DNA of 64,000 nucleotides from Carcharhinus longimanus. Taxonomy: Eukaryota. The DNA is taken from contig JASCQW010000162.1 in assembly GCA_030264375.1 (NCBI GenBank), forward strand, positions 84,758,593 to 84,822,592, given 5' to 3'. Position numbers and translations under genes: made by a program. Shown here one piece after another: positions 1 through 64,000 of this stretch; the stretch's first letter is position 1; every line of letters begins with the position of its first letter. The notes beneath the pieces are model-generated. The model had not been told where the DNA came from. It saw only the letters and a list, made by a program, of their open reading frames with translations, and made no database searches.

Positions 1-995
1 AAGAACAAGAGGGCATGGATTTAAAGTGATTTGTAAAAGAAGCAAATGACATGTGAGGAAAAAAAATTTCACACAGCGAGTGGTTGGGATCTGGAATGCA
101 GTGCCTGGAAGCGGTTCAATGGAGGCATTCAAAAGGGTGTTAGATGATTATTTGAATAAAAACGATGTGAAATGGTACGGAGAAAAGGCAGAAGAATGGC
201 ATTATGTCATTTTGTTCATTTGGAGAGCATGTGTCGACATGAAGAGCCAAATGGTTTCCTTCTGCATCATAATAGTTCTGTGATTCTATGTTTAAATCCT
301 CTTGCAATAAAGGCCAATATATCATTTGCCTTTGATAAGACCTATTTTTGCACTGTGACAGGGGCAGAAATTTGATCTGGAGGGATTCAATAAAGGGTAC
401 AGGGGAGCATGGACAGAGATTTTGGGTATATGCCCACAAATCTTTGAAGGCAACAGAACAGCGCACCTCAGTGTTTCATAAAACGTACAGTATGCTTGGC
501 TGTGTAAGTAGAAGATTGGAGTGCAAAACCAAGGAAGTTATAAAGAACCTTTATAAAACATTAATTCCACATCTACTGGAATATTGAGTTCAGTTCTGGG
601 CACCACACTTTGGAAAGGACATGAAAGCTTTAGAGACAATGCAGAAAAGATTTATGAGAATAAAACTTCAGTTATGTGCATTGATCCAAAAAGCTGGGAT
701 TGTCCTTAGGAAAGAAAGCAATGAGGGGGGTTATCACAGGTGTTCAAAATCATAAGAAGCTAGACAAAGGAGATTGAGAACACAAGGGAAAAGATTTTTA
801 TGGGGCAAGTGTCTGGAATGAACTGCCTGAGTCTGTGCTGGAGGCAGATTCAATCATGGCTTTCAAAAGGAATTTGATAAAGAACCTGAAGAAAGAAAAT
901 ACAGGGACTAGACGGGCATGATGAGCTGCTTTGGCAGAGAGACAGCACAGTCAAGACAGACCAAATGGTCTTGTTCTGCACTTCAATGATTCTAA
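1..995 (+). mobile_element. Cluster of CR1 3' fragments
   Basis: RTRGH..K, FTQRVVGIWN and YKTLI.HLLEY..QFWAP motifs; gattctatg-type tails. Confidence 0.8.
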
Positions 996-2237
996 ATGTT
1001 GGCCAGGATTCCATGAGAATTCCCCTGCTATTCTTCAAAGTAATGCTTAAATTATTCTATAGTTTTAATGGCCAACACTGACCTCAGGATGAAGGCACCC
1101 TGGCTGCCACAAGAATAGTGGACATTCACCAAGGTGATGTATGGAAGATTGCAATTTCATCAAAATGAAGTGGGATCATTTGCGATTGCTGCATCTCTCT
1201 CAATGACATTGGGGGAATCCACAGAGCTACATGTACGTTTTTGAGGGCTCCGAGCAACACTGAGAATCCCTGGCATGTTCCCACTCATCCACTTCACTCC
1301 ACCTGGCAAGAAACCAATTAACCCCCTTCTCTTTGCATTTACATCTCCTCCCCAAGCCAAGCATGGATAGTGCACTGGGGAATATTCCCTTTGTTTGCCT
1401 GCCTCTCTTTTGAAGGATCTGGTCATTTAGATGTTTAGAGTAAAAGTAATCTTGAAGAGTATCGGCAGCACCATCCTCATGCTGCAATGTAGCCATAACT
1501 CCTGTAACATAAACAGCACAATATTATGACTGCTTACTTGGTAAATCTCAGGTGTAGTTTCTGGTCGAGGTGGAAGTTGGCAAAGTGAGCACCAAAGGTC
1601 CATAATGTGTGGAGTCTTCCTCCTCTTCACAGAGCACCTGATCCCTGCAGCCTCTTCTCTATTTGTCAGTTGTGTGCAGACCCAGAGGCATTACTTCAAC
1701 AGACCCTCTGTTATAAACTTCATTGCTCCCTGTGATGAACCAACAATTCCTTCCAAATCCACCAAGTCACAATAGAACACTTCAGTCTGGCTACCAACTT
1801 TGTAAGCCCAAAGTACCTCAAACATCAATTGAATGGCTGTCCTTTAACCAACCCTAGCTGGAACTCCCCTCAGCAAACGTGTTTGCTGGACCTGTGCAAG
1901 CCCAATTTCCCAAAACATGCATCAAGTCAGTCTCAACAGCTACTTGTCATTACAATCTAGCACTCTGGCTCACATGCTTGCACCCAGGAAGCTCATGCAG
2001 GTCACTCCAGAATCGCCATACAGTATCTTCTGTCTTTGGGACTCTGCATCTCTTGTCATCAATGGCACCACATTTTCACAATCTGAATTGTATCTACCGG
2101 AGGAAGTTGTGTAGAAGCAGACACTGGGAGTTGTGTANNNNNNNNNNNNNNNNNNNNNNNNNNNNNNNNNNNNNNNNNNNNNNNNNNNNNNNNNNNNNNN
2201 NNNNNNNNNNNNNNNNNNNNNNNNNNNNNNNNNNNNN

Positions 2238-2728
2238 TCAGGTTTTTCAAAATTGCTAATACATCTTCCCTCAGAACATCTACCTCCTCCATTCTATCAG
2301 CCTGTATCACACACTCATCCTCAAAAACATGACCCCCCTCCTTAGTGAACACTTAAGAAAAGTATTCATTCAACGCCTCACCTAATCCTTCTGACTCCAT
2401 GCACAAGTTCCCACTACTGTCCTTGACTGGCCCTAACTTTCCCTAGTCATTCTTTTATTTCTCACATAAGAGTAAAAAGCCTTGGAGTTTTCCTTTATCC
2501 AACCCGCCAAAGACTTATCATGCTCTCCCCGCTCTCCTAAGCCCTTTTTTAAAAACTCATTCGTAGCTATCTTATAACCCTCAAGTGACCCAACTAAACC
2601 TTGTTTTTTGATCCTTACATACACTTCCTTTTTCTTCTTGACAAGACATTCAACCTCCTTTGTGAAGCATGGTTCCCTCACTCGGCCATTTCCTCCCTGC
2701 CTGACAGGGACATACAATTCAAGGATAC
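2238..2728 (-). mobile_element. CR1 LINE internal fragment
   Basis: IKENSKAFYSYVRNKRMTRE and LNEYFS.VFTKE on the minus strand. Confidence 0.8.
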
Positions 2729-2825
2729 GAGGAGAATGTGCAAATTCCATACAGTCACCTGAGGCTAGAATTGAACCCAGGTTCAATTGTGAGGTAACTG
2801 TACTAACCACTGTGCCACCATGCTG
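2729..2825 (-). mobile_element. HE1/V-SINE-like 5' fragment
   Basis: Minus strand GGTGGCACAGTGGTTAGTAC...GGTTCAATTC (pol III A and B boxes). Confidence 0.65.
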
Positions 2826-3529
2826 AAAGAAAATTGGAAAATTCAAGCCTATTTTGAACACTCAAAAGTATCAAAAACTATATCTCAACAACAATATAGC
2901 TTGCAAAACATTGATGAATTAGCAAAACATAAATGAACAGTCACTGCAGCTGTGTGAGTGAAAGGTTATAACAAAATGCAAGATAATGTGGTAAGTGCAT
3001 TAGGATTTGGTTTATCCTCTTCTGAACAAGGCAGTTGTTTGCTTTATATTTTAGATTCAGAAAGGGATGAAATGGTATCATTAATGATTCCATGTCAAAA
3101 TTTTATAAATGTAATCACACAAATAGAAATTTAGGAATCAGATGGAAATATAGCTTGTTTTATTCCAGGAAGGCTTGCAAGTTGTTGTTTTTGCAGTTGT
3201 TTCTGCAATATTTTATTGATAGCAAAAGCTATTATTTAATTTCAAGTGATATACAGAAGACATTTATGATTTTTTCAAGATATTAATGAGGGGGAAAATG
3301 AGATAACCAAGAATCTTGAACTAGGGAAAAAAAAATACAGCATGTGACATGTCCAATGATAATCATGTTGGCTTCTTATGTTCACTTCCACATCTATGCA
3401 GAGTCGCTGACCAGAGACTGATAACCAAGTTCTGTACACAAGGACAGCCTCAACGGGGATCTTGGGTTCATGTCACACTATTTGTAAACCCCATGACTTG
3501 GCTGAACTTGCAACATCTCACTTACTGTC

Positions 3530-3765
3530 CTGTCTGGAGACAATACACATCTCTTTATCCCGTGCTTAGTGTTATCTCCACTCATTATCTGCATCTTTAA
3601 GACTTGATTAGTTGTAAAGGCTTACAATCTAATAAGTATTCTGTAAACCGAGTGTGTCTTTATATGCTGTTTGTGATCAGAACTCCCCACTCACCGGACA
3701 AAGGGGCAGAGCCTTGACAGCTGGTGGTGTTTGCTATCAAATAAACCTGTTGGACTTATTACTGT
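3530..3765 (+). mobile_element. Penelope-like terminal repeat fragment
   Basis: Ends ...atcaaataaacctgttggactt, the same family as the minus-strand copy at 5002-5130. The hammerhead-like core is decayed. Confidence 0.55.
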
Positions 3766-3779
3766 GTTACCCACAATGC

Positions 3780-4270
3780 CATTAGGGAGGGAATTCCAGG
3801 ATTTTGAGCCAGTGACTGTGAAGCAACAGCGATACATTTCCAAATCAGGACAATGAGTGGTTTGGAGGGGAACTTGCAGGTGGCAGTGTTCTCATATCAG
3901 CCACTTCCATCTAGAAGGACAAGGGCAATGGGCTTGGAAGGTGCTAAGGATTTGGTGAATTGCTGCAGTACATCGTGCAGATAGTACACGCTGCTGCTAC
4001 TAAGCTTCAGAGGTGAAGAGATTGAATATATGTAGATGTGATCCCAATCAAGGAGGCTGCTTTGTCCTGGATGGTGTCAAGGTTCAAGTGTTGTTGGAGC
4101 TGCACCCATCCAGAAAAGTGGGGAGTATTCCACCACACTCCTGACTTGTGCCTTGCAGATGGTGAATAGGCTCTGGGAAGTCAGGAGGTAATCACTCAAC
4201 ACAGCATTCCTGGTCTTGTAGTCAGCATTTGAGATAAAACGAATTCTGGTCAATGATAACCCCAAGGACG
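3780..4270 (-). mobile_element. Non-LTR retrotransposon RT C-terminal fragment (clade uncertain)
   Basis: SLFTICKAQVRSVVEYSPLFWMGAAPTTL resembles the LINE ORF2 C-terminal Y...VRS.LEY motif. Confidence 0.65.
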
Positions 4271-4285
4271 TTAACAGTTCGGATT

Positions 4286-4685
4286 CATAAGAACTAGGAG
4301 CAGGAGGAGGCCATCTAGCCTTTCATGCTTGCCCCACCTTTCAATAAGATCATGGCTGATCTGAAGTGGATCAGTTCCACTTTCCCACTTTCTCCCCATA
4401 ACCCTTAATTCACCTATCAGAAACCTATCTACCCGTGACTTAAATATATTCANNNNNNNNNNNNNNNNNNNNNNNNNNNNNNNNNNNNNNNNNNNNNNNN
4501 NNNNNNNNNNNNNNNNNNNNNNNNNNNNNNNNNNNNNNNNNNNNNNNNNNNNTAAGGCCTCAGCCATTTCCTCATCTCCCACCACTAAATCCCCCCTCTC
4601 ATCCTCTAAGGGTCCAACATTCACTGTAGCCAGCCTCCTCTTTATATATTTGTAAAAACTTTTACTGTCCTTTTTTTATATTCAG
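4286..4685 (-). mobile_element. 5'-truncated CR1 LINE spanning a gap
   Basis: NVGPLEDERGDLVVGDEEMAEAL plus a CR1 3' UTR tail. Confidence 0.8.
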
Positions 4686-5001
4686 TAATGGTAAACAATA
4701 AAACAATAAATTTTAATGCTCTTAAAATTCTATTTGACTTCAAGACAGAGTTAAAGTCTCTCAAAGAGTGTTGGATAGAAAACTGGAACTGGAGAAGGAT
4801 GCTGAATTACATCAAGAACTGAATATCGATTTACTTCCAATTTACGTCATTAGTTCATTTACTATATTCTGAATGCTTTGTGCGTTAAGATACAAAGCCT
4901 TTGTGCTGGTCTTTTTGAATCACCCTTTTTGTACTGTTGCTTTATTTGCCTCTCATTCTTGATTACCCTGCCTACTGCTTTTGCTGTTCTTATTTTTATT
5001 G

Positions 5002-5130
5002 TAAAAAGTCCAACAACACCAGGTTTTAGTCCAACTAATTTATTTGATAGTAAACTCAAGCTTTCGAGGAGACTCCCTCTTCGTCAGGTGAATGGAGTGT
5101 TCTGGCCTCGGACAAAGCATATAAAGCACA
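5002..5130 (-). mobile_element. Penelope-like terminal repeat with a minimal hammerhead ribozyme motif
   Basis: Minus strand CAC-CTGACGA-A-GAGG-GAGTCT-CCTC-GAAA-GCTT, followed by AATAAA. Confidence 0.65.
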
Positions 5131-5469
5131 GACATCCACATCATGACTTATTTTTATTACCATCTGTTTCTTTCCCTTATCATCCTGCTTAGGTTCCCAT
5201 CCCCCTGCTATTCTAATTTAAACCCTCTCCCAAGAAATGAAGCTTAGCTTGCTAACAAAAGAAAACTAAGGGAATTGAACAGATTGCAGAAATAAGATTG
5301 AGGAACAAACAATTAGCAGGAACAAAAATTTAAGTCCACATCAACAACTTGCAAATAGTTTGTAAAACCAACACTATGAAAAGCAAACAAGATTAGGTAC
5401 AGTACAAATTCCCAGGGAAAAGTGACCTGAACAAGGACTGTATAGCAGAGCATTTAAAAAGCAGTGGCA

Positions 5470-6360
5470 GCAGAGTAAACATGGATTTATGAAGGGGAAA
5501 TCATGCTTGACAAATCTGTTGAAATTCTTTGAAGATGTAAGCAGTAGAGTTGACAAGGAGAATTAAGTCAATGTGATATATTTGGATTTTTAGAAGGTGT
5601 TTGACAAAGGTCCACATAAAGTGGGAGAGGGGAGTGTGCACCAGTCGCTGAAGATAAGCATGATTAAAGTGCATGGGATTCAAGAAAATGCCTTGAGATG
5701 GATAGATAACTGGCTGGCAGAGAGGGAAAGAAAGAGTAGGAATGAAGTTATAGGGCTTATGAGGAAAGGCTGAGGGACTTGAGGTTATTTTCATTACAGA
5801 GAAGGTTACAAGGTGACTTAATTGAGGCATACAAGATGATCAGAGGGTGAGATATGGTGGACAGTGAGAGCCTTTTTCCTTGGATGGTTATGGCTAACAC
5901 AAGGGGACATAGCTTTAAAGGGGTGGTAGTTATAGNNNNNNNNNNNNNNNNNNNNNNNNAATTTGGATAAATGTGAGGTTATTCACTTTGGAAGCAAAAA
6001 CAAGGCAGCAGATTACTACCTGAATGGCTGTAAATTTTGGGGGGGTGCAGTGGGACATCAGTGCCCTTGTGCACCAGTCGCTGAAGGGAAACATGCAGTA
6101 GGTGGTAAAGGCAGCAAATGATATGTTGGCTTTCAGTGAGAGATACACCAAGGGTCACAGTCTGAGGATTTAGGATGGAAATGAGGACATTTCTTCACCC
6201 AGAGTGGTGAGCTGCAGGTTTCATTACCACAGGTAGTAGTTGATGCCAAAACATTAAATGTATTCAAGAGGTGACTAGATATAGGGATCATAATGAATGA
6301 TGGAGCAGGCTGAAAGTACGAATGACCTCCTCCAGCTTCCATCTTCTACGTTTCTATGTA
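5470..6360 (+). mobile_element. CR1 RT and 3' fragments
   Basis: HGFMKGKSCLTNLLKFFEDV and YLDF.KVFDK; 3' UTR tail ending tttctatgt. Confidence 0.85.
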
Positions 6361-6844
6361 AGACTGGTTTCCTCATTTGTAGCTACTACATATTAATGTG
6401 CCAAGAACTGTTAAGAACAATTTGGCTTTGGAGGAGGCCAAAAAGAGAATTAATCGATTGGACCAAGCAACTAAAATGTTTACAAAGAGGTCACTCGTGA
6501 AAAATTCAACATTTTCATTGTGCCATTAAATAAATCACATATTGGAACTGGATGTTGATTAATACATCTCAATGGCAAGTTATGACTGCACTAACAGTTA
6601 CCCACAATCACCAATATAAGTTAGCAATGTCACTGTAATGGAGAATTAAACAAATAGGGTGATCCTTGTATCAATACGCTTGTGACAAAGGATTCTTCAG
6701 CCCTTGACTTTACAGATCAAAGATATCCAACTTACCAGTTCTAAAAAAGTTACCTTTAAGTTGCACCAAGTTTTAGATGAGGAAAGCTTAGAAGCAGCAG
6801 AGGTGTGTGTTTTGGTCAGACGTTTGCTAAATAATTAACAACAA

Positions 6845-9615
6845 AAAATCAATGGCACCACATTTTTATTGACATTTGTTTGGTCCTCTGATAATTTCAA
6901 TACCATTGCTTATTTATGGGAAAATAAAATTTATACATTTTTTTATATAATTGTATTGCACATTGATTTTGGTAAACTTTAATAGGTCACTGTCTTGTAT
7001 ATTAAACATCCAGCTGAGTAAATACTTTTATTTGTAAAAAAAATCTGACAATTAACCTTACCAATGTGTTAAAAAAAGATGCAATGTGCTTTGCTGTCTT
7101 CTGCCATTGCAGTGAAATTGGTCAATTAGATAACGTTTGCGATATCAATAGAAATCAGCTAAAATTTTAAAACCTTTGCATTAAGCTTGAACATTTGGCA
7201 CCTTCATTGCACATATAACTGAAAGAAGATTCTAACACAATTGAGCCCTGTTCCAGGGTCAAGCTTTTTCTTCACCCACCCAAAAGGCCACTCCATGACT
7301 GAGGAACTACAGACTGAATGATTGCACAGATCCCATTTGACTGGGGAAAATAAAAATCAGAGGGCAGAGGTCACTGGACAAAGAGGCCAATGCGTAAAGA
7401 GAACAGGCAAACTTCCTCCAATAATATTAATGATTACGCACAGACCTGTCCAAGTTATTTTCAGTCCAGTTTCTAGATTCAAAATTTCAGCAACCCAACA
7501 AGGAAACCATCATTAACAAGGGATTTTGATACAGTTGCGACTTCAGATAGTTTAGGTGCATTGCACAAAAGCTGAAAAGAAGTCCTGCTGTGAAGGTAGC
7601 CTCATGTGCAGCACTGAAGTGAAAGACATGTTTGAACCATGATTTCACTATCTTTGGTTCCCAGCCCCCCTCTACTTGTCAAGGAAGATACTGAACAGGA
7701 GTAAGGTGCTTCCTTATTTGAATGATAACAATGTTACTGAAATGCAAGCCATTCTTGAACAACTGGAAATAGTGGATTAACCACAACTCCTTAAGTACTT
7801 GGTCAGAAAATGTAGTCAGTGTCGACTCATGGCATCAACAAAATTCAATCAATCGGCTATAAAGTGATTGAGATGTCCGACGGTCATGAAAGGTGCGATA
7901 TAAATTCAAGTCTTTTTCTTTTTAATGGCTGTTTGACATTTGAAATTGGTTAATTTCAGCAGCCCGTCACAGCTTCCATGTTCCAGACATGATCAGCTGC
8001 CTGAACTACACAACTTTTGTTCTTCGTGATCAGGAACTTGTCAAAGGTAGAGCAATTCTTCTGGACTATAAAATCAGACTTTGAAGTCAGTAGCATATGG
8101 AAAGGACAGGTGTGAAATTACCTCTATTTCACCGAAGCACTGAGTTGTCACAATCCAGAGAGAAAATATGCACACACAAAAGAAAGTGTCCCCATTTAAT
8201 AAGGGTTACAATGTAGACCAGGAAATAAGTAACCAGGTGGGATTGTGGGAAGTATTTAAAAACTATTATGTTCACTATTTTTCTGAAAAAGTCATAAATA
8301 TTCCATCACAATAGCCTAACATGTTCTTTTAGAACCACCCCATTCTAACATTATAATTCACCAAACACAAAACATGGAATGAATTTCAATAATTGCCTAA
8401 AATCTTTTGACAGTTCATTTACATCGGAGGTAATTCAGAAACAGAGGTTTCGAAAGTATTTGACAAAGGTTTCACCGGTAAAGCATAAGATTGTAAAACA
8501 GGCAATGCTAAAGTTCAAAGTGAGCATTCATCAACTGTCAAAAGTGCTCAAAAGATCCCAATAGCAAATGTCATCAAAACTAAATGGCACAAGATGGCAA
8601 GTGAAAACAACTGTGCAATACCAAGGAATGTTAGAATGCTGACTAGAACCCAACTGCAAGAGTTCCCAAACTGAGCCGTATCAAAAGTGGAGGTGATATT
8701 GAGCAGCTTTGGAACACCTCTTCCCCCTTCAAGGATTTGTGGTCTTGACACGACTGTTATGGCGATATCTAAGCTGTTACGGAGGCAAAGAAATTTTACC
8801 TTCAGGGGACAGGTCATAACAGGTCATCGACAAAAATAAACCAAATTGTGGCTGATGAATATATCTCAATCATAACACACTTGAACATCAGTGTTGCAGT
8901 CCATAACGCACACAGGTACAGTTGTAAACAAGCTCAACTATCTTATGGACAATGCATACACATTGGACAGCTAGCACAAGTCAGTAGATTTGATGCTCAG
9001 ACATGAGATGATCTACTTCTGGCGAATGGTGAAAATACTGATAGCTACAAGGCACATTAGGCAAATTTGTAGATTATACGTTATCCCTCCATCCAATATT
9101 TGGACACCTTGCACACAATACAGTACTCCTGGAAAGATACCCCAAGTGCATGGTCTTTAACAGGTCAGATCATCACCATTTCTTAGTTCTCACATACATG
9201 TGCAGCTCAGAATAAACGTGCATTCTGCGATGTACACTGAAACACTCATTTCAAATCATTGTACATTTAAGGGTAAATTACTGAGATTCAAACCCACTTA
9301 AACAAATATCTAGTATAAGTCTTAGATTTTATTCTTTTTGGAAGAGCCCTGTAGTTAAGCGATTATTCCTACGCCTTCACAGAAGGCACTATGCATCAAA
9401 ACCCCACCCCTTTAAACAAAAAAATTCTTCCCCTGCACAAAAGGGTTTAGATGTAATATCACTATTACAGAGGTGAAATTTCATGTCCTAGAAATGTTTT
9501 GAGAAGTTGTAAAAATCACAATAAATAAATGTCAATATATTTATACACAAAATAAGTTGCATAGTTGAAAATTAAGTCCCTGTCTATTCACATGAGCACT
9601 TCTTATGAGGTTGCT
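6845..9615 (-). other. EDEM1: Putative EDEM1 3' UTR (about 2.8 kb)
   Basis: Largely repeat-poor, AU-rich stretch after the stop codon, ending near candidate poly(A) signals. The end point is inferred. Confidence 0.5.
6865..6870 (-). terminator. Candidate EDEM1 polyadenylation signal AATAAA
   Basis: The minus strand reads AATAAAAATGTGGTGCCATTGATTTTTTGTTGTT, a hexamer followed by a GU/U-rich element. A second AATAAA lies at 7027-7032. Confidence 0.5.
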
Positions 9616-9705
9616 TTAAAGAAGTCCCACCATCTGGTCAATCTGCTGCATGTAAACTCCTTTCAAGGGCAGCGCGTATCTCCGCTCACTGGGGACTCTG
9701 CTGCA
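9616..9705 (-). CDS. EDEM1: EDEM1 exon 12, coding part with TAA stop
   Basis: acag|[29 protein letters not shown], matching the vertebrate EDEM1 C-terminus. Confidence 0.95.
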
Positions 9706-10530
9706 CTGTGGAAACATTATTTTTTGAAGCAATTAGTTTTATCACAATAGTATCATGTGCTGCCAAGTTAGAATAGGGGTGATTAATTTTATACAAACAA
9801 ATGGTTCACGAACATATGCAAATTGCTGCAATTTTTTTTAAAAATGCACAAGGATTTTTAACCTGCATATTTGCCAAACTAGATATGCACAGTAGTACAT
9901 TATACTTGATACAGCCAGGAATGTGCACATTCCCATTAACCAATACTTCCCAAATTGAACACGTTATTAGAATACCCATTTTGCAGTACAAACCAATACT
10001 CTTCATCTAGAAGAGGGGGGAAAGAACTCAAATACTACTCCATGAACAATTCTGTGCAAATTGTTTTATCAGTTGTGCAGTTTTATCTAAAGCCTTTTGG
10101 ATTAACTTTTATGTTCAAACACAAGCCTGCACTACAGAAAAGCCCCATCTAATGCAACGTAGATTCACTTTATTTGTAACTTTACTCTTCAGACCATCTG
10201 AAGTTAATGATACTTTGAAACCGATGATGAGATCCAGACCAGAGATCCAGATCAGTGATCCACAGCAACAGCAGAACACAAACTTCCTGGTTGCTAGATT
10301 TAGGCCTCTGAGGCAAAACAACAAACCATCAAGGTAACTCTGAACCAGAGAGAGAGAAAGAGAGAGAAAAATACAGGATATATAAACTGCTGGTCATGAT
10401 CTTACATTACAACATGTGCACAATCTCAGGCTGGACACACTCAATGGTAGCCTAAAAAAAGGGTCCAGTATATAGAAAACAAGAGTTCCATTCTTTAAAT
10501 CGTGCAAATCCCCGAGCTTAGTTTACTTAC

Positions 10531-11317
10531 TGTGATGTTAGTGTACTTTTAGGAGATTTTCTTTTTAAATTATGTTCTCTGCAGTTCTGTGTTGCCAAGT
10601 TGTCCGTAGAAGCACTTTATTGCTCCTTAAATGGAGTTTGTTTGTGCTTACTTTGGGATCTTTTAGGACCCTGCATTATTATGAAGGTCATGTGTTTTGG
10701 ACAGTTTTTTCCCCCTTCCTAGTGAATTTAAGGCTTAATTTTCCATTTTGGCTGGCAGCCTATTTAGTTTTATAAGGGACGTCAAGCTGAAAGTAATATT
10801 TCTCTCTCGGTTTTGGAAATTCTGCTGGTTAGCTGCAAGTATGGTTTCTTGCCTTCCTGAAGTGGAGATTCTGCGTTGTTGGCTCGACCAGCATATCTCC
10901 CTGGCGTTCTGACAAGCTGTTCTGACTCCAAGCTCGTCTGTGGGCCCCTCAAAGAACTGCAGCATTCATCCAAAGGACTCAGTCCCACTATCACATCAGC
11001 TTTAGTCTTTGCTGTGTTAAACATGTGGAAAGTTTTTTTTGGTCTATGGGAAATTTGTTCGACTGGAACATTTTAGATATATTTAAGGGTTAGACATGGT
11101 CGTGATTGTGTTTTTGTTTGGAATTGATAAAAGTTATTACTAATTTTCTTTCTATACGTTAAATATATTCTTAAATAAACTCAATTTGATTAAAAGTTCT
11201 AGGTCAGTTGAATCATGAGGTGAAACATATTATGCTTATCCTAGCCAAATTCAACATGCAAAACTCAGGATCCAGACAGGCTTCAGAAAACACTTGTTTC
11301 TGACCCAAATTATAACA
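10531..11317 (+). mobile_element. Solo LTR (787 bp) with 5-bp TSD CTTAC in EDEM1 intron 11
   Basis: Begins TGTGAT and ends ATAACA (TG...CA with an imperfect terminal inverted repeat). CTTAC lies at both 10526-10530 and 11318-11322. A TATA-like TTATAAG near 10770 and AATAAA at 11174-11179 are on the + strand. Confidence 0.8.
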
Positions 11318-11322
11318 CTTAC

Positions 11323-11508
11323 ATTAATGCTGGAATTGGCAGGTTTGTGGTCCAGCACTCCAGAGTTATCTACAGTACCTTCTTCTTTAGAAGATACATC
11401 TTCCCAAGGTTTTTCTCTGAAAAGTTTATCTACTGGCAAAATATGGCCTTCTGTTGTGAAAATATATTTGCTCCCAGACCTGTGCAATGGGTTATCTTCA
11501 TCAAATAG
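11323..11508 (-). CDS. EDEM1: EDEM1 exon 11 (186 nt)
   Basis: tcag|LFDEDNPLHRSGSKYIFTTEGHILPVDKLFREKPWEDVSSKEEGTVDNSGVLDHKPANSSIN|GTAAGT. Confidence 0.94.
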
Positions 11509-13425
11509 CTGATCAGGCAGTAAAAAGAAAGATAGATTAAAGTTGGTTTCATCCACACAATTAATACTAAAAGCAACTAGAACAGAATCTTATCTGTCTC
11601 AAACACCACGAATGGTCTAACAATGTAAAATCTTAATCTATTCCCATTAAATAATACAACAGGATGTCAAATGTAAGCTTGTGAAAAACACTTACAGCAG
11701 ATACCAGAAGGAATTTGTTTACACGAGGAGTGACGAACATCGAAAATGAATTTTCAAACAGTCGTAGACAAACATGCCTACTGGGGTTTGGGGTAGTGAA
11801 GAGACACGAAAACATGGTTGGATGCTAGGTTGAAATTGCTCAAAAGTTGAAGCCTTGAATGGATCAAATGACCACTTTTCAATCTTAACTTCTTACAGTC
11901 ACTGACATTTTATACTTGGACCTTCAGAACTCATCGATCCATACTGTTATTTACATAAACATCTTTGTGAAACTTTTGGTAAGAGAGCAAAGATGGGAAT
12001 TATCAAGTGCAAAAGGTACTGCAGCACTCCAAATAAGTGACCAAAACTTCATAGTTGTGGGAAAGTATACCAAATCTGTTCATAAGGGCACAGGTGACTG
12101 TGCATTCACCCAAAGTGAGTTGATCATAAAGCCAGGGAGAATCTGTATAGGGAAAATCATGTTTAATGAAGTTAGCTGAATTTTATGAAGGGATAATAAA
12201 TGTGGTAGACAGGGAGTACCAATGTATTTTATGCATATAGACTTCCAAAAGATATTTGGCAAGCTGAATGATAATGCAAAAGGAACAGAGAACCATACAA
12301 CCCAAGTCTGTCAATGGCACTCTTTGTTGTAGAATATATCATAGAATGCTTATGGCAAATATGTTATGCCCACACTCCAAGAGTACCTTAGCTAATTACA
12401 TTCTCCTGCCTGTCATCCTGCAATTTGATTGTCTAATTTGGTTTTGAAAACTGCAATTGAATCTGCCTCTTTTCAGGCAACGCATTCCAGACCCCAACAA
12501 TCTGGAGGTAAAAATTAAATCTCATCACTGAATATTTCCCTTTCAGACAATACATTCCAAATCTCAATTTTTCAGGCACAAATTCCATATCACAATATTA
12601 TTGGTATGTTTATTAATTACTGTAAATCTGTCTTCTCTGGTCATTACCCACCTGCCTCTCAAAATTGTTCCTTTTATTTACTCTATCAAAACCAGGGTTT
12701 TTAATTTTCAGAAGCGTAAAGAGAATAACTTCTTTGTCTCTAAATGTAACTGGGTCCCTCACTCACTTACGATTCTAGTAATTCTCCTTTTCATCCTCAC
12801 CACTTCCTAAAGTGTGTTATCCAGAAATGGACAAAATTCACCAATGGATCCTCACAATTGAGCATTACTTCATGCTTTGTACAAGCCAAGGAAGGATTTT
12901 GTGTAAATTTTTTTTAAAAAACAACCTTCTGAACTTGTCCTGCTACCTTCAAAGATTTTGCTGCACCTGCACCTCTTTTCATGTTACCATTTAAATGATA
13001 CTGCCTCTCATTCTCCCTACCAAAACAAATTACTTCAGACTTGGTGTTAACCTGAATTTGCCACACGTCTGCTCATTTCATCAGTCTATGTTATTTGATT
13101 ATGAAGAGTAGAACGTGCAATTTAACATGGAACACATTGCCCTCGTCCAACCATTTCCCATCCTATATCCTTGTTTCACATGAAGGCTTTGCTTGGTCTC
13201 GGCTCTCTATACACAATATTGTGGAACATACTGGTGTCATACAGTAAGGTAGTAGCATTCAAATTATTACGAGTTCAGAAATAATTTGTCTTCAGTGTTA
13301 CAGCTTTGAACCTCAGATCAATTATTCTATAGTTATACATTTTTAAAAAACATCCTGACAAGAATATTAATATTAGCAAGTACTCCCTTTAGTTATAATT
13401 CTACTTAATGTTTACAGAAACATAC

Positions 13426-13522
13426 CAAATATAAATATTTACAAGTCTCGCTGAGAAAGAAGCTCTCCATTCGATCCTCCTTCGACTTGTCTATTACATG
13501 GTGAAGTGTGGCATAACCACAT
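13426..13522 (-). CDS. EDEM1: EDEM1 exon 10 (97 nt)
   Basis: atag|[33 protein letters not shown]|GTATG. Confidence 0.96.
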
Positions 13523-15589
13523 CTATTTACAAAGAAAATAGCCAACTGTAATTGCAGTGTCAGACTGCCGTGGGTTTTCACCATGACAACAAATTCTCAA
13601 ACAATTTCTCATTCATTTTTGGGGTATATCATAGTTTGTTAATCATAATTTTACAACTGATAATTTACTTGTACCAAAACAATTATTGGCCCAGTTACTT
13701 TCAAGATCGACTTGGAGACCCCACCCTCTTGCAAAATTTCTATTTCCACATCTCTACACAATGAGAATAGACATTTGGATGAGATACTATGTCTGCCAGT
13801 ACCCACAGAACCATGGCCACAACACAAGCATGACGACTTCCCTAAAGGAAAGGGGCTGACAGGAAACTGTTTATTTTAAAAGTTAATGGAGTAACAAATT
13901 GTGCATCTGTATTAGAAATCATTTTTGATACCAAGACAAATGGTGAAATTCTCTCTGGTATTTGACAAACAGGTTAGACATTGAATTATTTCTATATGCA
14001 ACTACAAGTCAGCAATGTACGCCTCCAGATTTGTTCTTTACTGAATAACACAATAAAGTTAACAGGGAGTAACACACTTGGAACATCAACTGCAGAAAAC
14101 AATGCTCTGCTCCTGAAACTCATTTAGCTGCCAGGTGCAAGAAATATCTTGGAAAGCCTACACATGCTGCAGGACAATGGGGCATCTGAGATATAAATCT
14201 AACAAGAGAGAAACACATAACATGAGATGATGCATAATCCAAATGACTATCCCCAGTATCGCTTGTTAACTGACTCTTCAATTGTCACTCAGATTGAGAT
14301 ACTGGGGTTTTTGTTCATTTTAATATTTTGGTTTAGCGGTGTTATAAAACCCTTAAATAATGAATCAATCGCTGTTAGATACTCTAACCTTCATTAAGTG
14401 TTAGATGGAATTAGATACCCATAAATTAACAGTTAACAACTTGATTCACACTTACAGTTAACTGGAGAGAGCCACACCTAACTCTGGACAGATGAGGACA
14501 GGGCAGTCTGAGAAAGATAACGATTGGTTAAAGCTACACAAGGAGTGCAGCCACCAAATGAAGTGTGTAATACATCATGAACTACAAGGAATTGGATCAT
14601 TTTAATTCCATTAATTATTCAATTACTTAACTACATGCTTTGACAGTCAATTGGTGAAAGGTCACACCTATGTCAGGGCAGACAGGGACACAATGGTCTG
14701 TGTTAGATAATGATGTATTGTACCTAGATAGAATGGAGCCAATGAGCTTTGGCACACAGATGCACAACAGAACCATAAAAGAGCATAAATAAAACAGTGC
14801 TAACAGAAGAAAGCAAATGATATCTGAACCAAGAGCTACCATGCTGCACTGCTGCCCAGAGACTCGGAATGAATATCAATCTTAATTCTATTAATTGTTG
14901 CTTTCATTCTGTGTGCATATGGTTGATTCTGCTGAAGTTGCAATAAAGTCTTTAGCACAGAAGTTCTGTTTCACCTAGGGTGTTGTACCAGCAGGCAAAT
15001 ACACCAGAATATGCAATGGGGGATTCCATCTGCACAGGAATTGCCCTAGGAAACTTCTAACAGGCAATGATTCTGCACTGGAAGCCCTGACACTGATTTT
15101 AATGAGACACTTTGGATGGTTGCAACTTACCTAGGAAGAATATTGGAAGGAGTACAATCACTTCTAACTCCTGGGTAACTATGGTAGAGTCCACCTCCTC
15201 AGCTCTGCCAACTACCCCAAATACCAAATGACCCACCCGACACTCCCTTTCTCACCCTTAATTCCTATCCACTTAGCTTACACATTGAACTTCTTAGCTT
15301 TCAAAGAGGTTGGGAACTTGACAAGTAACACTTTATGACAGCTTGTGCCATAAAAGGTTGCATGGCTTCACTTCCCCTGACACTGCTGCACCAGAGAGCC
15401 CTAGGAACCCACTGCACTGCTCATACCTGACCAGAGTCAGGTGGCTAGGAAAATACCATGCAGTCCCCAAGTAAAAAGACGCAGAGTACTAATCCGACTG
15501 AGATCATCATTCCTTGGATGTTCTTAACATTTATGCACAACTAGTAATTGCGAAGCAAATTAATTAATGGGGTATCTAACAATACAGGG

Positions 15590-15840
15590 TAAACCTTTTA
15601 GGACTCGGATGAGGAGAAATTTTTTCACCCAGAGTGGTGGGCCTGTGGAATTCACTACCACAGAAAGCAGTTGAGGCCAAACGTTAAATGCTTTCAAGAA
15701 GGGGTTGATTTTGCTCCTGAAGCAAAGAGGATGAATGGATGTGGGGGAAGGTGGGATCAGGCTAGTGTGCCATGATCATAATGGTGGAGCAGGCTCGAAG
15801 CACCAGGTAGCCTACTCCTGCTCCTATTTACTATGTTTCA
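15590..15840 (+). mobile_element. CR1 3' end
   Basis: FRTRMRRNFFTQ..V.LWNSLPQ-like segment and the tail gcctactcctgctcctattt. Confidence 0.8.
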
Positions 15841-16322
15841 ACATAAACCTAAGGCCAAGTGCCGAGGTGGCCAGGGAACACAGCTTGAATTTTAATTTCT
15901 TCCCTTCCAGCTTCGCACATTTCAATAGGTTGCCAGCGGCTCCTCAATCATATAGAATCAGAGAATTGTTACAATGCAGAAAGAGGTCATTCAGCCCATC
16001 GTGTCAGCACCGGCTCTCTAAATCAGCATGTCCACGCAAACTCCACATCCTCTCAGGCTCAATGTCTCAAACAATCCAATGTGAAATATAGTGGGAATTT
16101 ATTTTGTTACATCCATTCAACAAATCAAATTCCTTTCACCCTTACCAGAAAATCAGAGACAAACTGTATTGATCAGTGATATAAATTCAACGATGTTAAA
16201 AATAAATCTGGGACTCAGAGTTAGAACTTTAGAAATTGGATCAATGCTGGAATTTAATACTTATGAATAAATGGACAGCAAATCATCCTAACAAAGTTAA
16301 AATTTTTTACTTCAGCACTGAC

Positions 16323-16396
16323 CTGACTTTGGTGTACTTCTCCAAACTCTGGAGGATATCCATTCCCACATGCAAATAGAAAGGATTCTTTGTCGC
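16323..16396 (-). CDS. EDEM1: EDEM1 exon 9 (74 nt)
   Basis: ttag|ATKNPFYLHVGMDILQSLEKYTKV(R)|GTCAG. Confidence 0.95.
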
Positions 16397-17965
16397 CTAA
16401 TATCAAACAAAAGCAAGTAGTAATTTAGGAACGGAGGACATCAGATCAAACAATCAATGCTGGTAGCTCCACAGCCTAAAATCAACTGCATAATGTTTTA
16501 AATACTGTGTTTATAGATTAGTTTAAGAAATAACAAGCTTCATTAATAAATAAACACATTTCAAAGTAGCTTAGCAAACCATACAATCAAGAAGGGTTAC
16601 TGGTCTGTGCCTAGTTGGCTGATCTCAGACAAAACAATACTGCAATTGACTGAGTTCAGTGCCCCCAAAAACTAAGTCATGCGCGGAACAGCACCACAGC
16701 ATGAGTGAGAAAACAAAGAATTTGTATAAATAAGCTGCCTGTTCTAGCTTTAAAACTGAAAAAAATCAAACCATTTCCCATATACAGTTAGATGGGATCA
16801 GTTTAATTAAATTTAGCTGAGAGGACGTCACAAACAGACATGCATTGGGAAATACAAAGATGGTTTGTCATAAACAAGAATTATCTGTAAATAAAACTTG
16901 GACCAAGAGATGGGTACCGTCCTCCAAGGGGATGCAATAAGGTTCCTCTGCACTATAAATCTATCCCACGCAGAACAATCCATGTCTGACTGTACAAAAC
17001 TGTAGAAACCACGTCCTGCAAAGGATCCAGTTGCGACTTCTTATGACTGACCAAAGGCCCAATTCCTGGAGTTCAGGCTTGAAGCTCAGACTAACCATTC
17101 ATCCAGATACAGCTACACATGAAAATCCTGCAACATAGGTATGCAGCTATTACTGAAAGGCCCTCTGCAAAAACTCTGGAAGCCTGGAAAAGTCAGTACT
17201 GAACAACTGTTATTTTCCATCCTATAAAATTAGGATAATTAAACCTGCAACTACTGCAACCTTACATTGCTTCCATTGACATCCAATTAATGGTCTAATA
17301 AATCTATTTACCATTTGTCAGCCTAATCCACAATTCTAACAATTATTTGGCCATCTTCCAAAAAACAAAATTACAATGCACAAGGTTCGCAGATAACTCC
17401 TGTGTTAGTGTTGAACTGCCCAGCCACAAAGCCATGGAGTTATGCTCAGTGGATGAACTCTTGCTCTGTAAGGAAGTTGAAATTCTAAAATTACAGAATA
17501 ACCCTGAGTAAAGATCCCACAACTGACCATACTGTGCTATCCACATGCTACATGGTGAAAGTTCCAAACTTTTTAATATCTATGCAAGCAATACAATCTG
17601 GAGTAAACAAAATCAGTCTAAAAGATTCATAAGTATTGTGCAACTCCTTGAATCCATCCAGAGATGGCGCAGAATGAAATTAATTGGTTGTATTGAGGGA
17701 AGGTTTGAAGAATGGCCTATTGAGTTCAGACCTTCACCTGATCACTGTGCCAGTATCTATATTGTGTCAACTTGGTGAAACCCAAATGTTTCCGTGTAGA
17801 GCACAATCCTGTAACACTCCTCCAACCCCAAGATACCAGTAAACCAATCAGAACCTACCTGGCACAGCTTGTACTGATATTGGGGATGGAAGAGGATTCA
17901 ACTGAATGGTTAAGGCAGAGGTAACCTGTTTGGGGGCAATGTTAAATACATTTCCAGTTCCATAC

Positions 17966-18136
17966 CTGATACAGCAGATAAGTAGACTCAACTAATTCAG
18001 GCCTTAGTGGGTAAAACATCACATCAGGTGCTTGAAGCTGCCAGTTATACCGCTCTGGAAGAGCTCCAAAACGTTTCCATATGGCATAATAAAAGGCATG
18101 AAGGCAAATGGCATCTTCGACATCACCCGTTAAAAC
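17966..18136 (-). CDS. EDEM1: EDEM1 exon 8 (171 nt)
   Basis: atag|[57 protein letters not shown]|GTATG. The preceding intron is only 86 nt. Confidence 0.96.
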
Positions 18137-18222
18137 CTATAACGAATAGATCCTTCTAATATTAAATCAGGAAGGTTATAAAAAGACAAGAAAAATTACA
18201 AATTTAAAATCAATGAATTTAC

Positions 18223-18343
18223 CTGAAGGCCAGGGAAAAAAGCCTGGAGTGAATCAATCCACGTGTTCATCAGTTGGCCATTAAACATATTCACATTAAC
18301 GTAGAGTGGAGGATCTCCCTCTCCCTCATTACAAGCTTCGCGT
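18223..18343 (-). CDS. EDEM1: EDEM1 exon 7 (121 nt)
   Basis: acag|[41 protein letters not shown]|GTAAA. Confidence 0.96.
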
Positions 18344-18864
18344 CTGTATGTTAAGAAATATAACAAATTTATAGCAATGCTCTGGCACTAAATCATGATT
18401 AACAATAAACTGTTGAGCTGAATAAGTCCATTAATTCTAGCACTCCATAACAATTGTTTCCACTCCACTTTGTTGCTATACTCTATACCACATGGCAATT
18501 TATGATTGTTTACAGAAGTTGAGTTAGACCGATTTGCAAACATGGAGAATTCCCATCTGTACCGCTGCAAATATTCATTGCAACATGACACAGAGAGCTA
18601 GGCAGATTAATAAGGCAATAATAGTCTACAGAAAGCATCAAGATTAAATCAAGTTTGCAATCCACCAATCATCCAACTCTTCTTGACAACTGTCTACATT
18701 TTTCTAATATGCATATTTTGTGGACTGACAGAATAAGCTATTATAAGCCCAAGAGACACATTTTCAGGATCAGGTTGCCTTTAAGCCAAATATGCCCACA
18801 AGGATTTCAGACATCCATCACATTTCTTTGCTGTCAGTACAAATCACATGAAAGTTTACACATA

Positions 18865-18884
18865 GTACGTACGTACGTACGTAC
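18865..18884. repeat. (GTAC)5 microsatellite
   Basis: Read directly from the sequence. Confidence 0.9.
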
Positions 18885-19369
18885 CTACACCACCCCCCCC
18901 TCCCCGCAATGTTGCATTTATCAAAGGAACATAGAAAATCTCAGGGAAGGCTTTGCAGTAATTACTGGCTCATTTAATTTCACCACTCCTGCAGTACACT
19001 GGTAATTTTACTTCATGAGCAGAAAGTGAAATATGCTGATTGGTCCCCACTTGACAAATTATCAAAGCTAGAACATGCTTCTAGGAGAAAAGGTTGAAAA
19101 TGCTAGAACTGCACTCAACTAGTCTACTTGTGGCAAAATGCAGAAACATGGCTATTGTAACAAAAAGGATAAATAGGGTGGTCACAAGGACTTTAAACTA
19201 GCAAGTTGGAGGAAGGTAAGAGTAAAACTATGGGAAATCTAACTGTTAGTGGAAAAAGCAGCATGTTAGCATAAAGGGAGGAGGCTTTAACTACATTGAA
19301 AATCAGAAAAAAAGGAGAACTCAGGAGATGTTATTAATGGAGGTGTTAAGATTCAAAAAGATACAAAAA

Positions 19370-22158
19370 CAAACATAAGGTCACTTCTTCTGAATGCTCG
19401 TAGCATTTGGAACAAGGTAAATGAATTGACAACACAAATCATCGTGAATGAGTAAGATTTGATGGCCAGACATCAACAGACATGGCTTCAGGATGGTCAC
19501 AACTGGGAGTTAAATATCCAGGAGTATCAGACTGTTCCAAGGACAGACTAGAAGGTAAGGGAGGTGATGTAGCTCTGTTATTTAAGGATAACATCAGGGC
19601 GGTGGTGAGAGATGATATAGATTCTATGGAAAACAAGGTTGAATCCATTTGGTGGAAATTAGAAAGTGAGAAAAAGTCACTGATAGGCGTAGTCTTCAAT
19701 TTGATTTATTATTGCCACATGTTAACATACAGTGAAAAGCATTGTTTCTTTTAACTATAGAGCACCAAACAATATCATGGTGAGGTGAGAAATAAAAGAA
19801 ACAACTGCACGTAAAACTGGTACAACAATCATCATGGGAGATTTTAATCAACATGTCGATTGGTCAAACCAGGTCAGTCAAGGCAGCCTTGAGGTGGAAT
19901 TCATAGAATGCATTCACAATAGCTTCCTTGAACAGTATGTAATGGAACCTTCGAGGGAGCAAGCTATCCTAGATCTGGTCCTGTGTAATGAGACAGGAAT
20001 AATTAATGATCTCACAGTTAGGGATCCTCTCGGTAGGAGCAATCACAGTATGACTGAACTTAAAATACAGATGCATCGTGAGAAGGTAAAATCCAATACC
20101 GATGTCTTGTGTTTAAACAACAGAGACTACAATGGGTTAAGGAAGGAGTTGGCTACTGTAGACTGGGAGCAAAAACTTTATGGTGGGACAACTGAGGGAC
20201 AGTGGAGGACATTCAAAGTGATTTTTCACAGTGCTCAGCAAAAGTATATACCAGTGATAAGGAGGACAGTAGGAAAACAGATACACAGCCATGGATATCT
20301 AAGGAAATAAAGGAGGGTATCAAATTGAAAGAAAATGCAAAGTGGCAAAGATTAGTGGGAAACAAGAGGATTGAGAAAACTTTAAAGGTCAACAGAAGGT
20401 CACAAAAAAGTTATAAAGAAAATAAATGGATGAGAGAAAACTAGCTCAGTATAAAAACAGATAGCAAACATTTCTACAAATATATAAAACGAAAGAGTGG
20501 CTAAAGTAAACATTGGTCCTTTAGAAGATGAGAAGGGGGATGTAATAACTGGAAATGGCTAAAGCATTGAACAGGTATTTTGGTGTCAGTCTTCACAGAG
20601 GAAGACACAAATAACATGCCAAAAATTGGTGACAAGGTGGCTATGGGAGATGAGGACCTAGAAACTGTCATCACTAAAGAGTTAGTGCTGGGCAAGCTAA
20701 TGGGGCTAAAGGTAGATAAGTCTCCTGGCCCTGATGGAATGTAACCCAGGGATGGCGGAGAAGTAGCAAATGCACTATTTACCAAAATTTGCTGGACTCT
20801 GGGGTGATTCCCGCAGATTAGAAAACAGCAAGTTTGACACCACTGTTTCAAAAAGGAGGTAGACAAAAGGTGGGTAACTATAGACTGGTTTGCTTAACTT
20901 CTGTAGTAGGGAAAATGTTTGAAACTATTAAGGACAAAACAGCGAGACATCTGAATATAAATTGTCCCATTGGGAAGACGCAGCATGGGTTCATGAAGGG
21001 CAGGTCACGTTTGATTTAGTGGAATTCCTTCAGAACAATACATGCACAGTGGACACTGGGTAACTTGTGGATGTGGTGTACCTGGATTTCCAGAAGGCAT
21101 TTGACAAGGTGCCACACCAATGGCTGCTGCACACAATAAAGGTGCATGGTGTTAAAAGTATTGTATTAGCATGGATAGAAGGTTGGTTAACTAACAGAAA
21201 GCAAAGAGTGGGAATAAATAGATGTTTTCTGGTTGGTGATCAGTGACTAACGATGTGCCTCAGGGATCAGTATTGCAAACGCAATTGTTTATGATTTACA
21301 TAGATGACTTGAAGTTGGGACCAAGTGTAGTGTGTGAAAATTCACAGATGACACTAAGGTGAGTGGTAGGGCAAAGTATGCAGAGGACAGAGTCTGCAAA
21401 GGGATATAGATAGTCTAAGTGAGTGGGCGAGGGTCTCGCAGATGGAGTACAATGTTGGTAAAAGAGGTCATCTGTTTTGATAGAAATAACAGCACAATGA
21501 TCTATTTAAATAGTGTCCTTGTGCATGAATCACAAGAAGTTAGTTTGCAGGTGGAGCAGGTAATTAAGGCAAATGGAATTTTGTCCTTCATTGCTAGAGG
21601 GATGGAGTTTAAAAACAGCGAGGTTATGTTACAGCTGTTAAGGTGCTGATGAGGCCACACTTGGAGTATTGTGTACAGTTTTGGTTTCCTTACTTGAGAA
21701 AGGATTAGTGGCACTGGAGGGGGAACAGAGGAGATTCATTAGGTTGATACTGGAGTTGAGAGGGTTGGCTTTCAGATGAATGAGCAGAGGTCTTATAGAA
21801 ACATATGAAGAGATAGGTACGATAGACTCAGATTGTTTCCACTGGCAGGTGAAACTAGAACTAGACGGACATGACCTCAAAATAAAGGGGAACAGATTTA
21901 GGACTGAGTTGAAAAGGAACTTCTTCAACCAAAAGGGTTGTGAATCCAGGGAATTCCCTGCCCAGTGAAACAGTTGAGGTTATCTCAGTGTTTTTAAGGC
22001 AAGGATAGATAAATATTTGAACAGTAAAGAAATTAAGGGCTTTGGGGAGCAGGCAGGCAAGCGGAATTGAGTCCACAAAAAGATCAGCCATGATCTTATG
22101 GAATGGCGGAGCAGGCTTGAGGGCCTGAATGGCCTACTCCTGCTCCTAGTTCTTACGA
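19370..22158 (+). mobile_element. Degenerate CR1-clade LINE, ORF2 (APE endonuclease + RT) through the 3' tail, in EDEM1 intron 6
   Basis: Motifs NARSI..KVNEL, MGDFN, LDLVL, PGPDG, NYRLVCLTSVVGK, QHGF, YLDFQKAFDKVPH, VPQGSVL and FTDDTK, with many stops and frameshifts. CR1-type 3' end ggcctactcctgctcctagttcttacg. Confidence 0.92.
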
Positions 22159-23230
22159 ATCATGGAACAGGGAAATTAAAGTAAATCAAAGCAAACCCAC
22201 AAGCTCCAGCTCTATTCAGGCAACACCTGATTGAAGTGGCATAACAGCCACTACAATCAGGTGCTACATTATTTTTGCTTCAACATAATCTGTTTAAACA
22301 CCAAATCAAGCAAAGAAACAAGTTTTGCATGCCAACATTGTAAATGTTTTCAAATAATTTGTCAGACAAATTTCACAATTTTTTTGTGTAAAAAGCAGCG
22401 TAAGAATCTTTTTTAAAAAGATAGTCATTTTGCTGAGGAGATTGCAGACTTAAGTTTTGATTACATCTAGTGGATTGGTTACTGTTGCACTCAAAAAAAA
22501 CATTGAAATTAGTGAATTTCCACAGGCCTAGAGGCTGTCGTCAAAGGCAGGACATGTGTTTTGCATAGATGGAACCACAGCCAATCAATTTGGTTACCAT
22601 TTTTGAAACCACATACAAGTTACTTCAATTAAAAAGCTGCAACTGTGCATTTTATAGCACAGAATGCAAGCATTATAGGTACCGAATCCTTTCGAAAGGA
22701 TTCTGGGTTATAATGTTAACACTTCCTAATAGACAACACTTTCCTATAATGGGAAACTTTGGAAATCAAGAGCAAGATAGTTTGCCTTGAATTGATTAAA
22801 CAAACCAAACCAATTTGCTCCAGGTAGCTGCATTTTCTATTAGTGTTTTTTCAAAATTTCATTAAAGCCCTTTCAAAATTTATTCATTGAAGGTAGAAAA
22901 ACCATTAAAATTAATATTGAATTACAAATTTACAATACAACCAAACATGAGTTTTTGGTGAGGCATCTCAAAAATTAATTAAGATGATTTTCATACCCAT
23001 TCCTCCCCCACCCCTTAATCATTAGTTATTTTGGAAGAAAAATTACAGAAATAGCTGTTTATTAGAATTACATTAATTTTCACAACTTCCAATTGCATGA
23101 AAACCTGTACTAATAAGGTACAAAGATGTACATGATTAAATAACACAAATATAACAAGGCTAGCAGAGGCTTCAGCTGACGATAGGAATTACCCATGAAC
23201 TAATAAGCTGTAGTTACAAGGATATCATAC

Positions 23231-23405
23231 CCTCTCCTCAGATGATTCTGAATGCTTTCATAAGCAGCATTGAACATCTCCAGATCTTCACTTTCTCCAA
23301 ATAGTATGTAGGATTTCAAAAGATATTCATAAAACGAATCCATTCCTGCTCCTAATCCACTTTGTTTTCCAACCCATTGTCCAGTCTGAATGTTTACCAC
23401 ATTCC
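23231..23405 (-). CDS. EDEM1: EDEM1 exon 6 (175 nt)
   Basis: acag|[59 protein letters not shown](G)|GTATG. Confidence 0.96.
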
Positions 23406-24737
23406 CTGTGTAAAAAATGAAGGCAAACTAAATGTCCTGGAGTTCAAGTAAATTATCGAGGCTCAAACAATAAATTTTAGCAGAAGTGTAATTCACATCT
23501 CATTTAAAGACATTGCTTTGCAATCATTAAAGAAACAGACTTTAAATGATCTGTTTGATTAAAATAGATGTTTTAATATATGAAGGGTATGCCCTATGAA
23601 GGTGCAGAAATTTCAAAAGCGGCTGTAAAACCTTCCAGGTGGACAGATAAAGCCGATTAGAAATGAAGCAGCTCCCTAGAGTTCAAAGTACAGATTTTTT
23701 TAAATGTAAATTTAGGGTGTGATGACAAAATCAAATACTGTACAAGTTACACCATGTATGAACATAAGCGAACAAGTATGGAAGGCATTAGTTATTTCAA
23801 CTGGTTCACAAATCAAATTTAACCAAGAGCTGATCTGTATGAATAAGGCTTCAATACATATTATGCACACTGAAGCTGCAGTCTTCAGTATTACATGAGT
23901 ACCAAAAGTATATTAATTTGTCAATTATTGAAAATAAAATGCTATCCTCCAAACATGAGTTAGCTTAACTATTGCTCAAGAATTTTTTTTCCATAAATGC
24001 AACGAACACCAAGCTCATTGCTCAGCTACAGGTAAGGCCCAGAGCTGAATCTGCTTCTAAGCTTCCAAATGTCACAAGAACAACTCTGCATTGATTTGTG
24101 ACCATTTCCATTAGGAAAATATTAAACATCCAGCAGGGGACAATAATCCACAAAACAATAGTTGGATTCATATGAATCCAGATCCTACTGTTTGTGCCAA
24201 ACATTTTTGACACTTTACACCACTGCATTACCAATATAGATGGAGAATACATATCAATCCAAAAGATAAATGTACACAAGGTGACTGAATCAGTGAACTG
24301 GTAAAATCAGATGCCTTGATATCAGCGTGTTGGAGTTTAACACTTGTGCTTATAACGAGTTGAATTATAAAACTGTCCTGAGTCAATCCACAAAAACTGT
24401 TATATTAGTGGGTCTCACTGCATTGTTGAGTCAGATGATAGAAATGAATTTCTTAATAATAATTGAAGTTTCATTCATTTCTTTGTTTTGTTCAGTATCT
24501 GCTTAGCTTAAAGACCTGTAATTATTATTACTTCTCTCATTTATAATTATTTACACTTATCTTTTTATGGAAATCTTTCTATCACTCCCCTTGTCTCTGC
24601 CTTGCCCCTTATTTTCTCTCTCCTTTTATCTATCTTCTTCTATGATTCCCTACTATTCACCTTTTCGACTCATTTTATCATTATGATCTGTATTTTCCTG
24701 AATCCCATGTGACATGAATGAGGATATTAGATACACG

Positions 24738-24810
24738 GAGAGTGAGAGAGAGTGTGTGGTGTGTGTGTTGTGGTGTGGGGGGTGGGCGGAGGGGAAGAGA
24801 GAGAGAGAGA
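24738..24810. repeat. Compound GA/GT low-complexity microsatellite
   Basis: Read directly from the sequence. Confidence 0.8.
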
Positions 24811-25851
24811 ATGCTGTTGGTAGTGGCTAGAAGACAGGGGCTTTGGTTGAAGTAGGCAACAATACAGCTGGAGAGGGAAGCCTGTGGTCAAATCAGATGC
24901 AGAAAAGATGAGGAATTCCTGACATGAATGGGGACTAAGACATCAGAATGTGAAGCAGCACACCAGAAGTACACTAAGCCTTTCTATTAGATTTAAAGCA
25001 AGCCTTAGGTTAAAAGATAAGTAGCTCAGGGTGGACCCGAGGCCTGTTCCTCAAATACATGAGTGCAGTAACTCTCAAATCTACAGAACAGCGGATCCAA
25101 AATTGCAGCTCACCCTTAAAACCCAAATAAAAGAAATTTACTGGAAATAGTTATACTTCATGAAAAATGATCTACCCACAAAGATTACATCAGATATTCT
25201 TTTCCCTATTTCATTCACCCGAATATCTAGACCAAAATACACACCATTAAATTATGTGTGCCACTGTATAACCCACATACAGATGGGCTAAAACACTACA
25301 TTAAAACTAAATAATTGCCATTTTTGCAATGACGAGTTGAATAAGAGAAAATGCTTGCAGCAAGCTCCTAATCTTTCCCATTATTCAGGAGAGCATTGAA
25401 CTGAAAACAAATCTAAAATAAATCCAATCTAATTCCCAACATCTGGACAAATTCTTGTAGTACTCAGGTACAAAAATCAAAATGGATCCTACATTTTCTT
25501 GTATTGCAACCTGTTTACCAATCTCCAATTCCTGGTGGTATTATCATGGTAACTTTTAAGTTACTGAAGTAGTGGTGACTAAAGCTGTCTAAAGATTCAG
25601 CTACTTCCACATTCCAAGCTTTGAAATGCAGAACGATAGTTTGAATAAAAAGTTTACATACATTACAGCCAATCTCGCACAAGTTACAATTTGACATTTC
25701 AAAGCGTTCTTAACGTAAAACAGCTCATCAAAATGTTTACTGTTTGACGAACATCTTAATTGGTATTTTACATCACAAGCTTTTGCACTAAAATGAAGCT
25801 TTTGTCAAGTTTCACGAGTAACTTGGGAGCCCAAATAACACATTTAAGTAC

Positions 25852-26035
25852 CTAGCAATCCCGTCTCATCACTTCTCAGTTTCCAAAGGGCTCTCACAGC
25901 TTGGCGAGCTACCCACTCAAATGTAGAATCCCCAATGAGGCGGCTCAGGATTCCAAACTCCACAAGCAGAGAGCCAGCTCCAGCAGTGCAGGTTTCATTA
26001 AGACAAGTTGAAGGCACCCCTTTCTTAAGATTCAC
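25852..26035 (-). CDS. EDEM1: EDEM1 exon 5 (184 nt)
   Basis: gcag|[61 protein letters not shown](G)|GTACT. Confidence 0.96.
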
Positions 26036-27807
26036 CTGCAAATTTTTGTTTTAAACAAAAAGGTAGAGTTCTTTACTTCGTGCCTTGGCATGCTGCAAAA
26101 TAAATTCAAGATCACTGGGGAATTAAACCACCACAATACTTTCAAGAATTTTTGGCTTGTTTCAGTTTGAATGAGCTTCTTTCTCTCTGTCATGTTCCAC
26201 TTGAATGAGCAATGGTAGTTCATTCATCTGTGACAAACTCTTAATATATTTTACCATGTCTTTTCTCACATCAGCATGAAGTAAAATTACCTCTTTTCAG
26301 CTGTAATTACTACTGGTGAAGTGGCTACTGCACATTGCTCATTTCTGACTGAATACCTTTCAATAAAGCAGGAACAATTTTTAATCTGCATGCCTTTAAA
26401 AGACAATCAAGATAATGCAACTTAAAATACAATTTTAAAGAGCCACAAATTGACAAATAACTTCTTTAGGTGCAGCTTGAACAATTCTGAAATCCTACAC
26501 TTCAATATTTAACTCATTTAAAATATTGCTCGCATCTGCAGCCCTTTCAGCTTATGTCAATATTTCAAGGATCGTTGAACAGAAGCAATTTCTTTTTTTA
26601 ACTGATGTGAAGCTATCAGTGTAAATTACCTGAGTTTGTGAAGGATATAATAAAAAGAAACCTTACAAAAAGAAAAAGCCCCTAGTAGGAATCTGTGAAA
26701 CACAGATTTGGCACAGGAGCTGGGACAATGTTCTTAGTCGAACTGCATTAAGGGGTGTGCCAGCCAAGGTTGGGTATTGAATACTGTGTACGCTTGGATT
26801 ACAGGAATCGAGATGATGTTTACCATGATGTTGGGCATAGAACAAAGTGGTAAACCTTTAATACAGTTAGGCTTTCATGTCAACAAACAGTAAGCTTTTT
26901 CTTTGAACTTAAGGGGATTATATCTTGACTTTTTTAAATTATACATAGGATGTTGACCAAATCAAGGTCAAGATAAGTAGATGGCACTGTATTGCATTTT
27001 AGAAGTTAATGTTCAATGAATTTTTGTGTAAAAGAAAATTAACTGCAACTTCACTATCACATGAAAGTTATTTTTATATTGGCCTTAGAGAAGTGTTTAC
27101 ACCATTAGCTTTTGGTCATCGTGTTTCACTGGAATTGGCAAGAACAGCTGCCAGAGAGCTGCATTCAAGTCATGCCAGTAACCAGACTCAGCAAATATGG
27201 CTAGTTCATATTGAAGTGTGCATAGGTGCAGGAGGGGGTGCAATAACTTGCAATAATAGAACACCTTTAAGCATCCCATTAAGGCAATGTAAAAACAACT
27301 ATAACATTACCCTGAAAACTTGAAGTAATTCCAATGGCTGGTGTTTTAGAATTTTACACGTGTTCTCCAGAGGTCTGCCTTAATTTCTGCTCCCTCTCAT
27401 CCATACACTATTCCTCACATTGCATCCAAGTCAAGCAACCTGCTCCCAAATGTTGCCAATGCTACTTCAACAGTTAAAACTCCCCAGTTTTACTTCCCCA
27501 GAGGCAATGTTAATCTCAGTTTAGCGACTCCAAAAAGCATTACAACCGAGACTATAAACCATGTCATTTGTGGGAGGGAGAAAAGAGAAAGGATGCACCA
27601 AGTACACAGGAAACCCAATGCCTCAGCCCATTATAACTTGTGTGCAAATATATAATAGTAAAGACATGAAATTCTACAAATCTAACACTCAGATTATGAG
27701 CAAAGTTTTCAGTTTTGTCAATGTAATGGAATGCTTGACAATTTTATAATGCTTTAAAGATAGGAAAAGAAAGCAACACTTTATAACCCGAACACTCTGT
27801 CACATAC

Positions 27808-27979
27808 CCTAGGGTGAGGAATGCCAGTACTGGTGTTTTCAAAAGCTGGCAGCAATCTCATAGCCAAGTCACGAGCCAAATGAAGTAACTCATCATCATA
27901 ACCATCTGGAGTCATGTTTCCAAAAGGCTGAGCAGGGTCCATGATAATCATATGTGCAGATAGCAGGCTTCCCAAAATC
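27808..27979 (-). CDS. EDEM1: EDEM1 exon 4 (172 nt)
   Basis: tag|[58 protein letters not shown]|GTATG. Confidence 0.96.
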
Positions 27980-28944
27980 CTACATTGGAACAAAACACTG
28001 TTCAAGCACAAGGTGGAAATAGCTGTTCTTGGAGGAGGAAAGGAAGTAGCTATTTGGTGACCTAATTGCAATTTTAATCTAAAAAAAATCAATTAGCATT
28101 TAACACAGAAATTAAGGAATAGAAAAATATATCTGATAAGGAAAAAGCCCTCATCATTTTCAATTTGCTTTTCTACCCTCCTGTGCATGGATACCCTACT
28201 ACGAAGCACACTCCAGTACCTAAGTTAAGTGATCATTTCTTAATGCAGGAGCTTAGGTAGTGAGCGTGAGCAAGTCACTGAGTGCCGAAACAAAAATGTA
28301 ATAACTAATGGAATGTCAAGCTTTATCTCACAGGGGCTACGACACGGAGAATGGAGGTTATATTTCAGCTGTACAGAGTTATACCATAGCTCACAAAATA
28401 TATACTGGCCTTGAAAGGCATACAATGCAGATTGTCTAGAATGATTTCAAGTTATAATTATGAGGACAATGTGTGTAAACTTGGCATGTTCTCTTGAAAA
28501 GGTTACGGGGCGGTCTAATCAAGCCATTTAAATTAAATTATCTGATAGCATTAGTGGGGGGGAGGAGAATCCAGAGTGAGTGGCTATAATTTTAAAATTA
28601 AACTTATGCAATTTCAGTGAAATTTGATAATACGTTGTTTTAAAAATAAAACAAAAGTTGACCACATTTCTTCTAGTCAGGAATTCGCTCCCTCCAAAAG
28701 GCTGTGGAAGCCGGGTGAATTGAATTGTATGAGTAAGCTTTTAAGTAAAGATAGTTATGAATATGGAGCAAAGGCAATGATCTAACAGGCTTGGGGCTGA
28801 CTGGTCCACCTCCATACCCAGGCTTGTTTGTTCATCGTTATTGACAAGCTTGACACTCTGCTCACCCAACACAGATTACCAGGAAGGAGTTCTTGAATGG
28901 AGCAGAATCTTCAAGATACAAGAATTAGAGGATCTGTGGCTCAC

Positions 28945-29048
28945 CTGATGGTTGCCTCGAAGACTTGCACGGTTGAATCTTTATTAAAAGAGACTGTGCT
29001 AGTCACCAGCTTCACTGCTCTCTTAAATTCTGAAGCATTGCCCAAAAC
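28945..29048 (-). CDS. EDEM1: EDEM1 exon 3 (104 nt)
   Basis: gcag|[34 protein letters not shown](R)|GTGAG. Contains the catalytic Glu of VFEATIR. Confidence 0.96.
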
Positions 29049-31969
29049 CTGCAGAGCAAAACAAATAATGTATAAAATTCATTTTTAAAAATACATCCTC
29101 ACACTAATCAGTGTGAAATTAGAAAAAGCTGCAAAATGAATACGTTTTAAACATGGTATGAGATGTGTGTTGCAAAATAAGGATCCACAGTATGAAATGG
29201 CAAGTGGTCTTAGCTATTCCATTCATAATAATTCATATTATCCAGCCATAAATTCCCATTGAACACGTTCTTCCTTTGAACTCCAATTTAGCACTGTGTT
29301 TAATATGACAATTTACAGCGGAAAGCATAATCAAAGTAGGCATGTCAACCAATACAGCACAATATTTGAATTGGGGATATGGAGAAAGGGGAGAAGAAAG
29401 AGGAAATATTAATAAGGGGAATATAAATATTGACTTGGCATAACCCCAAGTTAGAATTTCAGCCAATCTCGCATAGAAGGAAATAGGGTTTATTCTCACT
29501 GCTCCCTACACAAAGGGATAGCAATCTTGGGCTTGCCTCAGAGAGAAATCAGTCAGAAGCCGGGTAATTAACAAAAGCCACCCAAAAATATTCCAGCTAG
29601 TCTAGACTGCCACAGACGGAAGTCGAGCTCCAGATTTCCAGCCTATATATTCTGGAAAAGGCAGGCATGCACTGGCGGGTGGAAGACTGCCCTAAAACTC
29701 CACATATTAACTCTACAAACCTGGCACACTAAAGAGTGAAGTAATACATGTACAGAACACGACTGCAATGTATCTACATACCTCTAGGTAAAAATGAGAT
29801 ACTTTCTGGAAGGCAGATTTTGGAATACAACATGTCCCAGTAAAATTATAAAGTTTATTTGTGTCACAAGCTCACATTAACACTACAATTACTGCAAAAA
29901 TCCATGTGTCACATTTGCAATTTTTCAGCATTTTGAAACAGTATAACTTCAAATTGCCATATCCAATGTGCACATCTATATTTCACTTTCCTTATCTGAG
30001 CCCCAGCTACAAATTCACTATGTTGTCACTCCAACTTTTCACAATGGCAAGTTGTGAAATTCATTTCAAAATTCTAGTAATGAGTGGACCAGCAAAATAT
30101 GTCTGACCATGAAAGCTGAAGGCTTGTTGTCAAAACCCAATTAATCAAGTCTAGCTCACAACTGATGTCACACATTAAACCGTTTCCAGCCCCATAGGCT
30201 ACTATGCTAAAGGGTCTTAGGCAGTGGGTCCTGCTATGGTCAGATATTCACACCATTTCCTAAGTCACTATAGCCATAGGTTTTCTATATTCAGCTGTGA
30301 TATAAAAAATAAGTATTCAACGATCAAGCTTTCATCACCGGATTTCAAAACCTCTGAACAACCAGTTAAACTATCAAATGGCATTTGTCGACAAACATCT
30401 GGATAGTTTTGTTGGAATTTAGTCTACTGCAAGAAACAAGATTGTAAATTTATAAAAACAAATTTCCTGCTGATGCTGATATCCAAAACAAAAACAGAAA
30501 ACGCTGGAAAATCTCAACAGGTCTGACAGCATTTGTGGAGAAAAAATGGAACTAATGTTTAAGTCTGGATACATCTTGGTCAGAATTGTAATTTTATCAA
30601 ATTAAATGGGAAAGCTCAGTTTGTTTAGAAACTGTTCCACCTAATTGAGAAATGCAATGGTGCACTGACATTCACACAACAAACATTAGTTTATGGCAGC
30701 CATCATTTATCATTTAACTACCTCAAAGCATCAGTCTAATTTAAGTGGCAATTTCTTAAAATTACAATGGCAGGTAATTGCAATTAACTGTCTGATCTTC
30801 ACCCAAAACCCTGGAAAAACTTGCTATTGAATCCACATTTTTGTGGAGAAGAAATTTACCTGAATGCCACAAAATTTGAAGAACACAAAGCACAATATTT
30901 AAGTTTGTGTTACAAGTAGACTTACATTAACACTGCAATGAAATTACTGTGAAAATCCAACATTTTTTAATACTTCATACATTATTGGCAACTTCCCACA
31001 ATAACAAAACGCAAAGCCTTATATTTCTCATAGCTTGGGTATAAATCCACACAAAGCTTTCAAGCCGAAATCTTCCAACCACCAGCATCTTGTTATAAAT
31101 CAAGCAGATCAAACTGAAGCTTACTAAATTACAAATGTTATTCTACCAGAGGAAATCAATAAGGAATACAGTACTCATTATTATTCTGATATTTAGAAGT
31201 AAACTTTTCAAGAAGCCTGAATGAGAAGTGTTGAAGTGTTATGCCAAATAAGAGGTACGGATGCTACAAATGTTACAAAGAAAACCTCAATCAGTTGATC
31301 ATCTAAATTAAGGTCCATGAGCAACAATGTTAGTTCTATAGTAACTATTTTACTTCTGTCACCCATCTCTTAATGTAAAGATCTCTGCCCTTTCACGTCT
31401 TTTTTTTCTGAGACCAAGATTTCACAGCTGCATTGTTTAAGAAACATGCAATTCTGTCTCAGTCTTACTGCAGCTGCATGCTACTTCCTGATGACTTGCT
31501 TTACTTTTGGGGATTGTAGTGCCAATTGCTCCTCTGTGCACTGTGCTTTGCAGACAAGGACCCTTCCAACAGCATTTCCTAGTGAAATAATAATGGCCAT
31601 TTGTAACTCCCTCGACATTATTCACTGGTAATCTGCTGAGGTCTCAGATAGGCACATGCCTCAACCACAGCTGTTTCTAATGCTCAGGGTGCACTGCTGC
31701 CAATTCAGTGTGTTGTATTACAAGACATCAAAAAGTTAACTATCCTCACCAGTTTTTGCTGTAATCTGACTAGTCACTGCACCAATAAGAAAGCAAAGGA
31801 TAACCTTACAATCTAGCAAAGACCCAAGACAAGAGTCCAGTATATCAGTGTAACATGACTGAAGCATGATAGGTACAAAAGACCTGGTTAACTTTACACG
31901 TACAAATGCACATTTTTGATCTTCACTTATGCTAGTCTAATTAAAAACTCACCCTAGCTATGACTGTAA

Positions 31970-32090
31970 CACTACATTCTGCAGTCTCCTTTCCTTCTCT
32001 ATGAACGGTATGCTTTGTTTGTATAGAATGCAAGAAACAATACTTTTCACTGTGTACTAATACGTCACAATAATAAACCAAATCAGAATC
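31970..32090 (+). mobile_element. LINE 3' UTR fragment (Rex1/Babar-like tail, tentative)
   Basis: cttttcactgtgtac...gtcacaataataaaccaaatcagaatc. A related piece lies in minus orientation at about 19697-19752. Confidence 0.5.
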
Positions 32091-32329
32091 ACTGTTAGTA
32101 TATGCAGCAAACACACTCAACTGCCATCCTATTGAGAATGTCACAAACCTCTTCTTGCATTTAAGAATTTAATTTTTTTTACCAAGTATTCAGGCTCTCA
32201 AAGAGTATGCAATTTTAACAAGTAAAAGCACTGAATAAGGAACCAGTTTATCTTTTTCTCATGAACCAAACTGAAGATATCCTGTTCTCAAATGTACATT
32301 TAGTTTGAACAATAGAGAAGACTAATGTT

Positions 32330-32580
32330 GTGGTTAACACTGCTGCCTCTCAGTGCCAGGGTTCGATTTCCGGCTTGGGTCACTGTCTGTGTGGAGTTTG
32401 CACGTTCAGTCTGTGCCTGCTGGGTTTCCTCCAGGTGCTCTGGTTTCCTCCCACAGTCTGAAAGTCACGCCAGTTAGGTGCATTGCCCCAAATAGGCATT
32501 GAATGTGGCAACGGGGGGAATTCCACATTAACTGCAGTGTTAATGTAAGCCTAATGGGACTAATAAATAAACTTTAACTT
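32330..32580 (+). mobile_element. tRNA-derived V-SINE-like element
   Basis: GTGGTTAACAC...GGTTCGATT boxes, V-domain tgtctgtgtggagtttgcacgttc, A-rich tail. Confidence 0.8.
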
Positions 32581-35500
32581 TTAAACTTCCACTATAAATG
32601 ATTCATACTAGGGGTACTTCTATATTTGTCACAAGCTACTGTAAATCTTGCAATTCCCTCTATTACCGAGTACTTTCTGTCAAAATATAAGTCTAGGACG
32701 CAAATCAAAATTTCTAAAATGGCCAAAGTATAACAATTTTAAAACAACTCTGTATTTGTTTGTTAAGGAGGGCAAAATCTGGGTCTAGATTCACAGCGTT
32801 TTGGGGAGTTGGATACTAGCAAGTCTGGAGCTTTGTTTGTACGTATGCATTTTTAATGAGCTTTTACTGCTGAAGAGATGGACTATCAAAGGGTGAGTAG
32901 TTCAGTCAAGTTAAAACATAAAAAATAGAAAAACCTCATACTGTTGCCAAGCAACAGTGGTCCAGAGAATGAAATAAGGAGGATTATTCAGTCAGTCTGT
33001 GGATTCCTGAGAGTGTAGGCAGAAAGTTAAATTTAAGGAAGAAATCCTGCAGACTGCAGGGAAAGTGAGTTTGGGGAACTGATGAGTTTGCTGTGAAGTT
33101 ATGAAACAGTGACATTACACTGCGGTTTCTTTGTGTGTTTCACAGATATCAAAGGAAGGAACAGCATCTAGTGAACGTTCACAGGTCCACCAGAAGAAAA
33201 AACTGTTTGAAACTGAGCTAGCTCAAGCTATGGCGTTGAGAAAGTATGCCGGACAGAATATTGCTGAGATAAAAGGAACAGTACAAGTTGAACTATTTTC
33301 TGTTATTTGTACTGAATTCTAACTTTTTGTCATATATGTTGTTAATTTTTCTTGTTAATAACCGTTTTATTCGATGGTGTAACAAAAGAAATAAGCAATG
33401 TACTCCATGCTGGTTGCAGCTGTCAATGTGGCACTGTTACTGGAGCAACCATGACTGAATGCTAATTTTTGTACAATACTTGTGCATAACGATATCAGTT
33501 TATCACAAAGTTTGCATAAAATATTGATGCTTTTATCACTGATTTTTACAGAATCTACTCTAATCCAGCAGTGCCAGCTCACATACCTCCTCCTTCTAAA
33601 TCATACTCGAAACCAGGAGAGCTGTCGTTTTTATTCCTATGTAAACCCAATGCTAAATTCCCAGATGGTAAAGCTGACATGTTTTAAGCATATCCAGGGA
33701 ACACAAACTACTTTTTAAAGTCAACACATCAAATTGAATGGCATATCCAACTCAAATACTGGGATTCCATCCAAGTGGTCCAAGATCAACTCTGGTCTTA
33801 TAACAATTTGTTTCAGGAGGGCAATATTGGACTGACTATCCTGCTGGTACTTTATCCATTTATGTTTCCACAGTGAAACCAACAAGCTGTCATAAAATAC
33901 TAGGTCTCTGCAGCTACTAGCATCAAACAAGTTGTGTCTAACTGCAGCTTGCCACTATTTAGTCAAAAGGGTAATGTCACTAACTATCTTTTTACATTAC
34001 CACAAAGGATAAACATCTTTGGAACAATTCAACAACAATAGTACAATTCTGCGAAGTTCACAGTTTTAGATCTGTTTGGTACTTAGAAATTCTCAATTCC
34101 AACAGATGCATTGTAAAATTATTACTAATCACTTAATGCAAATTAGCAGATGATCAAGAATTGTTTGAGGAAGGTTTATACATGGATGAATATATACATT
34201 GCATACATACAATATGCAATACTGTGGCCCCATCACTGGGAACAAGAGAACAAATCCATACAAAAGGAGACAATTTATTCATTTGACATTCAATCTAATT
34301 AGTTACATTTTTAAAAGAATTTTGCATTGTAGATACAATGATATCTATTTGGCAGTTTCTGGGTGTATATTCTTACATTCTTAGTATTCCACATTTGCAC
34401 CTTAAATTATACAGTCAATTCACTGAAAGTTCATATTAGTATTCATTAGAACCTCATCATTGCAAGACTACGACCTCAATTATAATTTCTCTATCCTTTA
34501 AGTATGCATGTTTGCTTTCTCCTCAACCTCCAACCTGTCCCTCCAAATGCAAAGAAATTTCAAAATGATTTCATCAAGACATTTTATTTCAAAAACTTGT
34601 TTCTTGCAATGTTCACTCAGAAGGAATTGCAGCAAATTGCAAATGATTTCTCAGCTTCTGTCACAAATATTACAGCACCTCTAATGTAAATGATGGTAAA
34701 TAAGGTAATCAATGCCACCCAATTAATATGCAGGTAAATGTGGCTGTGACATGGTGACTATAATTTCTTTTGTGATTAATTGCAAGGAATTAGCTGTACA
34801 CCAAGATCTGCTACAAGGGCTGGCGATATGATATGATGGACACGCAGCCAAGATCTGGTGCTATGCAGAATGAGGCAAGGGGACAATACAATCTAATTTT
34901 AACTCTTCATGACACAGCACAAATGTCACATGGGATGTCATAAAAAGCTTCTTAAAAGATGCAACTTTCATTGCCTCTACTTGACTACAATAGACAGAGA
35001 GAGAACGCTATGGAAGCATTAAGTAGGAGCTGTATCCTACTTGAGAGAATTTACTGCTAAGCTTCTGCTGGGGCTTTTCAATGCCTCTGGGCACTGGTCT
35101 ACATGAGAACAGCTACAGGAATGAAGTTGCTCAGTAGGAAATTAAATGAACTTGCATGCTATCAAAGTGGCCTTTATCGCATCAAGTGCTGAGACATGCA
35201 ACAAAGGAAAACACTTGTTTGCATGGCATAATTCAATTGGCCAAACCTTAAAACCACAAGCACATCCACAGTTATGAAAAGAGTAACGTTTTAACGTAAT
35301 CGCTTTTCTTTAAAGGATGAATACAATAAATTCCTACCACAACCAAATTTGTCTTACCAAAAGAAAAAATTTAAATTAAAAGGAAGTAATTCTAGTTGAG
35401 TTAAAACACAACAGCATTATAAAAAAGAGAAAGACTTAGTCTACCTAGTCTGTTCCAAATTTAGGTCACCTTCATAATGTACACACTTTCTACAACTGTA

Positions 35501-35864
35501 ACTTCAAAGAGATACTGTATATCTTAATGTTACACAATTAATGCAAATAATAACTGAAACTAAAAGGATTTCCTGTTAATTTGTACACTCTTAGCTGCAG
35601 CAGTACAATTCACAAGCACCATGAATCAAATTTTTAATTTCACTCAAGATCATATCATTTCTTACTGCACTGCAAAACTGATAACACCACAACACATCTG
35701 GGGTCTTGTGAATGTCTGGTATGAATACATTTTTTAACCAATGAAATTTAAAGACAGAGGAAAAAAGAGATAATAAAGAAAAAGGGGAAAGAAAGTGAAG
35801 AGAAATGAGAAAGAAAAAGAAAAACAGAAGAGATTGTGGTCATGTTGAGTTTGGAAATTGTTGT

Positions 35865-36150
35865 ACAAAGAACAAAGAACAACCCAGCACGGGAAACAGG
35901 CCCTTCGGCCCAACAAGCCCGCGCCGCCACATCACNNNNNNNNNNNNNNNNNNNNNNNNNNNNNNNNNNNNNNNNNNNNNNNNNNNNNNNNNNNNNNNNN
36001 NNNNNNNNNNNNNNNNNNNNNNNNNNNNNNNNNNNCCTTCCCAATCTGTGTCCTGCAGCTCCCTCCTAATCCTGCTATAGTTTGCCTTCCCCCAGTTCAG
36101 CACACTCCCGTTGTATTGGCCCTTGAGAAGTTAAGGCATAAACGGAAGGA
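35865..36150 (-). mobile_element. Young CR1-like LINE spanning a gap
   Basis: Tandem (acaaaga)n tail, CpG-retaining 3' hairpin ggcccttcggccc, and LNWGKANYSRIRRELQDTDWE. Confidence 0.8.
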
Positions 36151-37087
36151 TTAGTCTGTGGAACACAAACATTTTTATTCATGTTCTGTAACCCCAAATT
36201 ATTTTCAGTAATAAATCTAATTTGAGAGAGTACCAAAACAGATTTGCCATGAAAATGACTGCCTTCTGTCTCAAATAGGAATGTGGATGGCAAAGACTAG
36301 TATAAAGATATTGCGAAGAAAGATGAAGTTAAAAATTTCTAGGAACAAACCATCAGATGCGAGAGAAAACACGCAAACTATATTTTTTCTGTCCAAGTCT
36401 CCAAGGTTGAGTGCCATGGTGTGACGGGCTTGGTTTATGATATGAATCATCAGTCTTTAATGGCAGTGGCAATATTAATTCCCACTTACTGCAAATCCAG
36501 CAATTACATGCTGGAGAGCTTACAAAGATGGTCATCTTGCAAGAGGGAGTGATGCAAGTTATTCAGCAGTTAATGGGTAATTGGGACTCAGGATGCACCT
36601 CCTCTTTGTTGTAAATTATGCGCCAATCAAGGCTGGAACATAAACATATTGTCTTTTCAGCAATTTCTGGGTCATTGAATTCTAACTGAGACACTGCTAA
36701 CCTATGATGTTGAGGTGTCAAAGTCACCATTCATTTATGCAGAATTTCATGATCACAGAAACAGTTTGATTAAAGCAATCTTGCTTACTGATCAAATACA
36801 GTGACCAAGACTGTTGCCACGGATATGTACAACCAGAAATTTTTTGGTGAAAAAAGTTGGATGATGAAAAGTCTGGATAATGAATTTTAGAAGATTTAAA
36901 CCCAGTGTACAAATTTCCAAATAACCTCATAGCTAAAACAGATTATAGAAGATCTTTCCAAGCAAAAATATAAGGTTCCAAATAAAATTACTTTGGAAAA
37001 TCAAAAATCTTGCAAAACCAAAGTAAACACTTAATAAAAAGAATGTCAAGATCTACCGAGCCAAGTTACTAAACATCTGTTACTCAC

Positions 37088-37160
37088 CGCTAGTGTATCA
37101 AGTGCATCAATCAGTGTTAAGGAATAGTTCCCAAGGACGTCATTAATGTTTATGTTTGAA
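37088..37160 (-). CDS. EDEM1: EDEM1 exon 2 (73 nt)
   Basis: ctag|T TCA AAC... encodes [24 protein letters not shown], then |GTGAGT. Too short to appear in the ORF track. Confidence 0.96.
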
Positions 37161-38624
37161 CTAGAAGGAAAACAAAATCAATTAACAGTTCCAAAAGCAA
37201 AATTAACCCAATTTATTTCCAATTGGGATTAGGAAAGGAGTTAGTCATCAATACCAAGAAAATTGTCACGTCTCCTCCGTGAGAACTTCTGTGGCAAACA
37301 TTTTGTAACCTGTTCACAGTTCTGCAAACTAGCAGAATGGAGCTGGACTAACTTTAATCAACTACATGAAAACTGTTTTCAAAACCTAAATCTCCACTAG
37401 TGTCAGCACAAAATCCTCAGGGGTTTGAGAGGAAAGAAGCAGAAGGGCTTACTTTTGTTGACAGCTACGATGAGATACCAAAGTTGGGAAGGTAGAGTTG
37501 AGCCATAGAATCAGCCATGATTTTAGTGACTAACAGAGTAAGCTCAATGGCAGAATACCCTATGGATACTCCCACTGCCTATGTTGTAAGATGATATGCC
37601 TGCAATCTATCACAACTGATGCTAAAGATCATAAGGAGTAGCTTTTATTTAAAGATGATCTGCAATGTAACATAAATTAAGGACTTGCGTATGTAGGCAC
37701 ACAGAAATCCAATACTTTGCTTAACTGTAATAACACACAAACTAAGACGACCTGAGAATTAAGTTCTCTTTTATAGAAAATACTTCAATTTACCATGCAA
37801 AACGTCAGATAGAGTGCTCTGTTGGCCGGGGGTGGGGGGGGGGTTCCTTCTTTTCTGAAGCCTACGCACACAACTTCAAGCGGACCGTTCAGAAGCCGCA
37901 ATGAAATAAAGTGTTAACTCTGTTTCTGCGACACATCATTAAACAAACATGCAAGATTTTTCACTGTGGATGTCTGAACATTATCAATCCTTTCTAAACT
38001 GTGGGAACGCATGGTAATATTAAATGAGATTTTCAAAATACTCCATTCAACCCATAGCCACATTTAAGTGGATTTATGAAGTGAAATCAGTAAATAGTTA
38101 CTGAAAATCAAAGTAGTGCAGATGCTGGAAGAAGAAATTCAGGTAGCATCTGTGGAGAAACCAAATGAATTTAGCAAGACAGGTATAAACAATTCATCAA
38201 ATTGCAGTTTTGATTAAGGGTCCAGATTTAAAACATTTGACTCATTTATTCTCTTCGTAGATGCTGCTTAACCTGAGTATTTTCATCATTGCCTATTTTT
38301 GTTACATATTAAACTGCTGTAATGGCTGCTGCACCCCATGCCACTATGGTTATTTTCGGATCCACAGTGGAAGGCACTATCAGGGAATTCAGAGATCTTT
38401 TGCAGCTGTTTTGCCAAAAAGGGCCAAAAACGTTGCCCTTTCTATGAAATTCCATTCTACTATTTGTTGATTATCCTGAATCACTTAAACTCCCTAGAAA
38501 TTTTAGTACACTCTCAATGTTAATTTAACTTTCACATTTATATTTTTAAAATCAAGATTCACCGATCCAGAAACATTTGATAAAATTATGTAATCATCCA
38601 CAGCTTCCAATGGAGCTTACATGG

Positions 38625-39260
38625 AGAGGACAACTGAATGCCATCATACTTGAATCATAGAAGGTTAGCCTGCAGGTACAGACAATAATTCTGAAGTCAA
38701 ATGGAATGTTGGCCTTTGTTGCAAAGTGAGGTGAAATGTACAAGTAGGGAAGTCTTGTTACAAAACTAATATTATACACCGTATGATATTAGTAAGACTA
38801 CATCTAGAGCACGATGTGCAATTTTGGTCTCCTAACTTTCTTGTCTTGCAAGCAATTCAGGTTTACTCGGCTGACTCCTGGGATGAAGGTATGGAAGGCT
38901 TATACTTATCAGGGTTCAGAAGAACACAGAATCTTGAGGGCATTTTACCTTGTAGGGAATTTCAAATCAGGATACGAAGTTCCAAAATTAGGATTCTCCC
39001 ATTTAAGCTCAAGATGAGGGAAGACTTCTGAGTTATTGAATTCTGTCCCCAGAGAGCAGGGGAGGCTGGGTAATTTAATGTATTCAAGGTTGAGTCAGAC
39101 AGATTTTTGATTTACAAGGGAATTATGGATTATTGGGGCAGATAGGAAAATGGAGTTGAGTGCAAACAAATCAGCCAAATTAAATTTGAATGGAATACTG
39201 AAGGGAAGAGGGCTCACAAGACCAAATCGCCTACTCTTGCTCCTATTTTTTATGTTCTTA
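38625..39260 (+). mobile_element. Degenerate CR1 3' portion
   Basis: LVRLHLEHDVQFWSP and a CR1 3' UTR tail. Confidence 0.75.
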
Positions 39261-41169
39261 CTTCTCCAAATGATTTTTCTTCTCCAATTTTCTCCAAAAG
39301 TTCATTGGCCTGAAGCATTAACTGTTTCTCTCCACCATGGCTGCCTGACCCAAGTGTTCTGACACAACAGTACACAGAAGCTATCTATTCAATCTAACAA
39401 ATCCATATTCAACAAGTCTCCTCCTATCCCTCTTTATCTAACTCAATCACATGAACCTCTATTCCCTCCCCCCATGTGTGTACCTGCCCGAACCACACAA
39501 TTGGTGTTAATGATTTCAATTACAGCATTTTTCTTCAATTAAACTGTGTACAACATAACCTTTCTATTTAATTATTTCTACAGCACATGTTGGGCACAGG
39601 AGAATGGTGTTGTCAAGGCAGGTTAAACAATTGCTTAACTGCCGCGTCAACAAAAACACTTGAATACGGCCTCTGCATCTTACTGTTTCATTAACTGTGA
39701 AGAGTCATTATTAGATCAAATACCCACAAAGAAATCATCACCTCAGATGTTACTGCTTGCACGGCAAGCTAATAAAAAGAGACCTCTAATATGTTTCTGG
39801 GTAGAGAGAAAAGATGGAAGTTACCTTTAAAAATTTGCTGAATACAATTTAAGTTCAACAAAAGTATCAATGTGCGTATTTTAATAATAAAAACATCAAA
39901 TGTAATAAAGAATTACCGTTTCATTAATAAAAGCTAAAATTTAGCAGATGTATGCATTCGTCTGAACACCAAGTTGTCATTTTGATCGGTGATGCAATGT
40001 ACATTCGTGACAATTTTTAAGTTATATTTACAAACACTGCAAAACAGATTTTTCCTATTTAAATTCTATTTGGCTTTCTGCAGTCCAAGTGAGAACTTCT
40101 GTTCAACAATTTACAGAAAGAAGGAGGAATCAACAAAAAAAAACAGGGACAAAGAGGTCTACCAAAAGCTGAAAGTTTAATATTGGTTATTTCAGCTATT
40201 CAAGAAGGAAAATTCCTTCACACACTTTACAATACAGACACGCCAAGACCTTAGCAATCAAACAGACTATGCAAAAACTATTTGTATATGTGAGCACTAA
40301 CTTGAATTACTGCTATAAATCCTTGTTAGCACATCATCACTTTTGCAATTAGGTCATGTCTCCCTATTTACATTATTAAACTGAACATAACGCGCGCAGT
40401 TTTGCATGTGGCTGTTTCAATTCATGCGTCAAGTATCTGCCGAAGCATTCACGCAAATGAAACCTAATGTTGGGATTTACACAAAGAGACTACATCAACA
40501 CTAGATGCCCACTGAATGTTGGCTAAAAATGCCTACTTCACAGCAGACAGCTTGTTGGGCATTTTCTACAAACCTACAGCTGAAATAAATCACAAGCCAA
40601 CAACTTTGGCATGAATGGCTGCAAATCAAAGCTGGATGTGTTGGAAATACACAATAGATATATCATTGCCCAAAAGAAAAGACAAGTTAATATCGCAGTG
40701 CGGTTCTGCCACATAACCCTCCTATTCTCATTCAGATAACAATTCCTGGTAGTTTTAATGCTAGTTGAGACAATATGATTTACTGCCTCTGGCTATGAAC
40801 CCAGTTCTTGCAAACGTTTTTGATTCAATCAACAGGAAACATTGTAGAAACATGCAAATTAACGCCAAAATATTGAAAAGATAGACAAGGATTAAAAGAT
40901 AAAAATGAGTTCTAATTATAACTCCCCATTCCAAATAAAATGCAACGCACTGAAAAAATTCATCCAAAGTAAAAAGTCATTGTTAACAAGCTAGAATGTC
41001 TACTGTCAATCCAAGTCACTCAACACCCATTCTCCATGCTACCCTGTCCCCACCACCATTTGCCTTCTCATTTTCTACTCTGATCCCCTCACCTTGGTCA
41101 TCCTCCTCTCCCAGGTGCTATCAGTTTTTTCCTTTCTGCCCCTCAATTTCATCACCTATTGATGAAATT

Positions 41170-42300
41170 CGCCAGCCTCTGCCCTATAATCTGACCGCCC
41201 CCCTCACCCCAGCCCTCGCCCTAACCCTCGCCGCCCCCCTCTGCCCCTCATCCTTTGCCCCCTCACCGTCCCCTGCCCCTCGCCCTCACTCACGGGTTGT
41301 CCCGGTCGGGCCCGCGGCCCCGGCAGTCGATGGGGTTGAGTTCATCCTGGGGGAAGGCATGCTCCATGTAGTTCTCGTAGCCGAAGTAAAACATTCGCAG
41401 GGCGGCCTCCTTCATGCGGCGGCGCTGCGGCTCGGGGAAGGCGCTGTATTTGCGGCTGTACTCGCCGAAACTGTCCAGGAAATTGTAGCCGGGCCCGGCG
41501 GGGCCGGGGCTGGAGGCCGCGGGGGCCCGCCTCTTACACACCATCGGCTGGCCGGCCGCCCGCTGCCGCTTGGCCCAAGTCTGGTCAAACCAGGACGGCT
41601 TCTTGTCGCCTTGGGCCGGAGCCTCGACCTGTCTGACCATACTCAAGCAAACCCGGAAATGCACCANNNNNNNNNNNNNNNNNNNNNNNNNNNNNNNNNN
41701 NNNNNNNNNNNNNNNNNNNNNNNNNNNNNNNNNNNNNNNNNNNNNNNNNNNNNNNNNNNNNNNNNNAAAGGCACCAGGTTCTGGTAGAATCCCAGGCTGG
41801 GCCCGAAGCCGAAGAGGAGCCAGAGGGTGAGGTGAAGGCCCAGCCGCAGCAGCAGGAGGCCCAACACTATCGAACGCCATTGCATTCTTAGACTGGAGCC
41901 ACCACATCCCCTCAGCGAGCGAGAGGCCAGCGGGGGGAGGGGCAACTGCCTGATCCTGCCTCCGGCCACCGCCCATTGGACGGCCTCCCGATGTGCTGCC
42001 CGCTCATTGGTCCCTCGAACTGCCGTTCACACACTTAGCGGCGTCACGAACGTTTCCCCGCCCCCTCTCATTCTGACCAATGGGAAGGCGCAGCTAAACC
42101 CCGCCCTGAGAATACGCCGTCTTTTCCCCGTGATTGACAGACAATCTGACCAATCGACAGTAATCACATCACACATCGCATCCAATCCACGATCTACAAA
42201 CTAACACGTAAGCCAATCGCCGGCGTCAGGGGAGCAGACATAGAGACAAGGGCTGGGGGCTGGCTGAATGGGGCAGGTGTATTCTGTCCACAACCGCAAA
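41170..42300. promoter_or_regulatory. CpG island and EDEM1 promoter with six CCAAT boxes, GC boxes and TGACG half-sites
   Basis: The only strongly GC/CpG-rich stretch in the window. ATTGG at 41975 and 42006; CCAAT at 42077, 42150, 42182 and 42213; CCGCCC boxes near 41969, 42058 and 42101. Confidence 0.85.
41294..41885 (-). CDS. EDEM1: EDEM1 coding exon 1 (signal/anchor segment, disordered linker, start of GH47 domain); contains assembly gap 41667-41766
   Basis: [35 protein letters not shown] before the gap and ...[38 protein letters not shown] after it. Donor CC|GTGAGT, phase 2. The frame differs across the gap because the N length is arbitrary. Confidence 0.93.
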
Positions 42301-42414
42301 GTTCAGAAGAGGCAGTATTTAACTCAGAAACTAGGAGCAGGCTCTTTAAGCCTGCTTCGCCACTCACGGCTAACCATTAAATCTAGATCCCTTTAGCGTC
42401 TAGAGCTATGACTA

Positions 42415-42612
42415 GCGCGGTGGCACAATGAGTGGTTAGCACTGCTGCCTCTCCGCGCCAGGGACTTGGGTTTGATTCCGAGCTTGAATCAGTCTATGTG
42501 GAGTTTGCACCTTCTCCCCGTGTCTGCGTGGGTTTCCTCTGGCTGCTCCAGTTTCCTCCCACAGTCCGAAGATGTGCACATTAGGCAAATTGGCCATGCT
42601 AAATTCTGCCTT
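42415..42612 (+). mobile_element. HE1/V-SINE-like element just upstream of the EDEM1 promoter, followed by a Penelope-like end (42625-42662) and a gap
   Basis: GTGGTTAGCACTGCTGCC, GGGTTTGATTCC and the V-domain. Confidence 0.8.
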
Positions 42613-43069
42613 AATTTGCTCAGTAAAAAGTCTGACAACACCAGGTTTTAGTCCAACCTATTNNNNNNNNNNNNNNNNNNNNNNNNNNNNNNNNNNNNNN
42701 NNNNNNNNNNNNNNNNNNNNNNNNNNNNNNNNNNNNNNNNNNNNNNNNNNNNNNNNNNNNNNCCTACTTATGACCAATAAGTAAACTTTAATTTGGTCTT
42801 GAAATCAGAAGTTTTTGGATTCAACTACTTTGTGATAGTGAATTTGATACATTCAGCACCCAGATGGTTGTGAATGTATTTCTCATCTTACTTCTAAAAT
42901 CTTACTTATCCTCAAATTATAGTTTTGGACTCTGCCAACCATTGCCTCAAAACATTAATTGTGTTTCTCTCTCATCAATACTGTCTGACCTGTTGAGTAT
43001 TTTGAGCAGTCAGTTGATCTTAGATTTCCTGCATGTGTAATATTCTGCTGTTGTGGCACAAGGGCACAA

Positions 43070-43290
43070 GATTGGTCATTATCACATGGCTTATTGTGGG
43101 AGCTTGCCATGCACAAACAAACTTGGTTCCTCATGGCAATAACAATCCAGAGACATGGCAAGGTTCTGGCATCCAATACCACTACAGCAGGTGGTGACAT
43201 TTTAGCAATCACACTTCAAAAAGTTAATTTCAAAGTATTTTGGGACAGCCAAGGTTGCAAAAAGTGTTATATAAATGCAAGACTTCTTGG
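43070..43290 (+). mobile_element. DeuSINE (SacSINE1-like) 3' remnant
   Basis: ggtcattatcacat...tgtgggagcttgc and the tail tatataaatgcaag. Recognised from memory of the family consensus, not by search. Confidence 0.5.
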
Positions 43291-46200
43291 CTCACAAATG
43301 TCAAAGGCTTAGAGTTCTTTTCCAAGTGGCTCAGCTCTTGACTTTCCAAAGCTCTCCATCACCTATAAGGCAGAAGTAATACTTAAAACAGAGTGCTGGA
43401 AAAAGTCAAGTCTGGCAGAATCTATAGAGAAAAAAAAGTAACATTTCAAGTTCATTTGGCTCTCCCTCAAAAGAGGAAGAGGGAAAATATGTTAGATACC
43501 ATATTGTAGCTGGAAGAGATTGCAACATAAGTGTAGTTGAGGGAATGGGGGAGATCCTGAATGAATACTTTGCGTCGGTATTCACGAAGGAGAGGGGTTT
43601 GGTGTCGTGTANNNNNNNNNNNNNNNNNNNNNNNNNNNNNNNNNNNNNNNNNNNNNNNNNNNNNNNNNNNNNNNNNNNNNNNNNNNNNNNNNNNNNNNNN
43701 NNNNNNNNNNNTGAGTCCTGAAGTAATGAATTGTCTGTGTAGATATAGCTGTAATGTTCAGGTAATTCAACTCCATCCACAATAAAGCAGTTCACTTGAA
43801 CCAGTGGACAACCTCCATGATGCACAGCAGCAAATTGTCCCAAGTTTCTTTGGCAGCAATTCATCGCAACTATTTATACTATTTAGGAAATGGAGTATCA
43901 TCTCTATGCATTTCACCAAGTTGCACACCATGACAGTTTGGAGATATTACTACCCTATATGTCACTTGCCTCCAGCCAGTGAAGCACAGGAAGAGACAAC
44001 CATAAGAGGAATAATATTCCCAAAAGAATGCCAAAAAGGAATTCTGTAGAAAAACAACAAGAGTTAATGTTTCAGGTCAATTATCCTTCATCCTTGACAT
44101 GACACAGGAGACATTGAGGAAGATTAGAGCCTGAACTTCCTGAGTGGAAATTGTCTTTTCATAGTGTCAATCTGAAACTAACATTCTACAATGTTTAAGC
44201 CAAACAGAAAACCTAACTTTTCAGATACTGTCTGATCTAGGTGTTACAAATGTGAGGTTTTAAAAGATGGTTATGTTTAAACATGAGATGGAATAATGGA
44301 GAGGGATGCGATCTACCATAACCTGGGCTCTCAGTCCCCATGGTAGAGTGCTGTCAAAATGAATGTGGCACATTTAACACCTGGAAACAAAGGGAGTCTG
44401 ATGCTCTTGCCATTGCAGACTGACTTTCAGTCAAACTCAGAGAGGAAGTCTCAGGAGTAAGAGAGCATCAGCTGCAGGCAGCACAAGGGAAAAAAAGCAG
44501 TTTTCACTATTGCCAGCAAGTGAGATGGTATTCTCTCACCTCAGAGTCAGAACTGTGGAAATAAGCTGTGTGCTGCAGGTCAATTTAAGATTTCTTGCAA
44601 GATTGAAAGGACTTCTGACAGTCAACAGGTGTTAGGACTCAGCAAAAATGGTGAAAAGCAAGCCCATTGGGAACTGAGGTAGATTTGGACTGGGTCCTGT
44701 AAAGACCAATTCTGCTTATTCACAGCATCCTCACAGTCCTTGTGACAGTTCTGACACACTTGGGAGGGTATTTTCCAGACAAATCAAGTAAACAAACTCA
44801 AATTACATTCGGACAAATAGAGGAGTGTGCTGCAACATAAATATGGTGTGGGACTGTGGAACGAATAAGGGATATATTTTCTGTACTTGTATTAGTTGCC
44901 TACTAAGCAAGGTCTGGTTGATGGTGCTTTCAGTTTGTTAAATTTTGAAATCTTGTGCATTTCAGGTAAGTTACCAGGAATCCATAGTTATTAGTCTCTA
45001 GTGATTGTAGACAGCAGTGTTTGTCCAACACTTTCCTTTAATGCAAGATTGCCAGTAGTCGCAGCATATTTTCTTTGGACATACGCAAGACGAGCCCTAA
45101 TTTTGAAACCGAGTGGAGTATAGAAATTGCCAGATGAGAAAGGATCAAAGTCCAGCAAGTTTGTTTACCATTGTGGTAATCACATGATAGTGATAATGGA
45201 GCTGTTGACTAATTCTGGCAATCGATCTCTATCAATTAGTCTCAGACTTGGGCATTAGGGAAAACCCCAGTGGCTGTGAGCTTTTANNNNNNNNNNNNNN
45301 NNNNNNNNNNNNNNNNNNNNNNNNNNNNNNNNNNNNNNNNNNNNNNNNNNNNNNNNNNNNNNNNNNNNNNNNNNNNNNNNNNNNNNTGAGCTTTTAAAAT
45401 TACATTACTCAAATTGTATCTCAATGTAATTTAATCTGCTTCCACACATTAACTCACTGAATTATTTGATTAAATTTAACCCCTTCAAGTACCGGCCAGA
45501 TTGTCTAGTATTTTATTGTTCTTGAGAAGTGAAAATACCTTGTCATGGTCTACACAACCAAAATGCAACTCTGTGTGCAATATTTCAGTGTTTAAGCTGT
45601 AAATCTACAGAAGGGCTCAAATGATAGTCAAAAATGTTTTGAATTTGTTGCACTTAACCAAAAGAACAAGACACTATTTCTCCCTTTCCCCTCTACAGCT
45701 CAGAATAAAATATCACATCTTATGTTGAGGATAACCCCTCATTCAACATCCTCATTCAAACTACTCAGAATTGACTTTCAACATCCTGCACCAACTTCAG
45801 AAACTACATCAGTCATTCCATGTAATTGACTTAATGGCCAACCAATACTGTTCCATCATGATATACATCAGTTTATGGGGCAGCTAAACAATTTTCAGTC
45901 TTATCACCACTTCATTTGCGCTTTTTTGTTTGACAATCAGAACACCTCAACCTCTGCAATTCTCTTACTACAGCACATCAATTGTTTTCCACCATTAATG
46001 ATTAATATAATCATTTCACCCTACGAGCACTCTGAATATTTTCCACAGACGCAACCCAAATTCAGAAGTACCCTCCTGTCAACACAAGTTTCCCCTGTTG
46101 ATGGGGATGTTTCTCACAGAACATCACTGGAACTGTGACCCAGAATTTCCACCCAGATATCACTGCAATCTAGGCAGAATCCAGTCGAGTGAACAAGACT

Positions 46201-46899
46201 GTATAACTCAACATGTCACATCAATGGAAGTTGTGTGAATTCAAAGTAAGCAATTCTTAATTCCTGGAGTTCAAGAGTTTGACAAATGTTTTTAAAACCA
46301 GTCATGAATCAGTCCCCATTGTTATTGATGCTCAAGTTGAAATGATTTGGCACTGGCTCAAAAGACTGAAAGTAGTCCTGAAAACTGCCCCCAAAACTCT
46401 GGCATGGGCTTAATGTGCCAAATGGCCTCCTGTGCCACGATGATCAACCCTATGATTGGCTGCACACTAGGTCAGCATAGTGACTCTCCACCAAGAGTGG
46501 TCACTTTGTTGTGTTTGTCACGTTGCGTTCACAATCTCAGACACAGGCACCTGTGGTCATGTCAATTTATTGTTTCAAACTTTCATTTACAGTCACCAGT
46601 TAATTCAAGCCTCCCCCTTTAGTTTTCATATTGACGCGACAATTACTTTAAAATTCAGGTTAAGCAGGTTCAAGTTCAGTCAATAGCCTTAGGAATCCAA
46701 GGCATGTGACAAGTATTCATCCAAAACCACTGATTGATCTAAATTATTTAAACAATTTAAGTTTAAATTAGTTAAATTCAGTAAGCTAGCTCATGGCCAT
46801 GTTCAATCAATTGGTTATTATGAATAACACTGATCAAAGGTGCTGATCCATGAGAGATTTCAGAATCAGTCTTACACAAATGACTGAGCAGCTGCTTGT

Positions 46900-47330
46900 G
46901 TTGAGCTCCCACATCAAATACATTCAATAACCTAGCCTCCACTGCTTGGTGGCAGAGAGAATTCCAAAGACTAACAAGCCTCAGAAGATCCTCCTTAAAT
47001 GGGAGATGTGCCATTTTTAATACTATACACTCCCAAGTTCTAGATTCCTCCATGTGGGAAAGCTCCTTCTCAACTGTGTCAAGCCCCTCAAAATCTTGCA
47101 CGCTTCAGTAAGATTGCTTCTCATTCTTCAAAACTCCAATGAATATAGGCCTACTCTGCTCAACCTTTACCCCCAAGACAACACAGCCTTCACAGGAATT
47201 GAACCTTCTGAGCTGCCTCAACAATATCCTGTACAGTTGTAGCAACATTTCCTTTATAAATTGATCCCCTTTGAAACAAAGATATTCAATGATCCTTTGT
47301 AGGTACCTGCAGGGTAACTGATTGCAAAAA
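46900..47330 (-). mobile_element. Degenerate CR1 3' fragment
   Basis: LRLVSLWNSLCHQAVEARLLNVF. Confidence 0.7.
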
Positions 47331-47723
47331 CATCAAGATCCTTTATAGTGCAATATTCTGTTTCTCCATTTAAATATTCTGATGGTACCTTTTATGATAA
47401 AACTGGGTAATACTGGCAAAAAAGGAGGGAGGCGCTTAAACAGTTAAGTAGCAGGAAAATCTATGGGACTAAAAGCTGACAAGGCCCTGGCCCTTACGGC
47501 CTGCATCCAACAAGGCTCTTAAAGTCACTGCAGAGATAACGGATACATTGGTTCTAATCTTCAAAATTCTCTAGATTTAGAAGGCAGCCTAAGTCAAATT
47601 ACACATCAACTTCTGAAACATCAGATGTGCCTGCTAACTGTTAGCTTGTCCATAAACAAAAAACTGAACAGCTGAAATTTGAATGACGACAAATATGACA
47701 ATACTATGCCCTCATTAACTCCA

Positions 47724-47729
47724 TTTATT
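47724..47729 (-). terminator. Candidate ARL8B polyadenylation signal AATAAA (3' UTR about 47700-48471)
   Basis: AATAAA on the minus strand followed by a GU-rich tract. Repeat-derived sequence resumes just beyond it. Confidence 0.5.
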
Positions 47730-48471
47730 TCAACAGAAGTGGGAGAGCACAATTATTCACAAGTCAACTAAATAGAAAAAGTAAACCAATTCCACATATA
47801 TTATTTACAATTCTTGTAATTGGAAGTTTTGCATGCACGGTTACAGAAAGGTCACATGTTGCCCAATAGTGTCAAGACTCTAATGTTGAAGCAGTGTATT
47901 CAACCAGCACATCCAATGCATAAATTTCAGTTATAGCATGTTAAATAAACTTCAGTGATGGTCCCCCAACTACAATGGACATATTCTATTTGTATGCAAA
48001 AGCTTATGACTAAATTAAATACTGTACCAACAGTGAACATTTAAAAAATTCTAGTGACATTGAAATATCTACAGCACCAACACAAGAATGGGGTGCAATG
48101 CAACATGCTCCATAACCCCATTTGTAAGGACATTAATGGTGAGAGATTGATAAAAGCTATAAAACATTACTTGATACTGCAGATTCCAAACACATGAGGC
48201 TAAGAAATAAGCATGATTATTTTCATTGGCTCTTCCTTGTGCTTTTCTATCACTGACTTCAACATTTGTCTCAATCATGATTTTTATATAATGGCATTTG
48301 TAAAGCAAGTCAGTCTCTCACAATGAGAACATACTTTTCAGCGGTATGTGTCATGAGGGACTCGAAGTATTTCAATATATTCAGAATAGTGTATTTCTGC
48401 AGGTTGAAGAATGAAGTAAACTGAGTGGAGAAAGGACTGTGGCCAATCACATGGATTTTCACCGCTGAATT

Positions 48472-48521
48472 TCAGCTTCTTCTGGATTTTGAGTGCTGAA
48501 TAAGCCACTGCAGAGTGATAT
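48472..48521 (-). CDS. ARL8B: ARL8B last coding exon with TGA stop
   Basis: ttag|AT ITLQWLIQHSKSRRS*, the ARL8 C-terminus. Confidence 0.93.
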
Positions 48522-48736
48522 CTAAAAATAGAAAAATGCAAGTTAATGATCTGTAAAAATGTCCAGCTTCTTTCACTAACCCAATTAAAACAGACAGGTC
48601 TATATCAAAGGTAGTTCATTTTATTTTGATAACAAAGACTCTAACTTCTCACTTGTACAATAGATAGGGAATGTGCAAAAACCTCGTCTATTTGATTTCA
48701 CATACAGTATATTAAACAGCTCAAAATTTAAAATAT

Positions 48737-48907
48737 AGAAAATGCTGGGAAGAGAAATCAATAAGTCTGGCAGCATCTGTGGAGAGAGAAACAGAGTTAA
48801 CATGGTGTCCAATATGACTGTGCTTCTGAACTTTAAATCGGACTTAAAACATTCCTCTCCACAGATGCTGCCAGATTTGTTTTTATTTCAGATTTACAGC
48901 ATTTTCT
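48737..48907. repeat. Palindromic, Penelope-derived or MITE-like element
   Basis: Perfect 21-bp inverted repeat (48766-48786 / 48855-48875) and outer 11-bp inverted repeat (48737-48747 / 48897-48907). Relatives occur at about 30465-30585 and 38110-38290. Confidence 0.8.
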
Positions 48908-49564
48908 TTTGTTCCAAATTCAGTGCTGACAGTTATTTATATTAAACAGGACTCAACACAGGCACATAACATTGCTGAAATACTCTCGCATGTGCAGGAT
49001 TCTACAACTCATTTAATTGAAATTTAAGCTTAAAGCTAATTTCAAAGCTTTTGCAGCTGAAGTTCAACTTGGGCTGATCCGGTTTGTAACACTGCATCTG
49101 GTTAACAGTTTGATACTCATTTGTAAATATGGTATTTTCTAGAACTGCAACTGAAAATTTAATTACGAACTGTATTTTTCCCCTGGTTGAAATATGCAAA
49201 GCAATACTCTGCACGTGTAGTCCGATTCAGAATAGAATTCATCAACTGTGATGATAATTTACCATACAGTCTACAATACAAACAAAATTCAAAGTCTCTG
49301 TTGTTGGTGAAACAAATCCTGGACCTGTACCAATTCTCTTTAAGATCACCCTGTAAGATGGCTTTCCTACCTGGTTCATATGCTATGAGATCCTTCTCAA
49401 AACATGAACTTGTTTCTTCAGACACTAACCTTATATTTCTCATTGCATTTTTTATTTCAGATTTCTACCTTACAAGGTTGACTTAGGGAAAAAGCAACAT
49501 TTTTAATAACTTGTCTGAAAAATATCTTTGAACCATCACTGAAGTGAGCAACTTAATCACTGAA

Positions 49565-49885
49565 TCATAGAACCCTACAGTGCAGAAAGAGGCCCTTCGG
49601 CCCATCAAACAATCCCACCCAGGCCCTACCCCATATTATACCCACTAATCCCTCTAACCTACACATCCCTGGACACTAAGGGGCAATTTCTTAGCATGGC
49701 CAATCNNNNNNNNNNNNNNNNNNNNNNNNNNNNNNNNNNNNNNNNNNNNNNNNNNNNNNNNNNNNNNNNNNNNNNNNNNNNNNNNNNNNNNNNNNNNNNN
49801 NNNNNGCAGACAGTGAACCGAGCCAGGAATCGAACCCAGGACCCTGGAGCCGTGAAGCAGCAGTGCTAACCACTGTGCCGCCCTG
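49565..49885 (-). mobile_element. HE1-like SINE spanning a gap
   Basis: GGCGGCACAGTGGTTAGCACTGCTGC...GGGTTCGATTCC, with the CR1-like tail gttctatgattc. Confidence 0.85.
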
Positions 49886-51139
49886 ATCCTTAGTTGATCA
49901 CCAAGCTGAAGCATCTGTGCAATTTATCAAAGTAGATTTAAAACCAGAATTGTTAAATTACATTTAATCCCAGAATTTAGCAGGTACAAACTGAATTTAT
50001 TACAACATAGCATGCTTTGTTTAACAAGCCCATAGCCACTTAAGTAAGCATTATCTGCAAGCTTGATGAATTTTTCAAAGAATTACACAATTCCTCCAAT
50101 AATTGATCTGGAGTTAACCGTCAGCTTACACAACTCTCCACCGGTTGTTGATGGCCCAAGTATCCACACAACTTATTTCCCCTCTTCACCCCATACTATT
50201 GGTGAATTATGTCATTATCTTCAAGGTATCACTAAAGCTGACTGGATTTTGGCCTCCTCTAACCGTCCAGAGAAGACACCCAAGCATTACTATCAAGTAT
50301 AACCATGAAATAGAACTAATTGTACTACAAACTGTGCTGTAACAGTTTCACATCCACAAGATCCTGCATTCAAGTACATTAAATTGCATAATTGTACTTA
50401 CCAGTGAGGTGCCTAATAAACATGCTGGAAAAAGTGTAAGGCTTTCTCCATTGAAGTGCAACAGTGTGTGACAATTATTGCCTGAATCTTTTGCACTGAA
50501 AACTTATAAAAAGTGTGGTGTCTCATTTCTTCACACTGTTGCAAATTTTAAAATTAAAAATGTCACCTATAATTCCATTTTCTCTTCTCTATTTCACTTT
50601 TTCTAAGTGATCTACAATTGATTTAAATATTTTAGTTAACATTTCCTGGTTCAGACTCAGGATTTTTCATCTCATTTGGTTAAGGAAACACCCATTGCTT
50701 GCCTCACCAACTGAGGTGTCTGTAAAGGATTCCAAGTTTTCTTGACATTAAATACCTTAAGTTTACAAAGTCTGTAAGTGCAATTAATGGTGTGTACCCT
50801 TTGCTGACTGCAAAATCTGGGCCAAGACATTTGAAGAGGGACCAGTGAATTTCATCTTGAAACCACAGAAGCACTGACCTTATTCATGGACTCAAGCCAA
50901 GTCAGGTTACCTAAATCACTGGTAACACTCATTCACCAACTCCACCTGGTATGGTACAGAGCTTTCCTTGATCACATTGAAGATCAATATAAAAGCAGTC
51001 TCAAAGTTTGATCGGATGGAGAAGGTTGTGAACAGTCCTATTTTCTGAAGTGAGGGGGCGATCAGAACAACCCAACAAAAACTAAAGTCAGATCAATTAG
51101 CTGTTTGGTAGCACAGAACCTGAATATTGTTGAAAACAT

Positions 51140-51545
51140 CTATTGTTAGATTTGATTCTGAGATTGGGCAGCACCTGCTGAACAATAGAGTACACTAATA
51201 GCTGCAGTAGTAAGCAATTTGAGAAATCAATTGAAGTGTGGCTCATTTACACTTTCTAGAAGTGACATACATTTGTATGCAGTGAGGCATCCGTGGCAAA
51301 CAAAAGGAACGTGTTCAAGCATTACAACATTTTTTTTTAAGTTCCCAGGAGCTTGGGAAGCCTACATATAGCTCCCTATTTATATCTGCATGGCCACACC
51401 TTAGCCAAGACTTGATATGCCAACAAATTGGCACTTCTTCCCTGCAGTATAAATTGTGATGGTTTGAAATTGGGTTTTCTTGCATTTGTCCTGAACAGTG
51501 AAGACAAAAGGCTTTGCTAAATTTCTCCTTTCAGCAATATTCAAG
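51140..51545 (+). mobile_element. Penelope-like element 3' remnant (GIY-YIG-associated C-terminal region)
   Basis: Decayed frames give FDSEIGQHLLNN and VAHLHFLEVTYI...KQKERVQAL. A decayed hammerhead-like motif follows at about 51491-51515. Confidence 0.6.
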
Positions 51546-51791
51546 TTCTGTACTAGTCATGCCACTCAATTTCAGATAGACAAGACCAACTCTTCATTAT
51601 TCCATACTAACTTTGGCCAGCTCATACTAGTTCAAATATCAGTTGTTCTGTACTTTTTAGATCCTTGTAAGAGGCCCACAACAGAAACTGATAGCTGTGC
51701 AGTTTCACTGTTTCTCCCCCTTCCTTTGTTAAATTGAGTGACATTCCAAAACACTAAATAGTACAAATTTCCTTTATCAATTTTTTCCTAC

Positions 51792-51862
51792 CTATGTTAT
51801 CCTTTTCTTTGCACGAAATTGAATAGCAGCAGATTTCTCTATCCTGAATAGCAGCCAAATTC
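51792..51862 (-). CDS. ARL8B: ARL8B penultimate coding exon (71 nt)
   Basis: ttag|[24 protein letters not shown](D)|GTAGG. Confidence 0.93.
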
Positions 51863-52955
51863 CTAAAACAGAAAAATTAAAAATATAAAAGCAATTTCAT
51901 TCTAAGGAAAATATTCAAATATTCTGCTCATATCAAATATGTACAAGTTATAAGGCTGGGACACATCAACGGCAACCAAAATATTCTAGTTGCCTGCATT
52001 CATACTGTAAAAAAATCCACTTTACCATTTCTCCCAAATAACCAATGCAGTGCAATGTCACAAAGTTTGAACAATAATGTCCTGTGCAAGGAAATCATCT
52101 TCAAAGTGAAATACACAATCTTCCAATAGCTAATTGTGTATACTTTTGTTAGCCAGTAAGGCCAGGCTGTTATGCATGACAGTAGCCAGATAGAATTCCA
52201 ATGTATTTTGACCACTCATTAGCATTCCATGATATTAGTTAGCTGAGGAAGTGGTAATATTGATATCACAGGAACAATCAACTGCCCAATCTTCAAGGGA
52301 ATTAGAGGTCCATTAAATCTATTCTGAGCATTCGCTGGACCAGCAAAGGTGTTACAACGGCCTACATAAAAAGACAATGTTTACCCGAAAGGAGTCATGA
52401 GGATAACTGATCAGCTACCAGATAAATCAATTGTAAATCTTATTCATGTTGTACAGCATCTACGCAACTTTTTAAATAATATGTAAAAATTAGATGAGTT
52501 ACTTAAGCATTTATCAAGCTGATTTAACATATTGTATCCAATTAGCAATATATTTAAGGTTAACTACGGTTATGAGAGCTCAGTAGCAAAAATAGGAGAT
52601 GATAGGGAAGAATTTAGCATCAGGTTGTCAATGTAAACGTTTTAATTGAAAAGCTGGGAAAAAAAATGCAGGACTATAACATTGTACTGGCCAAGCGTCA
52701 ATGGTCCCACTTCCAGAAAAGCAGGATTAAGACCAATCTGTGCCTTATTTCCATTGGGTTCAAATCCCCTTTAATTGCCTACAAAACCAGTGTCACAATT
52801 CAGGGAGCAAGAGCCCAATTACTATTGATGAACTGATTTCAGGAGAAAATACACTTGCCATAGTTCCCCAATAACCAAGGCAAAATGTATTGTGCAAGGT
52901 GACCATTATTTGAGTTAACATACTTTGGTCAAAAAGTTTAACGTATCAAGGTCAA

Positions 52956-53229
52956 GGATGGCAAAGTGGCATAGTGTATAGCACTATTGCCTCACAGCAC
53001 CAGGACCAGGGTTCAATTCTAGCTTTGGGTGTCAGTGTCTTCCTCCATGTCTGTGTGGGTTTTCTCCCATATTCCAAAGATGTGCGAGTTAAGTTGATAA
53101 ATTGCCCCTTAGTGTCAGGGGGACTAGCAGGGTAAATACATGGTGTTACGGTGGTAAAACTTGGGTGGGATTGTCATCAGTGCAGGCTCGATGGGCTGAA
53201 AGGCCTCCTTCCGCACTACAGTGATTCTA
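52956..53229 (+). mobile_element. HE1-like SINE
   Basis: A box GTGGCATAGTG, B box GGGTTCAATTC, CR1-like tail gtgattcta. Confidence 0.8.
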
Positions 53230-53424
53230 AGATGACCAATTACAATTCAGGAAGTGTGCCAACTAGCATATTTAAAACAAAACAAAATAGCTTCCTCATT
53301 GCAGGATCACCCCACAATTCCCAGATCAACAAGAGGAGATGAGCTTCTCTTCAAGGTTAATTCTAGATCAATTGGTCAGAAGTCAGGTATTGGAGCATAC
53401 TCCTGTAATTTTTCCTCAATTGAG

Positions 53425-53713
53425 TTGGCCCATCAAGTCTGCACTGACTCACAACATCCCACTCTATCTCCATGGCCCAACACATTTACCCCACTAACCC
53501 CCTTAGCCTACATATCGTGGTGCACTAAACGGCAATTTTAGCATTGCTAATCCACCTAAGCTGAACAATGTTTGACTGTGGGAAGAAATCGGAACAGNNN
53601 NNNNNNNNNNNNNNNNNNNNNNNNNNNNNNNNNNNNNNNNNNNGCTGGAATTGAACCCAGGTCCCTGGCGCTGAGAGGCAGCAATGCTAACCACTCTGCC
53701 ACCATGCCATCCC
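53425..53713 (-). mobile_element. HE1-like SINE spanning a gap
   Basis: Minus strand GGTGGCAGAGTGGTTAGCATTGCTGCC...GGGTTCAATTCC. Confidence 0.85.
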
Positions 53714-54137
53714 TGTATACAGTTTAGAAACAAGCCATATTTGGAAGTAACCTTCCTTCTAAGCTGCAGGACCAACTATAAGCTCCAGCATAGGCCACAC
53801 AAGTTACCACTCATGCAGCTATGTAAAAAAAAAATTAAAGGGATTATGTAGCAAGACAAACTGCCCTTAAAAATAGCATTTTGTACATTTCAGAACATTG
53901 ATTTGAAGCATTTCTCCCCCCTCCCAGCTTTTAAAAGCAACTCGGCTTAAAAATCTAAGTCGAGACACAGAGTTTCTATATCCATAGGAGCATTTTACCT
54001 TAAAAAGGGGAAGTATAGTCAAAGAAGCAGATATTGATAAAGTTCAATACATCGACTTTAATTTAATACCATTATTACCATGTAGGCAAAAACTAGAGGA
54101 AAAAGTGCGCAGTTTGTTATCTACAACAATGGCTTAC

Positions 54138-54205
54138 ATTTTTTCAATGAGCTGTTTTTCATCCAGAGCATTTGGAAGATCTCTCTTATTTCCAAGAACT
54201 AGAAC
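54138..54205 (-). CDS. ARL8B: ARL8B internal coding exon (68 nt)
   Basis: tcag|[22 protein letters not shown](M)|GTAAG. Contains the G4 NKxD motif of an Arf-like GTPase. [13 protein letters not shown] is the ARL8B-type sequence, and adjacency to EDEM1 supports the call. Confidence 0.93.
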
Positions 54206-56467
54206 CTGAAAAAGGTAAAATATACTGTTACAACTAATATTGTGGCAGGGAATACATGTTCAGCTCTCAAAGGGTCATTCCACTGAAGCACAAGCCCTTT
54301 ATGAACCAACTTGTTCATAGTAAAGTGAGGTCTTTTGAACATGAGTGAAAAATCACTTCTCAATCTCCTGCACTCAAAGTGATGGTACACTAGTTATCTT
54401 CCTTCCATCCTCTTAGAAAACAGTAAATCTCAAAAGCACATGCAAGATGAGAAAGAACAGGACTGTTTACTTTATAAATGTGCAAAATAAATTTTAGATT
54501 AACAAAGACAAAATTCAAACTTTGTGCATCAAGTGTTAATATTGCCACTTATATTTGTGTGACAAGCAGCTGTTAGCTTGGGGATCTCCCCCAGTTAACA
54601 GCAGCCACACCTGTTCATCATTACTAGATAGCATAATTGATTCAGCATTTCATCAGTATATTTTAGAGGATTTCTCTTGCTCTGGAAGGACAATGGATGT
54701 ATAAAACACGTGGAATCATCCCAAAGTGGCTGCCCGATTACCTAGTGTCCATAACTTAACACCACTGTCACTGCCTTCTACCATCCCCAAGGTACCCATG
54801 TGACACTTCCATTTGACGCCAACTCACTCCATATGACCTATGAGGAAGGTGCTGAATTATACAGCTTTGCAGTGAACCATAACTGAATTACATGCATTAG
54901 AAACTGGATTGACAATAAAATATTAACTCATTTCAACCAAATCCCCAGGCCACAGCAATTATAAGCATCACCAATTAGCTAACAACATGCTCAGAGTTCC
55001 TGATGGGCAGTCTGCCAAGGATATTGAGACAAAACATTCCCATCAACACAAAGCTATAATCATAGTGTACTGCCAGGGAAATGCTTAAATTCATGTATGC
55101 TTTCAGACAGCGAGTAAAGGGCTTTTAAAATAGGCCATTAGCAAGATGCATTGGTAGGATCTTTGGACTTTACCAAAATGCACAAGACAAAATATTTGGA
55201 AATTAGCATTCCAGAAAACACTTTCCTTCCTCACCTTGAACAGTTAAAAGTTGGCATTGCTGATCCCACAAATCAGTAGAATGTGCAATTCAAAAGTGAC
55301 ACGTCCACTTTTGTGGCCTTGATAACTTATCAAGCATGTCAGTTCTTACAAGCAGCTTTGGGTTCAAATTAAACTAGCATAAGCTTGCAAAGGATATAGA
55401 TAAATCTGTTCATTATGGGACGGAATGCTGTGGATCCAAATATCCTCAAAAACTTGAAAGCAACATAGCAATTGAAGTTGCAAAATATTGGGACTGGAAT
55501 CCAGAAAATAAATTGACAGTTGTCACAATCAGATTAGGATACACAGGAAATCTGAACACCCAGTAATTTGACAGAATTATGCCACAGGATTTCAGTTTTT
55601 TTAAACAAAAGCAAACAATTTTTTAAAGTTAATATTGTTTACTTCATTATACATACTGTAGTGCACTACAAGCAGTTCAACTTTAGTTCCCTTATCTTCA
55701 AAATATTGGAAGCTCATTCAATTTTCTTCAGACCAGCCCAAAGGCTTGTCACAGTCCTCCAGAATTTACTTTAATTCTCCTTGTATTCCAGCTATTCCTG
55801 GAGATACAAATTTCATAGGTATTCTATTTGCTCTCAACTAATCAACTCTCCAATTTCTCTTTACAGACCTCAACACTGGACACACAATTTTCCCCTTGGC
55901 TTTGGGCACATTTTCTCAATTTGCTCCCATATAGTGTAGATACATCTTTCAAGCTAGCTACTTTCTGCCACATGGCTCTGAGAGAACCACTGTTTATTTC
56001 TTCCTGTAGCTTCAAACTAGGCAAATCTTCAAGGCACCTTTCTCAAAGTCGAGATTGAGCTTAAGTATTCACCTGCATTTTGTGCAGCGAATGATGTTAA
56101 CCTTCTCCCTGCTTAAGGACAGGCCCATCTAACATTAATTTCCATTGGCTCTCCCCACTGGGTTGCAGTCTGAACAAGACCAAGCCTACAACCAGTTAAT
56201 TTGTTCCCAAAGTGAACTGCTTGCTTCAGTCAGTAAGATGAATAGATAAATTAACCAAAAAACATGCAACCAAAGCTACAACCAGAATCACAATCTTTGG
56301 GAGTGTGGCATGCTTTGGGATGTCTTCAAAAAGAAAATTAGTTATCCTACTTTTGACACAACAGTTACAACATTTAGTTTTATTAGTACTCAGTCTTACC
56401 AATTATAGGAATGTTTTCTGAGTGGGTTTGAGTAAGAAAAAGGAATATGATGGGCAATCCTGTTTGG

Positions 56468-56715
56468 CATAAGAACATAAGAACATAAGAAATAGGAGCA
56501 GGAGTAGGCCATCTGGCCCTTCGAGCCTGCCCCGCCATTCNNNNNNNNNNNNNNNNNNNNNNNNNNNNNNNNNNNNNNNNNNNNNNNNNNNNNNNNNNNN
56601 NNNNNNNNNNNNNNNNNNNNNNNNNNNNNNNNNNNNNNNNCCTTTCCATCGCTAACACCCGGCAAATTATTCACGTCCTCCTCCGTGAAGACCGAAACAA
56701 AAAAGTTATTCAAGA
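56468..56715 (-). mobile_element. Young CR1 LINE spanning a gap
   Basis: (cataagaa)3 tail and LNNFFVSVFTEEDVNNLP. Confidence 0.85.
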
Positions 56716-57329
56716 ACGCATCTTGGGATGATAATCACAAACATCCACATATTGATAAGACAGTAGTAATAAGCTAAATGTTGTAACTGTTCAGACTAAG
56801 GTTGCAAACACTGTGGCGTTAAGCAAGGCCCGGTCAACGTAAACCACAGAGAAAGACTTAGATATTTTACAGATCCTATTTTGATAAATGGGATTTCCTG
56901 GAGAGGAATCAATGGTGAATCTGAACATGCAGTTAACTAAGACAATAGAAATGTTACATTTGAGGACACCTTTTGAGACTGGACAGCATTCCATTACTGA
57001 ATTTTTAGATATTATAAAAAAATTTTTACAAGTGTTTACTCAAATTTTAGTTAGTGATGCCAACATTAACCAGGAAGCCATTTAGCCATTATGGTTTAAG
57101 CCATTTAACTATAAACAGTCAGAATAAAAAGAAAATTTTTAATGATAAATTTGTGTTGTGGGGTAGTTTTAAATTGTATAACCAGCTTTAAGAAGCATCT
57201 TAAGCGTATGCGCAAAATATAAGATTTTCAACTGTAACAAATGTTAGAAGAGTGGGGAGTATCACTCTATCGAACATCACTATGTAAAACGAGAGGGTGA
57301 TTCACAAGACAACAGTTACTCGGACTACA

Positions 57330-59360
57330 TTTGTTTTTCCAGTGTAATCTGTGCAAAAGGACAAGACCCAAAAAGAGGCCCATATGCATCCTGATTTAAA
57401 TGCAAAAATGCATAGCTATGCAAGGGCAATCTCTTCCAGAGACTAGCAAAATTTCTAGTTGGTTCAAAGAGGAGATATTGCCCTACCTTCATCTAGAGGA
57501 AGAATACCATGATCACAAGATCAATGTCATGATAACCAGAACACTGACAACAAGATCTAATAACCAAGTACTAGACTGCTGAGATGACCAAACTTGAAAA
57601 AAAGTCAAAGACTCCACAGAAGAAAATTTGCAAGGCTAATCTACCAAAAGCTCTCGGTCCTCATCAGAAAAGGAGATAGCAATAAGTCTGAAATAAACAG
57701 TGATATAGAATTAAATATAAATAGTGACAAAGTAGGCAGGACAGAGTTATTGCAAAATAAATGATAAAATGGACACCTTACACTGGTAGATGACTTTCAA
57801 AGTGATAAAAAATGATGAGGCACAAAAGTGAGCAAATTGGCCATATGGTAAGCTTGATACTAGATAAGGTAATGAAGACAGAACTGAAGCAGTTGGATCT
57901 AAAAAAAACCAATTGGCTGAAATCAATCAGGATTACTACATTAATAAAAACTCACCATTCAAAAATACTGCAGCCAGAAAGCAAAGGGCTAAGAAACAAA
58001 TTTACAGGAGCCCAAAGTTTACATCAAAACAAGTAAGGCATGGTCTTAACAGACCAAGTATCATGTCCTGTAATTATTTCAGCTGGAAGAATATTTTGCA
58101 TGCTGATTATCCAAGGACAATAATCAAGTTGGCATAGATAAACTTTGTAAATGCATCAGGGCTGCTGATAAGTTGGAATTATTTAATGCTATGGGTAAAC
58201 GGAGATGGAGTTTCATTGATTAACAAAGATAGGGTTTCTGGACCAGACAAAATAACAGTTAAAGATTTGAATGCCTGAATACTAAAAATCCCAATGTATT
58301 ACCCAGCGTGTTCATGATTTAGCTATAGGAATAATTCTGGAATTAAATCTGTAGGACTGTATCTATACCAAAAATAGGTGATCAAGCGGCTCTCAAACAT
58401 CGACAATTGCTAACCAACAATTAGTTCTACAATCCTTAGATTATCTATGAAACTCATAGCAATAGATTATCCAAGGTCATGGAATAGGCATTTACAACTG
58501 GTTCTTCCAGATGCAATGAGAACATTGTAATCCTAAAAAAATTTAAGTATGACAAAAGACATGAGCTCCTGCAATGGTATTCAGGCATTTAGCTAAAGCA
58601 TTTGGCCATAAACAATGAGCAGGAACTAATGAGGCAGCCTTTGCTGGAAGGAAAAAAAGTGATTCCAATAAAAAGGATGTTAAATAATGTGATCCTATGT
58701 CTCAAACACATCTTAACATTGCAACGGATACATTATCTGCACTGAAGGAAAATCGTGTAGGTTTGAGTAAATAGTGATTCCAGAAAATTCTACACATCTT
58801 TAGCTTTTGCCAATGATACAGTTTTAGCAATTCATATACTGGTATGATGCAAAACCTGCTGATTCAAGAAATTTTGCGGTAAGATTGGTCCCAAAGTTAA
58901 TATACTACTGGATTTTAACTGTCATTTAAAACAAAACATTCTATTTTCATAAGAGCATGGAAGGTCAAAGGGGTCGATGTAAAATACATCATACATCAAG
59001 TGTTTGAAAAATACCTTGGAAAATGACCTAGGCTGGGTATATGATGAAGATGCCTGGATTGATAGTTTAACATCAAGTTCTCACAAACTGTCACTGCATT
59101 TCAATATTTTAAAAAACCTATTTTATTCCTTATCAATTAGTTCTTATGGATTCATTTCATAACACATACATTGATCAATCTTGATAATAGTATTAGAAAA
59201 GCAGCCAAATATTGCCAATGGGATGTTATACTGCAAGGTAAGAATATTCTTATAACTATTCTTACAAAGATTGAATCATTAAAACCAACTTCCGACCAGA
59301 TTATCCTGGCCTCTTTTTTACACTGCAGCAAAAATTTTGATCAAAAGATAATCACTTAAA
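57330..59360 (+). mobile_element. Ancient L1/Tx1-like LINE remnant (tentative)
   Basis: A-rich + strand. ORF1-like PKKRPICILI and FARLIYQKL; ORF2 C-terminal-like LENDLGWVYDEDAWIDSLTSSSHKLSLHFNILKNLFY at about 59017-59127. Confidence 0.4.
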
Positions 59361-61654
59361 ACCTTCATAGACTCAGCATAATTGAGGAAGTATCAAATAC
59401 CCTCCTGAGTGGGCTTGCAGGTATGTCATCTGCTCCCAGATTATCTAGCAGCCAAAAAAGTGAAACTTTTCTAAACTGGCACAATTACGAATTTAATAAA
59501 TGAGCTACACTGAATTATCAGGGCATTGGCACTTTGTATTTTTGTTACAACACTATCTCAAACAACTGACTACACGTTTAAATTGCTTTAAACAGCCCAT
59601 TTTTATTTGCACTTTTACTTGGGTGTAATGCATATACCAGCAGATACTTTTTAATCTTTCCTCAGACCTGTAAACATCAATGCAACTACAGNNNNNNNNN
59701 NNNNNNNNNNNNNNNNNNNNNNNNNNNNNNNNNNNNNNNNNNNNNNNNNNNNNNNNNNNNNNNNNNNNNNNNNNNNNNNNNNNNNNNNNNNAAACATCAA
59801 TGCAACTACTGCAATAATGTTAACAAGACAATTTCCTGTATTTTGGGCTGAGGCCCAGACTTTAAGGATCTTTTGATAAGATTCTCTATCTTCTCAAGGA
59901 AAAGGTCCTCAAATATGGTTTTACTGCTCATCTTGAGCCAGGCACTAGAACAGACAGCTAATTACTTTTCAAATCAGATCACATTTTGTAAAGACAACAT
60001 ATCATAGATGTTACAATTAGATTAAAGACAATAACTCAAAATCAAAGCCTTTACTGACACCCAAAATATAAAATGTTTCAGCTTTATCAGTTCATGAGGA
60101 AAATTGTGTGAACAAAACAATTCAATGAAATCTTTAAAGGACTATTTAGTTTAAAAGTTTCACCTAAGAAATTTCCATACTTGCCACGCTTTTAACACTA
60201 CAACTTCTACAAATTTTTGTGTGAATGAGTTCCTCCTTTATATTTTCTACTTTTTATCTCATTAATATTCCTTTTTCTTTAGTTTCAGTAATAAAAGTTC
60301 TGTATTATATTATCACAATTTATTGCTTTCAATAGATCTCATGATGAGTGCTATCTGTCCTTATAAATGGATTTCGGTCCAGCTCTTGACCTTAGCCTTA
60401 GTTGACTGTGGCTGCAATGCCTTTAATTTAGTTTTATACAGTTTTACATCAATGTTTTGCTAGTTAGGAGTTTGAAATATCCTTAATGCTTTATCTAGCT
60501 AGGTGCTTTCATTTGGCACAATGGAGAGCTTGTATTCATAAGTCAGCTTTTACTGGAGAAGTCCATAAACTTTGTCTTCCAGGAAGAAACTAGACTAAAG
60601 TTACACCCAATAATGAGGCACTGGGATGACATTTGCCCCAGTGGTGGGGCAGATAATGTTGGCAGAGGCAGAGTGCTAGTTTTCAAAGTGTGACTCCTTT
60701 AGTGCCTTTTTTAAAAACACCGCCAGTAACTAATAGCTGACAATACAGATTAATAGGTCATTTATCCACTTATGGGATAAATGTTTTTGTTTTGTGTTTG
60801 CTCACATAGTGACTTACACTTATGAAATTGAGAAATCCTGAACTACCAAATGTCCACATATGGCTGCGTAGGAATTTGCTCCACTGACACTATTTCTGTT
60901 TTGAGACATTAAAAATGTTAAAAAGCACTACATAAATGCAAATTGTAGCTTACTGGAATCCTAAACAATGATCCTTGGGAAGCTGAACATTCTCCATCTG
61001 AAGCGTTTCAAGTAGCAGCTCATTTTGTCTCACATTAACTGTGAAACTCTACAGTCTGCATTGACTACAATTGAAGATCGGAACTAAAATTACTGCAGGC
61101 ATAGATAAAATCACTGGTGTTTAACAGAATTGAAGTGAAACTGTGCACAGATGTAAATAAGGCAAAAATCAAGATTCTTATCTGCAGTGCCAAAACAGTC
61201 AGCCACTTAAATATGCTCTTACTAAAAACCTGAGATACTGCACCCTCTGCTGTACCACAGTGTATTGCAACTATTTAAAATTGTGAGGTTTGAGCAGCTC
61301 ATAAGTTTCAGCAACTTCCATATTTCTGATCAAACCGCAGTCCAGGTTAACACAAACAAAGTTTTACAAAGCACTAGTGAAATTACTTGTGTACTAATAC
61401 CAGTTTACAATTAACTGCAGCACCATGACTTAGACACGACCATCGATCCTAAACACTGCAATTGCTTTTAGATTTGCTCCTCAGAGATGGCTCTCAGGCT
61501 ATGATTCTCATAACTTTAAGTACCAAGCCCACATGCAAGCACTTGATGGATTNNNNNNNNNNATTAAACATGCTTGCTACAAGAATGGCTTAGTGGAGGT
61601 ATTCTTAACTAAAATCCCAAGTCCCATTCCAGGGAATGAGGCACTTAAATCCAG

Positions 61655-61740
61655 GTTGGCACTTTGCAATACTGAGGGAGTATGCACTGTTACAGGTGCC
61701 GTCTTTCAGGTGAAATCTTATGCTGGGACCCATCTGACAA
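61655..61740 (+). mobile_element. DeuSINE central-domain fragment
   Basis: aatactgagggagtatgcactgttacaggtgccgtctttcaggtga resembles the Deu-domain consensus as recalled. Confidence 0.5.
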
Positions 61741-61879
61741 GTTTAACTCTTGTTGAAAATGCCTTTTGCTTAAATTATGCAAAGATCTAAACTAAATTGA
61801 TAGTCTAATGTGGTACTACAGAGAGTCATCATTTGAGGGAAAAAACTGGTAGAAATAATAGCAAAGGAAAGAAGTACCT

Positions 61880-64000
61880 GGAAGCAATCTTATAGATTCA
61901 CACCAGTGGGTGTGTTCCAGTGGGTCACCATACAAACCAAGAAATACTTAGTGTTTGTAAGAAAGGTGCCACAAGAATCATGGTGATTTTAACATGCATA
62001 TTAATTGGAATGATCAAATTGGCAGCCTCAAGAGGGTTCATTGAACGTATTAGAGATTGTTTTTGGAACCAACCAGGGAGTAGGGTATTTCAACTTTGGT
62101 ACTATGCAATGAGTAGGGCTAATAAATGATCTCATAGTTCAGGATCCTACAGGAAAGTGTGATCATAGCATGCTAGAATTTCAAATTCAGTTCGAGGGTG
62201 AGAAACTGGAGTCCCACACTAGGTTTCTGGAGTTAAAAATAAAGAAAATTACATAGGCATGAAGACAGATTTGGACCTAGTGGACTGGCCAGGAAAACTG
62301 AAAGAGGATAGTTGATGAACAGTGGCAGACATTTGAGGAGATATTCAAGTCCTCCCAACTAAAAGAAAAGTTGGCAAGAGGGAGAAGGCTTCCATGGCTC
62401 AGCAAGGAAGATAGGATAAAGACAAAAACTAAGGCATACTGTATTGCAAAGGCCAGTGGTACACTGGAAGAGTAGGAAGCTTTTAAGATCAACAAATGGT
62501 CAATAAAAAGTAGTACAAAGAGCAAAGACAAAAGAAAACGAATGCAAAATATATAAAAAAAAACAGACAACTGAAGCTTCTCTCTCTGTCTAAAAAGTGA
62601 ATGCTGGTCCATTGGAAGATGAAGCTGGGGAGTTAGTGGGGAACGCAGAAATGGCTGAGACACAATCAATATTTTGCCTCAGTTCTCACAGCTAAGGACA
62701 TGAGCACCATCCCAATTATAACAGAAAATGCAGAGGGTATGGGGGGAATTATCACTAGGGAAAAAGTACTGGTCAAATTATTGGGATTGAAGGCAGAGAA
62801 GGCCCATGGCCTGATGGCTTACATCCTAGGGTTTTAAAAGGAATGGCATTGGAGACAGTGGTTACAATATTCTAAAGTCCTTGGATGCAGGAACAGTTCT
62901 GGAGGATTGGAAAAATGCTAATATAAAACCCATGTTCAAAAAAAGGACAAAATGTAGGAAATTATAGGACAAACAGTTTAACATGTCATTGAGAAATTGG
63001 TGGAATTGATTATAATGGAAGTAATAACAGGACATTTAGAAAGTTAAAATGCAATCCAGAGTCAGCATGGTTTTATGAAGGGTAAATCATGTTTTGACTG
63101 ACATGGTGTATGATGGGGATCCTGTAGATGTTGTATGTCTGGACTTCCAGAAGGCATTTGATAGTGTGCCACACAAAAGGTTACTACACAAGGTTAGTTC
63201 ACATGGGATATGGGGTAATTTATTAGCTTGGATAGAGGATTGGTTATCAGAAAGCAGAACCAGGATAAGTGGGTGTTTTTCGAGTTGACAAGATGTAACT
63301 CGTGGGGTGTCACAGGGTTCAGTCTTCGGGCCCCAACTATTTACAATCTACGTTAGTGACTTGGATACAGGGACAGTAGCTACCGTAGCCAAATTTGCAG
63401 ATGGTGCTAAAAGGTGGGATAGTAAAATGCAATAATGAAATAAGAAATTTACCAATGGACATGGATAGGTTAAATGAATGGGACAAAATCTGGCAGTTGA
63501 AGTGGATACCGTAGCTAAATGTGAGATTATTCATTTTGGTAGGAAAAATACAAAGACAAAATTATCTAAATGGAGAGAAACTTCAGAATGCAGAGCAATC
63601 TGGGTGCATGAATCTTAGAAAGCCAGTGTGTAGGTACAGCAGGTAATAAGGAAGACAAATGGAATCTTAGAATTTATAGCTAAAGGAAGAGAGTATAAAA
63701 GTAGAAGTGTTGCTGCTAAGATACAAAGCATTAGTGAGATTACAGTTAGAATGTTGTGTATGGTTTTGATTCCATTAAGCGGGGGGGATGTAGTTGCATT
63801 CAAGTGGTTCAGGAGGTGGTTCACTGGATTGATTCCAGATATGAGGGTTTGCCTTTTAAAGAGATTGGATAGTTTAGGCCTTTGTTCCCTCGAGTTAAGA
63901 ATGAGAGGACATCTAATTGAGGTATACAAGATAAGGGGCACTGACAAAATAGATGTGGAGAGAATGTTTCCTCTTTGTAGAGCAATCTAGAACAAGAAGT
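61880..64000 (+). mobile_element. Degenerate CR1-clade LINE ORF2, running off the window end
   Basis: GDFN, QHGF, CLDFQKAFDSVPH, GVSQGSVFGP and KFADG motifs, with frameshifts. Confidence 0.9.

Follow-up and report, generated by a model that had tools for sequence, protein, structure and literature searches.

Insertions whose target site duplication (TSD) spans a splice signal are already known, as the accounts of canine merle (PMC7349775) and of introners (PMC11282704) describe. In merle, a SINE is located at the splice acceptor in PMEL with a 15-bp TSD, and the use of cryptic sites has been reported (PMC7349775). Introners are described in review as elements that become new introns with TSD-derived splice sites (PMC11282704). 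More generally, fixed transposable elements within 20 bp of exons in human and mouse are described as biased toward donors, as shorter in length, and, in the case of LTRs near exons, as antisense (Zhang et al. 2011, PMC3088655). A general literature search, in which EDEM1 and shark were not combined, found no paper on the insertion described here.

The locus described here is a solo LTR in the EDEM1 gene of Carcharhinus longimanus, located in a 64,000-nucleotide stretch of contig JASCQW010000162.1 (the window, whose coordinates are used throughout). As described for canine merle (PMC7349775), an antisense retroelement sits at a splice site, its apparent TSD spans the splice signal, and normal splicing can persist; however, the merle SINE is young, still polymorphic, and found at an acceptor, flanked by 15-bp duplications, whereas the EDEM1 LTR is old, shared, located at a donor, flanked by a 4- to 5-bp TSD, and without alternative use among the joints listed. 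Its position at a donor, antisense orientation, and short length fit the survivors of the "underrepresentation zone" described by Zhang et al. (PMC3088655), although, relative to that human and mouse survey, it is an extreme single shark case inside the six-base donor core. Like the introners covered in PMC11282704, the apparent TSD supplies splice site sequence, but the EDEM1 LTR sits within an existing intron, and no intron was gained.

EDEM1 comprises 12 exons on the minus strand of the window. Homologue mapping placed exons 1 to 11 from 41885 down to 11323 (in this gene model, exon 3 starts one codon short); when exon 12 is taken to begin at 9705, exons 2 to 12 are free of stops once joined, and the encoded C terminus is that of several named sharks. 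Exon 11 (186 nt; 11323..11508, minus strand) matches shark EDEM1 at up to 97%, and both of its joints are present in RNA contigs. The intron that follows it, intron 11 (1,617 nt; 9706..11322, minus strand), is delimited by RNA contig joints and contains the LTR. The coding part of exon 12 (9616..9705, minus strand) begins at the acceptor at 9705 and encodes 29 conserved residues plus the stop, with the 3' UTR extending to lower coordinates; this C terminus is kept across chondrichthyan and teleost homologues.

Several features of the gene model and its surroundings are recorded here as observations in their own right. An N gap of ~100 bases at 41665-41768 splits exon 1 and shifts its frame; it is likely a scaffolding artefact, since shark homologues have no missing sequence there. 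All three Heterodontus francisci EDEM1 isoforms listed (P0001, P0019, and P0027) lack the conserved exon 12 tail, with exon 11 running on into unrelated sequence, which may reflect a gap in the assembly or an annotation error for H. francisci; the tail of one isoform resembles a LINE reverse transcriptase. Within intron 11, short tandem GATCCAGA-like repeats (10200-10270) carry deletions of 13 to 16 bases among relatives. Examples of other dispersed repeats across the window are found at 4282-4362, 15780-15840, 22081-22162, 32330-32462, 42430-42570, 53647-53706, and 56482-56540; these are presumably SINEs and LINE 3' ends of the kind typical of shark genomes.

The LTR itself is a 787-bp TG...CA element at 10531..11317 on the plus strand, i.e., antisense to EDEM1, that begins with TGTGATG, ends with TATAACA, and is flanked by CTTAC at 10526-10530 and 11318-11322. 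This segment had been described from the sequence alone in an earlier note, and all of the statements made there about its sequence held. When the LTR was searched against its own genome, 40 of 4,623 first-look candidates were scored; many of these 40 span query positions 1 to 787, and the best other copies among them are 73 to 79% identical to the window copy. Alignments still ended at the LTR borders when 400 flanking bases were added to the query, and the terminal 20-mer of the LTR had 333 exact matches in the genome versus 0 for the reversed control. A chance TG...CA segment was ruled out by the copies ending at query positions 1 and 787 together with these 20-mer counts. The dispersed copies, along with members carrying two LTRs, bear out the earlier expectation that a genome search would reveal a multicopy LTR family.

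Family members also define the orientation and structure of the element through its ends, PPT, and PBS-like motif. Three of 30 LTR copies are preceded by a common sequence with a purine tract at its end, and this upstream position sets the sense strand of the LTR as the plus strand of the window. One two-LTR member, L032, carries the PBS-like motif TGGGGGCTC, a putative match to tRNA-Pro, downstream of its 5' LTR; a purine tract precedes its 3' LTR, and the element is flanked by CATG and CATA; LTRs are likewise paired in L140. Sequences downstream of other PBS-like ends (L125 to L127) are truncated elements or gaps, and L141 consists mostly of N. The window copy, by comparison with these members, is single: exon 11 lies on one side and host intron on the other, these flanks are not common to other copies, and no internal sequence is present, as the solo LTR designation in the earlier note had implied. 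An AATAAA in the LTR's own orientation (11174..11179, plus strand) is likely its poly(A) signal, a function assigned from the motif. The promoter of the LTR (10531-11317, plus strand) is oriented so as to read through exon 11 against the direction of EDEM1, and whatever activity it retained would yield antisense RNA. Some copies elsewhere in the genome occur in tandem, beginning exactly 4 bases after another copy (L085:1521-1534; the right flank of L016/L047), and this 4-base spacer has the length of the TSD.

The family affiliation of the LTR was assessed from members that retain internal sequence. L033 encodes gag-PR-INT-RT-RNaseH followed by an LTR of the window's family; relative to the protein P0044, residues 144-1564 are matched in order, with INT ahead of RT and RNase H, and RNase H reaches to ~200 bp of the 3' LTR. 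Four of the 150 integrase relatives listed were scanned at full length, and all four have SCAN, INT, and then RT. Translated matches (tblastn) to the element cover the SCAN region of P0044, P0050, and P0065, proteins that have SCAN hits. Direct Pfam scans of L032 and decayed pieces detected gypsy-type integrase domains; these scans detected no RT or SCAN match. Judged by its domain order, the LTR family is Gmr1-type Ty3/gypsy. An endogenous retrovirus was considered and rejected on the grounds that INT precedes RT in L033 and that RNase H runs to ~200 bp from the 3' LTR. Gmr1-like elements are described as having the organization SCAN-PR-INT-RT-RNaseH and are reported to be abundant in fish (bioRxiv 10.1101/2025.03.03.638093; PMC8220671). 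L033, which bears the window-type LTR, has the same domain order, but the window copy is a solo LTR alone, and L031, L032, and L140 have no match to the RT core. Of the four members inspected that retain internal sequence, these last three keep gag-PR-INT or its end, with no match to the RT/RNase H core, which suggests a candidate non-autonomous deletion subfamily using the same LTR as the window copy.

We compared the locus with relatives through 8 of the 22 sequencing runs listed, from organisms referred to here as B to G; the two runs of the distant organism G yielded 0 contigs at the locus. Contigs bridge the LTR borders at both ends in organism C and at the distal end in organisms B and D, such that the LTR is common to at least three relatives; in organism E, the border is implied by two overlapping contigs, neither of which alone satisfies the 31-letter rule. 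The window LTR differs from 12 full-length copies by a K2P distance of 0.18 to 0.22; within L032, the LTRs differ from each other by 0.19. Given that copies of the family are ~20% apart, each would have accumulated ~10% substitutions since insertion. The orthologous intron in relatives differs by ~2% (20 substitutions in ~0.9 kb, counted by hand), and from this ~20% versus ~2% we estimate that the insertion exceeds the divergence of these species in age by a factor of roughly ten. A recent, species-specific insertion was thus ruled out by the K2P distances and the presence of the LTR in relatives. The orthologous loci could be aligned as the earlier note had recommended, but the empty site that it had predicted was not seen among the relatives with contigs at the site, all of which carry the LTR.

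The short repeat that flanks the LTR reads GTAAG on the gene strand. One copy (11318..11322, minus strand) constitutes positions +1 to +5 of intron 11, as had been claimed, and is the working donor, as evidenced by its sequence and by the joint 9705-11323 in organisms B, C, and F; the second copy (10526..10530, minus strand) forms a distal decoy donor. The further claim that the whole donor had been duplicated as a 5-bp TSD is less secure. The repeat at the window copy is exact over 5 bp, without a direct 4-bp match, but the family norm is 4 bp. Among 46 solo copies pooled, 11 have exact 4-bp repeats and 30 have repeats within one mismatch (4.4 when shuffled), compared with 0 and 2, respectively, at 5 bp. 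The two underlying sets agree: in set one, with 22 copies kept from 48 unique loci (clean ends, no PPT/PBS, and the window copy excluded), 3 were exact and 16 within one mismatch at 4 bp (shuffled, 1.8), and in set two, with 24 kept from 50 loci (3 of the kept rows probably having wrong 3' ends), 8 were exact and 14 within one mismatch (shuffled, 2.6). At 5 bp, each set yielded 0 exact repeats and 1 within one mismatch. An exact 5-bp repeat does occur at one dropped locus (L024/L042), where the LTR end is degenerate, and L088 resembles a 5-bp duplication; 5-bp events thus probably make up a few percent.

The repeat also varies among relatives. The G of the distal GT corresponds to base 10530, a C on the plus strand of the window, and organisms D and E have T there, or A when read along the gene; the D and E contigs were recognized from how far this base lies from their ends (91 and 21), and all 10 differences in E are accounted for. 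Organism C matches the window here, since all 9 substitutions of its contig (X9 contig 26) fall elsewhere, and organism B probably does as well (13 of 14 substitutions listed elsewhere). By hand count, two substitutions in ~0.9 kb, at 10271 and 10530, set D and E apart from the window's group, and branch counts from the shared node of the unrooted tree are 8 for the window, 12 for D, and 12 for E. Since 10530 varies in D and E and the family norm is 4 bp, the 5-bp repeat may not all be true TSD. A rare 5-bp duplication, with the G later lost in D and E, has slightly better than an even chance of being the correct history; at a little under even stands a 4-bp duplication (TAAG, +2 to +5) with one extra junction base that would later have become G by mutation in the window's group. 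Under both histories, the LTR begins after +5 and provides the T at +6.

The resulting proximal donor reads AAT/GTAAGTG on the gene strand, with the T at +6 coming from the LTR end. The normal joint 9705-11323 was present in all three RNA-type assemblies (organisms B, C, and F), two of which (B and C) carry the LTR, in keeping with the earlier suggestion that the LTR end restores +6 and that normal splicing can survive; the joint on the other side of exon 11, 11508-13426, was likewise present in B, C, and F. These runs come from relatives of the window's species, and their RNA nature was guessed, with spliced joints present. The distal site, ACA/GTAAGTAAAC on the gene strand, lies 792 nt downstream, where a second consensus donor motif had been noted. 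Its match to positions +1 to +6 is perfect (GTAAGT), but by a simple count of matches to a general 9-position donor consensus, it scores 6 of 9 in its ACA exonic context, relative to 7 of 9 for the proximal donor and 5 to 8 for true EDEM1 donors. Such motifs are common: the 30,231 bases of EDEM1 introns contain 28 GTAAG and 7 GTAAGT decoys. Intron 11 has three GTAAG sites including the distal one, and the other two, AAA/GTAAGC inside the LTR (10646..10651, minus strand) and AAT/GTAAGA in native intron sequence (10400..10405, minus strand), equal it with 6 of 9 matches.

These sites set the terms for the alternative readings of the locus, the first of which was the earlier note's own: meaningful use of the distal donor would lengthen exon 11 into the LTR by 792 nt, create an NMD target, and tune the dose of EDEM1. 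The geometry that it requires is present, with the exon 11 read-through peptide, the in-frame TGA at 11253-11251 (11251..11253, minus strand), and the acceptor at 9705 all as previously described; because this stop would precede the hypothetical distal junction, the last one in the transcript, by 720 nt, the predicted outcome would be NMD and not a stable variant protein. Splice site insertions can moreover cause alternative splicing, as in the account of canine merle (PMC7349775), and an NMD target would be scarce at steady state and drop out of contigs. However, of the two junctions that the note had proposed to count, the normal one alone was found in RNA contigs: the distal joint 9705-10531 was absent among the 15 joints listed of 68, in assembled contigs, which drop rare variants and could miss low-level distal splicing. 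Intronic contigs from B (X4 contig 8, 9676-10982) and C (X9 contig 26, 10377-10727) run unbroken through the distal site, the former starting 30 bases within exon 12, at the branching of spliced and unspliced paths. A joint at 12693-10531 in X4 was disregarded, as it probably stems from a different genomic copy beside a repeat. Nor is the distal donor conserved: since its G is A in organisms D and E, these have no GT donor there. Its poor exonic context, the two equal GTAAG decoys in intron 11, and the 978-nt internal exon that its use would require also argue against it, an internal exon of that length being disfavored under exon definition. Given the missing joint, the unbroken contigs, the unconserved GT, and the abundance of decoys, the proposed isoform or dosage switch was not upheld, and we regard it as improbable; low-level, NMD-linked distal splicing, which finds no support here and has one direct mark against it, is equally so. 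It is fractionally less probable again that one shark group has an LTR-born poison 5' splice site in EDEM1, with low, stress-dependent use leading to NMD and relatives differing by G or A at 10530.

Two further readings appear more improbable than any of these. Intron 11 could remain unspliced and the transcript end at a gene-strand AATAAA within the LTR (10616..10621, minus strand), a possible intronic poly(A) signal, such that the last 29 residues would be swapped for 23 read-through residues in a stable mRNA that escapes NMD. The stop at 11251 and the X4 contigs covering intron 11 fit this reading, but X4 contig 8 passes 10621 without ending, and contigs extend over intron 10 too, a pattern that fits pre-mRNA. 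The read-through C terminus was found in no protein among 17 plus 2 hits and the 18 cluster members listed, and a protein search for read-through ORFs of other sharks returned 2 teleost-like proteins alone. We give a similarly small chance to the idea that the decoy is mildly harmful, whereby the GT came from a genuine 5-bp TSD and was adaptively lost, by change to A, in D and E. It is suggestive that one of just two substitutions in ~0.9 kb (10271 and 10530) strikes the G of the GT; on the other hand, the argument is post hoc, concerns a single event on an unrooted tree, and meets branch counts that fit an ancestral A at least equally, and a GT that was ancestral would have lasted for most of the element's age.

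We therefore consider it very likely that a solo Gmr1-type LTR lies antisense immediately after position +5 of EDEM1 intron 11, as a probably neutral insertion with a donor-sparing end, and that the distal GTAAGT is a likely unused decoy. A full element would have integrated at the exon 11 donor before these sharks diverged; by landing after +5 with TG as its end on the gene strand, it would have kept the donor as AAT/GTAAGT, and LTR-LTR recombination would then likely have left the solo copy. Landing one base earlier, in the 4-bp register usual for the family, would have turned the donor into GTAATG, at the cost of the G at +5 and the T at +6, and left an intact GTAAGT to compete with it from downstream. 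Alleles of this kind would likely have been purged, making survivorship a natural account. The spliceosome likely keeps to the proximal donor because this site defines an exon of 186 nt rather than 978 nt. Given that carriers splice normally and that the distal signal is missing in some relatives, the LTR is likely a harmless scar and not a regulatory switch; we infer that the insertion survived through donor preservation and that the decoy is unused.

The EDEM1 LTR is thus a tidy survivor of purifying selection. Its most likely meaning is textbook survivorship, in which an LTR became fixed inside a donor core as its cut position and TG end spared the donor, and an off-register cut possibly lay behind this fixation. 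The locus also carries a caution, that the apparent TSDs of old insertions can be partly coincidence, and the insertion can be used as a presence/absence marker in shark phylogeny. It would assume greater importance only if use of the distal donor were shown, in which case relatives with and without the GT would serve as a natural control; were the poison site real, the group that has it and its relatives would offer a natural on/off comparison for the birth of a regulated unproductive splice site.
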